From: an uncultured Gemmatimonadaceae bacterium
Lineage (GTDB): Bacteria > Gemmatimonadota > Gemmatimonadetes > Gemmatimonadales > Gemmatimonadaceae
Direction of reading: 5' to 3'
NCBI GenBank assembly: GCA_963822945.1
Contig: CAWGJO010000033.1
Coordinates: 32,001-96,000 of the forward strand
Length of the DNA stretch: 64,000 bases
The notes below the pieces were generated by a model, which was given only the letters and a program-made list of their open reading frames with translations, was not told where the DNA came from and ran no database searches. The position numbers were made by a program, and so were the translations under genes. Positions 1-64,000 of the stretch are shown here, piece after piece. Position 1 is the first letter of the stretch, and every line of letters starts with the position of its first letter.

Positions 1-2141
1 CCACCATCCGCGCCTCGGTGGACGACGTGACCTTCACCCTCGAGCTGACGCTGGCGCTCGTGGTGATGGTCATCTTCCTGTTCCTGCGCAACGCGTCGGC
101 CACGATCATCCCGAGCATGGCGCTGCCGATGTCCATCATCGGCACGTTCTCGGTGATGTATCTGCTGCACTACAGCCTGGACAACCTGTCGCTGATGGCG
201 CTCACGCTCGCCGTGGGGTTCGTGGTCGACGACGCGATCGTGATGCTCGAGAACATCGTGCGCCACCTGGAGATGGGGAAACCCAAGCTCCAGGCGGCCA
301 TCGACGGCGCCTCCGAAGTCGGGTTCACCATCCTGTCGATGACGTTCTCGCTGGCCGCCGTATTCATTCCCTTCCTGTTCATGGGCGGGATCATCGGCAA
401 GCTGTTCCACGAGTTCGCGGTGACCATCGGCGTGGCGATCCTCGTGTCGGGCTTCGTTTCGCTGACCCTCACGCCCATGCTGTCGAGCCGTTTCCTGCGC
501 AGCCAGCACGACCGGGAGCACGGGCGGTTCTATCACACCACGGAGCGGTTCTTCAACTGGTGGCTGGACGTGTACGAGCGGTCGCTGGCGTGGGTGATGC
601 AGCGCCGCCGCGGGGCGCTCATCTTCTCGTTCGTCACGCTCGTCGTCACGGGGTGGCTGTTCTGGGCCATTCCCAAGGGGCTGTTCCCCACCGACGACAC
701 CGGCCAGCTGCTGGCCACCACCGAGGCCGCCGAGGGCATCTCGTTCGACGCGCTCACGCAGCGGCAACAGCAGGTGGCGGCGGTCGTGGCGCAGGATCCG
801 GACGTCCGTTCGGTGACGTCGTCGGTGGGGACGACGCCGGCCGCCAACCAGGGCCAGCTCACCATCGATCTCAAGCCGATCGGCGAGCGGCACCGCAGCG
901 CCGAACAGATCGCGCGCGACATCACCGATCGCCTGGCCAGCGTTCCCGACATCGCCGTGTTCATCCAGAACCCGCCCGCCATCTCCATCGGCGGGCTCGC
1001 GTCGAAGAGTCTGTACCAGTTCACGATGCAGAGCGGCAACATGCCGGTGCTCGACAGCACGGCGCGCGTGCTCGAGCACAAGCTCCGCCAGATCCCGATG
1101 CTCACCGACGTCACCAGCGACCTGCTGATCAACAATCCGCAGGTGACGGTGGACATCGATCGCGAACAGGCCGGCCAGCTCGGCGTGTCGGCCGCCGAGA
1201 TCGAGAACACGCTCTACGACGCGTTCGGGCAGCGGCAGGTGTCCACGATCTACACCTCCACCAACGAGTACTGGGTGGTGATGGAGCTGCTGCCGGAATA
1301 CCAGTCGGACGTGGATGCGCTGGGGCGGCTGTGGGTACGGTCGTCGCGCGGGCCGCTGGTGCCGTTGAGCACGGTGGCGCGGTTCAGCGACAGCGTCGGG
1401 CCGGTGACGGTGAACCACTCGGGCCAGCTCCCCTCGGCCACGATCTCGTTCAACCTCGCGCCCGGCGTGTCGCTCGGCACGGCGCTGGCCGAGGTGAAGA
1501 CGGAGGCCGCGGCGGTGTTGCCGGCCAACGTGGCGGGAAGCTTCAGCGGCATCGCGCAGGCGTTCGTCGACACGCAGCAGGGGCTGGTGGTGCTGCTCAT
1601 CCTCGCCGTGTTCGTGATCTACGTGATCCTCGGCGTGTTGTACGAGAGCTTCATCCATCCGGTCACGATTCTCACGGGACTGCCGTTCGCCGCCTTTGGG
1701 GCGCTGAGCACGCTCTGGATCTTCCACCTCGACCTCGACATCTACGGGTTCGTGGGGGTGATCATGCTCATCGGCATCGTGGAGAAGAACGCGATCATGA
1801 TGATCGACTTCGCCATCGAGGCGCAGCGGGAGAGCGGCAAGTCGCCGTCCGAGGCGATTCTCGAGGCGGCGAGCGTGCGGTTCCGCCCGATCATGATGAC
1901 GACGATGGCGGCGCTGATGGGCGCGATCCCGATTGCCGTGGGGTGGGGCGCCGGCGCATCCACGCGGCGGCCGCTGGGCGTGGCGGTGGTGGGAGGCCTG
2001 GCCTTCTCGCAGCTCGTGACGCTGTACGTGACGCCGGTGTTCTATACGTATCTCGACGAGCTGCAGACGCGCTTCGCGCGGGGGCGTGCAGCGGCAGAGC
2101 TGGCCGGCGGCCCGCTCGCGGAAGGCGCCTCGGCGGACTAG
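1..2141 (+). CDS. RND efflux permease subunit (AcrB/MdtB/MdtC-like), 5'-truncated by the window edge
   Basis: Motifs LAVGFVVDDAIVMLENI, GIVEKNAIMMIDFA and RFRPIMMTT; the frame is open to the window start. Confidence 0.93.
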   Translation, partial: TIRASVDDVTFTLELTLALVVMVIFLFLRNASATIIPSMALPMSIIGTFSVMYLLHYSLDNLSLMALTLAVGFVVDDAIVMLENIVRHLEMGKPKLQAAIDGASEVGFTILSMTFSLAAVFIPFLFMGGIIGKLFHEFAVTIGVAILVSGFVSLTLTPMLSSRFLRSQHDREHGRFYHTTERFFNWWLDVYERSLAWVMQRRRGALIFSFVTLVVTGWLFWAIPKGLFPTDDTGQLLATTEAAEGISFDALTQRQQQVAAVVAQDPDVRSVTSSVGTTPAANQGQLTIDLKPIGERHRSAEQIARDITDRLASVPDIAVFIQNPPAISIGGLASKSLYQFTMQSGNMPVLDSTARVLEHKLRQIPMLTDVTSDLLINNPQVTVDIDREQAGQLGVSAAEIENTLYDAFGQRQVSTIYTSTNEYWVVMELLPEYQSDVDALGRLWVRSSRGPLVPLSTVARFSDSVGPVTVNHSGQLPSATISFNLAPGVSLGTALAEVKTEAAAVLPANVAGSFSGIAQAFVDTQQGLVVLLILAVFVIYVILGVLYESFIHPVTILTGLPFAAFGALSTLWIFHLDLDIYGFVGVIMLIGIVEKNAIMMIDFAIEAQRESGKSPSEAILEAASVRFRPIMMTTMAALMGAIPIAVGWGAGASTRRPLGVAVVGGLAFSQLVTLYVTPVFYTYLDELQTRFARGRAAAELAGGPLAEGASAD

Positions 2142-2171
2142 CTTCGGAACGACATCGTTCCGGAGTCACGC

Positions 2172-2906
2172 ATGCAGATGGATCGTGATATCGGCCGTGC
2201 CCTGATTCTCGGCACGGCGATCGTGGTCGCGGGTGCACTGGTTGGGTACGGCCTCACCCGCGTGCGACCCACCGAGCGGTACGTGACCGTGAAGGGCGTC
2301 GCCGAGCGCCAGGTCCGTGCCGACCTCGCCATCTGGCCGCTGCACCTGGTGGCCGCGTCCAACGATCTCGCCGGCGCCAACGCCGAGATCGAACGCAGCG
2401 TGATCAAGGTGCGCCAATTCCTCGGCCGGCACGGCATCGACACCTCGCAGGTGAGCGTGCAGCAGTTCTCGGTGGCCGACGCCCAGACGAATCAGTTCGG
2501 ATCGTCGCCGCGCCCGGGGTCGCGGTTCGTCATTCATCAGACGCTGATCGTGCGATCCACCGATCCGGCGGCCGTGCAGGCGGCCAGTCAGCAGGTGGCC
2601 GAGTTGGTGAGCAGCGGCGTCGTGCTCTCGTCGGGCGCCGAGTACGGACCCGGCGGACCGACGTTCGTGTTCTCCGGGCTGAACAAGCTGAAGCCGGAGA
2701 TGATCGGCGAGGCCACGAGCCGCGCCCGCGAGGGGGCGGAGCAGTTCGCCCGCGACTCGCACGCCACCGTGGGCGGCATCCTGCGCGCCAATCAGGGCGT
2801 GTTCGAGATCCTGCCGCGCGACCAGGCCGACGGCATCACCGAGGCCAGCCAGATCGACAAGACGGTGCGGGTGGTGTCGACCATCGACTTCGTGCTCTCC
2901 AACTGA
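2172..2906 (+). CDS. SIMPL (DUF541) domain protein
   Basis: N-terminal TM helix; ERYVTVKGVAER..ADLAIWPL; ANQGVFEI; C-terminal KTVRVVSTIDF. Confidence 0.85.
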   Translation: MQMDRDIGRALILGTAIVVAGALVGYGLTRVRPTERYVTVKGVAERQVRADLAIWPLHLVAASNDLAGANAEIERSVIKVRQFLGRHGIDTSQVSVQQFSVADAQTNQFGSSPRPGSRFVIHQTLIVRSTDPAAVQAASQQVAELVSSGVVLSSGAEYGPGGPTFVFSGLNKLKPEMIGEATSRAREGAEQFARDSHATVGGILRANQGVFEILPRDQADGITEASQIDKTVRVVSTIDFVLSN

Positions 2907-2921
2907 GTCGGGGACGCAACC

Positions 2922-4191
2922 ATGATTCATCGAAGCCTTCGTCCGTGCGTGGTGGCTCTCGCCGCCGCTCTGGCCGCGACCACGACCCGGGCGCAGCAGC
3001 CCGCCCGTCCGCACTGGATCGCCACCTGGAGCCCGAGTGCGTCGGCCATGCCCGCCCGGCCGGCAGACGGGAAGCCGGATCCCGTGGAGACCTGGGCCCG
3101 CCGCACGCTCCGCGAGATCGTGCACACGACGATCGGCGGCGACAGCGTGCGCATCCGGATCTCCAACCAGTACGGCGACCGCCCGCTCACCATCGGCGAG
3201 GCGCGCATCGCGCTGCGCGCTGATACGGGCGGCCCCGCCACGAAACCGGGCACCGACCGCGCCCTCACCTTCGGCGGCCGGCCGGCGGTGACCATCGGTG
3301 CCGGCGCCACGGTGATCAGCGACCCCATCGCGTACCACGTGCCGCAGCTCTCCGACCTTGCGATCAGCCTCTACCTGCCAGACTCGGCGCGCACGTCCAC
3401 GCGGCACCTGCTCGGGTTGCAGACCAACTACGTGTCCACCGAGGGGGATTACGCCCGCGAGACGGCCTTCCCGACGGTGACGGCGGTGCAGCAGTGGATC
3501 TTTCTCACCGGGGTGGACGTGACCAACCCGGCGGCGGCGGGCGCCGTCGTGGCGTTCGGGAATTCGATCACCGACGGCTATCACTCCACGCCGGACGCCA
3601 ACCGCCGATGGCCCGATGACCTCGCGCGGCGGCTGCTCACCACGCCCGGCGCGCCGGTACTCGCGCGTGGTGAACGCGGGGATCTCGGGCAATCGCGTGC
3701 TCAACCCCGGGGCGGGGCCGAGCGCGCTGGAGCGTTTCGACCGCGACGTGCTCGACGAGCCCGGCGCGCGGTACGTGATCATCCTGGAAGGGATCAACGA
3801 CATCGGGCTGGCCAACTTCTCCAAGCGGGGCGCCGATTCGGTGAGCGCGGCGGACGTCATCTTCGGGCTGAGCCAGTTGGCGGAACGGGCGCACGAGCGG
3901 GGGCTGGTGGTATACGGCGCCACGCTCACGCCCTTCCAGGCGCCGCAGCCCTACGGCTACTACTCGGCGGAGTCGGAGGCCAGACGGGATTCGGTGAACG
4001 CCTGGATCCGGACCGGCGGCGCGTTCGACGGCGTCATAGATTTCGACGCGGTGACGCGCGATCCGAGCCACCCGACCCGCTTCCTGCCGGCGTACGACGG
4101 AGATCATCTCCATCCGAACGACGCCGGGTACGCGGCGATGGCGGCCTCGATCGATCTCGGACTCTTCCGCGCGCCGCCGCTCCATCACTAG
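2922..4191 (+). CDS. Secreted SGNH/GDSL hydrolase; one frameshift near 3660
   Basis: Signal peptide and VAFGNSITDG in the first frame; VVNAGISGNR, LEGINDIG and DHLHPN in the frame of ORF 3616..4191. Confidence 0.85.
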
Positions 4192-4205
4192 AGAGTGGTC
4201 AATTC

Positions 4206-4487
4206 ATGAAGTACCGCAACAAGACGGTCACCGTCGTGATCGACGTCCGATCGCGACTGGAGTTCTTCTTCGGGCACGTGCCGGGAGCGGTGTGCATTCC
4301 GGTGCAGAAGGTGAGCCACGAGGCATTGGAGAGGCGCGGCATCGCCCGCGACGCCGGCATCCTGGTGTACTGCGCCAGCGGCTCCCGCTCGGCGGGCGCG
4401 GCCCAGGCGCTCAAGCGCGCCGGCTACTCGCGCGTCGTGGACGGCGGCGGGCTGGCCGAGGTGAAGAAGCACCTGCGAGACGGCTGA
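4206..4487 (+). CDS. Single-domain rhodanese-like protein
   Basis: VIDVRS..EF..GHVPGA and active-site YCASGSRS. Confidence 0.85.
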   Translation: MKYRNKTVTVVIDVRSRLEFFFGHVPGAVCIPVQKVSHEALERRGIARDAGILVYCASGSRSAGAAQALKRAGYSRVVDGGGLAEVKKHLRDG

Positions 4488-4551
4488 GTACCAGCAGCGG
4501 GCAGTTGGCGGCCCGAAGTCTGCGGCGCTGCTCCGGCCTGTTCGTTGCCCG

Positions 4552-5182
4552 GGCGCCACCCTTGCAGCTCAGCCGTTCGGAGGCAAACGCTTTGGACTCC
4601 GACGAACGATCGAACGGATCGAACGGATCGGAACGGATCGAGACATGGGGTGGGGACTTGCGTTCGGCTAAAACGTGGCAGCCACTCCGGCTCACCGGTC
4701 AGGCTCTCGTAGCCGGTTCTCGCTGAGCACGCGGTGAAAGCGGGGCTCACGGCCGAAGTGCAGGAGTAGCCCTACCTCGAGATCGGTAGCACAGAGATAG
4801 CTGAACAGTTGGGCTGTCGCGTCGGGCGCGAGGTACGCAGTGGCCTTGATCTCGATGACGATTCTGCCGTCAACGATCATGTCCAGTTTCTGCCGCGCGA
4901 GGGGTCGCCCACGGTAGTAGACCATGACGGCTACTTCTCGATCCACGTGATGACCGGCTTCGGCCAGCTCTCGTTCGAGCGCCAGTCCGTAGATGTGCTC
5001 TCGGTAGCCGTGGCGCAGGCCGTTGTAAACCCGAAAGAAGCAGCCGATTATCGAGCGCGTACGCTCTGCTTCCAGCAGCCAGGGCCGTTCACCTTCAGTC
5101 ATCCGTTCAGATTCGTTGCATCCGTTCGATCCGTATCACCATTCGTTGGCACTCCGCATCGTTGAGCTGCACGGGCGGCGTC
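4552..5182. mobile_element. Putative GxxExxY-containing element bounded by imperfect inverted arms
   Basis: 4552-4573 vs reverse complement of 5161-5182 match 18/22; GAACGGATC repeats at 4601-4640 face ATCCGTT repeats at 5100-5147; mobility is inferred, not shown. Confidence 0.5.
4692..5102 (-). CDS. GxxExxY protein (putative PD-(D/E)XK nuclease fold)
   Basis: 136 aa; GYREHIY motif, LDMIVD..IEIK, QLFSYL, GLLLHFG. Confidence 0.9.
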   Translation of the reverse strand: MTEGERPWLLEAERTRSIIGCFFRVYNGLRHGYREHIYGLALERELAEAGHHVDREVAVMVYYRGRPLARQKLDMIVDGRIVIEIKATAYLAPDATAQLFSYLCATDLEVGLLLHFGREPRFHRVLSENRLREPDR

Positions 5183-5230
5183 TGCAAAGCTCGGCCGGGC
5201 AGGCACGAGGGGTCCGGACGTAGACAGTGC

Positions 5231-5325
5231 GGTGGCGCTCGGGCGGCTCGGCCGGGAAGGTGTCTACGGACTGGATGCGGAGCGTACGAGCCGGAACGGA
5301 TCAGAACGGGATCAAGACATGAGGG
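5231..5325 (+). repeat. Third ACGGA-type arm, homologous to 30449-30530 and inverted relative to 5100-5182
   Basis: Nearly colinear with 30449-30530 by eye; ends GATCAAGACATGAGG, similar to GATCGAGACATGGGG at the end of the first arm (about 4636-4650). Confidence 0.65.
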
Positions 5326-5382
5326 ACAGAAATGAGAGCGGCTGGGAGCTTGCCGCCCTCCCAACCGCTCTCGAGATTCCGC

Positions 5383-5446
5383 CCGACTGTCCGACTGTCC
5401 GACTGTCCGACTGTCCGACTGTCCGACTGTCCGACTGTCCGACTGT
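5383..5446 (-). repeat. 8-bp tandem array (CCGACTGT)x8
   Basis: 8 exact copies abutting the M28 gene stop codon at 5447-5449. Confidence 0.97.
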
Positions 5447-6700
5447 CTACTTCTTGATCGTCGCCCCCGTCAGCTCCGCCACCGCACCGAGCGTGGTCTG
5501 CGCCGCGTTGAGGCCGAGCATGAAGTCCTTGTCGTTGTACGTGGTGTAGACATCCGTGGGCTGGTGCCAGTTGGGATCCCAGCCGGCGCCGATCTGCGTG
5601 CCGCGCTCGTTCTCGCGCAGGCTGATGGCCGGCACCAGATCCTTGAACGGGTCCGAATCGGTGTTCGTCATGTGCCGGCCCACCTGCGCCGGATAGACGG
5701 TGGCGTACTTCTCGTTCGCGTCCTCGAACACCCAGGCGAGCTTCTCCGACTCGGCGGCCATCTTGGAGTTCGACTGAAACTCGATGTTCACGTCGGCTTC
5801 GGGGCGCTGCTGCTTGCTCACCGTGCCGTCGGCGCGCGGCATGCCGTGGTCCCACAGCATCATGTCGTGCTGGATCATGCCCGAGCCACTTGGGTTCCGG
5901 ATACTTGCCCGAGCCCGGCAGGATCTTCCTTGCCCTGCAGCGGCGCCCGCTGCTCCACGTAGGCGCGGCTGCCGTTCAGCCCCGATCTCCTCGTTGTTCC
6001 AGAGCACGAAGCGAATTGAACGGTCGGTCTTCACGTCGGGGCTGCTGAATACGCGGGCGAGTTCCATCACGAGCGCGGCGCCCGAGCCGTCGTCGTTGGC
6101 GGCCTGGCCCCAGCCGATGCCGTCCATGTGCCCGCCCACGATGTACATCTCGTCCGGGTGCGTGGTGCCGACCTTCGTGCAGTACACTTCCTGCCGTTCG
6201 CCCGCCGTGTCCGGCGTCTGCTCCGTGTCCATGGCGCGGATGGCCGGGTCGGGCTGCTTGAGCGAGTCGGTGTTTACGCCCGTGCGGGCGCGAAGCCCGC
6301 GGTACCGGCCGCCGCCCGACGCGATCTCCGACGGGCCGCGTCCCCGGCCCCGGCCCGCGCCTCGGCCGCGGAAGGCGCCGCGCGCCATGCGCGGACGCGG
6401 CGTGAAGGTGTACGTCAGCCGCTGAACGTCGCTGCACCCGTAGCTCTTGAGCTGCGCCTCGATCCAGTCCACCGCCTTGCGGTTGCGCGCCGTGCCCTGG
6501 CGGCGGTCGCCGAAGTTGGTGAGCCCCTTGATGGTCGCCTTGTAGCGGTCGAGGCTGAGACGGCCGACGAGTTGCGTGATCGTGCTGTCGCGGTCGGCAT
6601 AGCCGCCCTCCTGCACCTGCTGGGCCCGCACGGTGGCGGGCGCGGCGGCGAGCGCGAGGGCGAGCGTGACGGTGGTGGCGATGAACGGTGTGGCGCGCAT
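5447..6700 (-). CDS. Secreted M28 family metallopeptidase; compensating indels around 5880-5990
   Basis: Signal peptide; GGHMD, ANDDGSG, WNNEE, DSDPF, HQPTD; a garbled segment lies between NEE and GMIQHDM. Confidence 0.88.
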   Translation of the reverse strand: MRATPFIATTVTLALALAAAPATVRAQQVQEGGYADRDSTITQLVGRLSLDRYKATIKGLTNFGDRRQGTARNRKAVDWIEAQLKSYGCSDVQRLTYTFTPRPRMARGAFRGRGAGRGRGRGPSEIASGGGRYRGLRARTGVNTDSLKQPDPAIRAMDTEQTPDTAGERQEVYCTKVGTTHPDEMYIVGGHMDGIGWGQAANDDGSGAALVMELARVFSSPDVKTDRSIRFVLWNNEEIGAERQPRLRGAAGAAAGQGRSCRARASIRNPSGSGMIQHDMMLWDHGMPRADGTVSKQQRPEADVNIEFQSNSKMAAESEKLAWVFEDANEKYATVYPAQVGRHMTNTDSDPFKDLVPAISLRENERGTQIGAGWDPNWHQPTDVYTTYNDKDFMLGLNAAQTTLGAVAELTGATIKK

Positions 6701-6780
6701 GACACTCCTCTGGGACGGCGGTGGGTCGGGGGACAGGGGATTCTACGGCGCGGTACCGGGGGTCGCCAGCGCCGCCGCGA

Positions 6781-7467
6781 CTACATCGGTTCCTTGATTC
6801 CCCGGCGCAGCAGAGCCCAGTTGACGGGGTAGGCCGTCACGAACCCGGCGCACATGGCCACCTGCATCATGAACCAGAACTCCGGCCCCGACTTGGGGAG
6901 CGTGGCCGGCGAGTAGAGCACGAACAGCGCCACGGCCATCCAGCCGTACATCCCCACCTGCCAGGCCACCAGCGAGAGCGTGTCGGCCTTGAGGGCCGCC
7001 ACCAGCCCGGGCCCGAGCTTCAACCCGCGCATGGGCGCGATGGTGAAGAACTGGAAGACGATGCCGAGCGCGAACGCGAACGCGAAGTCCACGAGCCAGG
7101 TGCCGAACACCGCGCGGCCGAGGAAGACTACCGGGACCGCCACGACGAGCGCCTCGGCCAGCAGGTCGCCCAGGGCGCAGCCCGCGCCGCAGTGGGTGGC
7201 GGCCAGCGCAACCGTCTGCCAGAACGGACGGTCGCGGCCCGGCGGCGGTTCGTGCAGCAGCGCCGCGGCGCGTGCCGCCTGGGCCGTGCCCGAGCGGCCC
7301 AGCGTGAAGTACGCCACGAGGCCGATCGGTCCGCTCCACAGCACCGTGAGCGGCCACACGAGGTTCATGATCCACATCCGCTGCTGGTGCCCCGCGCTCA
7401 GGTCGCCGGCCACGATGAGCACGGAAACGGCGGCAGCGACGAGCCAGACTATGGAGAGCAGGTGCAT
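6781..7467 (-). CDS. DUF4396 family membrane protein
   Basis: WIMNLVWPLT, AATHCGAGCALGD, WQVGMYGWM, YPVNWALL..GIKE.M. Confidence 0.85.
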   Translation of the reverse strand: MHLLSIVWLVAAAVSVLIVAGDLSAGHQQRMWIMNLVWPLTVLWSGPIGLVAYFTLGRSGTAQAARAAALLHEPPPGRDRPFWQTVALAATHCGAGCALGDLLAEALVVAVPVVFLGRAVFGTWLVDFAFAFALGIVFQFFTIAPMRGLKLGPGLVAALKADTLSLVAWQVGMYGWMAVALFVLYSPATLPKSGPEFWFMMQVAMCAGFVTAYPVNWALLRRGIKEPM

Positions 7468-7616
7468 GGCAGGAAAAGCTGTGACGCCGAGATGCCGTCG
7501 TACAGGGGGCGGGGGGCGGGGGGCAGCGGGCGGGGGCCGGGTGCCGAGCGTTCGTCGCGATACCTTTGCACGCGGCCGGTCGCGCCACCTGCGCCCGGCG
7601 CGTATGTTGGCCGATC

Positions 7617-8891
7617 ATGCCATCCGCCGAATCGGTCGTTCCCGAAGAAGCATTCCCGCCGGCGCCGGCTGAGGGCGGCGTTGACACGCCCGCCGCCCGG
7701 CATCCCTGGGTGTGGGCCGTGCTGTACTTCCCCTTCGGCCTCTCGTTCGGGTTCCCCTCCATCGCGCTCGGCTACCTGGCGGTCAAGGCCGGCGTGTCGG
7801 TGTCGGCCATTGCCGGCGTGGTCGGCATGACCCTGCTCGCCTCGGGGTGGAAGTTCGTGTGGGCCCCGATCGGCGACTACACGCTCTCACGGAAGAAGTG
7901 GTACCTGATCGCGATCGCCACCGTGTCGCTCGGGTTCCTGGCCATCACGCTCGTTCCGTTGTCGCAGGCGACGATGCCGCTGCTCTCGCTGCTCGTGCTG
8001 ATGTCGAGCGTGGCGGCGACGTTCGTCGCCTTCGCCACCGAAGGACTGATGGTGCACAACACCCCGATCCCCGCGCGCGGGCGGGCGGCGGGGTGGTTCC
8101 AGTCGGGTAACCACCTGGGGCAGACGGCCGGTGGCGGGTTGGCGCTCTGGCTCATGCGGCACTCGCCGCAGCCGTGGATGGCGGGCGCCGGGCTCGCCGT
8201 CGTGCTGTTCGTGTGCGCGGTGCCGCTGCTGCTGGTGCGCGAACCGCCGCGTGCGCTGCGCGGCGCCTCGGTGCGCGTGCGCGTGGCCGACGCCTGGCGC
8301 GAACTCGTGAGCGTCGTGCGTTCGCGCGCCGGACGCATCGGACTCATCCTGGCCATTCTCCCAATCGGCACCGGCGCGGCCAAGGATCTCTTCGGGTCGC
8401 TGGGGCCGGAGTGGAGCGTGCCGGCCGATACCGTGTCGCTGGTGCTCGGGCTGGGGGGCGGCATTGCGATCGTGCTCGGCTGCTTCGCCGGCGGGCGGCT
8501 GGCCGACCGCATCAACAAGCCGTGGGCGTACGCCACCGCCTGTGGGCTCGGACTACTGGCTTGTGTGGTGATGGCATGGTCGCCGCGCACGGTGACCGGA
8601 TATGCCGTGTCCACTCTGTTCTACACCTTCACGCTCGGCATGGTGGCGGGATCGTTCACCGGTCTGGTGCTGGCGATCGTCGGGCATACGGCGGCGGCCA
8701 CGAAGATCAATCTCTTCTTCGCGCTCAACACGCTGTTCACGCTCGGCATGCTGCGCGCCGACGGGTGGGCGCACGACGCGTGGCACACCAACGGCATGCT
8801 GTACACCGAGGCGCTGGCGGGAGTGGCGGCGCTGATCCTGTTCGCGTGGCTGGCGGGGAAGATCCGCGGGACGGAACTGCCCGGCACCTGA
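7617..8891 (+). CDS. MFS transporter (AmpG-like)
   Basis: About 12 hydrophobic segments; WKFVWAPIGD; GGRLADR. Confidence 0.8.
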   Translation: MPSAESVVPEEAFPPAPAEGGVDTPAARHPWVWAVLYFPFGLSFGFPSIALGYLAVKAGVSVSAIAGVVGMTLLASGWKFVWAPIGDYTLSRKKWYLIAIATVSLGFLAITLVPLSQATMPLLSLLVLMSSVAATFVAFATEGLMVHNTPIPARGRAAGWFQSGNHLGQTAGGGLALWLMRHSPQPWMAGAGLAVVLFVCAVPLLLVREPPRALRGASVRVRVADAWRELVSVVRSRAGRIGLILAILPIGTGAAKDLFGSLGPEWSVPADTVSLVLGLGGGIAIVLGCFAGGRLADRINKPWAYATACGLGLLACVVMAWSPRTVTGYAVSTLFYTFTLGMVAGSFTGLVLAIVGHTAAATKINLFFALNTLFTLGMLRADGWAHDAWHTNGMLYTEALAGVAALILFAWLAGKIRGTELPGT

Positions 8892-9006
8892 TGTTGCATG
8901 GCGATCTCCGCTACTGCGCCACGCCATTTCGCGCCGCGTGCGCGCGTGCGACGACGGCGGCCGCAATGCGTGTCGCACGTCACAGAGCGAAGCGGCGCGC
9001 ACGCCA

Positions 9007-9022
9007 AGTGAGGTAAATCACA
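9007..9022. promoter_or_regulatory. CRP/FNR-family-like binding site
   Basis: AGTGA-GGTAAA-TCACA, 9/10 match to TGTGA-N6-TCACA, in an AT-rich patch about 80 bp upstream of the CDS at 9100. Confidence 0.4.
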
Positions 9023-9099
9023 GTTAACGCTGTGCTCGCTGCGTCGTCCTACTCCCCGACAGCGCAGGACCGAATTTCCAGCCTTGGACGGGGAAGACC

Positions 9100-9867
9100 A
9101 TGCCACGATTCAATCTTGCACTCGCCTCCGTGGCGACGCTCGCCGTCGTCAGCCTCGCCGCCTGCAGCAGCGGCACCGCGCCGGCGCCAGTGAACGACGC
9201 GAGCCTCACCGCCGACCTCGCCCTCTCCTCGGGTGACGTGATCGCGACCGACGTTGGCGACCTGGTGGGCAACGAACAGTACGCCGGCGTCAGCGCCGAC
9301 GTGGCGCCGGCCTTCGTGGCGGTGTCGGACAGCAGCAGCCTGACGAGGACGCGCACACGCACCTGCTACGACGCGGGCGGAAACGTCGTCGCCTGCGGCC
9401 AGGGGCTCACGGCTTCGGTGGTGGTCGACCTGCAGCTCGACGGCTACCGTGCGGGCGACCGGTTCACCGCCATCGTACACCGGCAGCGGCACGACTCGAT
9501 CAGTGGTATCGACAGTCCGGATTCCACACGCACGCACAACGGATACGGCGCCAGCCAGGACACGGCCACCTTCACGGGCGACGTCAACGTGCGCACGGCG
9601 GAAATCGCAGCGTCGGACTCGGTGGTCGACCTGGTGTTCAAGCTGCCGCATGCCAACAACCCCTGGCCGCTCTCCGGCCAGGTGATTCGCAACGTCGACG
9701 CGACGTTCACCATCGTCGGCGCCACCAACCAGACGCGCACCATCCAGCGACGCGTCGTGGTGACCTTCCCGGCGGATGCCCAGGGGAACGTCCCGATCCA
9801 GGTGGGAACCATGACCTGCAACCTCAACCTCGTGACGCACGTGGTGTCGGGGTGCACGGGAAGCTGA
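9100..9867 (+). CDS. Hypothetical lipoprotein
   Basis: Lipobox LAAC; beta-rich sequence with Cys pairs; followed by a terminator-like hairpin. Confidence 0.75.
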   Translation: MPRFNLALASVATLAVVSLAACSSGTAPAPVNDASLTADLALSSGDVIATDVGDLVGNEQYAGVSADVAPAFVAVSDSSSLTRTRTRTCYDAGGNVVACGQGLTASVVVDLQLDGYRAGDRFTAIVHRQRHDSISGIDSPDSTRTHNGYGASQDTATFTGDVNVRTAEIAASDSVVDLVFKLPHANNPWPLSGQVIRNVDATFTIVGATNQTRTIQRRVVVTFPADAQGNVPIQVGTMTCNLNLVTHVVSGCTGS

Positions 9868-9912
9868 GCATGACGGAGGGCGCGGGAACCTGATCGCGGG
9901 GATCAGGGTATG

Positions 9913-9956
9913 GGAAGAAGCCCCATTCGACGGGAGTCGGGTGGGGTTTCTTCCTT
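9913..9956 (+). terminator. Terminator-like hairpin
   Basis: GGAAGAAGCCCCATTCGAC-GGGA-GTCGGGTGGGGTTTCTTCC; 19-bp stem including G-U pairs. Confidence 0.7.
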
Positions 9957-9962
9957 CGCCGC

Positions 9963-11354
9963 ATGGATACTCGGTCGACCTCGATCCGCTCGCGTGTCGT
10001 GCGCCTGCTGGCGCTCGCCACTCTGGCCGCGACGTACTTCTTCGCGGCACGGCTGGGGCTCGGTCTGGCGTATGTGAATCCGAGCGTTACGGCCGTGTGG
10101 CCCCCCGCCGGCATCGCGCTCGCGGCTCTCCTCCTGCTGGGCGTGGAGTTCTGGCCGGCGGTATTCGCGGGGGCCTTCCTTGTGAACATGGTGACGGCGG
10201 GAACCGTCTTCACCTCAGCGGCGATTGCCGCCGGCAACACGCTGGAAGCGGTGGTGGGTTGCGCGCTCGTCGTCCGCTTCGCCCGCGGCCGGTACGCACT
10301 GCAGCGGCCGGACGACGTCGTGCGGTTCGCCGTGCTCGCGGGGTTGCTCAGCACGGTCATCAGCGCGTCCGTCGGCACGGTGACGCTCGTGGCCGGTGGG
10401 CTCGCGCCCTGGCACGCGGTGCCGGCCGTCTGGATGACCTGGTGGGTGGGCGACTCGGTGGGCGCGCTGGTCGTGGCGCCGATGGTGCTCTCGTGGGCCG
10501 ACCAGCCGCGCATCCGCTGGCGGTTCCGCCGGGCGGTGGAAGCGGTGGTGCTGTTTGCCGCCACGCTCGCGGTCGCGCTCTTCCTCTTCAGCGGCCGGTC
10601 GATCGCCAGCGCCGGCAACGATCCACTGGCGTTCCTGAGCATCCCGTTCATGGTGTGGATCGCGTACCGGTTCGGCCAGCGCGAAGTGGCGCTGACGTCA
10701 GCCGGACTGGCGGGCATCGCCATCTGGGGAACGTTGCACGGGCACGGACCGTTCGGCGGCCGCCCCCTGCCGGCGTCGCTGCTCCTGCTGCAGGCGTTCA
10801 TCGGGGTGACGGTCGTGATGAGCCTCGTCCTCGGCGCCCTCGCCACGGAGCGGCGCAAGACCGAGGATGAGCTGCGGGAGCTGGCCGGGCTGGACCCGCT
10901 GACCGGATTGCTCAACTACCGGGAAATGATGAGCGTGCTCACGGCGGAGATCCGTCGTGCGCGGCGTACGCGGCGATCGTTCGCCGTGCTCTTCCTCGAT
11001 GTCGACGGTCTGAAGCAGATCAACGACCGGTTCGGACACCTGGTGGGCAGCCAGGTGCTGTGCCGCGTGGCCGAGGTCGTGCGCGAGTCCAGCCGCGTCA
11101 TCGACACCGCGGCCCGGTACGGCGGGGACGAATTTGCGGTCGTGCTGCCCGAGACGCAGGAAATCACGGCCCGTCGGGCGGCGCATCGCATCGCGCGCCG
11201 CATCGCCGCCGGCCGCGGCGAGCCGCCGGTGACGGTCAGCATCGGCATCGCCGTCTGTCCGCGCGATGGGACCAGCGCCGAAGCGCTGCTCCAGGCCGCC
11301 GATCGGATGCTCTATGACGCAAAGCACGGCCGGCGCCTGATGTCGCTGGCCTGA
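9963..11354 (+). CDS. MASE1-domain diguanylate cyclase
   Basis: MASE1-like VWPPAGIALA and WWVGD; DPLTGLLN, INDRFGH, ARYGGDEF. Confidence 0.92.
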   Translation: MDTRSTSIRSRVVRLLALATLAATYFFAARLGLGLAYVNPSVTAVWPPAGIALAALLLLGVEFWPAVFAGAFLVNMVTAGTVFTSAAIAAGNTLEAVVGCALVVRFARGRYALQRPDDVVRFAVLAGLLSTVISASVGTVTLVAGGLAPWHAVPAVWMTWWVGDSVGALVVAPMVLSWADQPRIRWRFRRAVEAVVLFAATLAVALFLFSGRSIASAGNDPLAFLSIPFMVWIAYRFGQREVALTSAGLAGIAIWGTLHGHGPFGGRPLPASLLLLQAFIGVTVVMSLVLGALATERRKTEDELRELAGLDPLTGLLNYREMMSVLTAEIRRARRTRRSFAVLFLDVDGLKQINDRFGHLVGSQVLCRVAEVVRESSRVIDTAARYGGDEFAVVLPETQEITARRAAHRIARRIAAGRGEPPVTVSIGIAVCPRDGTSAEALLQAADRMLYDAKHGRRLMSLA

Positions 11355-11424
11355 CGGGCGAGCGCTCCGCGCCGTCGGGTGACCGAAGCGCGTGCCATAG
11401 GGTTATGCAAATAGGAGGGTTGAT

Positions 11425-12030
11425 ATGGCCACCGGAACGTTGCGATTCCTGGGGCTCGCCGCGGTCACGCTCGTCTTTGCGGCAGCGCCGAGCCGGGCGC
11501 GCGCGCAGTCATCCGCGGTGTCGGTGGATGCGGCAATGGGCGTCGCGCACGTGGGTCGGGGATGGTACTCGGACCGTTCGCGCATCGGCGGCCGCGGCCG
11601 CGTCGACGTCCGCATCGCGACGCTCGGCGCCACGCAGTTCATCCTGGGCGCCTCCGCCGGCCAGTACGGCGACCAGGGGCCTCGGGTGATCAACACGGCG
11701 GTCCTTTGCGTGAACACGGGCGGCCAGGCGGTGCCATGCTACCCACCGCAGCCACCTTCGGCGCCCAACGTTCTGTATCTCGGCGCGCACTTCGGCGTCC
11801 GGCATCCCATTTCGCGGTTGCTCATGGTGGAAGCCGACGCCGGGGCTGGAGTCGCGCGGACTTCGCCCGGAGCCTCGCCCGACCGCCTCGGAGTTTCGGG
11901 TGATCTCAACCTGGTCCTCGGCCAGGCGAGCCACCTGAAGCTCGTGTGCGGCGTTCAACTGCTGACGTTGACCGACGCGGGCACCAGACTCTATGCATAT
12001 CCCGTGACCATCGGTCTGCGGTTCCAGTGA
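11425..12030 (+). CDS. Secreted hypothetical protein, possible small outer-membrane beta-barrel
   Basis: Signal peptide ending ARA-Q; alternating beta pattern; C-terminal VTIGLRFQ. Confidence 0.55.
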   Translation: MATGTLRFLGLAAVTLVFAAAPSRARAQSSAVSVDAAMGVAHVGRGWYSDRSRIGGRGRVDVRIATLGATQFILGASAGQYGDQGPRVINTAVLCVNTGGQAVPCYPPQPPSAPNVLYLGAHFGVRHPISRLLMVEADAGAGVARTSPGASPDRLGVSGDLNLVLGQASHLKLVCGVQLLTLTDAGTRLYAYPVTIGLRFQ

Positions 12031-12072
12031 CGACGAACGGCCCGGCAGCGCCTCTGGCGCCGCCGGGCCGTG

Positions 12073-12113
12073 CGACTGTCCGACTGTCCGACTGTCCGAC
12101 TGTCCGACTCCGA
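12073..12113 (-). repeat. 8-bp tandem array (CGACTGTC)x4 plus a partial unit
   Basis: Directly follows the pirin stop codon on the minus strand. Confidence 0.95.
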
Positions 12114-13036
12114 TCACCCGTGCTTGATGAACGTCCCGTTCTGCAGTTCCTGGTACGCCTCGCGCAGCTGCTCCTCGGTGTTCATCACGATCGGCCCGTA
12201 CCACGCCACCGGCTCCGAGATGGGCTTGCCCGACACGAGCAGGAACCGGATGCCCTCGTCGCCGGCCTGCACCGTCACCTCGTCGCCGCTGTCGAACAGC
12301 ACCAGCGACCGGTTGCCCGCCATGTCGCGCACGGTGTCCTCGGCCACGGTGGCGCCGTTGTCGCCCACGCGCTCGGTGAGCGCGCCGAACGGCTCCGAGG
12401 CGCCGCGGAAGCTCCCGCTCCCCTCGAACACGTAGGCGAACGCGTGACGGTAGGTGTCCACCGGCAGCGTCTTCCGCACGCCGGGCGGCACCGAGACGTC
12501 CAGGTAGCTGCGGGTTCGCGGCGATGCCCGTCCACCGGTCCCTTCTTGCCCCAGAACTCGCCCGTCACCACGCGCACCACGGTGCCGTCGTCGTCGGTGA
12601 CTTCCGGAATGTCCGGCGACTTGATGTCCTGATATCGAGGATCCACCATCTTCTGATGCGCCGGCAGGTTGGCCCAGAGCTGGAAGCCGTGCATGCGCCC
12701 TTCGGGATCGCCCTTCGGCATTTCCTGGTGCATGATGCCGCTGCCCGCGGTCATCCACTGCACGTCGCCCGCGCCCAGCGAGCCTTTGTTCCCCAGGCTG
12801 TCGCCGTGGTTCACGGTGCCCTTGAGCACGTAGGTGATGGTCTCGATGCCGCGGTGCGGGTGCCAGGGGAATCCCTTGAGGAAGTCCTCGGGGCGCTCGT
12901 TGCGGAAGTCGTCGAACAGGAGGAAGGGGTCGAACTCCTGGGTCTTCCCGAACCCGAAGGCGCGACGAAGCTTCACTCCGGCGCCTTCCAGCGTGGGCGT
13001 GGCTTCGACGATTCGCTTCACCGGTCTGATCGACAT
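12114..13036 (-). CDS. Pirin family protein; two 1-nt insertions near 12507 and 12528
   Basis: DPFLLFD, GFPWHPHRGIETITY, QWMTAGSGIMHQE; C-terminal PVAWYGPIVMNT in another frame. Confidence 0.92.
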
Positions 13037-13207
13037 CTCTCCTCCATGGGTCCCGCGCCCCGGAACGGGGTCGCACCTGCCAATCTAGGAAGCCTGGCAA
13101 GGGGCGCGCGGTTCCGGCGGATCGAGCGCCGCTCGCGACCGCCCGTACCGGCGGCTATGATTTGACCCACGCCATCCCTGTCGGCACGCCTGGTCAGGAC
13201 CCGTCGC

Positions 13208-14968
13208 ATGCACCCGAAATTCGCCTCTATCGGCACCGCCGCCGTCGCCTTTGCGATCGCGTCGTTCGCCGCCACGGATCAGTACATCGCCCGCTATCCG
13301 GAACAAGCGGTGGCGCGCTTCCGGGCATCGATGAACGCGCTCGCCATCCATCCCGCGGTGCGGCACGATCTGGGCCCCGTGTTGGTCGCGTCGGCCGCCG
13401 CGATGCCAACCGATGACGACGAGCCGGGCCTCGAGTTGAGCGCGATCCCCCACGGAGCGCTGGCGCCGCCGCCTATCGGAGCGCTGGCCGCGGATACGCC
13501 AGCGGTGCCGACCATCACCACACCGCCCGGATCGGGCGCCGCGGAGCAGCGCGCGCAGGGATCGCGGCCGCCCGCCATGCTCGCCGCCAGCTTCGACGGA
13601 CTCGGCGTCGGGTTCGTGGGGCCGCAGGGCACGGCGCGCCTGCGCAATCCGTCCGACAACTCGCTCGCCGTGGGCCCCGACCACATCGTGCAGATCGTGA
13701 ACACGCGCTTCGCCATCTACACGAAGAAGGGCGCGATGTACGACACCACGGGCCGCGTGCTCGTGGGCCCGGTGCCGACCAACGAGATCTTCCGCGGCTT
13801 CGGCGGCGCTGCGAGGCGCGGCCCAACGGCGACGCCGTGGTGCGCTACGACCAACTCGCCAAGCGGTGGCTCTTCGTGATGCCGATCTTCCGCAAGATCG
13901 CCGACGCCACCAGCGAGCCCGCGGTGCACGCGCCGGGCGACTCGGCGCACTACGCCATGTGCTACGCGGTGAGCCAGGGGCCGAGTCCCATGGGCCCGTA
14001 CTATCGCTACGAGTTCCTGCGCACGCTCTTTCCCGACTATCCGCGCCCCGCCGTCTGGCCAGACGGCTACTACGTGCCCACCAGCACCGGCGACCACGTC
14101 ATCCAGAAGCACGCCTGCGTGGCCGACCGCGCGCGGATGCTCAAGGGCGAGGACGCCACCGAGCAGTGCGTGATCGTGGACGGGGCGAACTTCCTGAACA
14201 ACGCCGACCTCGACGGCACGCAGCTCCCGCCGCCGGGCGCGCCCGAGATCGTGATGGCCGCGGGCGGCACGCAGTTGAAGGGCGTCATGGAGGACAGCAC
14301 GATCAGCGTGTGGCGGATGCACGTGAACTGGGAGCAACCCGGCGCTGACCAGTCTCACCGGCCCCGAGAAGATCGCCGTGGCGCCCTACCATTACCTGTG
14401 CGACGGGCAGCTCTCCAGTTGCGTGCCGCAGCCCGGCACCGACCGGCGACTGGACGCGCAGGGCGACAAGCTGATGGCGCGGCTCGTCTATCGGCGCATC
14501 GGCAACCAGCAGTCCGTGGTCGCCGTGCACTCGGTGAACACCACCGAGGGCGCGGGCGGCGTGCGCTGGTACGAGTTCCGGCTGGGCGCGGGCGGCGACG
14601 TGTCGCTCTACCAGCAGGGTACGTATGCTCCCGACAGTTCCTATCGATGGATGGGGAGCGCCGCGATGGACGGACGCGGCGACATCGGCATCGGCTACTC
14701 GTTCGGCGGCACGCCCTACTACGCGGGGCAGCGCTTTGCCGGACGGCTGGCCGGCGATCCCAAGGGCGAACTCACGCTGCGCGAGACGGTACTCGCCGAG
14801 GGCGCCGGCGCGCAGACCAACACGCTGCGCTGGGAGGACTACACGCAGACCGCGGTGGACCCGAGCGACGACTGCACCATCTGGTACGTGGGCGACTACT
14901 ACAAGGCGGGCGCGGAGAGTTACTCCAGCCGGATCGGGGCGTTCCGGTTTCCGGGGTGCGCCCCGTAG
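13208..14968 (+). CDS. Large secreted hypothetical protein; frameshifts near 13815 and 14345
   Basis: Three consecutive frames join into one coherent protein: PSDNSLAVGPDHIVQ / DYPRPAVWPDGYY / RWEDYTQTAVDPSDDCTIWY. Confidence 0.7.
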
Positions 14969-14971
14969 TTG

Positions 14972-15008
14972 GACTGTCCGACTGTCTGACTGTCCGACTG
15001 TCCGACCG
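14972..15008 (-). repeat. 8-bp tandem array GACTGTC(C/T) x4 plus a partial unit
   Basis: Fills the gap between two convergent stop codons. Confidence 0.95.
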
Positions 15009-15860
15009 TCAAAACACGAGCTGCGACAGATATCGGTAGTTCGCCCTCGCACTCGCCAACTCGTCCTTCGGACTCTCCTGCTCCACGTAGCAGGGCTTGT
15101 CGTCGATGTTCGGGATGGCGCCCAGCAGCGACCTGAGATTCAGTACGCCGGCGCCGAGTTCCGTATCGTGCGAGTGGTCGGCCACCACGTCCTTCACGTG
15201 GAAGGTCCAGTAGCGGTCGCGATACCGGTTCAGATATGCCATCGGGTCGCCGCCGCCCTGTGCCATGTTGCCGAAGTCGAGCTGCAGCCGCACGGCGGCC
15301 GGATCGGTGCGCGCGACGAACAGGTCGTAGGGAATCTGTCCATCGATGGGATGCACATGCTCCGGCTCGTTGTGGAAGGCGAGCCAGAGCCCTGCGCGGC
15401 GCGCCGCGGCGCCCGCCGTGTTGAAGTGGTCGGCCCACGCGCGCCAGGCGTCGAGCGAGGTCCTGGTCTCGTCGGGGAGGCTGGGCACGATGAGATACTG
15501 CTGGCCCAGGTAGTTGGCCGTGTCGAGACTCTTCTGCCAGTCGCCGAGCAGGAGTTCGGGAGCGATGTGCGCGGAGGGGGCCCGAAGGCCCAGGTGGTCG
15601 AGCGTGGCGCGGACCTGCTTGGGTGTGCGGCCGAAGTTGTCGAAGCTCCAGAGCAGCTCGACGTCGTCGTAGCCGATGGCGCGGACTGCCGCCAGCGTAC
15701 CCTCGGGGTCGCGCTTCATGGCGTTGCGCACCGAGTACAGCTCGAGGCCCACCCGGGCGAGGCGGCGCGACCGGAGCCCGATGGCGAACCCGGCGCGCGG
15801 CGCGAGGGCGGCCCCGGCCACGGAGGCCCCCAGCGATCGCAGAAAATGACGTCGGCGCAT
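15009..15860 (-). CDS. Tat-exported sugar phosphate isomerase/epimerase (TIM barrel)
   Basis: MRRRHFL Tat motif; GLELYSVR, AFHNE, LQLD, FHVKD, YVEQE. Confidence 0.88.
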   Translation of the reverse strand: MRRRHFLRSLGASVAGAALAPRAGFAIGLRSRRLARVGLELYSVRNAMKRDPEGTLAAVRAIGYDDVELLWSFDNFGRTPKQVRATLDHLGLRAPSAHIAPELLLGDWQKSLDTANYLGQQYLIVPSLPDETRTSLDAWRAWADHFNTAGAAARRAGLWLAFHNEPEHVHPIDGQIPYDLFVARTDPAAVRLQLDFGNMAQGGGDPMAYLNRYRDRYWTFHVKDVVADHSHDTELGAGVLNLRSLLGAIPNIDDKPCYVEQESPKDELASARANYRYLSQLVF

Positions 15861-16066
15861 GCCCCCAACCTGTGGCCGGGAGCGATCCTTCGCCATATCG
15901 GGTAGATGGAGCCCCATGGGTGCCGGCGCGTAAACCCACGGAGCGAGGGGCGGGTCTAACTCCGCGAATCGGGCATTCCGCATAGCGCCCGGTTCACGTT
16001 CTGATGTGTGATGGCCCATCTTTCGGCGTTGCGGCGCCCCCTGCTTCACCTCTCGCCCCTCCGTCC

Positions 16067-19000
16067 GTGAATCCTCGTCGTCTGTTGGTCCTGGCGGGTG
16101 TGCTCGCCGGTGCACTGGCGCTGGCGCATCCCGCCCGCGCGCAGGGGGCCGACGTGATCCGTGGCCGCGTGGTCGATCCCGACTCGAATCCCGTGTCCGA
16201 CGTGCAGGTGTCGGCCACGTCCATCTCCGGCAACGTGACGCGCACGGCGCGCACCGGGCGGGACGGCCGGTTCACGATCACCTTCCCGAACGGCGACGGC
16301 GACTACATGGTGGCGTTCAACCACCCCGGGTTCGCGCTCAAGCGGTTCGAGGTGAAGCGCACGGCCGACCAGGAGATTCTGGTGGCCGACACCAAGCTGT
16401 CGCGCGATCTGACGGTGCTCGACACGGTGCACGTGCAGGGGTCGCGTCCGCGCCCCAGGCGCAACGACACGCAGCCGGACATCGGGGGCACCGAGCGGCC
16501 CGTGAACAACCAGGCCCTCACCGCCGATCAGCAGGGCGACCTCGCGGCCATGGCGGCGTCGTTGCCTGGGGTGCTCTTTCTGCCCGGCTCCAACGGCGAC
16601 CCGTCGGGCTTCTCGGTGCTCGGCCTCGACGGCAGCCAGAACAGCAACACGCTCAACGGCATGGATTTCGGCGGGTCGAACATTCCGCGCGACGCGCAGG
16701 TGAACAGCTCGCTGGTCACGGCGCCGTACGACGTCTCGCGCGGCGGGTTCAGCGGCGGCCAGTTCAACATCAGCACGTCGTCGGGCACCAACTTCATCCG
16801 CCGTTCGGCGAGTCTGGTGATGGACGCGCCGCCGCTGCAGTGGACCGATCCCGCCGCGCGCGCGCTGGGCCAGCAGTACACCAATCTGAATCTGAGCGGG
16901 GGCCTGTCGGGCCCCATCCAGTTCGACAAGTCGTTCTACAACTTCTCGTATCAGTTGGGGCGGCGGTCCAATCCCTGGCACTCGCTGCTCAACACCGACG
17001 CGCTCGGTTTGCAGACGGCGGGCATCGCGCCCGATTCGGTGAACCGGCTGCTCGGGATCCTGGGCCAGGATCAGGTGCCGGCGACGATGCGCGGCGTTCC
17101 CGGCCAGAAACTCACCGACCAGGGGCTGGTGCTCGGCAGCTTCGACTGGGCGCCGCCAAGTTCGACCACCGGCCAGGCGCTCAACCTCACCGTGAACGGC
17201 GGCTGGTTCAAGTTCAATCCGCTCACCATGGGCGCCACGGAGCTGCCGGCGCACAGCGGCTCGTTGACCAGCTGGAACGCCGGCGTCCAGGCGCAGCACA
17301 CGGCCTACTTCGGCTTCGGCATCCTCACGGAGACCGGACTCTCGGTGAGCGCTTCGCACCGCTACGGCACGCCCTACCTGATCCTGCCCAGTGGCAGCGT
17401 GCGCGTGAACTCCGATTTCGCCAACGGCACGGCGGGGCTGCAGGACGTGGCCTTCGGCGGCAGTCCGTTCCTGAACACCAGCAACACCAGCCGGAGCGTG
17501 GACCTGCGAAACCAGCTCTCCTGGTTCAGCCTCGACAACAAGCACCGCATCAAGCTGAGCAGCGAGATCCGGCGCGACGCCTACTCGCTGGACCAGACCG
17601 GCAACCGGCTCGGCACGTTCACTTTCAATTCCCTCTCCGATCTCCAGGCCGGCACCCCGGCGAATTTCACGCGCACGCTCCTGCCGCGTACGCGCAGCGG
17701 CAGCGAATGGGTGGGCGGCCTGTCGCTCGGTGATTCCTACCGCGTCAGCCCCGACCTGCAGGTGCAGTACGGCGTGCGGCTGGACGGCAATCGGTACGAG
17801 GGCACCCCGCAGGCCAATCCGCTGGTGCAGCAGACCTTCGGCGTGCGCAACGATCTCGTGCCCAACCGGGTCTACGTGAGTCCGCGCATCGGGTTCTCGT
17901 GGAGCTACGGCGTGGCGCCGGAGATCGGCGGATTCCTGGGCGCAGTGCGCGGTCCGCGAGCCGTGGTGCGCGGCGGCATCGGGTTGTTCCAGAACGTCGG
18001 GCGCGTCACCGACATCGGATCGGCCGTGGACAACACCGGGCTGGCCACCGGACTGCAGCAACTCACCTGCGTCGGTGGGGCCGCGCCGGTGCCCGACTGG
18101 GCCCAGTACCTGAGCGATCCCTCGACGATTCCCACCCAGTGCGCCGGCGGGGGCGGCGGCACCGTGTTCTCCAACTCGGCGCCCAACGTGACCCTGTTCG
18201 CGCGCGACTACAACGCGCCGCGCAGTCTGCGCTCCAACCTGCAGTGGACCGGCCCGATTCTCGATAACCGCTTGCGGGCCACCTTCGAGGGCACGTACTC
18301 GCTGAATCTCAACCAGCAGTCGCTGGTGGACCTGAACTTCAATCCCGTGGTCGCCTTCCGGCTGGCGGACGAGGGGAACCGGCCGGTGTTCGTGCAGCCG
18401 GCGAGCATCGTGCCGGCCACCGGCGCCATCGCTTCCAGCGACGCGCACGTGTCCAGCGCCTTCAACCGCGTGACGCAGATGCGCTCGGACATGCGCTCGG
18501 AGAGCGAGCAGTTGAGCGTGCAGCTGGCGCCCACGGGGTTCAATACGAACTACAGCTGGAGCCTGTCGTACACCTACCAGAACGTGCGCGATCGCATGCG
18601 CGGGTTCGGCGGCGGCTTCGGTGGCGGCAACACCGCCGGCAATCCGCTCGACGTGACGTGGGGCCGCTCGAGCTACGACTCCCGCCATCAGATCCAGTAT
18701 TCGCTGGGCTACAACTTCTTCGATTGGGTGCGCGTGAACTGGTACGGCAACTTCCGGTCGGGCACGCCGTTCACGCCGCTCGTGGCGGGGGACATCAACG
18801 GCGACGGGTACGCGAACGACCGGGCGTTCGTGTTCGACCCGTCGCAGACGGCGGATCCCACGCTCGCCTCTGCCATGCAGTCGCTGCTCGCTGGCTCATC
18901 GGGGCGCGTGCGGTCGTGTCTGGAGCGGCAGCTGGGGCAGGTGGCGGGGCGGAACAGTTGCGAGGGACCGTGGACCAGCTCGGCGAGCATGTCGATCTCG

Positions 19001-19810
19001 TTCAACCCCATCAAGGTGCACATGCCGCAGCGCGCTACGCTCTCGTTCCAGATCTCCAACCCGCTGGGCGCTGCCGACCTGCTGCTCCACGGGCAGAACC
19101 ACACGCACGGGTGGGGACAGTCGGCGGTGCCCGATGCGTCGTTGCTGTACGTGCGCGGCTTCGACGCCCAGACGCAGCAGTACCAGTACCAGGTGAATCA
19201 GCGGTTCGGCGCCACCAACCCGCAGCTCACCACCTTCCGGTCGCCGGTGACGCTCACCGCCATGCTGCGCGTGGACCTCGGGCCCACACGCGAGCGGCAG
19301 CTCCTGGTGCAGCAGCTCGACCGGGGGCGCACGCACGAAGGCATCCGGCTCACGCAGCCCATCCTCCGCGCGCTGTACGGAAACGGCGGGCTCACCAATC
19401 CGCTGTCGGTCATCCTCCGCCAGCAGGACACGCTGCAACTCACGCCCGTGCAGGCCGACAGCGTGGCCACGCTCAACCGCTGGTACATCGTGCATCTCGA
19501 TTCCATCTGGACGCCGATCACCAGCTACTTCGCCGCGCTGCCCGATCACTTCGACGAGGGCGAGGCGTACCGTCGCTACCGTCGTGGGCGCGAGGCGTCG
19601 GTGGACCTCCTCCTCAAGCTCAGTCCCACGATCAAGGGGCTGCTCACCGACGCCCAGCGTCGCCGGCTGCCCTCCATCGTCGCCAGCTATCTCGATCCGC
19701 GCTACCTGTCGGCCATCCGGTCGGGCACGGCCGGCGCGTCGGGCTTCGGATCGGGTGGGGGCGTGCCGTTCATCGAGGGCGGCGCCGTGCGCGTCGTCAT
19801 CAGCAAGTAG
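16067..19810 (+). CDS. Oar-like/TonB-dependent receptor with N-terminal carboxypeptidase-regulatory-like domain
   Basis: Signal peptide; IRGRVVD..TGRDGRFTI; YDVSRGGFSGG plug-like motif; SPRIGFSW; GDINGDG; start codon uncertain (16004 or 16067). Confidence 0.7.
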   Translation: MNPRRLLVLAGVLAGALALAHPARAQGADVIRGRVVDPDSNPVSDVQVSATSISGNVTRTARTGRDGRFTITFPNGDGDYMVAFNHPGFALKRFEVKRTADQEILVADTKLSRDLTVLDTVHVQGSRPRPRRNDTQPDIGGTERPVNNQALTADQQGDLAAMAASLPGVLFLPGSNGDPSGFSVLGLDGSQNSNTLNGMDFGGSNIPRDAQVNSSLVTAPYDVSRGGFSGGQFNISTSSGTNFIRRSASLVMDAPPLQWTDPAARALGQQYTNLNLSGGLSGPIQFDKSFYNFSYQLGRRSNPWHSLLNTDALGLQTAGIAPDSVNRLLGILGQDQVPATMRGVPGQKLTDQGLVLGSFDWAPPSSTTGQALNLTVNGGWFKFNPLTMGATELPAHSGSLTSWNAGVQAQHTAYFGFGILTETGLSVSASHRYGTPYLILPSGSVRVNSDFANGTAGLQDVAFGGSPFLNTSNTSRSVDLRNQLSWFSLDNKHRIKLSSEIRRDAYSLDQTGNRLGTFTFNSLSDLQAGTPANFTRTLLPRTRSGSEWVGGLSLGDSYRVSPDLQVQYGVRLDGNRYEGTPQANPLVQQTFGVRNDLVPNRVYVSPRIGFSWSYGVAPEIGGFLGAVRGPRAVVRGGIGLFQNVGRVTDIGSAVDNTGLATGLQQLTCVGGAAPVPDWAQYLSDPSTIPTQCAGGGGGTVFSNSAPNVTLFARDYNAPRSLRSNLQWTGPILDNRLRATFEGTYSLNLNQQSLVDLNFNPVVAFRLADEGNRPVFVQPASIVPATGAIASSDAHVSSAFNRVTQMRSDMRSESEQLSVQLAPTGFNTNYSWSLSYTYQNVRDRMRGFGGGFGGGNTAGNPLDVTWGRSSYDSRHQIQYSLGYNFFDWVRVNWYGNFRSGTPFTPLVAGDINGDGYANDRAFVFDPSQTADPTLASAMQSLLAGSSGRVRSCLERQLGQVAGRNSCEGPWTSSASMSISFNPIKVHMPQRATLSFQISNPLGAADLLLHGQNHTHGWGQSAVPDASLLYVRGFDAQTQQYQYQVNQRFGATNPQLTTFRSPVTLTAMLRVDLGPTRERQLLVQQLDRGRTHEGIRLTQPILRALYGNGGLTNPLSVILRQQDTLQLTPVQADSVATLNRWYIVHLDSIWTPITSYFAALPDHFDEGEAYRRYRRGREASVDLLLKLSPTIKGLLTDAQRRRLPSIVASYLDPRYLSAIRSGTAGASGFGSGGGVPFIEGGAVRVVISK

Positions 19811-19861
19811 ATTCAGGACGGGGCGCCGCCGGGCGCCGCGCCGCACTTACCGGAGCCAGCC

Positions 19862-21250
19862 ATGAACCGTCGCATCCCCATCGCACTCGGCGTCGCTCTC
19901 TTCTCCGTGGCGCCCACGGTCCGCGCCCAGCAGGCGCTGCCGCCGGTGCACCCCATCGGGCCCATCGAACACGTGACCACGGAGCCCATGAAGGCCGTGT
20001 CGCAGGTGCGCGAGCTGCCCGGGCGGCGCGTGTTGGTGAACGACATCGTGGACCACCGGGTGCTGCTGTTCGACTCCACGCTCGCCCACGCGACCGCGGT
20101 GGCCGACTCCACGTCGAGCACCGCCAACGCGTACGGCAACATGCCGGGCGGGCTCATTCCCTACCGCGGCGATTCCACGCTGTTCGTCGACCCGGCCTCA
20201 CTCTCCATGCTCGTGCTGGACGACGCCGGCAAGATCGCGCGTGTGATGTCGGTGCCGCGCCCCAACGAGGCGATCTTTCTCATCGGCGGCCCCTTCGGCA
20301 CCTCCGGGTTCGATCCCGCCGGCCGGCTCGTATACCGCGGCAACACCCTGCGGATGCGCGTGCAGCCCGACACCGGCAAGAGCGACAAGGAGAGCAAGGG
20401 GGACCCGGCCGACATGCTTCCGCAGTTCCCCGACTCGGCCCCCATCGTCCGCGTGACGCTCGCCACGCGCGTCGAGGACACGGTGGCCTATTTCAAGATT
20501 CCGCCGACGAAGATGACCATCAAACGCACCGACAACGGATTCGTGGCCACCTCGACGGTCAACCCGATGCCGGTGGTCGACGATTGGGCCCTGCTGCCGG
20601 ACGGCACCGTGGCCGTGGTCCGCGGCCGCGACTTCCACATCGACTGGATCCATCCCGACGGGACCAGGACCTCCACGGCCAAGATTCCCTTCGACTGGCA
20701 GCGGCTCACCGACGACCAGAAGGTGGCCGTGATCGACTCGGCGAAGCAGGTGCTGGAGAAACGCCGCGCCGACCGGATGGCCGCGCTGACCGAAACCCGC
20801 ACGGCCACCAACGCCGGCGGCAATGAGCGCCGGGTGACGGCCTCGGCCGGCGGCGATGGGGGCGGCGCCGCGATGGGCGGCATGGTGATCGTGATGCGCA
20901 AGTCGGACGGCGAGGGCGGCGGGGCCGCGCCACCGATGCGCGGCGGGTCCAACGAGCAGGTCAAGATGCCGCCGCTGCAATTCGTGCCGCCGTATGAGCT
21001 GCCGGACTACCGGCCGGCGTTCGGCACCGGCGCCACCAAGTGCGACCTGCAGGGCAACCTCTGGATCCGCACCTCGCAGGCCACCGACGGGCGCCCGGTG
21101 TACGACGTCGTGAACGAGCAGGGGGTACTGGTGGATCGCGTGCAGCTCCCCGCCTTCCGGACCATCGCCGGCTTCGGCCAGGGGGTGGTGTACATGGGCG
21201 TCACCGACAGCACCGGCGCGGTGCACCTGGAGCGGGCGCGGATGAAGTAG
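19862..21250 (+). CDS. Secreted hypothetical protein, likely beta-propeller
   Basis: Signal peptide; DxxGNLWIR and YDVVNxxG blade-like motifs; probably co-transcribed with the receptor gene. Confidence 0.65.
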   Translation: MNRRIPIALGVALFSVAPTVRAQQALPPVHPIGPIEHVTTEPMKAVSQVRELPGRRVLVNDIVDHRVLLFDSTLAHATAVADSTSSTANAYGNMPGGLIPYRGDSTLFVDPASLSMLVLDDAGKIARVMSVPRPNEAIFLIGGPFGTSGFDPAGRLVYRGNTLRMRVQPDTGKSDKESKGDPADMLPQFPDSAPIVRVTLATRVEDTVAYFKIPPTKMTIKRTDNGFVATSTVNPMPVVDDWALLPDGTVAVVRGRDFHIDWIHPDGTRTSTAKIPFDWQRLTDDQKVAVIDSAKQVLEKRRADRMAALTETRTATNAGGNERRVTASAGGDGGGAAMGGMVIVMRKSDGEGGGAAPPMRGGSNEQVKMPPLQFVPPYELPDYRPAFGTGATKCDLQGNLWIRTSQATDGRPVYDVVNEQGVLVDRVQLPAFRTIAGFGQGVVYMGVTDSTGAVHLERARMK

Positions 21251-21449
21251 CCGCGCCCCTGCTCCCGCGTGCGATCGGGCAATCGGGGGATCGGTCCTTT
21301 ACAGGCCGCCGAAGGATCGCTTAACGTCAAAGGACTGGGCTTTCCGGCGCGCGAGCCGGGAGCTCGGAGCCGACGCTGACTCCGGCTCTTGCTGGCGTCC
21401 CGGGAGTGCCCTGCATCGGAAATCTCGATTCAACACACGGGAGGCAGGG

Positions 21450-21965
21450 ATGCGGCTCGATCAACACGGGTTCACTCGCGTTCGCCTGACGGGAGCGATC
21501 GCGGCGACGACGGCGATGCTGTTCGTGCTCGGCGCGTGCGGGGGCGGCGAGAAGAGCGCGGCCACCGACACCACCAGCGCCATGGCGGCGCCCACCGACA
21601 CCACGGCGGCGGCCGGTCAGATGGCGGCGGCGCCTGCCATGGGCGCACCCCCGGCCGGCGCGACGGCGGCCATGGTGAGCCTGGGTGACAGCATCTTCCA
21701 CGGCCAGGCGGCCGGCGGACTCTGCTTCACCTGCCACGGGGCGGATGCCAAGGGTGGACCGCTGGCGCCGAACCTCACCGATACCGCCTGGCTCACAGGT
21801 GACGGCAGCTATGCCTTCATTCAGAAGCGCGTGACCGAAGGCATGCCCAAGCCCACCGCGCCCTATACGGCGCCGATGCTGCCCATGGGCGGCGCGACGC
21901 TGACGCCCGACCAGATCAAGGCCGTGGCTGCCTACGTGTACACGCTCAGCCACCACGGAAGCTGA
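21450..21965 (+). CDS. Monoheme cytochrome c lipoprotein
   Basis: Lipobox LGAC; Ala/Thr linker; CFTCH; PNLTD; distal MLPMGG. Confidence 0.9.
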   Translation: MRLDQHGFTRVRLTGAIAATTAMLFVLGACGGGEKSAATDTTSAMAAPTDTTAAAGQMAAAPAMGAPPAGATAAMVSLGDSIFHGQAAGGLCFTCHGADAKGGPLAPNLTDTAWLTGDGSYAFIQKRVTEGMPKPTAPYTAPMLPMGGATLTPDQIKAVAAYVYTLSHHGS

Positions 21966-21973
21966 ACGTCGCC

Positions 21974-22001
21974 GGGGACTCCCGGTTCGCCGGGAGTCCC
22001 C
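21974..22001. terminator. Hairpin between convergent genes
   Basis: GGGGACTCCCGG-TTCG-CCGGGAGTCCCC, perfect 12-bp stem. Confidence 0.7.
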
Positions 22002-22031
22002 GCGCCGCGGGCGTTCGCCCGCGGCCGGCCG

Positions 22032-23094
22032 TCAGGCGGAGAGTTGGCCGCGAAGCTCGGCGCGCACGACGGGCAGAGACTCCGGGTGGCGCTCCTGCAG
22101 GTAGGCCACGAGCTGCTCGCGCACCAGGCAGCGCAGATCCCACGCCTTCGACGAGTCGGAGGCGCTCATCAGCGCGCGGATCTCCACCGTCTGCTCCTTG
22201 GAGTCGGTCACCTGCACGTTCCACACCTTTCCGTCCCACAGGTCGGTGGTGCCGAGGATGCGGTGCACCTCCTGGCGTAGCTCCTCCACCGGCACGCGGT
22301 AGTCGGTGTACACGAACACGCTGCCGATGATGTCGGCGCTGGTGCGCGTCCAGTTCTGGAACGGGTGCTCGATGAAGTAGCTGAGCGGCACCACCAGCCG
22401 CCGGAGATCCCAGATCCGGACCACGACGTAGGTGGTGCGGATCTCCTCGATGCGCCCCCACTCGCCCTCGACGATCACGACGTCGTCGATCCGGATGGGC
22501 TCGGTGAGCACGAGCTGCACGCCGGCGATGAGATTGGCCAGGGTGGGGCGCGCCGCGAGGCCGACCACCAACCCCGCCAGCCCGGCCGACGCCAGAATGC
22601 TGTCGCCGATGTGCCGGATGGTGGGGAAGGTCATGAGGATGATCGCCGTGGCGACGATCGTGACGATCACGATCGCGATGCGGCGCAGCACGCGGATCTG
22701 CGTGAGGACGCTCCGCGCGCGCAGGTTGTCGGCAACGTCCATCGGAAAGCGCTCGGCCACCAGATCGTCCACCACCGAGAACATCGCGATCAGCAGCCAC
22801 GCGCCGGCGGCGATGAGCAGCACGCCCAGGGTGTGGCGGAGCGCCGCCTCCGTGTCGGCCGAAAGCTGCAGGCCGGGCAGTACGAACAGGATGGCCGCCA
22901 ACGGAAAGAGCACGCGCGTGGGGCGTCGCGCGTGGTTCACGACCGATTCGTCGAACTTGGTCGCGGTCATCCGCGTGAGCCGGAGCGCTACGCGGTTGAG
23001 CACGGCATGCGCGGCGAGCGCCAACAGCCGGAGCCGCAACGACGACGACGAGCGACCAGACCCAGTGGTGGGATGGGTGAAGGAAATCGGCCAT
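22032..23094 (-). CDS. MscS-family mechanosensitive channel; frameshift near 23030
   Basis: ASAGLAGLVVGLAA, PIRIDDVVIVEGEWGRIEEI, WDLRRLVVPL; N-terminal MADFLHP is in the adjacent frame. Confidence 0.88.
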
Positions 23095-23245
23095 GGCACC
23101 TCCGGAAATCGAGACGGGAACTTGGAGCGACACCGTCGGAGTAATGGGCCGTTGGCCCGGTGGATGCAACCGCCGGGGAAAAACGAACGCGGGCGGCGAC
23201 TCACCGTGAGTCACCGCCCGCGCTCACCATCGGGTCAGCGTGGCG

Positions 23246-25333
23246 CTATCCGTGACACGCCGCGCCGCCGAAGCGGCCGCCGAATCCGCGGCCCGCGGGC
23301 TCGGCGGGCGCCGGTTGCCGCGGCCAGGTGTTGTCCTCCACGTCCTTGTCCGGGAACCGGCAGTGCGGGTCGAGCACGATGCGCTCGATGCGCCGCGGCC
23401 CGAAGTCGAACGTCGCCTTGAACGTCCGGCTGCCGCCGAACCACACGTCCACCGGATAGGTGACCGTGGCCGTGGTGTCGTCCACGATCTTCGCGTTCGG
23501 CACTCGGCGCAGCGCCGGGCCGCCGGGCGCGAAGTGCACGTTGAGCACCACCGGCGACGGCATCTGTCCCGCCTGGTGCACGGTCACGGTCGTGCGGCCG
23601 CTCATCGCGCTCACGTTCTGGATGGATCCGTCCACCGCTTCGGTGGTGAACAGCCAGTAGTACCAGAACCAGCCGAGGTCGCGGTGCAGGGCGTTGTCCA
23701 TGAAGAAGGCGTAGTCCCACGGCGAGGGGTGCTTGAACCGCCAGGCGTGCGCGTACTCGCTCATCGCGTGCCACACCGCGCTGTCGCCAACGATGCCGCC
23801 GAGCATCGAGAGCATCATCGGCGCCTTGCTGTACGCCTGGAACGAATACATGGGGCCGCCGTAGTTGGCGTCCCACATCAACGTGCCCTCGCGCTCGTTG
23901 CCGCTCGTGCGGCCGTAGCTCTGGCCGGGCCCGTCCAGATCGGCCGGCCGTCGCTGCCGGTCGTCGCGCGACAGGATGTTCATGTACTGGTTGAATCCCT
24001 CGTCCATCCAACCGTACCAGGTCTCATTGGTGCCCAGCGTCATCGGCCACCATTCGTGTCCGGTCTCGTGATCCGACGCGCCCGTGCTCGACATGATGAA
24101 CATCGGGTACTCCATGCCGAGTTCCGGACCGTCCACCATGGTCATGGTCGGGAACGCATACGGGAGCCAGAGTTTGGAGTAGAACTCCAGCGCGTGGGCC
24201 ACCGTGGGCCCGGCGTCGGCGTACTGCGGCGTGTGGCCCGGCAGGTACATGATGTTGATGGGCACGTTCTTGCCCGAACCCGGAATCACGGCGTGGAAGC
24301 CGTCCCAGACGAACTGATCCGACGTGGCCCAGGCCACGTCGCCGGCCGTGTCGGCCACGAAGTGCCACACCAGCCGGTCGCCGGCGGCCGTCGCCTTGCC
24401 CGGCCCGAACTGGTCGGGACTCAGGATGCGCACCGTCGAGTCGGCGGTGAGCGCCCGCTGGAGGCCTGCCCGCTCGTCGGCAGTGTACACCTCGTCAGGA
24501 TTCTGAAGGATGCCGGTGGCACCCACCAGCCAGCCTGCGGGCACGTCGAGCTTCACATCGAAGTGGCCGAAGTTGTTGTAGAACTCGGATGGGCCGAGAT
24601 ACGGCTCGGTGTCCCAGCCACCCTGGCGCAGGTCGTCGAACACCATGACCCGCGGGTACCACTGGCCCACCTGGTAGAGGGTGTCCCCCCAGGCTCCCAT
24701 GCGGATGCCACGAGTGGGCGAAACGACCTTGGGCACGGTGAAGTGCCAGTCGGCGTCGAGGGTGAAGCTCCCGTGGGCCGGCACCGGCTCCGGCAGGGTG
24801 ATCCCGGCCACCGTCTGCGACATGTCGTAGGCGGCCAGTTCAACCGGGGGCGGAGCCGCGCCGCGTCCGCCGCGCCCGAACCGCCGCGGCGGGCCTCCCT
24901 GGTTGAGCGCCACCGGCTTTCCGTCCACGCTGAGCGCCGTCACCTGCATGCCGTCGGTGATGTCCGTGACCACCTCGGCCTTCGGCACGTTGGCGGCGAA
25001 CAGATTCTGATCGAGACGCAGCATGATGGTGCGCATCTCGTCGGGCCCGTTGTTGTGCACCACCACGTGCTCGTGTCCGGTCACCAGCCCCGTGGCCGGA
25101 TCGAAGCGGGCGTTGATCGTGTAGTCGGTCCAGAGCTGCCAGTAGTTGGGGCCCGGACGCCCGGTGCTGTCGCGGGTGCCGGCGGCAAAGGCCCGCTGGA
25201 TCATGTCGGTCATCGGGATGTCGTGCCGGATGGCACGCTCCGGATACTTCGGAGTCGCCTGAGCGAGGCTGGCAGCGGGGAGCGCCGCCAGCGCGCCCAG
25301 CGCGGCCAGGGCGGCGAAGGTTCGTGAGCGCAT
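23246..25333 (-). CDS. Secreted M1 family metallopeptidase
   Basis: Signal peptide; GMEYPM, HETGHEWW..MDEG; RBS-like GGAG upstream of the start. Confidence 0.88.
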   Translation of the reverse strand: MRSRTFAALAALGALAALPAASLAQATPKYPERAIRHDIPMTDMIQRAFAAGTRDSTGRPGPNYWQLWTDYTINARFDPATGLVTGHEHVVVHNNGPDEMRTIMLRLDQNLFAANVPKAEVVTDITDGMQVTALSVDGKPVALNQGGPPRRFGRGGRGAAPPPVELAAYDMSQTVAGITLPEPVPAHGSFTLDADWHFTVPKVVSPTRGIRMGAWGDTLYQVGQWYPRVMVFDDLRQGGWDTEPYLGPSEFYNNFGHFDVKLDVPAGWLVGATGILQNPDEVYTADERAGLQRALTADSTVRILSPDQFGPGKATAAGDRLVWHFVADTAGDVAWATSDQFVWDGFHAVIPGSGKNVPINIMYLPGHTPQYADAGPTVAHALEFYSKLWLPYAFPTMTMVDGPELGMEYPMFIMSSTGASDHETGHEWWPMTLGTNETWYGWMDEGFNQYMNILSRDDRQRRPADLDGPGQSYGRTSGNEREGTLMWDANYGGPMYSFQAYSKAPMMLSMLGGIVGDSAVWHAMSEYAHAWRFKHPSPWDYAFFMDNALHRDLGWFWYYWLFTTEAVDGSIQNVSAMSGRTTVTVHQAGQMPSPVVLNVHFAPGGPALRRVPNAKIVDDTTATVTYPVDVWFGGSRTFKATFDFGPRRIERIVLDPHCRFPDKDVEDNTWPRQPAPAEPAGRGFGGRFGGAACHG

Positions 25334-25443
25334 CGAAACTCCTGATCGGGGGTCCATCACGAGCCCGGCCGGAACGCCGGGTTCACCAGAAATACCATGC
25401 GGTACTACATATTGAAAGGGACGCCAACCCCGAGGCCGAATTC

Positions 25444-26145
25444 ATGGAGCCCCCCGCCCGACACCGCGAAACGCATCGCACCGACCGCATCGGCTGGCTG
25501 CGCGCCGCCGTGCTCGGCGCCAACGACGGCATCGTCTCCACGGCGAGCCTCGTGGTGGGCGTGGCGGCCGCCAGTGCCGCGCATGCCGATATTCTCCTGG
25601 CGGGCATTGCCGGGCTCGTGGCCGGGGCCATGTCGATGGCCGCCGGCGAGTACGTGTCGGTGAAGTCGCAGGCCGAGACCGAGCAGGCCGACCTGGCGCG
25701 CGAGCGGTCCGAGTTGAAGGGCGACCCGGAAGTGGAGCATGTCGAGCTGGCCGGGATCTACGTGAAGCGGGGGCTCGAGCCGGCGCTGGCGCGCCAGGTA
25801 GCCGACCAACTCATGGCGCACGATGCGCTCGGCGCGCACGCGCGCGACGAACTCGGCATCTCGGAGGTCGTCACGGCCAAGCCCATCCAGGCGGCGCTGG
25901 CGTCGGCGGGCAGCTTCGCGGTGGGCGCGGCGATGCCGCTGCTCACCACCTGGCTCGCGCCGGTAACGCGCGTGATCCCACTCGTGATCGCGGGCTCGCT
26001 GGTATTTCTGGCTCTGCTGGGGGCGGTTGCGGCGCGCACGGGAGGGGCGCCGGTGGTGCGAGGCGCCATCCGGGTGACCTTCTGGGGCGCGCTCGCCATG
26101 GCGATCACCGCGGGCGTGGGGCACTTGTTCGGGACCGTCGTCTAG
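25444..26145 (+). CDS. VIT1/CCC1 family Fe/Mn transporter
   Basis: WLRAAVLGANDGIVS, AGAMSMAAGEYVSV, HARDELG. Confidence 0.95.
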   Translation: MEPPARHRETHRTDRIGWLRAAVLGANDGIVSTASLVVGVAAASAAHADILLAGIAGLVAGAMSMAAGEYVSVKSQAETEQADLARERSELKGDPEVEHVELAGIYVKRGLEPALARQVADQLMAHDALGAHARDELGISEVVTAKPIQAALASAGSFAVGAAMPLLTTWLAPVTRVIPLVIAGSLVFLALLGAVAARTGGAPVVRGAIRVTFWGALAMAITAGVGHLFGTVV

Positions 26146-26178
26146 CGCGGTTCCCCAACCGCGGGCACCGCCCCGGGG

Positions 26179-26547
26179 TCAGGTCTCGCCGGCGAGCGCC
26201 TCGAGCGTCGACTTCAGTTGCTGCGTCGTGGTCGGCTTGCCGAGGAACTCGGCGGCGCCCGCGTCGAACGCGGCCTGCCGGGCTGTGGGGTCGGTGGTGC
26301 CGCTCAGCACGATCACCGGGATGTGGGCGGTCTTGCTCGAGGCCCGCAGCTTCTCGAGCGCGCCCATCCCCGTGCCCCCCGGCATGTTGAGGTCGAGGAG
26401 GATCGCGTCGGGATGCGGCGAGCGCATGGCGAGCATCAGCGTCTGCATGGCATCGAACGCCGGCATCGGCCGGTGGCCGAGTCCGCGCACCATGGCGCAG
26501 ATGGTCTGCGACGTTACCTGGTCGTCTTCGGCTACGAGTATTCGCAC
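26179..26547 (-). CDS. Single-domain response regulator
   Basis: RILVAEDD, ILLDLNMPG, PVIVLSG, FLGKP; start codon uncertain. Confidence 0.85.
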   Translation of the reverse strand: MRILVAEDDQVTSQTICAMVRGLGHRPMPAFDAMQTLMLAMRSPHPDAILLDLNMPGGTGMGALEKLRASSKTAHIPVIVLSGTTDPTARQAAFDAGAAEFLGKPTTTQQLKSTLEALAGET

Positions 26548-26598
26548 CGGCCGCACTCCGGTCGAGAGCCAAACCACGGCCATCGCCGGCCGCACCAT

Positions 26599-27660
26599 TC
26601 AAAACTGGCGGGTGGACGCTCCCCGCGCCAGCGCGGCCCAGAGTGTCGGATCTTCCGTGCCGAGCACCCAGACCGAGTAGCCGCGCAGATGGTACTGCGA
26701 GACGAGCGCCAGCTTGTCCATGAAAGCGCGGGTATTCTCGATCCACAGGTAGCGGAACACCCCGTTCTCGCTCCACACGGCGTAGGGTGATTTCTGGACA
26801 CTGTCCCACACGGCGTGCACGCGGTTGGCGGTGAGCAGACTCTCGGCGCGCACGTACGGGACGTCGCGCCCGCGCATGCGGGAGCCCTCCTTCTCGGTGT
26901 ACGACGGGAACCACCAGTCCGAATACGACGGAATGCCGAGCGATATCTTGGACGGCGGCACGCCGAGGGCGAGCAGGTGCCGCAGGCACGCCTCCATCCA
27001 CGGATAGCCGGCCACCGGGCCGGCCGGCGATCCGCCCGTGTGTTCGGCGTACGTCATGTACGAGATGAAGTCGAGCGTGTCGGCCAGCGCCTTGTAGTCG
27101 TAGACGCCGCGCCAGTTAGCGAAGATCCACCGGTCGTAGCTGTTGGTGCCGGGATCGTCGCTCGCCCGGGGCACCACGGCGGCGGAGAGCGTGCACCCGG
27201 CGTGGTGCACCGAGTCCACCGCTTCGCGGACGAAGGCGGTGAACCGGTGCTTGTCGAACACGTTCACGTTCTCAAGGTCGAACTGGATTCCGTCCAGGTG
27301 CTGCGTGCGGCAGAGCGCGGCGAGACTGCGCATCGCGCGGCGCCACGCGGTCCGATTGGTGAGCACGTGATGAATGGCGGGCTGGCTGAACCCGGGGTTC
27401 ATCACGAGCGGCACGAGCTTCACGTGGTGTTCGTGGGCGGCGGCGACGACGCGCGGGTCGATGCGGCCGGTGATGCGCCCGTTGGACTGGAGCGCGAACA
27501 CCTGCGGGGCGACGACGTCGATCTGACTGGCGTGCTCGACGAAGTGCACCGTGCTGGAGTCGGCGCCGGTGGAGTACCAGAGGGCTTCGGGGTGCTGCGC
27601 TTGGGCCCCGGTGGAGATCAGGGCGAGGGCGAGGAGGGGGGCGCCGAGGGAGGGACGCAT
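26599..27660 (-). CDS. Secreted GH18 glycoside hydrolase
   Basis: Signal peptide; LDGIQFDLE, YMTY, KISLGIPSY, SVWVLGTED. Confidence 0.85.
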   Translation of the reverse strand: MRPSLGAPLLALALISTGAQAQHPEALWYSTGADSSTVHFVEHASQIDVVAPQVFALQSNGRITGRIDPRVVAAAHEHHVKLVPLVMNPGFSQPAIHHVLTNRTAWRRAMRSLAALCRTQHLDGIQFDLENVNVFDKHRFTAFVREAVDSVHHAGCTLSAAVVPRASDDPGTNSYDRWIFANWRGVYDYKALADTLDFISYMTYAEHTGGSPAGPVAGYPWMEACLRHLLALGVPPSKISLGIPSYSDWWFPSYTEKEGSRMRGRDVPYVRAESLLTANRVHAVWDSVQKSPYAVWSENGVFRYLWIENTRAFMDKLALVSQYHLRGYSVWVLGTEDPTLWAALARGASTRQF

Positions 27661-27662
27661 TG

Positions 27663-27852
27663 GACGGGCGGTGGGTCGGTGGGTCGGTGGGTCGGACGTC
27701 GGACAGTCGGACAGTCGGACAGTCGGACAGTCAAACGGCGGAACGGAGAAACCGCGGAACCACGAAACGGCGCAAGGGCGAAAGGGCGCAAGGGCGAAAC
27801 GGCGAAACGGCGAAAGGGCGAAACGGCGCAACGGCGCAACCGCGAAAGGGCG
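27663..27852 (+). repeat. Compound 8-nt-register array of about 24 units in three sequence families
   Basis: GTGGGTCG x3, GACAGTCG-type x5, then 15 units such as AAACGGCG, CAAGGGCG and AAAGGGCG. Confidence 0.9.
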
Positions 27853-27906
27853 GGCTGTCGGAGCGTAGATGAGGCGCACATAATAGAGCGCCCAATCAGA
27901 ACCGCA

Positions 27907-28371
27907 ATGACTTCCGAGCCCAACTCCCCCGGTCCCGACCAAGTGTTCCGCTCCAGGGTCGATCTCTGGCTCGTGCTGGTGGCGCTGGTGGCATCCGTCG
28001 GCGGACTTGCGGTCGCCATGGCGAGCCCGTCCACCAACGCCGGGCTCGGCAGGGGGGTCGGGATCGGGATCACGGGCGGTACGGGCCTGTTGGTCGTCCT
28101 GCTGTTCTGGTGGACCTACCGGTCCACCGCCTACACGCTCGACGACGACACGCTCGACGTGCGGTGCGGAGGCCTGCACTGGCACGTTGCCTGCCGCGAC
28201 ATCACGCGCGTGGAATATTCAGGAAACGTACTTTCTGCGCCCGCGCTCTCGTTGCGCCGGTTGAAGGTGTGCTACGGGAAATCCGGGTGGCTGTTGATCT
28301 CGCCGCAGGACCGCGAGGCGTTCATCGCGGCCCTGCAGCGGCGGGTGCCGGGCCTGGTGGTCAAGCGGTAG
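27907..28371 (+). CDS. Bacterial PH-domain membrane protein
   Basis: VFRSRVDLWL, two TM helices, SAPALSLRRL, LISPQDREAF. Confidence 0.8.
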   Translation: MTSEPNSPGPDQVFRSRVDLWLVLVALVASVGGLAVAMASPSTNAGLGRGVGIGITGGTGLLVVLLFWWTYRSTAYTLDDDTLDVRCGGLHWHVACRDITRVEYSGNVLSAPALSLRRLKVCYGKSGWLLISPQDREAFIAALQRRVPGLVVKR

Positions 28372-28428
28372 GCGGTGCCGATCCCGGTTTGAGACCGGCA
28401 GCACCGCGCTCCCCGCGGGCCCCCGCGC

Positions 28429-30292
28429 TCAGTGCGAACGATCGTTGGGACGCAGGTCGTCGAGGATCGGGTGGTCGAGTCCCTGGAGCGTGGAATGTTC
28501 CGGCGCGAGCAGGTCGAACACCACGACGTCGTTGCGACCCGCACGCAGCCACGGTCCCGGCACGTAGAGCGTCTGCTCCGGACCGATGCCCCAGAAGCGC
28601 CCGAGCTGGTGGCCGTTCACCCAGACGGTGCCCTTGCCCCAGTCGCGCATGTCGAGAAAGGTGTCGCCGGTGCGGGTGAGATCGAACGCTCCGACGTAGA
28701 ACCCCGCCGTCTGCATCGGCTCGAACGACATCATCCGGATCGACCGCTGGCACTCGACGGCACCCGTCACCTGGCAGTCGAGCTCCGAGAGATCGCGCAT
28801 GGGGAATGTGTACACGTTCCAGCCGGTGAGCTCGCGCCCCGCCAGCGTCACGCGGTGCGTGATGCCCTTCTCCTCGTAGCGCAGCGGCCTGGCGAAGTTC
28901 ACGCGCCCGCTGTTCTCGACCAGAATCGAGAGACGGGCGTGCGCCGGCACGACGATCGGCATGCTGTCCTCGCCCAACCGGCGGTCGAGCGTGCCTTTCA
29001 GCACGTCGTCCACGTAGACCTGCGCATAGTCGCGCACGTCGCGGATGACGAGCTCGCCACTCGCCGAATCTCCCACTGTCGTGCGGTACAGGATGTAGCC
29101 ATACGACTGGCCGAAGCTCTCCATGTTGCGCGGGTGCTGCGACGCGCACCGGCTTCGGAAGGTGGTCGAAGATCGACGCGATCGGCACGAGGTCGAACGC
29201 CGGCACCGCTATCGGCGCCGGCGTCTCCGGCACCGGCGGCGGGGTCACACCCGTGGCCTTGGCGATCGCGTCGCGGAACATGAAGTACTTGGGCGTCGGC
29301 CGGCCCGGACTCGTCGAGCGCCGCGTCGTAGTCGTAGCTCGACGTCTGCGGGTGGTAGTGCCCGCCGTCGATGTTGGCGCCGTTCATGAACCCCGGCGTC
29401 GTGCCGCCGTGGAACATGTAGATGCTCACCGAATAGCCGCGGTCGAGCATCCAGCTCAGTTCCTTCGTCTGCCGCGCCGCGTTGGTGGTGTGGTGCGGCT
29501 GCCCCCACTGATCGAACCAGCCGGCCCAGTATTCGCCGCTCATCAACGGCTCGCCGGGTTTGAAGCGCGCGAGCCGCGCGAACGCGCTGTCCGCCTCGCC
29601 GGGGCCGAAGTTCACCACCGCCGGCAACTCGGGGAGGGTGCCGTTGGGCAACTGCACGTCGCCGTCGGCAGTGAACAGGTACACGTCGTTGAACCCGGCG
29701 TGCCGCAGCGCGCCGAGCTGCCAGCGCAGGTAGTCCTTGTCCTTGCCGAACGAGCCGTACTCGTTCTCCACCTGCACGGCGATGATCGGACCGCCGCGGC
29801 TGGCCAGGAAGGGCGTCACCACCTTGCCGAGCGTGTCGAGCCACGCCTCGGCGGGCTTGGTGAACTTCGGATCGGTGCTGCGCAGCACGATGCTCGTGTC
29901 GGCGAACAGCCATCCCGGGTATCCGCCCAGCTCCCACTCCGCGCACACGTACGGTCCCGGGCGCAGGATCACGTGCAGCCCCACCTGTTGCGCCGTCCGC
30001 AGATACTCGGCGATGTCGCGCTGACCCGAGAAGTCGAAATGGCCCGGCGTCGGCTCGTGGAAGTTCCAGAACACGTACGTCGTGATGGTGTTGAGGCCCA
30101 TCGCCTTGGCCTTCTCCATCCGGTCGCGCCAGTACTCGCGCGGCACGCGCGCGTAGTGCATGGAACCGGAGATGATCTGGAAGGGTTTACCGTTCAGAAC
30201 GAAGTGGCCGGAGTCGGCGGTCAACGGCCCGGTCTGTGCACGGGCCGTGGTGCCGAGGGCGATCAGGCAGAGCAGAGCAGGAGTCGGCGCAT
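28429..30292 (-). CDS. GH35 beta-galactosidase; frameshifts near 30265, 29300 and 29140
   Basis: SGSMHYAR, LRPGPYVCAEW, QVENEYG, GEYWAGWFD, YMFHGGT, TSYDYDA-like SSYDYDA; C-terminal WGKG..LGRFW.IGP in other frames. Confidence 0.9.
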
Positions 30293-30379
30293 GGGCAGAA
30301 GATACCTCACGGCGCTCCGCCCGTCAGCACGCCGCCACGGCGGTGAGAAACCACCGCGGCAGAGTCCGCCAGCACGTGC

Positions 30380-30530
30380 TCCGTTCAGTTCCGTTGTCCT
30401 CCGTTCGGTCCGTATCCGATTCGTAGAATGCCGAACGGCAGGGTTGCCGGTGGCGTCCGTGGGGCTCAACGGGGCAGGCGCCCACGAGTTTGGATACGGA
30501 CTGTACGGACCGGAACGGACCGGAACTGAG
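30380..30530. repeat. Gene-less inverted doublet of ACGGA-type arms (REPIN-like)
   Basis: TCAGTTCCG (30385-30393) pairs with CGGAACTGA (30521-30529); GTCCGTATCC pairs with GGATACGGAC; the right arm aligns with the GxxExxY arms. Confidence 0.7.
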
Positions 30531-30620
30531 AAGGCAGATGTGGCCTCACGCTCTGGTCGCGTCACCCGGGAAGCGGTACTATCTGGTATCTCCTATCTGC
30601 TCACCGCCCACCGAGTCGTC

Positions 30621-31920
30621 ATGCGCCGATACGGACCTCTGATCTGCACCGTCGCCCTCGCGTTCGTCCCGCTTTCACTGAGAGCCCAGCAGCTCTCGGC
30701 GAGCGAGCAAGCCATGGTGCGCGCCGTGGACGCGCACAACGCCGAGGCGCTGGCGCTGCTCCAACGCATCGTCGACATCAACAGCGGCACGATGAACTTC
30801 GCCGGCGTTCGCCAGGTGGCGGACGTACTGCGTCCCGAGTTCGATGCCCTCGGGTTCACGACGCGCTGGGTGGACGGTGCCTCGTTCGACCGTGCGGGAC
30901 ACCTGGTGGCCGAACATCCGGGGCCCGGGCCCAAGCTGCTTCTCATCGGCCACATGGACACGGTGTTCCCGGTGACGAGCACGTTTCAGCGCTGGACGCA
31001 GATCGACGACTCCACGGCCACCGGCCCGGGGATCATCGACATGAAGGGCGGCGACGTGATCATCCTCTATGCGCTGCGTGCGCTGAAGGACGCGGGCGCA
31101 GCTGGAGCGGATGAACGTGACCGTGGTGTTCGACGGCGACGAGGAGAATGCGGGCGCCCCGCTGTCGGCGGCGCGCCGGGCGCTCATCGACGCGGCAAAG
31201 GGGGCGAAGGCGGCCATCGGATTCGAGGACGGCGCGGCCGATCCGGCGACCGCCGTGATCTCCCGCCGCGGGGCGGGCAGCTGGACGCTCACCACCACCG
31301 GCAACGCCGGCCACTCGTCCCAGATCTTCCGGAGCGACATCGGCGCCGGTGCGGTGTTCGAGGCGTCACGCATTCTGAACGCCTTCTACACGCAGCTCCG
31401 GGGCGAGCGCTACCTGACCTTCAACCCCGGGCTGGCGCTCGGCGGCACAACGGTGGCGCTCGACAGCAACGCGGCCGCCGGCCGGGCGGCCGGCGAGCAC
31501 AACGTGGTGGCCGAGCACATGGTGGTGAGCGGCGACATCCGGACGCTGTCGCCGGCGCAACTCGCCGCCACGAAGCAGACCATGCGGGACATCGTGTCGC
31601 ACCATCTGCCGCAGACCAACGCCACCATCGCGTTCGACGACGGGTATCCGCCGATGGCGCCCACCGACGGCAACCGCCGGCTGCTGGCGCTGTACGACCA
31701 GGCCAGCCGGGACCTCGGGTTCGGCGGCGTGGCGGCGGTGGATCCCTCACGCGCCGGCGCCGCCGACGTGGCGTTCGTGGCCGATCAGGTGCCGATGGTC
31801 ATCGACGGCATCGGCCTGTCGGGACACGACGACCACAGCGAGAAGGAGACCGCGTATCTCAATTGGCTGCCGCGGCTGACCAAGCGTGCCGCGGTTCTGT
31901 TGCACCGACTTTCACAGTGA
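30621..31920 (+). CDS. Secreted M20 family peptidase (carboxypeptidase G2-like); frameshift near 31100
   Basis: LIGHMDTVF, GPGIIDMKGG, then GDEE, GFE, GHSS, GAAD and DHS in the second frame. Confidence 0.88.
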
Positions 31921-31928
31921 GCCACGCC

Positions 31929-32423
31929 ATGGATCCCCGTGCCGTCGCACCTGCCGAAATCCTCCGCATCAACACCAAACTCTTCCGCAACTGCCTGCAC
32001 GGGATGAGTCAGGCGCAGGCGGAGGCGCGTCCCTCCGGCGAGACCAACAGCGCGCTGTGGGTGGCCGCGCACATGGTGAAGGCGCGCTACGGACTGCTGA
32101 AGTGGCTCGGCGCGGAGCGCCCGAATCCGTTGCCGGCGGGGTTGATGACGGCCAAGAGCATCGACGAGGTGAACGCATGGCCGCCGGTGGCCGACGTCCT
32201 CGCCGCGTGGACCGAGGCCTCGCACGCTCTGCGCGACCGGCTGTCGGCGATGACCGCGGCGCAGTTGAGCACGCCGGTGGACGTGCGGTTCCCGGTGTTC
32301 GAGCAGACCACGTTCGCGCTGCTCACCTTCATGGTGCAGCACGATACCTATCATCTCGGCCAGCTCTCGGCGCTGCGGAAGCTCGCCGGGTTGCCGGGGA
32401 TGAGTTACACCGACCCCTCGTAG
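31929..32423 (+). CDS. DinB family protein
   Basis: NSALWVAAH and HDTYHLGQL..LRK. Confidence 0.85.
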   Translation: MDPRAVAPAEILRINTKLFRNCLHGMSQAQAEARPSGETNSALWVAAHMVKARYGLLKWLGAERPNPLPAGLMTAKSIDEVNAWPPVADVLAAWTEASHALRDRLSAMTAAQLSTPVDVRFPVFEQTTFALLTFMVQHDTYHLGQLSALRKLAGLPGMSYTDPS

Positions 32424-32434
32424 CCCCGCCGCCG

Positions 32435-33406
32435 ATGCCCTCATTGTCCCGTCGCGAATTCATCGCCACCTCCGGAAGCTGCGCCGCGCACCTCGCGCTC
32501 GCCGCCGCCGTCTCGCCGCGGATTCTCCGCGACCTCTGGGCCGCGCGCCCGCTGGGTCCGGTCGTTGCCACGGCGCCCTTTGCCCGCATCGAGCGCGTGG
32601 GTGAGAACATCTGGGCGCTCGTGTCCACGCCCCTCGGCGGCGACTACACCACCGTGTCCAATGGCGGCATCATTGCCGGCCGGAACGCCGTGCTCGCCAT
32701 CGAGGGGTTCCAGACACCCAAGGGCGCCGCGTGGCTGGCCGAACAGGCGCATGCGCTCACCGGCCGCTGGCCCACGCACGTGCTCGTGACCCACTACCAC
32801 TCCGACCACTCCAACGGCGTGGCGGGCTACGTGACGGCCGATCACCACCCGGAACTGAGCGTCACGCAGATCACGCGCGACGAGGCGATCGCGCGCAACA
32901 AACCGGCGGACGCCGACCGCACGGCCGCGCTGAACGATGCCGTGCTCATGTCGCCCACCGACTCGGCTACCCTCGACCTCGGCGGCCGCAGCATCCGCGT
33001 CGTGCCCCAACTCGGCCACACCGACAGCGATGTGGCGCTGGAACTCGACGACGCGAACCTCGTGTTCACCGGCGATCTGTTCTGGAACGCGATGTTTCCG
33101 AACTACGTGGACGCCATTCCGAGCAAGCTCTCGGCGTCGGTGCGCGTGTTGCGCGCGCGGAACGCGGCGACGTACGTGCCGGGGCACGGGGCGGTGGGTA
33201 CACCGGCCGACCTCGATCGGTACACCGCGATGATCGACGACGTGGAACGCGCGGCGCGGAAGGCGCACGCCGCCGGCACGAGCGCCGGCGACGCGGCCGC
33301 CGCCTACACCATTCCGGCATCCACCGGGGAGTGGACGATGTTCGGTAAGACGTTCGTCGAGCGTGCGTTCACGGCCTGGTACCGCGAGCTCGGAGGGGCG
33401 GGGTGA
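32435..33406 (+). CDS. Tat-exported MBL-fold metallohydrolase
   Basis: SRREFI; THYHSDHSNG, GHT, TGDL, VPGHG. Confidence 0.9.
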   Translation: MPSLSRREFIATSGSCAAHLALAAAVSPRILRDLWAARPLGPVVATAPFARIERVGENIWALVSTPLGGDYTTVSNGGIIAGRNAVLAIEGFQTPKGAAWLAEQAHALTGRWPTHVLVTHYHSDHSNGVAGYVTADHHPELSVTQITRDEAIARNKPADADRTAALNDAVLMSPTDSATLDLGGRSIRVVPQLGHTDSDVALELDDANLVFTGDLFWNAMFPNYVDAIPSKLSASVRVLRARNAATYVPGHGAVGTPADLDRYTAMIDDVERAARKAHAAGTSAGDAAAAYTIPASTGEWTMFGKTFVERAFTAWYRELGGAG

Positions 33407-34146
33407 CGCTCGGGTCCAAGGCGGATCTCAATGGCATGCGCCGCGTCGGCCGCCTGGTGGCCGACGCCCACGCGTTCCTCGCGCGGCAGGTAGCCGTGGG
33501 CATGACCACCGCCGAGCTGGACGAACGCGGGGCGAAGTTCATTCGCGCGCGCGGCGGGCGCTCGGCCCCGCAGCTCACCTACCGGTTCCCCGGCTTCAAT
33601 CTCATCAGCGTCAACGACCAGATCGTGCACGGCGTGCCGGGCGACCGCGTGTTGGCGCGCGGCGATCTGGTGAAGCTCGACATCACCGTGGAGCTGGACG
33701 GGTTCGTGGCCGACGCCGCGCGCACCATCGCGCTGCCCGGAGCGCCGGCGGTGGCGCGGCGGCTCATGCGGTGCGTGCGGCGTGCGTTCACCGCCGCCAT
33801 GGCCGAGGCGCGCGATGGCCGCCCGGTGCGCGGCATCGGCCGCGCCATCGAGCACGAGGTGGTGCGCGACGGGTTCGCCGTGGTGCGGGAACTCACGGGG
33901 CATGGGGTGGGGCGCACCATCCACGAGTCGCCCACCGTGCTGAACTACGAAGACCCGCGTGACCGCGCGGTGCTGCACGAGGGGATGGTGCTGGCCGTCG
34001 AACCGATCATCACCGAACGCCCGTCCCGCACCGTGGAGGAGCGTGACGGATGGACCATCCGGTCGCGCAACCACGCCCTGTCGGCGCATTACGAGAATAC
34101 CATCGTCGTCCGGCAGGGACGCCCGCTCATCCTCACCGCGGCGTAA
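33403..34146 (+). CDS. map: Type I methionine aminopeptidase
   Basis: ISVNDQIVHGVP, KLDIT..DGFVAD, GHGVG..IHE, AVEP, SAHYENT; GTGA overlap with the upstream gene. Confidence 0.92.
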   Translation: MTLGSKADLNGMRRVGRLVADAHAFLARQVAVGMTTAELDERGAKFIRARGGRSAPQLTYRFPGFNLISVNDQIVHGVPGDRVLARGDLVKLDITVELDGFVADAARTIALPGAPAVARRLMRCVRRAFTAAMAEARDGRPVRGIGRAIEHEVVRDGFAVVRELTGHGVGRTIHESPTVLNYEDPRDRAVLHEGMVLAVEPIITERPSRTVEERDGWTIRSRNHALSAHYENTIVVRQGRPLILTAA

Positions 34147-34267
34147 TCCACGTCACAACCAGAGCGGCAAGTGGCAGGACCTTCAGTTGAACGGCTTCGT
34201 TTCGGGGGACGTGCAACAATCGTCCCGATGTGGGGGTAGTCCCCAGAACCCGCAACGGAGGAGTCGC

Positions 34268-34849
34268 ATGAAGCGTGCATTCGTGAGCATGGCGGTCGTG
34301 ACCGCATTGATCGGGAGCGTCGCGCCGGCGGCGCACGCCCAGAGCGGACTTGGGATCAAGGGCGGCGCGACGTTCAGCAACGTCACGACCACCGGCATCA
34401 ATCCGGGCGCCCTGCAGTCGCGCACCGGCTATTCCATCGGTCTCGGCTACGAGAGCGGTTCGCCGCTCGGAATCGGGATCGAGGGGCTGTATACGCAGCA
34501 GGGTGTCACGAGCACCACGCCCGGCGCGGCGCGCGAGTTGAACTACATCGACGTGCCGGTCTATCTGCGGCTGAGCATGCCCATTCCGGGCCTCTCGCCG
34601 TTTGCGTACGCGGGACCGCAGGCGTCGTTCGAGATGTCGTGCAACGCCGGCGGCAGCAGCTGCCCCGACACCGGCCGTCCGAAGACGACGTACGCCGGCG
34701 TTTTCGGCGCCGGCGTACGGGTGATGGGCGGTCTCACGCTCGAGGGCCGCTACGTCTACGGCCTCACGGACCTCAAGCTGGCCACGGTGCAGAGCATCAA
34801 CAGCTACAAGAGCCGCACCTTCATGGTGCTGGTCGGCTTCGGGTTCTAG
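34268..34849 (+). CDS. Porin-family/outer-membrane beta-barrel protein
   Basis: RBS GGAGG; signal peptide; GIKGG, LYTQQG, YIDVPV, EGRY.YGL; terminal Phe. Confidence 0.8.
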   Translation: MKRAFVSMAVVTALIGSVAPAAHAQSGLGIKGGATFSNVTTTGINPGALQSRTGYSIGLGYESGSPLGIGIEGLYTQQGVTSTTPGAARELNYIDVPVYLRLSMPIPGLSPFAYAGPQASFEMSCNAGGSSCPDTGRPKTTYAGVFGAGVRVMGGLTLEGRYVYGLTDLKLATVQSINSYKSRTFMVLVGFGF

Positions 34850-34852
34850 TCG

Positions 34853-37138
34853 TCATTTCGCGCGCTCCAGTGTGGAGGCGGCGTCGTTCACCAACGCCGC
34901 CTCCGCGCTGAGGGCGTTGGCGATGCGCAGGATCTGCGCATTCACGTCGCTCCACTCGCCCTGTTCGATGGCCTCGCGCGCTCCCGGCATCGTCTTCACG
35001 CCGTAGCCGGTGTAGAAACCCGGCGCGTAGAGCAGGTGCTTGTACCACGGCCGCTTCGGCAGGCCGTCCGGTGACGTGAGGTCACGCTCCGACCTGAGCA
35101 GCTGCTCGTTCACTCCGCGCAGCGCCGCCTCCGCCGTATCCGCGGCCGCGTCCCACGCGCCATAGGCCTTCTCGAACCGCGCCGCGGCGGCGTTCAACGT
35201 GTCCACCGCATTGAGCAGCGGCGCGAAGTTGAACTGCGGCGGCGGCACCTTCACCGCCGGCGCGCCGGTGGGATCCTCGGGATCGCTGACCATCGCGAAG
35301 TCGCCGGCCCTGATCGCGCGGTTGGTGGCCTCGATGGCGCGCGCGCGCTGGTCCCGGAGCTGCTGCAGCTCCGCGGTGTACCGCTGCACCGTCTGCGCCA
35401 GGTTGGTATAGACGAAGGGCAGCACGTCGGCATCGGCCAGCCGCATCACCATCCGGCCGGCCGTCTGCGCCAGCGCCCGGCCGTACACGAACGACGTGTC
35501 GCTGAAGTGCGTGTACCAGTAGAAGTCGTCGTAGATGGAATGGTAGATGCCGCTCTGGTCCTCGCCGCCGAAGCCGAGGTTGAGCGAGGCGATGCCCAGG
35601 TGCTGCAGGAAGGGCGTGTAGTCGGAGCCCGAGCCGAGCGCTCCGATGCGGATGTCGGCGTTGGGCCCGCCGTTGCCGTCCGCACCGCCGCGCCCGCCAC
35701 CGCCCTCGGCGGCGCGCACCGCCTGCTGCGCCTTGGCGCGCTTCCACACGCTGACGTGCGCTTCGGGGTCCATCACGTCCTTCTCGGCCTCGTTCACGAA
35801 CGCCTCGAGCGAGTGCGAGCCCGATGCGCGGAAGAAGCCGCGGCCGTTGCCGTCGGTGTTGATGTACGCCACCGCGTGCTGCGCCAGCTCGTCGGCGTGC
35901 TCCTCCACCCACTCGGTGGAGCCGAGCAGTCCCGGCTCCTCGCCGTCCCACGCCGCGTAGATGATGGTGCGCTTGGGACGCCAGCCCTGCTTGTACAGTT
36001 CACCCAGCGCGCGGGCCTCCTCCAGCTCGGCCACCTGGCCAGACAGCGGATCGGCGGCGCCGTTGACCCAGGCGTCGTGGTGGTTGCCGCGGATCACCCA
36101 CTGGTCGGCCTCGGTGGTGCCGGGCAGCTTGGCGATCACGTCGTGCAGCGTCTTGAGATCCCAGTTGGACCTGACCACCAGGTGCACGCGGGCCGGGCCC
36201 GAGCCCAGGCGATAGGTGATCGGCAGTCCGCCGCGCCAGGCGGCGGGCGCCACCGGACCGCCCATGGCGGCCAGCAGCGGCTGCGCGTCGCCGTACGAGA
36301 TGGGCAGCACCGGGATCTTGGTGAGTGTGGGCGCCTGATCCACGGGCAGCCGCTTGGCGTCCTTGGTGGCGCCGATGCCCGGCGTGAGCGGATCGCCGGG
36401 ATACGTCGGCATGTCTTCCACGCTGCCGCGCTGCACGCCTTGCGGGGGACGCATCGGTCCCTTCGGGAAGACGGCGCCGCCCGCGTACCCGTCGTCGGCC
36501 GGGTCGGAATAGATGAGACAGCCCACGGCACCGTGCTCGGCGGCCACTTTGGGCTTGATGCCGCGCCACGAACCGCCGTACTTGGCGATCACGATCGCGC
36601 CCTTCACCGAGATACCGTGCCGGGCCAGCTCGTCGTAGTCGGCCGGGATGCCGTAGTTCACGAACACCAGCGGGCCGGTCACGTCGCCGTCGGCGGAGTA
36701 CGCGTTGTAGGTGGGGAGCTGCTCCGACGTCTGGTTGGACGTCGGATCCTCCGGCACCACCGGCTCCTGCAGCTTGGCGGTGTAGTGCGTGGGGGCGATC
36801 ATCTCTACCAGCCGCTGCTTCGGCGTCGGGAAGAGCACGTCGAAGGTCTCGATGTGTGCGTCCCAGCCCCACGACTTGTACTGCGCCAGGATCCACTCGG
36901 CGTTCTGCAGGTCGTAGGGCGAGCCCACGTGGTGCGGGCGCGCCGACAGCAGCTTCATGTTGGCGCGCAGGCGGGCGGGGTCGGGAATGGCGTCGAACTT
37001 GGCTTCCCAACTGCGCTCGACACGGGAGGTGGCGGCGGTGAAGCCGCGCAGCGGCGCCGGCTCGGGGGCGAACCGCGCGGGCAGCAGCGTGAGTCCGCCC
37101 AGGGCGGCGAGGACGGGGAGGGTGAGTCGGGGCGTCAT
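34853..37138 (-). CDS. M28B glutamate carboxypeptidase II-like peptidase (PA and TfR dimerisation domains)
   Basis: RPHHVGS, LIYSDP, QRGSV, GNHHDAW, WDGEE, GSGSDY, YHSIYD, RPWYKHLLYAPG. Confidence 0.92.
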   Translation of the reverse strand: MTPRLTLPVLAALGGLTLLPARFAPEPAPLRGFTAATSRVERSWEAKFDAIPDPARLRANMKLLSARPHHVGSPYDLQNAEWILAQYKSWGWDAHIETFDVLFPTPKQRLVEMIAPTHYTAKLQEPVVPEDPTSNQTSEQLPTYNAYSADGDVTGPLVFVNYGIPADYDELARHGISVKGAIVIAKYGGSWRGIKPKVAAEHGAVGCLIYSDPADDGYAGGAVFPKGPMRPPQGVQRGSVEDMPTYPGDPLTPGIGATKDAKRLPVDQAPTLTKIPVLPISYGDAQPLLAAMGGPVAPAAWRGGLPITYRLGSGPARVHLVVRSNWDLKTLHDVIAKLPGTTEADQWVIRGNHHDAWVNGAADPLSGQVAELEEARALGELYKQGWRPKRTIIYAAWDGEEPGLLGSTEWVEEHADELAQHAVAYINTDGNGRGFFRASGSHSLEAFVNEAEKDVMDPEAHVSVWKRAKAQQAVRAAEGGGGRGGADGNGGPNADIRIGALGSGSDYTPFLQHLGIASLNLGFGGEDQSGIYHSIYDDFYWYTHFSDTSFVYGRALAQTAGRMVMRLADADVLPFVYTNLAQTVQRYTAELQQLRDQRARAIEATNRAIRAGDFAMVSDPEDPTGAPAVKVPPPQFNFAPLLNAVDTLNAAAARFEKAYGAWDAAADTAEAALRGVNEQLLRSERDLTSPDGLPKRPWYKHLLYAPGFYTGYGVKTMPGAREAIEQGEWSDVNAQILRIANALSAEAALVNDAASTLERAK

Positions 37139-37279
37139 GGCAGGGAGGGGTTGTGCGGACAGTGGCGGGCAGGGGGGAACCCGGCCAAATTGGAGCGCCG
37201 TCCCGTCCGGCGCCAGACGCACCCGATGGTTCGCCTCTTCGCGCTCCCCCGCTCGACCTCTCCCCAATCCCCCCGCGGC

Positions 37280-38404
37280 ATGCCTCGCCTCATTCGATTG
37301 GCCGTTCCGGCCCTCGTGGTGCTGTGTTCGTCGGTCGCCACCGCGCAGCAGCGTCCCGACCCCTCCACGGTCGACACGTTCGTGATCGCGAACTTCCGCA
37401 CCGAGAGCGGCACCGTGCTCCCGTCGGCGCGCGTGGTGTACGGCACGTACGGGCATCTGAACGCCGCGCACGACAATGCCGTGCTGCTGCCGTCGCACTA
37501 CATGGCCAACCACCGCGGATACGAATGGCTCATCGGGCCGGGCCGCGCGCTCGACACCACGCGCCTGTTCCTGGTGGCCACCGAACTTTTCGGCAATGGC
37601 CATTCGTCGTCGCCGAGCAATACGCCCGAGCCGTTTCACGGGCCGCGCTTTCCGGTGACGACCATTCGCGACAACGTCGAGGCGGTCCACCGGCTGCTCA
37701 CGGAGCGGCTCGGCATCACGCACGTGCGCGCCGTCATCGGGTTCTCGATGGGGGCGCAGCAGGCATTCCAGTGGGCGGTGAGCTATCCCGACTTCGCCGA
37801 CCGGGTGGTGGCCACGTCCGGCACCGCCAAGACGTACGGCCACGGCATCGTGCGCCTCGAGGGGCAGATCGCGGCGATCACCGCCGACCAGACCTTCAAC
37901 GGCGGCGACTACACCAGCGAACCCGTGAAGGGAATGCAGGCCTTCGGGATGGTGTGGGCCGGGTGGCTGTACTCGCAGGAGTGGTGGCGCCGCGAGCTGT
38001 GGCGCACCAACACGCCGCCGGGCACGACGTTCGAGCAGGTGGTGAACAACTTCCGCACCAACTTCCTCAAGGGCGCCGACGCCAACGACGTGATCCTGCA
38101 GGCGCGCACCTGGCAGCGGCACGACGTGGGGCAGACACCGGGCTTCCACGGCAGCGTCGAAGCGGCGCTGCGCTCCATTCGCGTGCCCTTTCTCTACATG
38201 CCGTCGGAAACCGACATGTACTTCCCGATCACCGACGCGCGCTACGAACAGCAGTTCATGCGCACCGTGTCGTTCGTGCCGATTCCGTCGCTGTGGGGGC
38301 ACCCGGCGGGCGCGGGCGCGAGCCCGGCCGATCTCGCGTTCCTGAACGACAAGATCGGCCGCTTTCTGCGCGGGGAGAAGGTGACGGCGGGGCCGGAGCG
38401 GTAG
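37280..38404 (+). CDS. Signal-peptide-bearing alpha/beta hydrolase of the homoserine O-acetyltransferase-like family
   Basis: YGTYGHLNA..DNAVL, GFSMGAQQ nucleophile elbow, DMYFP, WGH. Confidence 0.8.
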   Translation: MPRLIRLAVPALVVLCSSVATAQQRPDPSTVDTFVIANFRTESGTVLPSARVVYGTYGHLNAAHDNAVLLPSHYMANHRGYEWLIGPGRALDTTRLFLVATELFGNGHSSSPSNTPEPFHGPRFPVTTIRDNVEAVHRLLTERLGITHVRAVIGFSMGAQQAFQWAVSYPDFADRVVATSGTAKTYGHGIVRLEGQIAAITADQTFNGGDYTSEPVKGMQAFGMVWAGWLYSQEWWRRELWRTNTPPGTTFEQVVNNFRTNFLKGADANDVILQARTWQRHDVGQTPGFHGSVEAALRSIRVPFLYMPSETDMYFPITDARYEQQFMRTVSFVPIPSLWGHPAGAGASPADLAFLNDKIGRFLRGEKVTAGPER

Positions 38405-38412
38405 GACCGCGC

Positions 38413-38979
38413 ATGGCGCAGGAGTCACCGAGCGCTCGGGGCACCGCGCAGCTCACGCGCAACGCGCGCCTGGGGTTGCTCGTGCTGCTGGCGGTCTACG
38501 GGGTGGTGTGCTACCGGAGCCCGATGTCCGGGCACCTCATCGACAGTGTCGACCTCGCCATCCACGAGACCGGGCACCTGGTGTTCGCGCCGTTCGGCGA
38601 GGTGATCCAGTTCGCGGGCGGCACGCTCTTCCAGTTGATCGTGCCGCTGACCTTTCTCGCCTACTTTCTGCGCTTCGGGCCCAAGCGCGACGACTTCGCG
38701 GCGTCGGTGATGTTGTGGTGGGTTGCCGTCAATCTCTGGAACATCGGCGTGTACATGGCCGACGCGCGCACGCAGGCGCTGCCGCTGGTGGGCGGCGGCG
38801 AGCACGACTGGGCGTACCTGTTCGGGCACTTCGGCCTGCTCGCCCACGACACCTCCATTGCCGCGAGCGTGCGCGGACTGGGCACGCTGATCTTCCTGAT
38901 CGCGCTGATCCGGGGCTACCTGGCGGCCGTCCGCGCGCCGGCGGAGGACGAGGTGGACGGAGAAGCCGGCGCGCGGTAA
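38413..38979 (+). CDS. Membrane protein with HExxH motif (possible zinc metallopeptidase)
   Basis: IHETGH, GGTLFQ, YMADA, HDW, several TM helices. Confidence 0.65.
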   Translation: MAQESPSARGTAQLTRNARLGLLVLLAVYGVVCYRSPMSGHLIDSVDLAIHETGHLVFAPFGEVIQFAGGTLFQLIVPLTFLAYFLRFGPKRDDFAASVMLWWVAVNLWNIGVYMADARTQALPLVGGGEHDWAYLFGHFGLLAHDTSIAASVRGLGTLIFLIALIRGYLAAVRAPAEDEVDGEAGAR

Positions 38980-38988
38980 GCTCTCCGC

Positions 38989-40449
38989 ATGCCTACCACT
39001 CGAGTCTTCCGTTCCCCCCGCGTCGCAAGCCTCGCGGCCGCGGCGACCGCCTGTCTGTTCGTCGCCGCCGCGGTGGCGCCAGCCGCTGCCCAGCGTCCCA
39101 CGCTCTCCCGCAACGTGATGCAGTACGTGAGCGTCGACACGACCGTCGTCGCGCTGACGCACGTGCGCGTGATCGACGGTACCGGCGCCGCACCCCGGGA
39201 AGATCAGACGCTCATTCTGCGCGACGGGAACATCGCCGCGATGGGCCCCGCCGGCTCGGTGCCGGTTCCCGCCGGCGCGCAGGTCATGGACCTCACGGGC
39301 AAGTCGGTGATCCCGGGGCTCGTGATGATGCACGAGCATCTGTTCTATCCGTCGGGGCCGGGCGTGTACGGCAGCGACTTCGTGAGCTTCCCGCGACTGT
39401 ACCTGGCGGGGGGCGTCACCACGATGCGCACCACCGGCAACGTGAGCGGCTACGGCGACCTGCGCATGGCCGCGGCCATCAAGGCGGGCGACCAGCCCGG
39501 GCCCTGGATCGACGCCACGGCGCCGTACGTGCAGGGGCCGTCGCCCTTCTTCCAGATGTATGCGCTCAAGGACTCGGCGGACGCGCGCCGCTACGTGAAC
39601 TTCTGGGCCGACGCGGGCGCCACGTCGTTCAAGGCGTACATGAACATCACGCGCCCCGAACTGGCGGCGGCCATCGATGCCGCGCACAAGCGCGGGCTCA
39701 AGGTCACCGGGCACCTTTGCTCCGTGACCTACCGCGAGGCGGCGGACCTCGGCATCGACGATCTCGAGCACGGCTTCTTCGTGTCCACGGACTTCGTGAA
39801 GAACAAGCAGCCCGACCTCTGTCCGGGGCAGGCCCAGGGGATGCAGGCACTGGCCACCGTCGACACGGGCAGCCCGGCATTCAAGTCGCTCGTGCAGCAC
39901 CTCGTGGCCAAGCACGTCGCCATCACGTCCACGCTCACCGTGTTCGAGACCTTCACGCCCGGGCAGCCGATTCCGCCCGGCATCGACGTGCTCGATCCGA
40001 TTCTCAAGGAACAGTTCCTGAAGAACTACGAGCGGACGCAGAGCCGGCCCGACTCGCCGTACCGAAAGCTGTTCGCCGAGGACCGGGCCATGGAGGTGGC
40101 ATTCGTGCGGGCGGGCGGGTTGCTGCTCGCCGGCACCGACCCCACGGGCGGCGGCGGCGTGATTCCCGGCTATTCCGACCAGCGCCAGGTGGAACTGCTC
40201 GTGGGCAGTGGCTTCACGCCGCTCGAGGCCATCAAGATCTGCACCCTGAACGGCGCCACATACCTGGGCCGCGCCGATCGCATCGGGTCAATCGCCGCCG
40301 GCAAGCAGGCCGACCTGGTGGTGATCGACGGCAATCCGGCGGCGAACATCGACGACATCGCGAAGGTGGAGCTCGTGTTCAAGCAGGGCGTGGGGTACGA
40401 CCCGGCCAAGCTGATCGGGTCGGTGAAGGGGAGGGTCGGGTTGTATTGA
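38989..40449 (+). CDS. Secreted amidohydrolase family protein
   Basis: IPGLVMMHEH, GVTTMR, FKAY, VTGH, LEHG, AGTD, GKQADLV. Confidence 0.92.
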   Translation: MPTTRVFRSPRVASLAAAATACLFVAAAVAPAAAQRPTLSRNVMQYVSVDTTVVALTHVRVIDGTGAAPREDQTLILRDGNIAAMGPAGSVPVPAGAQVMDLTGKSVIPGLVMMHEHLFYPSGPGVYGSDFVSFPRLYLAGGVTTMRTTGNVSGYGDLRMAAAIKAGDQPGPWIDATAPYVQGPSPFFQMYALKDSADARRYVNFWADAGATSFKAYMNITRPELAAAIDAAHKRGLKVTGHLCSVTYREAADLGIDDLEHGFFVSTDFVKNKQPDLCPGQAQGMQALATVDTGSPAFKSLVQHLVAKHVAITSTLTVFETFTPGQPIPPGIDVLDPILKEQFLKNYERTQSRPDSPYRKLFAEDRAMEVAFVRAGGLLLAGTDPTGGGGVIPGYSDQRQVELLVGSGFTPLEAIKICTLNGATYLGRADRIGSIAAGKQADLVVIDGNPAANIDDIAKVELVFKQGVGYDPAKLIGSVKGRVGLY

Positions 40450-40450
40450 G

Positions 40451-40498
40451 GGTCGGACAGTCGGACAGTCGGACGGTCGGACGGTGAGGCGGTGAGGT
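40451..40498 (+). repeat. 8-nt array (RGTCGGAC)x4 plus (GGTGAGGY)x2
   Basis: Fills essentially the whole intergenic space between the stop at 40449 and GTG at 40500. Confidence 0.9.
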
Positions 40499-40499
40499 C

Positions 40500-41249
40500 G
40501 TGACGCGCTGGCCGGCGTATCTCGCCGAGTTGATCGGCACGGCGCTGCTGATTCTCGTCGGGTTGTCGTTCGTCATTCTCGACTTCGGCGCCGGCAGCCC
40601 GGTAGTTGCGGCCATTCCCGATCCGCTGCTCCGCCGGGCGCTGACCGGATTGCTGTTCGGGGCCACCGGCGCGGCCATCGCCGTGTCGCGCGTGGGCAAG
40701 ATCAGCGGCGCTCACATCAATCCGGTGGTCACGCTCGCCTTTCGTCTCCAGGGCACGCTCTCCACGCGCGACACGATCGGGTATACCGTGGCGCAATTCG
40801 CCGGCGCACTGCTCGGCGCGCTGCCCCTGCTGCTCTGGGGCACGATGGGGCGGAGCGTGGCGTTCGGGAGCACCGTCCCGGGGACCGGCTATTCCGTGTG
40901 GGCCGCGCTCGGCGGCGAGCTCGTGACCACCGCGGCGCTCATCATCGGGCTGTTCGTGTTCATCGGGCACGGGACGCTCCGGCGGTACACGCCGCTGCTC
41001 TTTCCCGTGTTGTACGCCGTGATGGTCGCCGTGGAAGCCCCGCTGTCGGGCACCAGCACGAACCCGGCCCGTACCTTCGGGCCGGCCGTCGTCGCCGGCG
41101 TGTGGAGCGGGTGGTGGATCTATCTCGCGGGTCCCGTGGCCGGCACGCTGGTGGGGCTCGCGATCTTCCGGACGCGGTGGTTCGCCAGGTTCGAGGTCGA
41201 CGTGGCCAAGGTCTACCACTTCACCTACCGGGCCAACTCCCGTCAGTAG
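40500..41249 (+). CDS. MIP family channel (aquaporin-like)
   Basis: [16 protein letters not shown] (NPV), [13 protein letters not shown]. Confidence 0.92.
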
Positions 41250-42067
41250 GACGGCCGGTCCAGCTTTGCCGCCTGCATGATGGTGGCCGACAGCTCCTCG
41301 ATCGACTTGGTCGAGGAGTCGAGCCACTGGATGCACTCGCGCGTCATCATGTGCTTGGCGGCCTCCACCTCGTAGCGGCAGTTCTCGATCGAGGCGTAGG
41401 TGCTGTTGGGGCGGCGGGCGTGGCGGATGCTCGACAGACGGTCGGGGCTGATCGAGAGTCCGAACAGCTTTGCCCGGTGCGACGCCAGGTCGTCGGGCAG
41501 CTTTTTCCGCTCGAAATCCTCGGGAATGAGCGGGAAGTTGGCCGCCTTCACGCCGAACTGGAGCGCCAGGTAGAGGCTCGTGGGCGTCTTGCCGCTGCGG
41601 GAGACCCCGACCAGGATGATGTCGGCCTGGTCGAGGTCCGTGCTCGTGACCCCGTCGTCGTGCGCCAGCGTGAAGTTCACGGCGTCGATGCGGTTGGTGT
41701 AGTCGAGACTGGTCGCCACCTTCCGGGATTTCCCGATGGCATGAGAACTGCGAGCATGGAATTCTGCCTCCAGCGGGGCAATGAAGGTCGAGAAGAAATC
41801 GAGGATCAGGGCGTCGGCCTCACGCAGCCGGTCCGCCACCTCGGGATTCACGAGCGTCGAGATCACGACGGGGCGGACGCCGTCCAGCGCCTGGGCAGCG
41901 CGAATCTGCGCCACGCAGTCCAGGACCTTCTCGGCGCTGTCCACGAAGGGGATGCGCACCTGTCGGAAGGTGATCCCTTCGAATTGGGAGAGCAGGCTGT
42001 GTCCCAACGACTCGGCGGTGATGCCGGTGCCGTCGGAGATGAAGAAGACGGTGCGCTTCGCGGCCAT
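41243..42067 (-). CDS. ppsR: PEP synthase regulatory kinase/pyrophosphorylase
   Basis: [38 protein letters not shown]; divergent from ppsA. Confidence 0.95.
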
Positions 42068-42154
42068 GAAAGTGGGACTCGCGTGCTGATGGGTTAGACT
42101 AATTGTAGCGCTTCGCAGACTGAAATCCCCAATCAAGACCTAGGACTGCCGGCA

Positions 42155-44533
42155 ATGACGAAGAAAACGACTGCGTACGTGATGCCGTTTGAAGATATCC
42201 GCATGACCGACGTCGACCGGGTGGGTGGCAAGAATGCATCGCTCGGTGAGATGATCGGCCAACTCGCAGCCTCCGGCGTGCGGGTGCCCGGCGGGTTCGC
42301 CACCACGGCGGCGGCGTTTCGCGACTTCCTGGGGCAGAGCGGGTTGGCCAAGCGGATCGAGGAAACGCTCGGCGCCCTCGACATCGAGGACGTGAACGCG
42401 CTGGCCGAGACGGGTGAGCGAATCCGGAAGTGGATCCTGGATACGCCGCTCCCGCCGAAGCTCGAAACGGAAATCAAGTCACATTATGAGAAACTGGTCG
42501 CCGACAGCGGCGACGACATGACGTTCGCCGTCCGGTCGTCGGCCACCGCCGAGGACCTGCCCGATGCGTCCTTTGCCGGCCAGCAGGAGACGTACCTCAA
42601 TATCCACGGGTACGAGAACATCCTCACCGCGGTGAAGGAGACCTTCGCGTCGCTCTACAACGACCGCGCCATTGCGTATCGCGTGCATAAGGGGTTCGCG
42701 CACGCCGACGTCGCGCTGTCGGCCGGCATCCAGCGCATGGTGCGCTCCGATACCGGCGCGTCGGGCGTGATGTTCACACTCGACACCGAATCGGGGTTCG
42801 ACCAGGTGGTGTTCATCACCGCATCGTACGGACTGGGCGAAACCGTGGTGCAGGGCGCGGTGAACCCCGACGAGTTCTACGTGCACAAGCCGACGCTCGC
42901 GCTGGGCAAGCCGTCCATCGTGCGCCGGAGTCTCGGCTCCAAGCTCATCAAGATGGTGTTCACCGGCGATCGCGAGGCGGGAAAGAGCACGCGAACGGTA
43001 GACGTGCCGGAATCCGATCGCTACCGGTTCGCGCTCAACGACGCGGACGTGCTCGAGCTGGCCCGCTATGCGGTGATCATCGAGAAGCACTATGGTCGCG
43101 CCATGGACATCGAGTGGGGGCGCGACGGCGAGGACGGCAAGCTCTACGTGCTGCAGGCGCGTCCGGAAACGGTCAAGTCGCACCGCTCGAACACCACCGA
43201 GAAGTTCAGGCTCAAGCAGCACGGCAAGGTGCTGGTCAAGGGTCGCGCCATCGGGCAGAAGATCGGCGCCGGCCCGGCCCGCGTGGTGAAGAGCGCGAAG
43301 GAGATGGACCGCGTGAAGCCGGGCGACGTGCTGGTCACCGACATGACCGACCCCAACTGGGAGCCGGTGATGAAGCGCGCCGCGGCGATCGTCACCAATC
43401 GCGGCGGGCGCACCTGCCACGCCGCCATCATCGCCCGCGAGTTGGGGATCCCCGCCATCGTCGGCACCGGCGACGGCACCTCCAAACTCGAGGAGGACGA
43501 GCCGATCACCGTGAGCTGCGCCGAGGGCGACACCGGGTACGTGTATCGGGGAATGCTCGAGTACGAGGTGACCACCGCCGACGTCGGCAAACTGCCCGAC
43601 CTCCCGGCCAAGATCATGATGAACGTGGGCAACCCGGAAATGGCGTTCGAGTTCGCGCTCATTCCCAATGCGGGCGTGGGCCTGGCGCGGCTGGAGTTCG
43701 TGATCAACAACGTGATCGGCGTACACCCCAAGGCGATTCTCGACATCGAGCACGTGCGCGAGAGCCTGCGCGAGGAGATCACGCGCCGGGCCCGCGGCTA
43801 CGCGAGTCCCGAGGACTTCTTCGTCGACAAGCTCGTGGAGGGCGTGGCGACCATCGGCGCCGCATTCTATCCCAAGCCGGTCATCGTGCGGCTCTCGGAC
43901 TTCAAGTCCAACGAGTACCGCAAGCTGCTGGGTGGCGAGATATACGAGCCGGAGGAGGAGAATCCGATGCTCGGCTTCCGCGGTGCGTCGCGCTACGTGG
44001 CCGACAGCTTCCGCGACTGCTTCGAGCTGGAGTGCCGGGCCATGAAGCGCGTGCGCGACGAGCTGGGACTCACCAACGTGGAGATCATGATTCCGTTCGT
44101 GCGCACGGTGAGCGAGGCCAAGCGGGTGGTCGAGCTGCTGGCCGAGCACGGGCTGCAGCGCGGTGAGAACGGCCTGCGGCTGATCATGATGTGCGAGATC
44201 CCGTCCAACTCCCTGCTCGCCGACGAGTTCCTGGAGTACTTCGACGGCTTCTCCATCGGCTCCAACGATCTCACGCAGTTGACCCTGGGGTTGGACCGCG
44301 ACTCGGGGTTGGTGGCCCAGGGATTCGACGAGCGCGACGGCGCGGTGAAGAAGCTGCTCTCGATGGCCATCTCGGCGTGCAACCGGCTGGACAAATACAT
44401 CGGCATCTGCGGCCAGGGGCCGAGTGACCACGCCGACTTCGCCCAGTGGCTGATGGACGAGGGGATCCAGACCATTTCGCTGAATCCGGATACGGTCGTC
44501 GAAACCTGGATGCGCCTGGGAGCGAAATCGTAA
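42155..44533 (+). CDS. ppsA: Phosphoenolpyruvate synthase
   Basis: [58 protein letters not shown]; 792 aa. Confidence 0.98.
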
Positions 44534-44594
44534 GTCGGTAGGTCGGTACGTCGGTGTATTGCCCGACCTACCGACCTACCGACCTACCGACCGT
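44534..44594. repeat. Inverted 8-nt arrays (GTCGGTAG-type x3 / CCGACCTA-type x4) forming a hairpin
   Basis: Begins at the first base after the ppsA TAA. Confidence 0.9.
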
Positions 44595-44661
44595 CTGTCT
44601 GGCGCGCAACGCTCCGGCCGGCGATGTTGTCTGACCAGCATCCCCGGCCAGGAGCCACGCC

Positions 44662-47136
44662 ATGCTCCGCGACTTCGCGTACGCCTTTCGTTCGCTCCGC
44701 AAGAATCCCGGATTCACGGTCACGGCGCTGATCACGCTCGCCCTCGGCATCGGGGCCACCACGGCGATCTTCAGCGTGGTGAATGCGGTGCTGCTGCGGC
44801 CGCTGCCGTACGCCGATGCAAGCCGCCTCGTCGTGATCACGTCCGACATGGTGGCCCGGGACGTGAATGACTTCCCGATGGCCGCCGGCGACATCAAGCA
44901 GATGCGCGACGGGGGGAGCCTGTTCGACGGCATCGCGGCGGTTCGCACTTTCAACCAGCCCACCGTGAACGAGCGCGGGGAGACCGAGCAGATCCGCGGC
45001 GCCCTCGTCACCACCAACCTGTTCTCCGTGCTCGGCGCGCACCTGGTGGCGGGGCGCGATTTCACCGACGCCGACGGAACGCCGCAGCCCGTGACGCTGG
45101 GCCCCAACGGCCGGCCTGTGGCGCCGACCACGCCGCCCCCACCGCCGGTGGTGATCCTGGGGTACGGCTACTGGCAGCGCCACTTCGGTGGCGAACGATC
45201 GGTGGTCGGCACGGTCATTCCCGTGGGAGCCGCTCGCGGCGAGGTGGTCGGCATCGCGCCGCCCGGGTTCGAGTTGCTCTTCCCCCCGAGCTTCAGCGTC
45301 GAGCGAACGCCCGACGTCTATATTGCCGCGCGCATCGACTGGGCCACCGCCTCGCACATCAATGTCGGCTTCCGGACGCTCGGGCTTCTCAAGCCCGGGG
45401 TGTCGGTGTCCGCGGCCCAGTCGCAGATGAACACGGTGGCCGCCGACCTGAACGAACTCGTGCCGATCAAGAAGACGGCAGGATTCCGGCTTCGCGTGGT
45501 ACCCATGCACGAGGAGATGGTGGCCGAGGCGCGGCCGGCCGTGCTCGCGCTCATGGGCGGCGTCACGTTCGTGCTGCTCATTGCGTGCGCCAACGTGGCC
45601 AACCTGCTCCTCGTTCGCACGTCGCGGCGCGAGCGCGAGCTGGCCGTGCGGGCCGCACTCGGCGGCAGCCGGTCGCGGCTCATGCGGCAGATGTTGGCCG
45701 AATCGTTGCTGCTCTCGGTGGGCGGCGCACTGCTGGGGTTGGGGCTCGCCGCGCTCGGGGTGAGGCTGCTCGTCGCCATCGGCCCGCAGGATCTGCCGAC
45801 CATCGGCCGGGTGGCCATCGATCCGATCGCGTTGTCGTTCGCCGTCGGGGCCGGCGTGCTGGCGGCCGTGCTGTTCGGGGTCATGCCCGCGTGGCGCGCC
45901 TCGCGGCCCGACATCGTGGGCGTGTTGCGTTCCAGCGGCCGCACGTCGGAACTCGGGGCGGGGCGCGCGCTGCGCAATGGCGTGGTGACCGCCGAGGTGG
46001 CGCTCGCCTTCGTGCTGCTGGTGGGAAGCGGGCTGATGCTGCGGAGCTTCGCGGTGCTGACGCGCGCCGATCCCGGTTTCGATCCGACGGGACTGCTGAC
46101 CTTCCAGGCGCAGCGCCTCGGGGGCGGTCCGCCCGCGCAGCGCGAGGCGTTCGGCCGCCTCATGGCGCAACGGCTGGCGGGCATGCCGGGGGTCACCGGC
46201 GTCGCGGCCGGCGTGCCGGTGCCGTTCTCCGGCGGAGACGTCACGGCGCGCTGGGGCACCGAAGTCGCGGTCAACGACCCGGCCGCCTTCCGGGAGGCCG
46301 ACCTGGGCATCGTGACGCCCGGCTACTTCCGCGTCATGCGCACGAAGCTGCTGGCCGGGCGTGTCTTCACCGAGGCGGACAACGTGCCGACGTCCACGTC
46401 GGTGATCGTCGATCGGGCCCTCGCCGCGCGCGCGTTCCCGGGACAGTCGGCGGTGGGCAAGCGGCTCTTCGTGCGCTACCGCAGCAACGAGCCGGAGTGG
46501 GTGGATATCGTCGGTGTGGTGGACCAGGTGCGGCGCGACTCGCCGGCCACCGACGGGCCGGAGCAGATGTACGTGACCGACGGCGAGATCGGATTCGGCA
46601 TCGGGACGTGGATCGTGCGAACGTCCGGCGATCCGGCGCGCCTGGAGTCCACGGTGCGGTCCACCATCGCGCAGATCGACCCCAAGATTCCGATCGTCGA
46701 CATGAAGCCGATGCGCGCCTACGTGCGCGACGCGTACGCGTCCACCCGGTTCGCGCTCGCCCTCGTGGGCGCGTTCGCGGCCATCGCGCTCGTGCTCGCC
46801 GCCGTGGGCCTGTACGGCGTACTCTCGACCATCGTGCGCCAGCGCACCGCCGAGATCGGTGTGCGGATGGCGTTCGGCGCGCCAAAGGAGCGCATCTTCC
46901 GGCAGATGGTGGGTGAGGGGATGCGCCTGGCAGGCATCGGGATCGGGGTGGGCCTCGCGGCCGCGTTCGCGCTCACCCGGACCATGCGAAGCATGCTGGT
47001 CGGCGTTCGGGCCACCGATCCGGCGACCTTCGCCGCGATCGCGCTGGTGTTCGTGGCCATCGCGGCGTTGTCGTGCTGGCTGCCGGCGCGGCGGGCGGCG
47101 GCACTCGATCCGGCGGACGCGTTGCGGGGGGAGTGA
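44662..47136 (+). CDS. Duplicated orphan ABC permease (ADOP/MacB-FtsX type)
   Basis: TLALGIGATTAIFSVVNAVLLRPLPY, LLIACANVANLLL, RTAEIGVRMAFGA. Confidence 0.92.
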   Translation: MLRDFAYAFRSLRKNPGFTVTALITLALGIGATTAIFSVVNAVLLRPLPYADASRLVVITSDMVARDVNDFPMAAGDIKQMRDGGSLFDGIAAVRTFNQPTVNERGETEQIRGALVTTNLFSVLGAHLVAGRDFTDADGTPQPVTLGPNGRPVAPTTPPPPPVVILGYGYWQRHFGGERSVVGTVIPVGAARGEVVGIAPPGFELLFPPSFSVERTPDVYIAARIDWATASHINVGFRTLGLLKPGVSVSAAQSQMNTVAADLNELVPIKKTAGFRLRVVPMHEEMVAEARPAVLALMGGVTFVLLIACANVANLLLVRTSRRERELAVRAALGGSRSRLMRQMLAESLLLSVGGALLGLGLAALGVRLLVAIGPQDLPTIGRVAIDPIALSFAVGAGVLAAVLFGVMPAWRASRPDIVGVLRSSGRTSELGAGRALRNGVVTAEVALAFVLLVGSGLMLRSFAVLTRADPGFDPTGLLTFQAQRLGGGPPAQREAFGRLMAQRLAGMPGVTGVAAGVPVPFSGGDVTARWGTEVAVNDPAAFREADLGIVTPGYFRVMRTKLLAGRVFTEADNVPTSTSVIVDRALAARAFPGQSAVGKRLFVRYRSNEPEWVDIVGVVDQVRRDSPATDGPEQMYVTDGEIGFGIGTWIVRTSGDPARLESTVRSTIAQIDPKIPIVDMKPMRAYVRDAYASTRFALALVGAFAAIALVLAAVGLYGVLSTIVRQRTAEIGVRMAFGAPKERIFRQMVGEGMRLAGIGIGVGLAAAFALTRTMRSMLVGVRATDPATFAAIALVFVAIAALSCWLPARRAAALDPADALRGE

Positions 47137-47147
47137 GGGGGCGTAAC

Positions 47148-47267
47148 GACAGTCGGACAGTCGGACAGTCGGACAGTCGGACAGTCGGACAGTCAGACAG
47201 TCAGACAGTCAGACAGTCGAAGGGGCGGACAGTCGAAGGGGCGGACAGTCGAAGGGGCGGAGAGACG
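47148..47267 (+). repeat. 8-nt array: GACAGTCG x5, GACAGTCA x3, then (GACAGTCG AAGGGGCG) x3
   Basis: Starts 12 nt after the stop at 47136; includes higher-order 16-mer units. Confidence 0.95.
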
Positions 47268-47293
47268 GGGCGTCGGACCCGGCGGCAGTGCGC

Positions 47294-48133
47294 CTACGCC
47301 GCCGGTTGCGGCTCCGCCGGCAGCGGTCCGAGTGCGGCGCGCCGCTGCCAGAAGAGGAGTCCGACCACGACGGCACAGAGGGCGAGCGCCGCTCCGAACT
47401 CGCCGGTGATCCAGGCCGTGTGCCCGGTATCGGCCGTCATCCGGTCGAACACTCCCTGGATGAACAGGTTGTGGCTGGCGTGCAGGAGCGCGCCCGTCCA
47501 CAGGCTTCCCGAACGGAGCCGGATCCACGCGAACGCCGTGCCGATGCCGAGTACCATGACGGCGAAGCAGGTGAGCCCGAACCACCAGGGCGTGCCGGAG
47601 TTGTAGTCGGCGAACAGCAGCACGGGTGTGTGCCAGAGCGCCCAGATGCCGCTGCTGATGAGTGCCGTGCCGGTGAAGCCGGTGACGCGTGAGAGTTGGG
47701 GCACGAGCACGCCGCGCCATCCGATCTCCTCGCCCGTGGCGCTGATCAGCGACATGCACACGCCCAACGTGGCGGCCCTGACGATGAAGGTCCCGGTCGC
47801 CGTTCCCTGCGGCAGGTGCGCGGTGGTGAATGCGCCCCACCCGGCGGCCCACACCACGCCGTACGCGACCGCCGCGTACGCCACGGGGAGCAGGTAGGCG
47901 AGCGCGAGCCACTTCGGGCGGCCGAGCCCCCATCCCATGCCGCGCAGACTGTGCGTGTTGATCAGCATGGTGAGGATGCCCGCCGTGCCGGGGCACCACA
48001 TCAGGCCGAGGACGTACAGTCCGTGGCCCGCCGAAAGCGTACCGGCGCGGATGATCAGCGTGTAGAAGATGCTGCTCAATCCGAAGGTGAGCAGCAGATA
48101 GGTCGCGAGGTTTCGCTTGGCGGAGGCGGGCAT
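47294..48133 (-). CDS. CPBP/CAAX-family intramembrane glutamic endopeptidase
   Basis: GEEIGWRG, IWALWH, GSLW..ALLHASHN. Confidence 0.92.
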   Translation of the reverse strand: MPASAKRNLATYLLLTFGLSSIFYTLIIRAGTLSAGHGLYVLGLMWCPGTAGILTMLINTHSLRGMGWGLGRPKWLALAYLLPVAYAAVAYGVVWAAGWGAFTTAHLPQGTATGTFIVRAATLGVCMSLISATGEEIGWRGVLVPQLSRVTGFTGTALISSGIWALWHTPVLLFADYNSGTPWWFGLTCFAVMVLGIGTAFAWIRLRSGSLWTGALLHASHNLFIQGVFDRMTADTGHTAWITGEFGAALALCAVVVGLLFWQRRAALGPLPAEPQPAA

Positions 48134-48192
48134 GGGAGGTGGCGGAAGGGGGAGGGGGAGGGGCAACCGGTGGGCCAGCGTCACGCGAAGTT

Positions 48193-48256
48193 CGACTGTC
48201 CGACTGTCCGACTGTCTGACTGTCCGACTGTCCGACTGTCCGACTATCGGACTGCC
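48193..48256 (-). repeat. 8-nt array of CGACTGTC-type units x8
   Basis: Between divergent genes; inverted relative to the 47148 array. Confidence 0.95.
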
Positions 48257-48296
48257 CCATCTTACACTTCCCGGCGAAACTCGCTATACGTGCGTC

Positions 48297-48575
48297 ATGT
48301 CCCGCGCATTCGTCAACGAAGACGCCAACGAGCCCGAGCCGCGCTACGTGCTCCCGCCGCGCGACGATCCCGGCTACGACGAGGCCGCAGCCGTCGCCCT
48401 CCTCGACGGCGCCGACGTCGGCAACTCCTACAGCGCCGAGCAGGCGACGGGGTACACGTGGGGCGATCCCGCGCTCGAGGCGCACATGCGCCGCCTGCTC
48501 GCGCGCGCCGAGGCCGAAGGCGACGACCGCCGGGCGACGCTGGCGAGCCGCTACCTGCGGGCCATCAAGCGGTAG
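48297..48575 (+). CDS. Small hypothetical protein with MSRAFVxE N-terminus
   Basis: 92 aa with typical codon usage; the N-terminus resembles that of some GreA/GreB-like proteins but the rest does not. Confidence 0.65.
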   Translation: MSRAFVNEDANEPEPRYVLPPRDDPGYDEAAAVALLDGADVGNSYSAEQATGYTWGDPALEAHMRRLLARAEAEGDDRRATLASRYLRAIKR

Positions 48576-48605
48576 CTCTTCGCCGGCTCACCGTCTCAAC
48601 TCCGT

Positions 48606-51296
48606 CTATTCCGCGCGCATCGCAATTACGGGATCCACCCGCGCCGCCCGCCGCATGGGGACCACGCACGCCAGCAGTGCGGTGGCCAGCAGCGCACCCG
48701 CGGCCAGCCCGTACGACAGCGGATCGTCGGCCGACACTCCGCTGAGCATGTTCGACAGCAGGCGGGTTCCCCAGTGTGCTCCCACCAGGCCCACCGCCAT
48801 GCCGAGCGCGGCGAGCAGCACGCCACGGCCCACCACGCTGCGCGCGATGCGCGCGTTGGTGGCGCCCAGGGCCACCCGGATGCCGATCTCGCGGGTTCGC
48901 TGCGCCACCGCGTAGGCCATCACGCCGTAGAGCCCTACCGCGGCCAGCACGAGCGCCAGGCCGGTGAAGATGGCCAGCAGGAGCATCGTGAACCGTGGGC
49001 GCGCGATGGTGGACGCCATCGCGTCGGCGACGTTGTCCACGTGCACGGGCGGGATGGCGGCGTTCATCTCGGCCACCACGCGGCGAATCTGCGGCAGCGC
49101 ACGGGCCGGATCGGGGATGCGTGCCAGGAGTGTCGGCGAGAAGTACCGCGCGGGTGGTTCGTACAGGATCGGATCCGTCGTGTCCATCGTGATGCCGCCG
49201 GTGGACGCGTCCTTCGCCACTCCGACGATGGTCATCCAGTTCCCGTGGCCGCCGTTCTCCACCCGCACCCGATGACCCACGGCGGTGCCGTTCGGCCAGA
49301 ACCTGCGCGCCATCCCTTCGTTGACGATCACCTGGGCGGCGGCCGCCGTGGTATCGGTGAACGTGGTGCCCTGGACCAGCGGAATCCCCATGAGCGCGAA
49401 GTACTCGGGCCGTACGCCCAGCACGCCGACGAAGGAGCTGCCCCCTTCGGGCGCCGGCTGGTTGTCGATCTGGAGGTTCCCGAGGCTGAAGTTGCGTCCC
49501 GGCGGCGCCGTGGTGGCCAGGGTCACCGCCTGCACGCCCGGAATGTCCGCCACTCGTGTTGCCAGGCGATCGTAGAAGCTCCACTGCCGCGCCGTCGTGG
49601 TGTCGGCGGTAGCCGAGAGATTGGCCGTCACGGCATACAGCCCCTGGGCCCTGAACCCGGGGTCGGTCAACTGCAGGTGCGCGAAACTGCGGATGAGCAG
49701 TACGGCGCCCACGAGAAGCGTCGTCGAGAGGGCCATCTCGGTGACCACGAGCAGCGACCGCAGCCGGTCGTGTCCTCGGCCCATGGAAGTCGGCGTCCCG
49801 ACCCTGAGCACGGCGGGCGAGGAGAGTCGCGCGGACTGCGACGCCCCGGCGAGACCGAAGACCAGGCCGGTGACGACGGCGAGCGCCGCGGCGACGAGGA
49901 TGGTGGTGCCGTCCATGTGCGCCGTGGCCAGCTCCGACAGCGATGCCGGACGGAGCGCGACCAGCGCGCGCAGCATGCCCCATCCGACGGCGAGTCCGAC
50001 CACGCCCCCCGCACCCGCAAGCACCAGCGTCTCCGTGATCAGTTGGCGAAACAGGCGGCCCCGGCGGGCGCCGATCGCGGCGCGGATGGCCATCTCGCGC
50101 TGGCGCGTGGCTCCCCGCGCGAGCAGCAGGTGGGCGACGTTGGCGCAGGCGATGATCAGGACGAGCGCCACGGCGCCGGCCAGCAGGAGCAGCGAGTCGT
50201 GAAAGCTGACCAGCGAACTGGGCGCGCGGACCACCGCGGCGAACTGCACCTTGGAGGGCGCCCCCGGTTGGTGCGCCGAGATCGTGTCGAGTTCCCGCGC
50301 CGCCTGGCCGTAGTCGATTCCCGGACGCAGCCGGCCGAGCATCGTGACGCCCTGATTGTCGTCGTGAATGTCGAGCGGCAGGAACACGTCGCTGTGGTTC
50401 TGCAGAATGGCCGGCAGTTGAAAGGCCGCCGGCATCACGCCGATGACCGTGTAGTCCTTGCCGTCGAGCACGATCGGCGTGCCGGCCACATTCCGGTCGC
50501 CGCCGTAGCGGGAGCGCCAGTATCCCTCGCTCAGCACGGCCACCGGCGCCTTGGCCCGGACATCGGCGTCGGTGAAGTAGCGTCCCACGAGGGGCCGCTC
50601 GCCGGTGAACGCGGCGAAGCTCGGTTGCACGATGGCGCCGTGCACCACCGACGCCGGGGCGTCGCCGGCGCGGAGAATCATGTCCCGCGTGGCGAAGCCT
50701 TCCAACTGTTCGAAGTCGTGGGTGTTCGCCTGCCAGGCCCGCAGCGTCCGCGTGGTGGGGCTCACGAACACGCTCACGCCGCTCACGCTGCCCGCGGTCG
50801 GTTGCATGAACACGACGGCCAGCCGGCTCGCGTTGGGGTAGGCGAGGGGGTGGAGGAGCAGGTCGTTGACGACGCTGAACACCGCGGTGTTGGCGCCGAT
50901 GCCCAGCGCGAGGGTGAGCACACCGACGATCGTCCAGCTCTTCTGCCGTGCCATGGCGCGGATGCCGAAGCGCACGTCCTGCACGAAGGCGTCGAGGAGT
51001 TGAGCGCGGGTCATGCGGCGGTTCCTCCGGTTGTCGATCTCGATGCACCGGGCGCGGACGGCGGCCAGATCACCGAGTCGCCGCGCCACGGCGTCGCGGG
51101 CCTCCTGCTCGCTCAGGCCGCGGGCCAGGTGGTCGTCCACGCGCATGTCGGCGTGGAAGGTGAGTTCCTCATCCACGTCGGCGTCGGCGCGCGGCCCCCA
51201 GAAGTGCAGATAGCGGCGCCACATCGCGGCGGCGCGCGCGTTGGGCGCCGGTTGCTGGACGTGCCGCGTGTCGGGCCGGGTGTCCGATGCTCGCAT
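48606..51296 (-). CDS. Duplicated orphan ABC permease (ADOP) with N-terminal prefix domain
   Basis: DVDEELTFH, QDVRFG.R, LALGIGANTAVFS, IACANVAHLLL, RTREIGIRVALGA; start may be at 51224. Confidence 0.92.
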   Translation of the reverse strand: MRASDTRPDTRHVQQPAPNARAAAMWRRYLHFWGPRADADVDEELTFHADMRVDDHLARGLSEQEARDAVARRLGDLAAVRARCIEIDNRRNRRMTRAQLLDAFVQDVRFGIRAMARQKSWTIVGVLTLALGIGANTAVFSVVNDLLLHPLAYPNASRLAVVFMQPTAGSVSGVSVFVSPTTRTLRAWQANTHDFEQLEGFATRDMILRAGDAPASVVHGAIVQPSFAAFTGERPLVGRYFTDADVRAKAPVAVLSEGYWRSRYGGDRNVAGTPIVLDGKDYTVIGVMPAAFQLPAILQNHSDVFLPLDIHDDNQGVTMLGRLRPGIDYGQAARELDTISAHQPGAPSKVQFAAVVRAPSSLVSFHDSLLLLAGAVALVLIIACANVAHLLLARGATRQREMAIRAAIGARRGRLFRQLITETLVLAGAGGVVGLAVGWGMLRALVALRPASLSELATAHMDGTTILVAAALAVVTGLVFGLAGASQSARLSSPAVLRVGTPTSMGRGHDRLRSLLVVTEMALSTTLLVGAVLLIRSFAHLQLTDPGFRAQGLYAVTANLSATADTTTARQWSFYDRLATRVADIPGVQAVTLATTAPPGRNFSLGNLQIDNQPAPEGGSSFVGVLGVRPEYFALMGIPLVQGTTFTDTTAAAAQVIVNEGMARRFWPNGTAVGHRVRVENGGHGNWMTIVGVAKDASTGGITMDTTDPILYEPPARYFSPTLLARIPDPARALPQIRRVVAEMNAAIPPVHVDNVADAMASTIARPRFTMLLLAIFTGLALVLAAVGLYGVMAYAVAQRTREIGIRVALGATNARIARSVVGRGVLLAALGMAVGLVGAHWGTRLLSNMLSGVSADDPLSYGLAAGALLATALLACVVPMRRAARVDPVIAMRAE

Positions 51297-51311
51297 GCGC
51301 CGTCCCCCGGG

Positions 51312-51656
51312 TCAGGCGTTGGCCGGCGCCGTATCGAGCACCTTGCCCACGGCCGCGGCGAACCGCGCCCAACTGTCACGCGACGCGCGCAGGTGCTTCC
51401 GCCCGGTCGGCGTGAGCCGGTAGAACTTGGCCCGCCGGTTGTTGTCGGTGATGCCCCAATCGGCGCTGACGAGACCCTGCTCCTCGAGCTTGTGCAGGGC
51501 GGGGTACAGCGACCCCTCCTCCACCTGCAGGACGTCGTCGGTGCACTGCTCGATCCAGCGGGCGATGCCGTACCCGTGGGCCGGACCCCATGACAGCGTC
51601 TTGAGGATCATCAGGTCGAGCGTACCGCGGAGGAAGTCGGTGGAGGGAGTCGCCAT
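51312..51656 (-). CDS. PadR family transcriptional regulator (acidobacterial type)
   Basis: LRGTLDLMILKTL, HGYGIA, EEGSLYPALH, NNRRAKFYRLT. Confidence 0.95.
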   Translation of the reverse strand: MATPSTDFLRGTLDLMILKTLSWGPAHGYGIARWIEQCTDDVLQVEEGSLYPALHKLEEQGLVSADWGITDNNRRAKFYRLTPTGRKHLRASRDSWARFAAAVGKVLDTAPANA

Positions 51657-51689
51657 GGGTGCGCCGGTGGCCGGTTGGATTCGGGATGT

Positions 51690-51713
51690 TGCCTAGGGTG
51701 CCTAGGCATTATA
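51690..51713 (-). promoter_or_regulatory. Probable padR operator and -10 box
   Basis: Perfect palindrome TGCCTAGG-GTG-CCTAGGCA (51690-51708) abutting a minus-strand TATAAT (51708-51713). Confidence 0.75.
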
Positions 51714-51851
51714 CCGAGCCTGTCTATGGGACACCAGTCCGGACGGAACGGTTGCCACCGTCGCGCGCTTCGGCCTCCACCCTTCAGCGTTCAGCCGTCG
51801 ACCCGCAGGGGTGAGCCGTCGGGCCCACCCCCAGGCCGCACGCCTCAGCCC

Positions 51852-54176
51852 TCAGGTGCCGCCCAGCGCCCGGAACAGGTAGCTCACCTTCACGAAGAAC
51901 GCGTCGTTCACCCGACGCAGCTGCTGGAATCGCAGCGGATCGGGTTCGGTCATCGTGTTGCCGTAGCCCGCAAAGAACACCGTGCCCGGCGTCGGCCGGT
52001 AGGAGAACAGCCAGTCGGCCCGGAGCGAGTTCGACACCGTCTCCACGGTGGGCGCGCCGCCGACGATCAGCGTCCGGCCGGTGGCCGGATCGATGAGCGG
52101 CTCCCGTTTGCTGGCGGTGTACTGCGCCACCACGCGGAAGAAGATCGAGCGGGTGAGCTGGTACTCCACCTTGAGCCGCGGGATCTGCACGGTCAACGTG
52201 CGCCGGCCGTCGCTGCGTCGCGTGAAGCTGCTGCTCTGATACGTGGCCCCGACGCGGATCTGCTGCGTGGGGCGCAGGGTGAGGCTCGCGTTGTAGTCCA
52301 GCCGGTTGACGCGCGAGGTCTCCAGGAAATCGACGTCGTTCCCGGTGGTGACGCCCGCGGAGGCGGAGTAGTGCTGGTACTGCGGCGTCGAGACCTTCCA
52401 CTGCGTGGTGAAGGTCGTGATGCGCGGCGAGGGCTGGAAGGGCGCGAAGGTCGTGGGGCCGGTCGCCTCAGTGTAGCTCGCGTACGCGGCCGGATCGAAG
52501 GCGTAGCTCGACAGCGTGGGGGTGAGCCCCACCGACCAGCCGCCGCGCAGCGTGACGTCGGTGCGCGCCGACAGCTTGTCCTCGAGCAGGCTCTTGTGGG
52601 CGAAGAAGTCGTCGTAGTTCCAGGTGGCGCCCGTCTGCAGGTAGACGTTGAACCGTTCCACCAGCGCTCCCGGGCCGCCGTACAGCGTGAGCCGGTTCAT
52701 CACGCTCGGCGACACGATGCCGGTGCGCTGGACGAAGCCGTTGTCGTCGGCGAAGTCCTTGCCGATGCCGAGGATGTTGTAGTGGAAGCCGAACCGCCGG
52801 CCGGTGCCGTCGGCCACGGCCGACCACATGGGCGCCGACGTCGTGATGCCATTCTGCGTGGTATTGCTCATCACGCCCTGGAACTCGGCGTAGTATTTGC
52901 CGCCGAACACGTAGTGGACGTCGGCGTCGGCCACGCGGTTGGCGCGCCCCCCGCCCACGCGCTCGCTGTAGAACATCCCGGCCGTACTCTGGGAGCCGAA
53001 GCCGCGCCGCAGCCGCACCACGTTCACCAGCGGACGCTGGCCGGTGGCGGTGGTGCTGGTCGCGTCGAGCGCGGAGAGCACGGCGACGTCGGTGCGTCCC
53101 ACTTTTCCGGTGAGCTTGAGCGCGCCGGCCGGCTGGACGATGGTGCGCGTGTAGAAGAGCGTGTTCGGGACGTTGAACTGGTCGGAGCCTTCGACGAAGA
53201 AGGGCCGCTTCTCCGGATAGTACAGCGCGAAGCGCTCGTCGGCGGCGATCTGGGTGGCGTCGGCCTCCACCTGCGAGAAGTCCGGCTTCACCGTCCCGTT
53301 GAGCACGAAGTTGCTGCCCATGGCCCAGCGCACGTTGCCGCCGAGCTGCGGCTTGGACGCGTAGTGCCACCCATCATTCGCGGGCGCGCAGCAGGGGGTG
53401 CCGTTCACGGTGTTGGTGAGTTCGGGGTTGAGCCCCACCACCTGGCCGTGGTGCATGCCCGTCATGCCGACGAGCAGTCCCTCCTGGTCGATGAAACTCG
53501 CCGACGCCTTGTGCGCCTCGGTCCACGTTTCCTGGTAGCCGTTGTGCTGCACGTTGCGTTCGATCTGGATGCCCCAATCCTGGCGGGAGGTGCTGGGGTA
53601 GCGCAGGCTGCTGAAGGGAATGCGCACCTCGACCTCGTATCCCCACGGGGTGACGTGCCCCTTGGACTCCCAGATGAAGTCGGCGCTGAGGTCGTTCTGT
53701 CCCGGCATGATGTTGGAACCCGGGACGAAGCCGCCCTGTTCGTTCTTGATTCCGTCGGCCTGGACGCCGAGCGGATTGACGATGAACACGAAGGCGCGGT
53801 TGCGCTCGTTGTAGGTGTCGAGCTGGATCTCGGTGTTGTCGTCGTTCGAGACGTTGTCGCGCTCGGCGAGGGTCGCCCGCACCGCCCCATGGGGTTCGTA
53901 TGCCTTGATGCCGAAGTAGATGGCGTCGCGGGAGTACCACACGAGCACTTCGGTGGAGTCGGGGCTGGGCCGCTGGTCCACGGGGGCGTATTCGGAGAAC
54001 CCGGTGAGCATGGCGGCGTGCTTCCACACCGGCTCGTCCAGGCGGCCGTCGACGGTGACGGTGTCCTGGATGGACGGCGCGTGCACGGATGTCTGGCCGA
54101 GTCGCGCGTTGTAGACGGTCTGCGGGGGCGCACTGACGGCGGCGAGCTGGAACGCAGCAAGAAAGGGGAGGAGCAT
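51852..54176 (-). CDS. CBM9-like/DUF5916 outer-membrane protein
   Basis: VDGRLDEPVW, LDTYN, FIVNPLGVQ, EVRIPFSSLRY, PDFSQVEAD, EKRPFF; C-terminal FFVKVSYLF. Confidence 0.82.
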   Translation of the reverse strand: MLLPFLAAFQLAAVSAPPQTVYNARLGQTSVHAPSIQDTVTVDGRLDEPVWKHAAMLTGFSEYAPVDQRPSPDSTEVLVWYSRDAIYFGIKAYEPHGAVRATLAERDNVSNDDNTEIQLDTYNERNRAFVFIVNPLGVQADGIKNEQGGFVPGSNIMPGQNDLSADFIWESKGHVTPWGYEVEVRIPFSSLRYPSTSRQDWGIQIERNVQHNGYQETWTEAHKASASFIDQEGLLVGMTGMHHGQVVGLNPELTNTVNGTPCCAPANDGWHYASKPQLGGNVRWAMGSNFVLNGTVKPDFSQVEADATQIAADERFALYYPEKRPFFVEGSDQFNVPNTLFYTRTIVQPAGALKLTGKVGRTDVAVLSALDATSTTATGQRPLVNVVRLRRGFGSQSTAGMFYSERVGGGRANRVADADVHYVFGGKYYAEFQGVMSNTTQNGITTSAPMWSAVADGTGRRFGFHYNILGIGKDFADDNGFVQRTGIVSPSVMNRLTLYGGPGALVERFNVYLQTGATWNYDDFFAHKSLLEDKLSARTDVTLRGGWSVGLTPTLSSYAFDPAAYASYTEATGPTTFAPFQPSPRITTFTTQWKVSTPQYQHYSASAGVTTGNDVDFLETSRVNRLDYNASLTLRPTQQIRVGATYQSSSFTRRSDGRRTLTVQIPRLKVEYQLTRSIFFRVVAQYTASKREPLIDPATGRTLIVGGAPTVETVSNSLRADWLFSYRPTPGTVFFAGYGNTMTEPDPLRFQQLRRVNDAFFVKVSYLFRALGGT

Positions 54177-54392
54177 GGTGCGGGGAATATATCGCCGGGA
54201 CCCGCCGCCATCTGCATGCAATCGGTAAGGGGGTGGGCCGCCGACCAGCACCGGGAGGGCGCCGACCGGGGGGGCCTCAAGAACGGAGAACCTGGACCTG
54301 ATGATACGGATGGGCCGGATGAGACGGATGGAATTCGTTGGGGGTGCGGGAATCGGGTGACGGTTCGCCAAGGCCGTGCGCCATGCTCGGGA

Positions 54393-54806
54393 ATGGCTCA
54401 GGAACTCAAGGAAGGAGAGACCACCGGCGCGATCGTCGGCGCGTTCTATGCCGTGTACAACGGACTCGGATACGGATTCATGGAGAGCCTGTACATGGCG
54501 GCGCTGGAGCGGGAGTTGCGGGACCGTGGACACGGCGTGGGCCGGGAAGTGTACGTGCCCGTGAAATACCGGGGCGTGGAATTGGGCCGGCAGCGCCTCG
54601 ATATGGTGGTGGACGAGAAGGTCGTAGTCGAGGCCAAGGCCACGGAGATTCTTCACCCGAACGCCTCTCGACAACTCTTCGCCTACCTCCGCGCGACGCG
54701 TCTGGAGGTGGGTCTCCTTCTCCACTTCGGCCCGCGCCCGCGGTTCCATCGGGTGGTTTGCCTGAACACCACTGATCCCAACAAGCCCCGCATCCGCTCC
54801 GTTTAG
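54393..54806 (+). CDS. GxxExxY protein (putative PD-(D/E)XK nuclease fold)
   Basis: 137 aa; GFMESLY, LDMVVD..VEAK, QLFAYL, GLLLHFG. Confidence 0.9.
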   Translation: MAQELKEGETTGAIVGAFYAVYNGLGYGFMESLYMAALERELRDRGHGVGREVYVPVKYRGVELGRQRLDMVVDEKVVVEAKATEILHPNASRQLFAYLRATRLEVGLLLHFGPRPRFHRVVCLNTTDPNKPRIRSV

Positions 54807-54813
54807 TTCCGGT

Positions 54814-54843
54814 CCCCGCCCCCGCCCCCGCCCCCGCCCCCGC
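54814..54843 (-). repeat. (CCCCCG) hexamer run; G-quadruplex-capable on the minus strand
   Basis: CCCCG followed by (CCCCCG)x4. Confidence 0.85.
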
Positions 54844-55031
54844 GGTATCATCGCTCGTTTCCGCGCGGTACCGCGCCGTTTGTAGTTCCCCCGGCATGCT
54901 CCGTCTCATCCGTCCCATCCGAATCATCAGGTCCAGATGTTCCGTTCCTGATGCCCGCTCTGGCGCGCCCCATGCACCGCGGCCAATTTCACCGGGTCTC
55001 CCGTCCCGGTCCCCCGATTTCGAGGCTCGTC

Positions 55032-58000
55032 ATGAAGCGCCTTGTCCATCTGCTCTCTGCCGCCGCTGCGCTGATCTCGTTCTCCCTCACCGCCCCCGCT
55101 GCGCTGGCGCAGGGCGAACTGCACGGGCTCAAGCCCGGGCGCGATCCGAACCAGCCCATCGACTCGGCGTACACGGCGAAGATCCGCGAGTACACCACCG
55201 AGCCCTTCTTCTCGTCGCCCCTGGTGAACTACCTGCCGGCGTCGAAGACCGTGCCCACCCCGATGGCCGAACTCGGCGACATCGCCGGGGCCAGGGACAA
55301 CCTGCCGTACTCGTCGCAGGTGTACGCGTACATGCGCATGCTCGCCAAGGCGAGTCCGCGCGTGCGCGTCTGGACCATCGGTCACACCGAAGAGGGGCGC
55401 GAGATGATCGCCGTCGGCGTGGCGTCCGAAGCCGTGTGGAAGAACCTCGACCGGAACAAGGCCAACCTCGCCAAACTCGCCGACCCGCGCACCATCGGCA
55501 TGAACGACGCCGTGGCCGAGAAGCTCATCCCGCAGACGGTGCCCGTGTACTACATCACCGGCACCATCCACTCCCCCGAGTCCGGCGCGCCCACGGCGCT
55601 CATGGAACTTGCCTACCGCCTGGCCGTCGACAACAGTCCCTACATCAAGAACATCCGTGACCACCTGATCACGTTGATCACGCCGATCGTCGAGGTCGAC
55701 GGGCGCGACCGCGAGGTGGACATCGTGCGCTGGCACATGGCGCACCCCAAGGAGACGCCGCTCCCCCTCATCTACTGGGGGCACTACGTGGCGCACGACA
55801 ACAACCGCGACGCCATGGGGGCCACGCTCGATCTCACCCAGAACGTGCTCAACACCTACGTGGGCTGGAACGCCCAGGTGCTGCACGACCTGCACGAGTC
55901 GGTGCCCTTCCTCTACGACAACACCATCGGCGACGGCCCCTACAACGCCTGGATCGATCCGCTGCTCGCCAACGAGTGGCAGATGATCGGCTGGAACAAC
56001 GTGCAGGAGATGACGCGGTTTGGGATGCCGGGCGTGTTCGCCCACGGCGACTTCGACACCTGGTCGCCCGGCTACCTGATGTTCATCGCCGCCATGCACA
56101 ACGGCATCAGCCGGTTGTACGAGACGTTCGGCAATGGGGGCACCGCCGAGACGGTCGAGCGCACGCTGTCGCCGAGCGAGACGGAGAAGACCTGGTACCG
56201 GCAGGACCCGCCGCTGCCGCACGTGAAGTGGTCACTTCGCGACAACAACAACTATGAGGAGACGGGGCTGTTGGTCTCGCTCCAGTACTTCGCCAACAAC
56301 CGGCAGCTCTTCCTCGAGAATTTCTACACCAAGGCCAAGCGCTCCATCGCCAAGGCCACCACCGAGGGGCCGGCCGCGTACGTGCTGCCGGGCGACGATC
56401 CGCGCCTGCAGTCGCAGGCCGATCTGTTGCAGGTGATGCGGCGGCAGCACGTGGAGATCTCGCGCGCCACGGCGCCGTTCACGGTGCAGGTGCCGGTGAA
56501 GAAGCCCGCCAACGGCAACGGACGCGGGGCGCGCGGCGGGCGCGGTGCCAACGCGCCGGCGCGGGTCGGCGGCGGATACGGCGGTGCAGCCCAAGCCGCC
56601 GGCTACCGAGGCGCGCACCTTCCCGGCCGGCAGCTACATCATCCGCATGGACCAGCCGTACTCGCGCATCGCCGACGCGCTGCTCGACTACCAGTTCTGG
56701 TCGCCCGACGATCCGCAGAAGCACCCCTATGACGATACCGGCTGGACCTTCCCCGAAGGATTCGGCGTGGAGTGCGTGCGCGTGGTCGATACGACGGTGC
56801 TCAAGGCGCCGATGGAGAGGGTGACGGGCGACATCGTCGCGCCGGGCGGTGTGCACGGCACGGGGGCGACCTATGCCATCAACAACGTGGGCGAGAACTC
56901 GCTCGTCACGCTGCGCTACCAACTCAAATCGGCGGACTTCCAGGCCGCTGAGGATTCGTTCAGCGCGGCGGGGCACCATTTCAACCGCGGCTCCTTCCTC
57001 GTGAGCAACGTGTCGTCCGGCGATCTCGACAAGGCGTCGAAGGCGCTCGGCATCGAGGTGTATGCGCTGGCGTCGGCGCCGAGCGTGACCACGCATCCGG
57101 CGCGCGCGCCGCGAGTGGCGATTCTTCACACCTGGCAGGGCACGCAGACCGAGGGATGGTGGCGGCTTGGCTTCGATGCCCAGCACGTGCCGTACGACTA
57201 CATCAGCACGCAGGACGTGGCCAGGGACGCCAACCTGAATGCGAAGTACGACGTGATCGTATTCCCGCCGGCCGGTGCCAGCGGACAGTCGATCATCGAG
57301 GGGATGCCCATGTGGCGGAACCCGATGCCGTGGGAGAAGAGTGAACTCACGCCCAACCTCGGCCGCATCGCCAGCACTCCCGACATCCGGCCGGGCCTGG
57401 GTTGGGACGGTCTGCAGCACCTGCAGGACTTCGTGGCCAGGGGTGGGCTGCTGATCACCTCGGTGAACACGGCCGACTTCGCGATCAACTACGGGCTCAC
57501 CAACGGCGTGAGCATGAACCGGCCGCGCGGGCAGGAGGTGGTGGGCAGCCTGCTGCGCACGCGGCTGGTGGACGGCGCGAGCCCGATTACGTACGGCATC
57601 GAGGACAGCCTGACCGTGTACAGCGACGGGGGCGAGACCTTCAACGTGAGCAACACGCGCGGCGGACGCTTCGGCGGACGCTTCGGCGGCGGGGGCGCCA
57701 CGCGCGAGACGGGACGCGGGACGGCGGACGATCACGACGTGGTGCAGGGGCGGCCGGCGCTGACGCCGCAGTTCGAGCGTCCCGTGCCGCCGAAGGTGGA
57801 GCCGTGGCAGGCGCAGCCGATCAGCGACGAGCAGCTGCGCAATCCGCTGAACATCATTCCGCCCGACCAGCGGCCGCGCGTGGTGCTGCGCTACACCGAT
57901 CGCAGCGATCTGCTCGTGTCGGGCCTGCTGAACGGGGGCAACGACATCGCGCAGCGGGCGGTGGTGGTGGACGACCCCGTGGGGAAGGGGCACGTGGTGA

Positions 58001-58116
58001 TGTTCGCCAACAATCCGGTGTATCGGGGCGAGACCATCGGCAGCTACGCGCTGGTGTTCAATGCCCTGATGAACTGGGACAACCTGAACGCGGGGCGGGT
58101 GCTGGACCAGCGGTAG
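55032..58116 (+). CDS. Secreted M14-family zinc carboxypeptidase-like protein; frameshift near 56565
   Basis: Signal peptide; IGHTEEGRE, IHSPE, HDNNRD, HDLHE; continues FPAGSYII.MDQP..PYDDTGWT in the next frame. Confidence 0.85.
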
Positions 58117-58128
58117 AAGCGTCAGCGG

Positions 58129-58162
58129 GTGGGGCGGCGGCCCGATGGGGCCGCCGTCCCAC
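58129..58162 (+). terminator. Hairpin downstream of the M14 gene
   Basis: GTGGGGCGGCGGCCC-GATG-GGGCCGCCGTCCCAC; no U-tract. Confidence 0.55.
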
Positions 58163-58187
58163 GGCGTTGCCGAATCCCGGCCGGAAT

Positions 58188-58226
58188 GATTATGGTTTGA
58201 CTAGTCTGACCATAATCGACTAGTTT
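58188..58226 (+). promoter_or_regulatory. Toxin-antitoxin operator/promoter
   Basis: 30-bp palindrome GATTATGGT-TT-GACTAGTC-TG-ACCATAATC; TTGACT (58197) N18 TAGTTT (58221). Confidence 0.75.
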
Positions 58227-58231
58227 GCGGC

Positions 58232-58507
58232 ATGCGTGACACCTACTCCCTGTACGAGGCCAAGGCGCACCTGTCGGCCATCGTGCGGCGCGTGCGCGAG
58301 GGGCACACGGTGGTGGTGACCGTGCACGGCGAGCCGGCCGTCGAGATCCGGCCCCTCGCCGCCGAGTCGAAAGATCTGAGTGCCCGACTGACGGCGCTCG
58401 CCGAACGGGGCATCCTCGTGGAGCCCGCGGAACCGCGGGCGGCCCTCAGACCGGGGACGCCGAAGCGTGGCGCGCTCAAGCGCTTCCTGGCCGATCGCGA
58501 CGGATGA
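58232..58507 (+). CDS. Phd/YefM family antitoxin
   Basis: SLYEAKAHLSAIVRRVREG..VVVTVHGEP. Confidence 0.9.
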   Translation: MRDTYSLYEAKAHLSAIVRRVREGHTVVVTVHGEPAVEIRPLAAESKDLSARLTALAERGILVEPAEPRAALRPGTPKRGALKRFLADRDG

Positions 58508-58887
58508 GAGTCGCCTATGTCGATACGTCGTGCCTCGTGGCGCTCGAGTTCGGTGAACGGGGCGCGGCGGCGCTGGCGCGGCGGCTTGGCCGCTTCGATC
58601 GCCTGGTCGCGGCCAATCTGTTGGAGGCCGAACTGCGGGCGGCCTGCGTCCGAGAGGGGCGTGACGGACCGACTGACGCGCTGCGGTCGATATCATGGGT
58701 CGTTCCCGACCGACCCCTCTCGCCGGAGATCGGCCGCGTGCTCGACGCGGGGTACGTGCGCGGCGCCGATTGCTGGCACCTGGCGACGGCGCTGTATGTG
58801 GCCGGAGACGCCGCGGCAATTTCGTTCGTGACGCTGGACGAGGCGCAGGGCCGGGTCGCTCGCGCGCTTGGGTTCGCCCCAGGTTGA
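58504..58887 (+). CDS. PIN-domain (VapC-like) toxin
   Basis: AYVDTS, EAEL, RGADCWHLATA, FVTLD; ATGA overlap with the antitoxin gene. Confidence 0.9.
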   Translation: MRVAYVDTSCLVALEFGERGAAALARRLGRFDRLVAANLLEAELRAACVREGRDGPTDALRSISWVVPDRPLSPEIGRVLDAGYVRGADCWHLATALYVAGDAAAISFVTLDEAQGRVARALGFAPG

Positions 58888-59077
58888 AATTCGCAACTAT
58901 AGAGTGCTCCTTGCCCCGGGGGGCTATGTGGCCCATGTTGAGTCCACTCGGCGCGCCCCCTTTGCCCGCCTGACCGGCCGGCTCAAGCCAGCCCGATTTC
59001 TCGCCTCCTGATCGGACGCGCACGTCGCGTCCGATTTCCGTATTCCGTGAGCCCGCCGACTCCATGAGGAGCCCGCC

Positions 59078-61804
59078 TTGAGCGACGTCGCAACAGGCCT
59101 TGGTCGCGCGCTATCCGACCGCTACCGCATCGAGCGCGAACTCGGCGCGGGCGGCATGGCCACCGTGTACCTCGCCGAGGACCTGAAGCACGACCGCCGG
59201 GTGGCGCTGAAAGTCCTGCGTCCGGAGCTGGCCGCCGTGATCGGCGCGGATCGGTTCCTGAGCGAGATCAAGACGACGGCCAATCTGCAGCACCCGCACA
59301 TCCTCGCCCTGTTCGACTCCGGCGAGGCGGGCGGGTTCGTCTACTACGTGATGCCGTACGTGGAGGGCGAGTCGCTGCGCGACCGGCTGGATCGCGAGAA
59401 GCAACTGCCCGTGGACGATGCCGTGCGCATCGCGAGCGAAGTGGCCGACGCGCTCGAGTACGCGCACGGGCACGGCATCATTCACCGCGACATCAAGCCG
59501 GAGAACGTGCTGCTGCACGGCGGGCATGCGCTGGTGGCCGACTTCGGCATTGCGCTGGCCGTGAGCCGCAGCGACGGCGCCACGCGGATGACCGAGACCG
59601 GGATGTCGCTGGGCACGCCCACGTACATGAGTCCCGAGCAGGCGATGGGCGAGCGGGAGATCACGGCGCGCAGCGACGTGTACGCGCTCGGCGCGATGCT
59701 GTACGAGATGCTGGTGGGCGATCCGCCGTTCACGGGGAGCACGGCGCAGGCGATCGTCGCCAAGGTGCTGACCGCGGCGCCGGCGTCGATCACGGAGCAG
59801 CGGCACACCGTTCCTCCGCATGTGGAGGCGGTGGTGCTGCGCGCGTTGGAGAAGCTGCCGGCCGACCGGTTCGCGAGCGCGGCGCAGTTCTCGGCGGCGC
59901 TGGCGGACGCGTCCGGCGGTGCGTCCGGGACATCAGGCACACGGCGCATGCCGTACATGAAGTCGCAGGGGGGACTCGGCCTGCCCACGGTGGCGGCGCT
60001 GGTGCTCGCCGCGCTCGTTGTCGGCGCGGCGGGGGTCGCGCTCATGCGCCGTGGTCATGCCACGGCTACGTCCACCACGCGAGTGATGCTCGAGTTCCCG
60101 ACCAACGAGCAACCGCAGCATGGGACCGTGCCGGCGCCGTTGCTCGCGCTCCGCCCCGACGGCAGCGGGTTGGTCTATTCCGGCATCGGCACCAACGGGC
60201 AGCCGCAGCTCTGGATGCGGCGGTGGGATCGGCTGGGAGCCACGCGGTTCTCGCAGACACTGGGCGGCGCCTGCTGCTCGGTGTTCTCGCCCAGTGGCGA
60301 TTCGGTGGCATACCTGGCGCCGCCACACACACTGCAGGTGCTCCCGCTGACCGGTGGATTCCCCGCAACGGCGGCGGACTCGGGGCTCACCCCGGTGTCC
60401 GACCTCGGCGGCGGTGTGGACTGGGGGTCGGACGGCATGCTCTATGTGACCGGACCGAAGGGGCTGCTCCGGGTCTCGCCCCGTGGCGGCATCCCCGACG
60501 TGGTGGCCCCCCTGGACGCGCAGCGCGGTGACCTCCGGTATATGTGGCCGGCCGTGCTTCCAGGCGCGCGGGGTGCGCTGGTTTCGGTCGTTCCAGCGTC
60601 AAATCCCACCAGCCAGGACGCCGTGGCAATTGGCGCCGTCGATTTCCGCACGGGAAAGGTGTCGCTGATTCTGCAGGGGACCCGGGCCATCTACGCCCCA
60701 ACCGGCGACGTGATCTTTTCCAAGGCCAACGGTGTGCTCTGGGCCGTCCCATTCGACGAGAAGTCGCTGACCACCACCGGGCCGGCCCGTGAACTGGCGG
60801 ACACGCTGGCCAGCGGGGCACAAAGGATCGGGGACCTCTCGCTTTCGCCAGACGGCACGCTTGCCTACGTGAAGGGCGTCGTCCAGTCGTACGGGTTGGT
60901 GTGGGTGAACCGGAACGGCGACGTGACGCCGGTGGCCAGCGACTTGGTGGACGACGCTATCGACAGCCCGGCGCTTTCCCCGGACGGCAAGCGGATCGTC
61001 GTCGCCATGGCCGGTCCCGATGGCAGGTTCAGCCTCTGGATGAAGACGCTGGACGGAAGCCCCAAGGTGCGCGTCACCTTCGACGGAACGTCCAACTGGC
61101 GCGCCGCCTGGCGGCCTGGGACGAATCAGGTCGCGTATCTCTCCGATCGGGCCAAGCTCGGCGCGACGAGCCTGCGGTTGTTCCTGCTCAACCTCACGGG
61201 GCAGGCGGGCATCACCCAGCCGGATCTGCACGACGCGCGCACCATCGGCGGCGCATCCTGGTCGCCCGACGGCAAGTGGCTGGTGTTCCGCACGGACAAC
61301 CAGGAGCCCGGCAACGGTGACATTCTGGCCATCCGCCCCGGCGTCGATACCGTGCCGCGCACGCTGGTGGCCACGCCGGCCGAAGAACTGCGGCCGGAGA
61401 TATCGCCCGACGGCCGGTGGATGGCGTACAGCTCCGACGTGTCGGGCCGGCGCGAGATCTACGTGCGCTCCTTTCCCGACGCCGCGGGCACGCCGTACCA
61501 GGTGTCCACGACGGGTGGAACGAATCCGATGTGGAATCCGACCGGCAAGGAACTGTTCTATATCGATGCCGCGAACAACATGGTGTCGGTGCCGGTGATT
61601 CCCGGCGCCGCGTTCCAGGTGGGGCAGCCGCAGGTGTTGTTCGCCGCCGGTGGGTTCTTCCTCAACGCGTTCTCGCAGGAATGGGCGGTGGCACCCAACG
61701 GGCAGCGCTTTCTCATGATCCAGGGCACCCAGGGCGACGCCGTGCACGTGGTGGTGGTGTTCCACTTCCTCGACGAGCTGAAGCGCCGGATGGCCGGCCA
61801 ATGA
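59078..61804 (+). CDS. Hanks-type Ser/Thr kinase with TM helix and TolB/PD40-like propeller
   Basis: LGAGGMATVY, VALK, HRDIKPEN, DFG, GTPTYMSPEQ; repeated SPDG blades. Confidence 0.95.
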   Translation: MSDVATGLGRALSDRYRIERELGAGGMATVYLAEDLKHDRRVALKVLRPELAAVIGADRFLSEIKTTANLQHPHILALFDSGEAGGFVYYVMPYVEGESLRDRLDREKQLPVDDAVRIASEVADALEYAHGHGIIHRDIKPENVLLHGGHALVADFGIALAVSRSDGATRMTETGMSLGTPTYMSPEQAMGEREITARSDVYALGAMLYEMLVGDPPFTGSTAQAIVAKVLTAAPASITEQRHTVPPHVEAVVLRALEKLPADRFASAAQFSAALADASGGASGTSGTRRMPYMKSQGGLGLPTVAALVLAALVVGAAGVALMRRGHATATSTTRVMLEFPTNEQPQHGTVPAPLLALRPDGSGLVYSGIGTNGQPQLWMRRWDRLGATRFSQTLGGACCSVFSPSGDSVAYLAPPHTLQVLPLTGGFPATAADSGLTPVSDLGGGVDWGSDGMLYVTGPKGLLRVSPRGGIPDVVAPLDAQRGDLRYMWPAVLPGARGALVSVVPASNPTSQDAVAIGAVDFRTGKVSLILQGTRAIYAPTGDVIFSKANGVLWAVPFDEKSLTTTGPARELADTLASGAQRIGDLSLSPDGTLAYVKGVVQSYGLVWVNRNGDVTPVASDLVDDAIDSPALSPDGKRIVVAMAGPDGRFSLWMKTLDGSPKVRVTFDGTSNWRAAWRPGTNQVAYLSDRAKLGATSLRLFLLNLTGQAGITQPDLHDARTIGGASWSPDGKWLVFRTDNQEPGNGDILAIRPGVDTVPRTLVATPAEELRPEISPDGRWMAYSSDVSGRREIYVRSFPDAAGTPYQVSTTGGTNPMWNPTGKELFYIDAANNMVSVPVIPGAAFQVGQPQVLFAAGGFFLNAFSQEWAVAPNGQRFLMIQGTQGDAVHVVVVFHFLDELKRRMAGQ

Positions 61805-64000
61805 CCGCGGCTCCCGACCGTCTCGCCACGGCGCTCGCCGACCGCTACCGCATCGAGCGCGAACTGGGGCAGGGCGGGATGGCCACCGTGTATCTGGCCG
61901 AGGATCTGAAGCACGACCGCAAGGTGGCGCTGAAGGTCCTGCGTCCGGAGCTCGCCGCCGTCATCGGCGCCGAGCGGTTCCTGAGCGAGATCAAGACCAC
62001 CGCCAACCTCCAGCACCCGCACATCCTGCCGCTGTTCGATTCCGGCGAGGCGGGCGGGTTCCTGTTCTACGTGATGCCGTACGTGGAAGGCGAAACGGTG
62101 CGCGACCGGTTGAATCGCGAGAAGCAACTTCCGATCGCCGACGCGGTGCGCATCACCACCGAAGTGGCGAGCGCGCTGGACTACGCGCACCGGCACGGCG
62201 TGATCCACCGCGACATCAAGCCGGAGAACATCCTGCTGCACGACGGGAGCGCGCTGGTGGCCGACTTCGGCATCGCGCTGGCCGTGAGCACCGCCGGCAC
62301 GCGGATGACCGAGACCGGGATGAGCCTCGGCACGCCGCACTACATGAGTCCCGAGCAGGCGATGGGAGAGCGCGAGATCACGGCGCGCTCCGACGTGTAC
62401 GCGCTGGGGTGCGTGTTGTACGAGATGCTCACCGGCGACCCGCCGTTCACGGGGAGCACGGCGCAGGCCATCGTGGCGCGCGTGGTGACGGAAACACCGC
62501 GTCCGCTCACGCTGCAGCGGCACACGATTCCGCCGCACGTCGAAGCGGCGGTGTTGACGGCGCTGGAGAAGCTGCCAGCCGACCGGTATGCGAGCGCCGC
62601 CGAATTTGCCGAAGCGCTGGCCCGGCCCGAGTTGATGGCGGCGACCACTGCCGGCCGCGCGGCAGCGCGGCCGGCGGCGCGCGCATCCCGTCCCCTGCTC
62701 ATCGGCTTGGTCGCCGCACTCGTGCTGACGGCCGGCGCCGCGGCGTGGGGATGGCTCGCGTATCGCCGGTCCGTCAACCAGCCGGCGTCGTGGCAGTACG
62801 TCACACTCGGCGACAGCGCGCGCGTGAATTCGGCGATCAACGCGCAGATCCTCGCCCTGTCGCCCGACGGGAATACGCTCGCGTTTCGCAACGAGGCCGC
62901 GGGAGGCGCGCTCTGGATCAAGCGGCGCGGGCAGCTCGATCCGGTGCCCCTGCCGGGCACGGACAATGCGTGGAACCCGGTGTTCTCCCCCGACGGCAAG
63001 TCGATCGCGTTCATCGCCGACCAGAAGCTGAAGCGCGTCGATCTGGCCGGCGGAGCGCCGGTGACGCTGGCCGATACCGCGGCGGGCGGCTACGGAGGCG
63101 TCGCGTGGATGGATGATGGGACGTTGATCTATTCCATGCCGTCGCAGGTGGATCTACGACGCGTCTCGGCGTCTGGCGGCGCGATCTCGGAAGTGCTCCA
63201 TGACGACTCGAAGAGTGGCGGCGGCATCGGCTTTCCCGTGGCGCTTCCGCACTCGCGGGGCGTGCTCTTCCAGTACTGCGGTTCCGGATGCGTCACGATC
63301 GGCATCCGCGTACTCGATCTGAAGACCGGGCAACAGAAGACGTTGCTCGACAACGTCGTGTCGGCCTGGTATCTCCCCCTCGGCTTCCTGCTCTACATCC
63401 GACCTGACGGCACCGCGCTCGCGGCGCCGTTCGACCTCAAGACGCTCACCATCACCGGCGCCGCCGTACCCGTGCTGGACCACGTGTTGGTGCAGGTCTC
63501 CAACGGCGTGGTGCCGTTTGCGTGGTCGGCGTCGGGTTCCGCGGTCTATCTTCCCGGCAGCGGCGTGGCGAGCCTCATGCGCGTCGTCCGCGTGACGCGG
63601 GACGGCGTTGCCACCCCGCTCGATACGTCGTGGGTGGGACACGTCAACTCGATGGCCGAATCGCCCGACGGCCGCCGGCTGGCCGTGGGGGACGGCGATC
63701 CGACCAGCCTCAACATCTGGATCAAGCAACTCGACGGCGGGCCGTACTCGCGGCTGAGCTTCGGCAATCAAGACCGTCGCCCCGTGTGGTCACCGGACGG
63801 CAGCGCGATCGCGTTCATCCGCGATACGGGGGCCACCGGGGGCGTGTTCGAGCGGCCGGCGAACGGCACCGGGGGCGACCGCCTGGTCGCCCGCCTGGGC
63901 GTGCGGGTGCAGGAGGTGTTCTGGACGCACGACGGCAAGTGGCTGGTGTTGCGCACCGACAACGCCGGCCCGGGCGCCGGCGACCTGATCGGCGTGCGGA
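61801..64000 (+). CDS. Second Ser/Thr kinase-TolB propeller paralog, 3'-truncated by the window edge
   Basis: ATG overlaps the previous TGA; LGQGGMATVY, HRDIKPEN, DFG, GTPHYMSPEQ, SPDG repeats; frame open to the window end and therefore absent from the ORF track. Confidence 0.93.
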   Translation, partial: MTAAPDRLATALADRYRIERELGQGGMATVYLAEDLKHDRKVALKVLRPELAAVIGAERFLSEIKTTANLQHPHILPLFDSGEAGGFLFYVMPYVEGETVRDRLNREKQLPIADAVRITTEVASALDYAHRHGVIHRDIKPENILLHDGSALVADFGIALAVSTAGTRMTETGMSLGTPHYMSPEQAMGEREITARSDVYALGCVLYEMLTGDPPFTGSTAQAIVARVVTETPRPLTLQRHTIPPHVEAAVLTALEKLPADRYASAAEFAEALARPELMAATTAGRAAARPAARASRPLLIGLVAALVLTAGAAAWGWLAYRRSVNQPASWQYVTLGDSARVNSAINAQILALSPDGNTLAFRNEAAGGALWIKRRGQLDPVPLPGTDNAWNPVFSPDGKSIAFIADQKLKRVDLAGGAPVTLADTAAGGYGGVAWMDDGTLIYSMPSQVDLRRVSASGGAISEVLHDDSKSGGGIGFPVALPHSRGVLFQYCGSGCVTIGIRVLDLKTGQQKTLLDNVVSAWYLPLGFLLYIRPDGTALAAPFDLKTLTITGAAVPVLDHVLVQVSNGVVPFAWSASGSAVYLPGSGVASLMRVVRVTRDGVATPLDTSWVGHVNSMAESPDGRRLAVGDGDPTSLNIWIKQLDGGPYSRLSFGNQDRRPVWSPDGSAIAFIRDTGATGGVFERPANGTGGDRLVARLGVRVQEVFWTHDGKWLVLRTDNAGPGAGDLIGVR

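Follow-up and report, generated by a model that had tools for sequence, protein, structure and literature searches.

The GxxExxY gene of the 5-kb region of the window (the whole 64,000-nt stretch of DNA analyzed here, from an uncultured Gemmatimonadaceae bacterium whose genome is G000 below) is accompanied by hairpins, each of which consists of a pair of inverted arrays in which a 5-nt word (RCRRA) recurs about every 9 nt. The ACGGA-type arms of these hairpins are not private to the gene, for gene-less hairpins made of them occur across the genome. Since gene-less hairpins exist and the gene and its hairpins seem to have been swapped as one piece in a sister genome, the gene and its repeats likely form a DNA element, selfish or domesticated and so far undescribed, with an enzyme that would cut the element's own repeats. 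In the explanation that we favor, and hold to be slightly better than an even bet, a GxxExxY nuclease recognizes the periodic arrays and cuts, host repair copies the hairpins or the cassette, and losses and flips are host-made. GxxExxY proteins (PF13366/TIGR04256) form a large family for which a passage of PMC3424549 gives the function as ‘Unknown’ and notes ‘multiple transfers’; a cognate DNA element would provide this family of unknown function with a testable substrate.

An arm consists, in alignment, of a short head followed by three to four copies of ACGGA 8–10 nt apart, with a spacing mode of 9 across all loci. Around the window gene (Table 1) the inverted arms are nested, 4608–4638 facing 5101–5131 (31 nt, 87%) and 4554–4582 facing 5152–5180 (29 nt, 79%), and the local alignment score of the downstream against the upstream arm is 71, compared with a mean of 19.3 and a maximum of 35 among 300 dinucleotide shuffles (z 15.5) and with none of 1500 random genomic pairs reaching it, so that the arm likeness claimed by the original prediction clearly exceeds that of composition-matched sequence. 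The match of 4552–4573 to the reverse complement of 5161–5182 (18/22) likewise holds at its coordinates, but these segments are not outer parts of the arms, as had been proposed; they are the conserved inner-stem motif of a hairpin loop, and the copy at 4552–4582 also occurs in the loops of intact four-arm relatives and of gene-less hairpins. The third arm, which had suggested a forward/reverse/forward layout, is real and resembles the two others (z 6.6 and 5.6; profile match E 1.5e-6, the arm itself being in the training set) but is not an additional element: it is the partner of the upstream arm in the upstream hairpin (DNA fold of 5095–5330, z −2.97). Because the third arm pairs with the upstream arm and the supposed outer parts are loop motifs, the layout is hairpin, gene, half-decayed hairpin. 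Two complete hairpins surround the gene in the congeners G012 and G009, and in the gene-less congener G001 the single hairpin has the left flank of the first on one side and the right flank of the second on the other; the window locus is therefore a hairpin-gene-hairpin cassette in which one arm has decayed. One 7-nt unit, at 4600, is missing from the contigs assembled from two public runs, and a promoter and terminator scan of 4450–5500 returned none.

Table 1. Features of the window discussed in the text (positions are those of the window).
Feature	Position	Strand	Remarks
GxxExxY gene	4692..5102	-	136 aa; PF13366 and TIGR04256 matches, AF2 model, invariant columns
Downstream hairpin inner-stem (loop) motif	4552..4582	+	Partner arm decayed; 18/22 to the reverse complement of 5161-5182
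Downstream arm	4599..4645	+	ACGGA units at 8-9 nt spacing; coding strand reads TCCGT
Upstream gene-proximal arm	5097..5145	-	Head ACGAA-n-GATACGGA, then ACGGA/ACGAA units; the last gives ATG
Upstream hairpin inner-stem (loop) motif	5152..5182	-	Points toward the proximal arm
Third arm	5231..5313	+	Decayed loop motif plus arm 5264-5313; pairs with the proximal arm
Rhodanese gene (host gene, left border)	4206..4487	+	PF00581; orthologs in 14 genus genomes
M28 peptidase gene (host gene, right border)	5447..6700	-	PF04389
Paralogous unit	54270..54965	+	Arms ~54270-54345 upstream and ~54890-54965 downstream; own arm variant
GxxExxY gene of the paralogous unit	54393 (probable start) to 54806	+
Gene-less ACGGA-family hairpin	30378..30532		In three relatives, half-deleted in one, absent in one

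Further repeats and one gene irregularity lie beside the cassette. Eight tandem copies of CCGACTGT occupy 5383–5446, right after a short hairpin (5334–5372) and at the 3′ end of the M28 gene; the genome has 31 arrays of this type, of which the window array is present in G012 and not in G006, and one lies just downstream of a four-helix-bundle gene. Four such PF05635 genes were seen (L342–L345, on G000 C21, C12 and C20), one framed by its own inverted arms (L342) and two followed by tandem arrays (L343, L344), suggesting a parallel gene-plus-repeat system. Upstream of the rhodanese gene, at 2922–4191, a GDSL-like hydrolase is apparently split over two frames (ORFs 2922–4487 and 3616–4191), a possible frameshift or assembly error.

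The protein encoded by the window gene is a member of the GxxExxY family, matching TIGR04256 with an E-value of 5.3e-29 (100.9 bits against a curated cut-off of 35) and PF13366 with 2.4e-28 (99.3 bits against a cut-off of 22); Pfam and NCBIfam returned these two families alone for its 136 residues, and no HUH (Y1) tyrosine transposase. In an alignment of 57 sequences six columns are invariant (G32, E35, Y38, D74, E84, K86) and two nearly so (Q98, Y102), and the PD-(D/E)XK residues among them (E35, D74, E84, K86, Q98 and Y102) are intact in the window copy. The AF2 model (pLDDT 92.6) has Cas4 SSO0001 (4ic1) as its top Foldseek match (E 5e-4), followed by MGME1 and AdnA, and VIA gives Z scores of up to 7.6 across PD-(D/E)XK enzymes, a likeness at the level of the fold only; a sequence search of the PDB returned nothing relevant. 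The model thus predicts a Cas4/RecB-like PD-(D/E)XK nuclease fold. The genome holds three GxxExxY paralogs: the window copy, on the minus strand, shares 59% identity with the 54.4-kb copy, in line with the divergent and roughly half-identical paralog that had been described, and 42% with a third copy elsewhere in the genome. Close homologs are in Gemmatimonadaceae genomes, and cultured Gemmatirosa kalamazoonensis has one that is 56% identical.

The arms were traced through the rest of the genome with a profile built from 19 arms, which produced 21 matches (19 of them the training arms), all in inverted pairs, and none in the reversed genome. The matches comprise nine gene-less hairpins (six divergent, three convergent) and the three arms at the window gene, and a separate strict count gave nine inverted pairs in the genome versus 0, 1 and 0 in shuffled genomes. 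One of the nine gene-less hairpins lies in the window itself (30378–30532). By eye the gene-less hairpins occupy intergenic sites, and they are cleanly absent from some congeners. The original prediction that each gene's arms resemble each other more than those of the other gene is borne out (z 15.5 for the 5-kb and 15.4 for the 54-kb gene, versus 0.4–4.6 across genes). Pairwise homogenization as its cause is on average unsupported: core identity is 0.756 between the arms of one hairpin (n = 18) and 0.734 between hairpins of the genome (n = 124). Arm cores being equally alike within and between hairpins, the word is held across the family, and it is the units rather than their pairing that are conserved; orthologous arm cores are more alike still (0.863).

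Individual hairpin sites show a variety of states. At one intergenic site (G000 C1:14553–14677; L197, L214–L221) the arms are of ACGGA type in two genomes and GCGGA type in two, G000 itself having hybrid arms and G001 keeping only the two loop motifs; at this site arm types replace one another. Different repeat families, including runs of a CAACTG-type 6-mer, occupy the same intergenic spots in other comparisons (L310 and L315 against G000 C36 and C21), which makes these spots hot spots for hairpin elements. Two similar hairpins on G012 C5 (L222, L226) enclose a stretch of about 3 kb, which G000 lacks where the flanks correspond (C13:34704); this hints that host genes were deleted or duplicated from hairpin to hairpin.

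The association of gene and arms extends beyond the genus. The word RCRRA was derived from the first 57–60 loci and then tried on two held-out sets: a phylum set of 80 loci, from which 11 loci that were broken or partial and 6 that were duplicates had been removed beforehand, and a metagenome set of 65 loci from another clade, from which 15 of 84 rows had been removed as duplicates or for short flanks and in which 4 plasmid rows stand outside the count. Chains of at least three units upstream of the gene were forward in 17 and reverse in 2 loci of the phylum set, and forward in 32 and reverse in 5 of the metagenome set; downstream they were reverse in 19 and forward in 11, and reverse in 31 and forward in 10, respectively. 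Such chains were found in at most 0.5% of shuffles and at 0.2–0.4% of 3840 long genome ORFs. The constant orientation expected of the arms thus applies upstream of the gene (17 vs. 2 of 80; 32 vs. 5 of 65), but the downstream side is mixed (19 vs. 11 of 80). Four plasmid loci from outside the phylum include a Bacteroides one with clear arms and three below threshold, and a scan of viral contigs with a single distant homolog as query yielded one weak partial locus. In G015 a tandem hairpin array of 3.5 copies (179-nt period) directly precedes the gene. Several short N-terminal PF13366 fragments lie at scattered sites in G078 (L194–L196) and are possibly non-autonomous copies that keep the start of the gene.

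Evidence for an association in trans comes from pattern counts, for which stricter patterns replaced a loose one that matched gene-less genomes and a reversed control. At least four matches to the head pattern occur in 8 of 10 genus genomes that have the clade of the window protein vs. 1 of 7 that lack it; the pattern is missing from two clade-positive genomes and gives three single matches among 24 genomes outside the genus. Across the phylum, at least five matches to a general triple-unit pattern occur in 20 of the 55 genomes with PF13366 and in 2 of the 96 without it; kin are not independent in either comparison. Hairpins remain in the gene-less genomes G001, G109 and G114, and contrasts within the genus are uninformative or contrary, G109 having 23 matches with no gene found. 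One unpublished genome (G022) is a row in the tallies of relatives, rhodanese orthologs and head-pattern matches, and no claim hinges on it.

The original prediction also held that protein and arm sequence co-evolve. On the protein tree the middle dinucleotide of the word changes 29 times, against 69.6 with shuffled labels (minimum 62 of 300; n = 148), and on a tree with 87 labeled proteins the arm word shows 33 changes against 49.9 when shuffled, which supports co-inheritance of word and protein at short range. The paralogs of one genome keep the words of their clades, ACGGA at the window copy and GCAGA or ACAGA at the third. However, the trees (FastTree, ~119 columns) have many open forks and ACGGA is found again in several unrelated clades, so that the co-inheritance demonstrated is of short range only, and since kin share labels, a match between word and tree is not in itself co-evolution. 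A more specific lead comes from the protein. Where a threonine stands 17 residues before the glycine of the GxxExxY motif (Thr15 in helix 1 of the window protein), the fourth position of the word is G in 80 of 81 loci, and where it does not, the base is A in 35 of 47; the link appears in both subsets (Thr/G 48/48 and non-Thr/A 11/23 in one, Thr/G 32/33 and non-Thr/A 24/24 in the other). In tree-aware simulations, on a tree built without the Thr15 segment and with 15 of 143 loci removed as mixed-word, none of 1000 runs equaled Thr15 itself and 27 of 1000 did so when the best of 358 residue traits was taken, for a corrected p of about 0.03. The independent pairs number five, none of them opposite, which is too few for significance, and the trials covered four base traits; links of residues to word positions 1, 3 and 6 failed in independent pairs. 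Thr15 is for these reasons a lead, a candidate specificity residue that is suggestive of real co-evolution, and co-inheritance is the part of the claim that stands.

Comparisons of orthologous sites in the genus show the cassette in several states. At the junction of the rhodanese and M28 peptidase genes, 14 congener orthologs comprise seven with the gene, one with a hairpin only (G001), five that are empty and one that is rearranged. Between G000 and G012 the flanks are 96–98% identical and the gene 71%, whereas between G012 and G009 the gene is 94% identical and the flanks 88–89%; within the gene, all informative sites except two place G012 with G009, and 4388 and the hairpin at 5334 delimit the tract exchanged in G012. 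The cassette of G000 matches that of G006 at the level of the flanks (94% vs. 93%) and looks native. In a four-way background alignment of 240 kb, one of 594 windows has G012 nearer G009 than G000 by more than 3 points, and no window does so by more than 15. A second site is empty in G000, G006 and G001, carries one arm in G012, and in G009 carries a full hairpin between direct repeats of 8–9 nt; here G012 has seven sites of G009 type, all on one side and within 29 nt, and by +53 it has reverted. Runs of at least six G009-type sites occur five times in the 240-kb background, and no such tract lies beside the hairpin at seven other hairpin sites. These two events, both in one assembled genome, suggest that the whole cassette was swapped in place in G012, with a chimeric assembly or ordinary recombination as alternatives.

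Hairpin loops also invert. Of 16 orthologous hairpin comparisons 5 show an inverted loop, as do the two hairpins at the gene site, with crossovers located at different units, versus none of 203 flanking windows; micro-inversions of hairpins seem to be frequent in the genus. We considered whether inverted loops betray the action of the enzyme and rejected the idea: other hairpins with stems of at least 13 bp have flipped loops in 3 of 22 cases (p 0.24 against 5/16), those with stems of 10–12 bp in 0 of 349. Since ordinary hairpins flip too, the inversions likely reflect host template switching, a process for which sections of PMC8794818 describe loop inversion. Three ordinary intergenic hairpins (G000 C20:673296, 655174 and 766881) were seen to have inverted loops relative to G012, the two genomes being ~94% identical.

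In the mechanism that we propose, the GxxExxY enzyme would bind the 9-nt-periodic arrays of its flanking hairpins, as the conserved units and free linkers suggest, and, judging from the predicted fold, may cut at or near the repeat units. New or matching sites would then receive copies of the hairpins through host break repair, and at times of the entire cassette of gene and hairpins, so that spread would be a cut-and-repair gene conversion rather than a strand-transfer transposition; the short flanking co-conversion and the variable junctions point in this direction. Loop inversions and clean losses would probably be the work of host template switching and slippage and not of the enzyme, and the arm that supplies and partly hides the ATG may keep expression low. 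A bolder version, possible in our view but more probably wrong than right, would make GxxExxY genes a widespread and undescribed kind of mobile element: a minimal nuclease resembling Cas4 would read a 9-nt-periodic array that is programmable, with one helix-1 residue choosing between G and A, and by cutting it would drive both the spread of gene-less hairpins through the genome and a homing-like replacement of whole cassettes among related bacteria, all without a transposase or strand transfer.

A rather unlikely alternative, and the first to be weighed against cutting and copying by a selfish nuclease, is that the system is domesticated, the protein binding the arrays for a host purpose such as DNA repair, structure resolution or chromosome organization, with gains, losses and flips arising from host recombination or template switching. 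The gene is indeed under purifying selection (dN/dS 0.05–0.23 in eight computable pairs of the window protein's clade), and within the genus each paralog stays mostly at a fixed orthologous site and is vertically inherited; yet the 22 members of this one clade occupy 15 flank clusters, and the distribution of PF13366 is patchy (25 of 41 relatives; 55 of 151 phylum genomes), with many copies broken. Matches in as few as 5 of 72,556 plasmid and 2 of 50,697 phage records (one virus) fit a resident function, as do the flipping of ordinary hairpins and the age of the hairpin sites, which are common to distant congeners, but the apparent cassette swap is bounded by the edges of the cassette. For RAYTs, vertical inheritance and domestication are described in PMC5581495.

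Ribosomal RNA intervening sequences, which undergo RNase III-type excision, are the model for a reading at the RNA level, in which the arms would pair around the ORF in the transcript and either hide the start codon or guide such excision; by this analogy the reading is conceivable, and we think it improbable. The original prediction that the last repeat supplies the start codon is correct, with ATG at 5102 directly after the last unit (CTGAACGG-ATG), and among 22 clade members an in-frame ATG stands at the window position in 15 and directly after a unit in 12. The RNA of 4540–5200 also folds better than shuffles (z −3.5), as expected if the arms pair around the ORF, but the AUG is predicted to pair with the downstream arm at only ~0.55, and elsewhere at 0.42. 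Because no more than 6 of the 22 clade members have a proximal downstream arm, versus 12 with an upstream hairpin, the idea of an RNA stem that sequesters the start is weak; moreover, hairpins of either orientation exist, with loops that invert freely, linkers are on average without covariation within a hairpin, and an Rfam search of the unit gave no match. One public RNA run, at low cover, covers the rhodanese gene and none of the GxxExxY gene, which says nothing on expression or processing, and the public-run comparison drew on assembled contigs at low depth, with no piece spanning the unit and no informative joints.

Little probability attaches, in our estimate, to a conventional transposon with its MITE derivatives, in which the GxxExxY protein would be a transposase that moves an arm-bounded unit and leaves a fixed target duplication. 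Inverted arms do bound the gene in 25 of 144 loci (‘>[G]<’), gene-less copies occur, and one site lies between direct repeats of 8–9 nt, but three junctions have direct repeats of about 4, 6 and 8–9 nt, the direction of change being unsure. These repeats, varying from ~4 to 9 nt, give no sign of a fixed target duplication and fit slippage deletion as well as insertion; the ends do not look fixed either. The protein, whose predicted fold is that of a hydrolytic nuclease, has neither a DDE nor an HUH motif, and the genome (88% complete) contains no near-identical copies of the gene, its paralogs being 42–59% identical. Finally, it is very improbable that a generic repeat merely happens to lie beside a gene with which it has nothing to do: intergenic hot spots do gather several repeat families and 57 of 144 loci have no arm of at least three units within 300 nt, but strand-specific enrichment in two held-out sets, clade-specific words and near-zero controls contradict it.

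Returning to the cutting of its own repeats by a GxxExxY nuclease, the reading that we prefer, the link between Thr15 and the fourth base opens the way to a one-residue specificity swap, and a sequence-specific nuclease of 136 residues with a simple recognition rule would, if the reading is true, be of interest as a tool. In the full-text literature outside subscription journals we found no description of GxxExxY genes together with repeats; the term is used in passing in 10.1101/2021.01.26.428298 and also occurs in PMC12085832.

Set against known systems, the cassette shares features with several and coincides with none. MITE and insertion sequence pairs have inverted arms around one gene, gene-less derivatives and a constant target duplication; the first two of these are found here, and the three junctions give no sign of the third. 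Recent identical gene copies and a DDE, HUH, serine or tyrosine motif are absent. Free-standing homing endonucleases are small nucleases that replace alleles in place, with short co-conversion of the flanks, and sit at the same site in relatives. The GxxExxY protein is likewise a predicted small nuclease at the same site in relatives, and the two G012 events, in one genome and with a chimera or ordinary recombination as alternatives, may represent in-place allele replacement with short flank co-conversion; the putative binding arrays, however, lie inside the cassette, whereas homing cassettes lack them, and gene-less hairpins exist. With Cas4/RecB-like enzymes (SSO0001, MGME1, AdnA) the protein shares the predicted core fold and the E..D..ExK..QxxxY residues, but it is a minimal 136-residue domain with a best Z of 7.6. 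Cas4 has four Fe-S cysteines (Cas4 features after sections of PMC5704561), whereas the 57 aligned GxxExxY sequences have no invariant or near-invariant cysteine, and hence no Fe-S cluster is expected in them.

The closest parallel is with REPIN/RAYT (TnpA-REP) systems, as characterized in PMC3116915, PMC5581495 and PMC8266576. In both, a mostly vertically inherited enzyme gene lies beside a cluster of hairpin doublets that are also found between other genes, away from the enzyme gene; every paralog is accompanied by a repeat type of its own; and tandem clusters adjoin the gene. In contrast, RAYTs are HUH tyrosine transposases and the GxxExxY protein belongs with the PD-(D/E)XK enzymes by its predicted fold; REPs are short palindromes behind a conserved tetramer and the arms described here are non-palindromic RCRRA arrays with a period of ~9 nt; and there are about ten copies per type rather than hundreds. 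The enzyme-plus-hairpin system is thus real, widespread and apparently unpublished, working like REPIN/RAYT while failing its defining enzyme and repeat features, and would represent a second, chemically unrelated solution to the same arrangement that bears on how small repeat families persist in bacteria.
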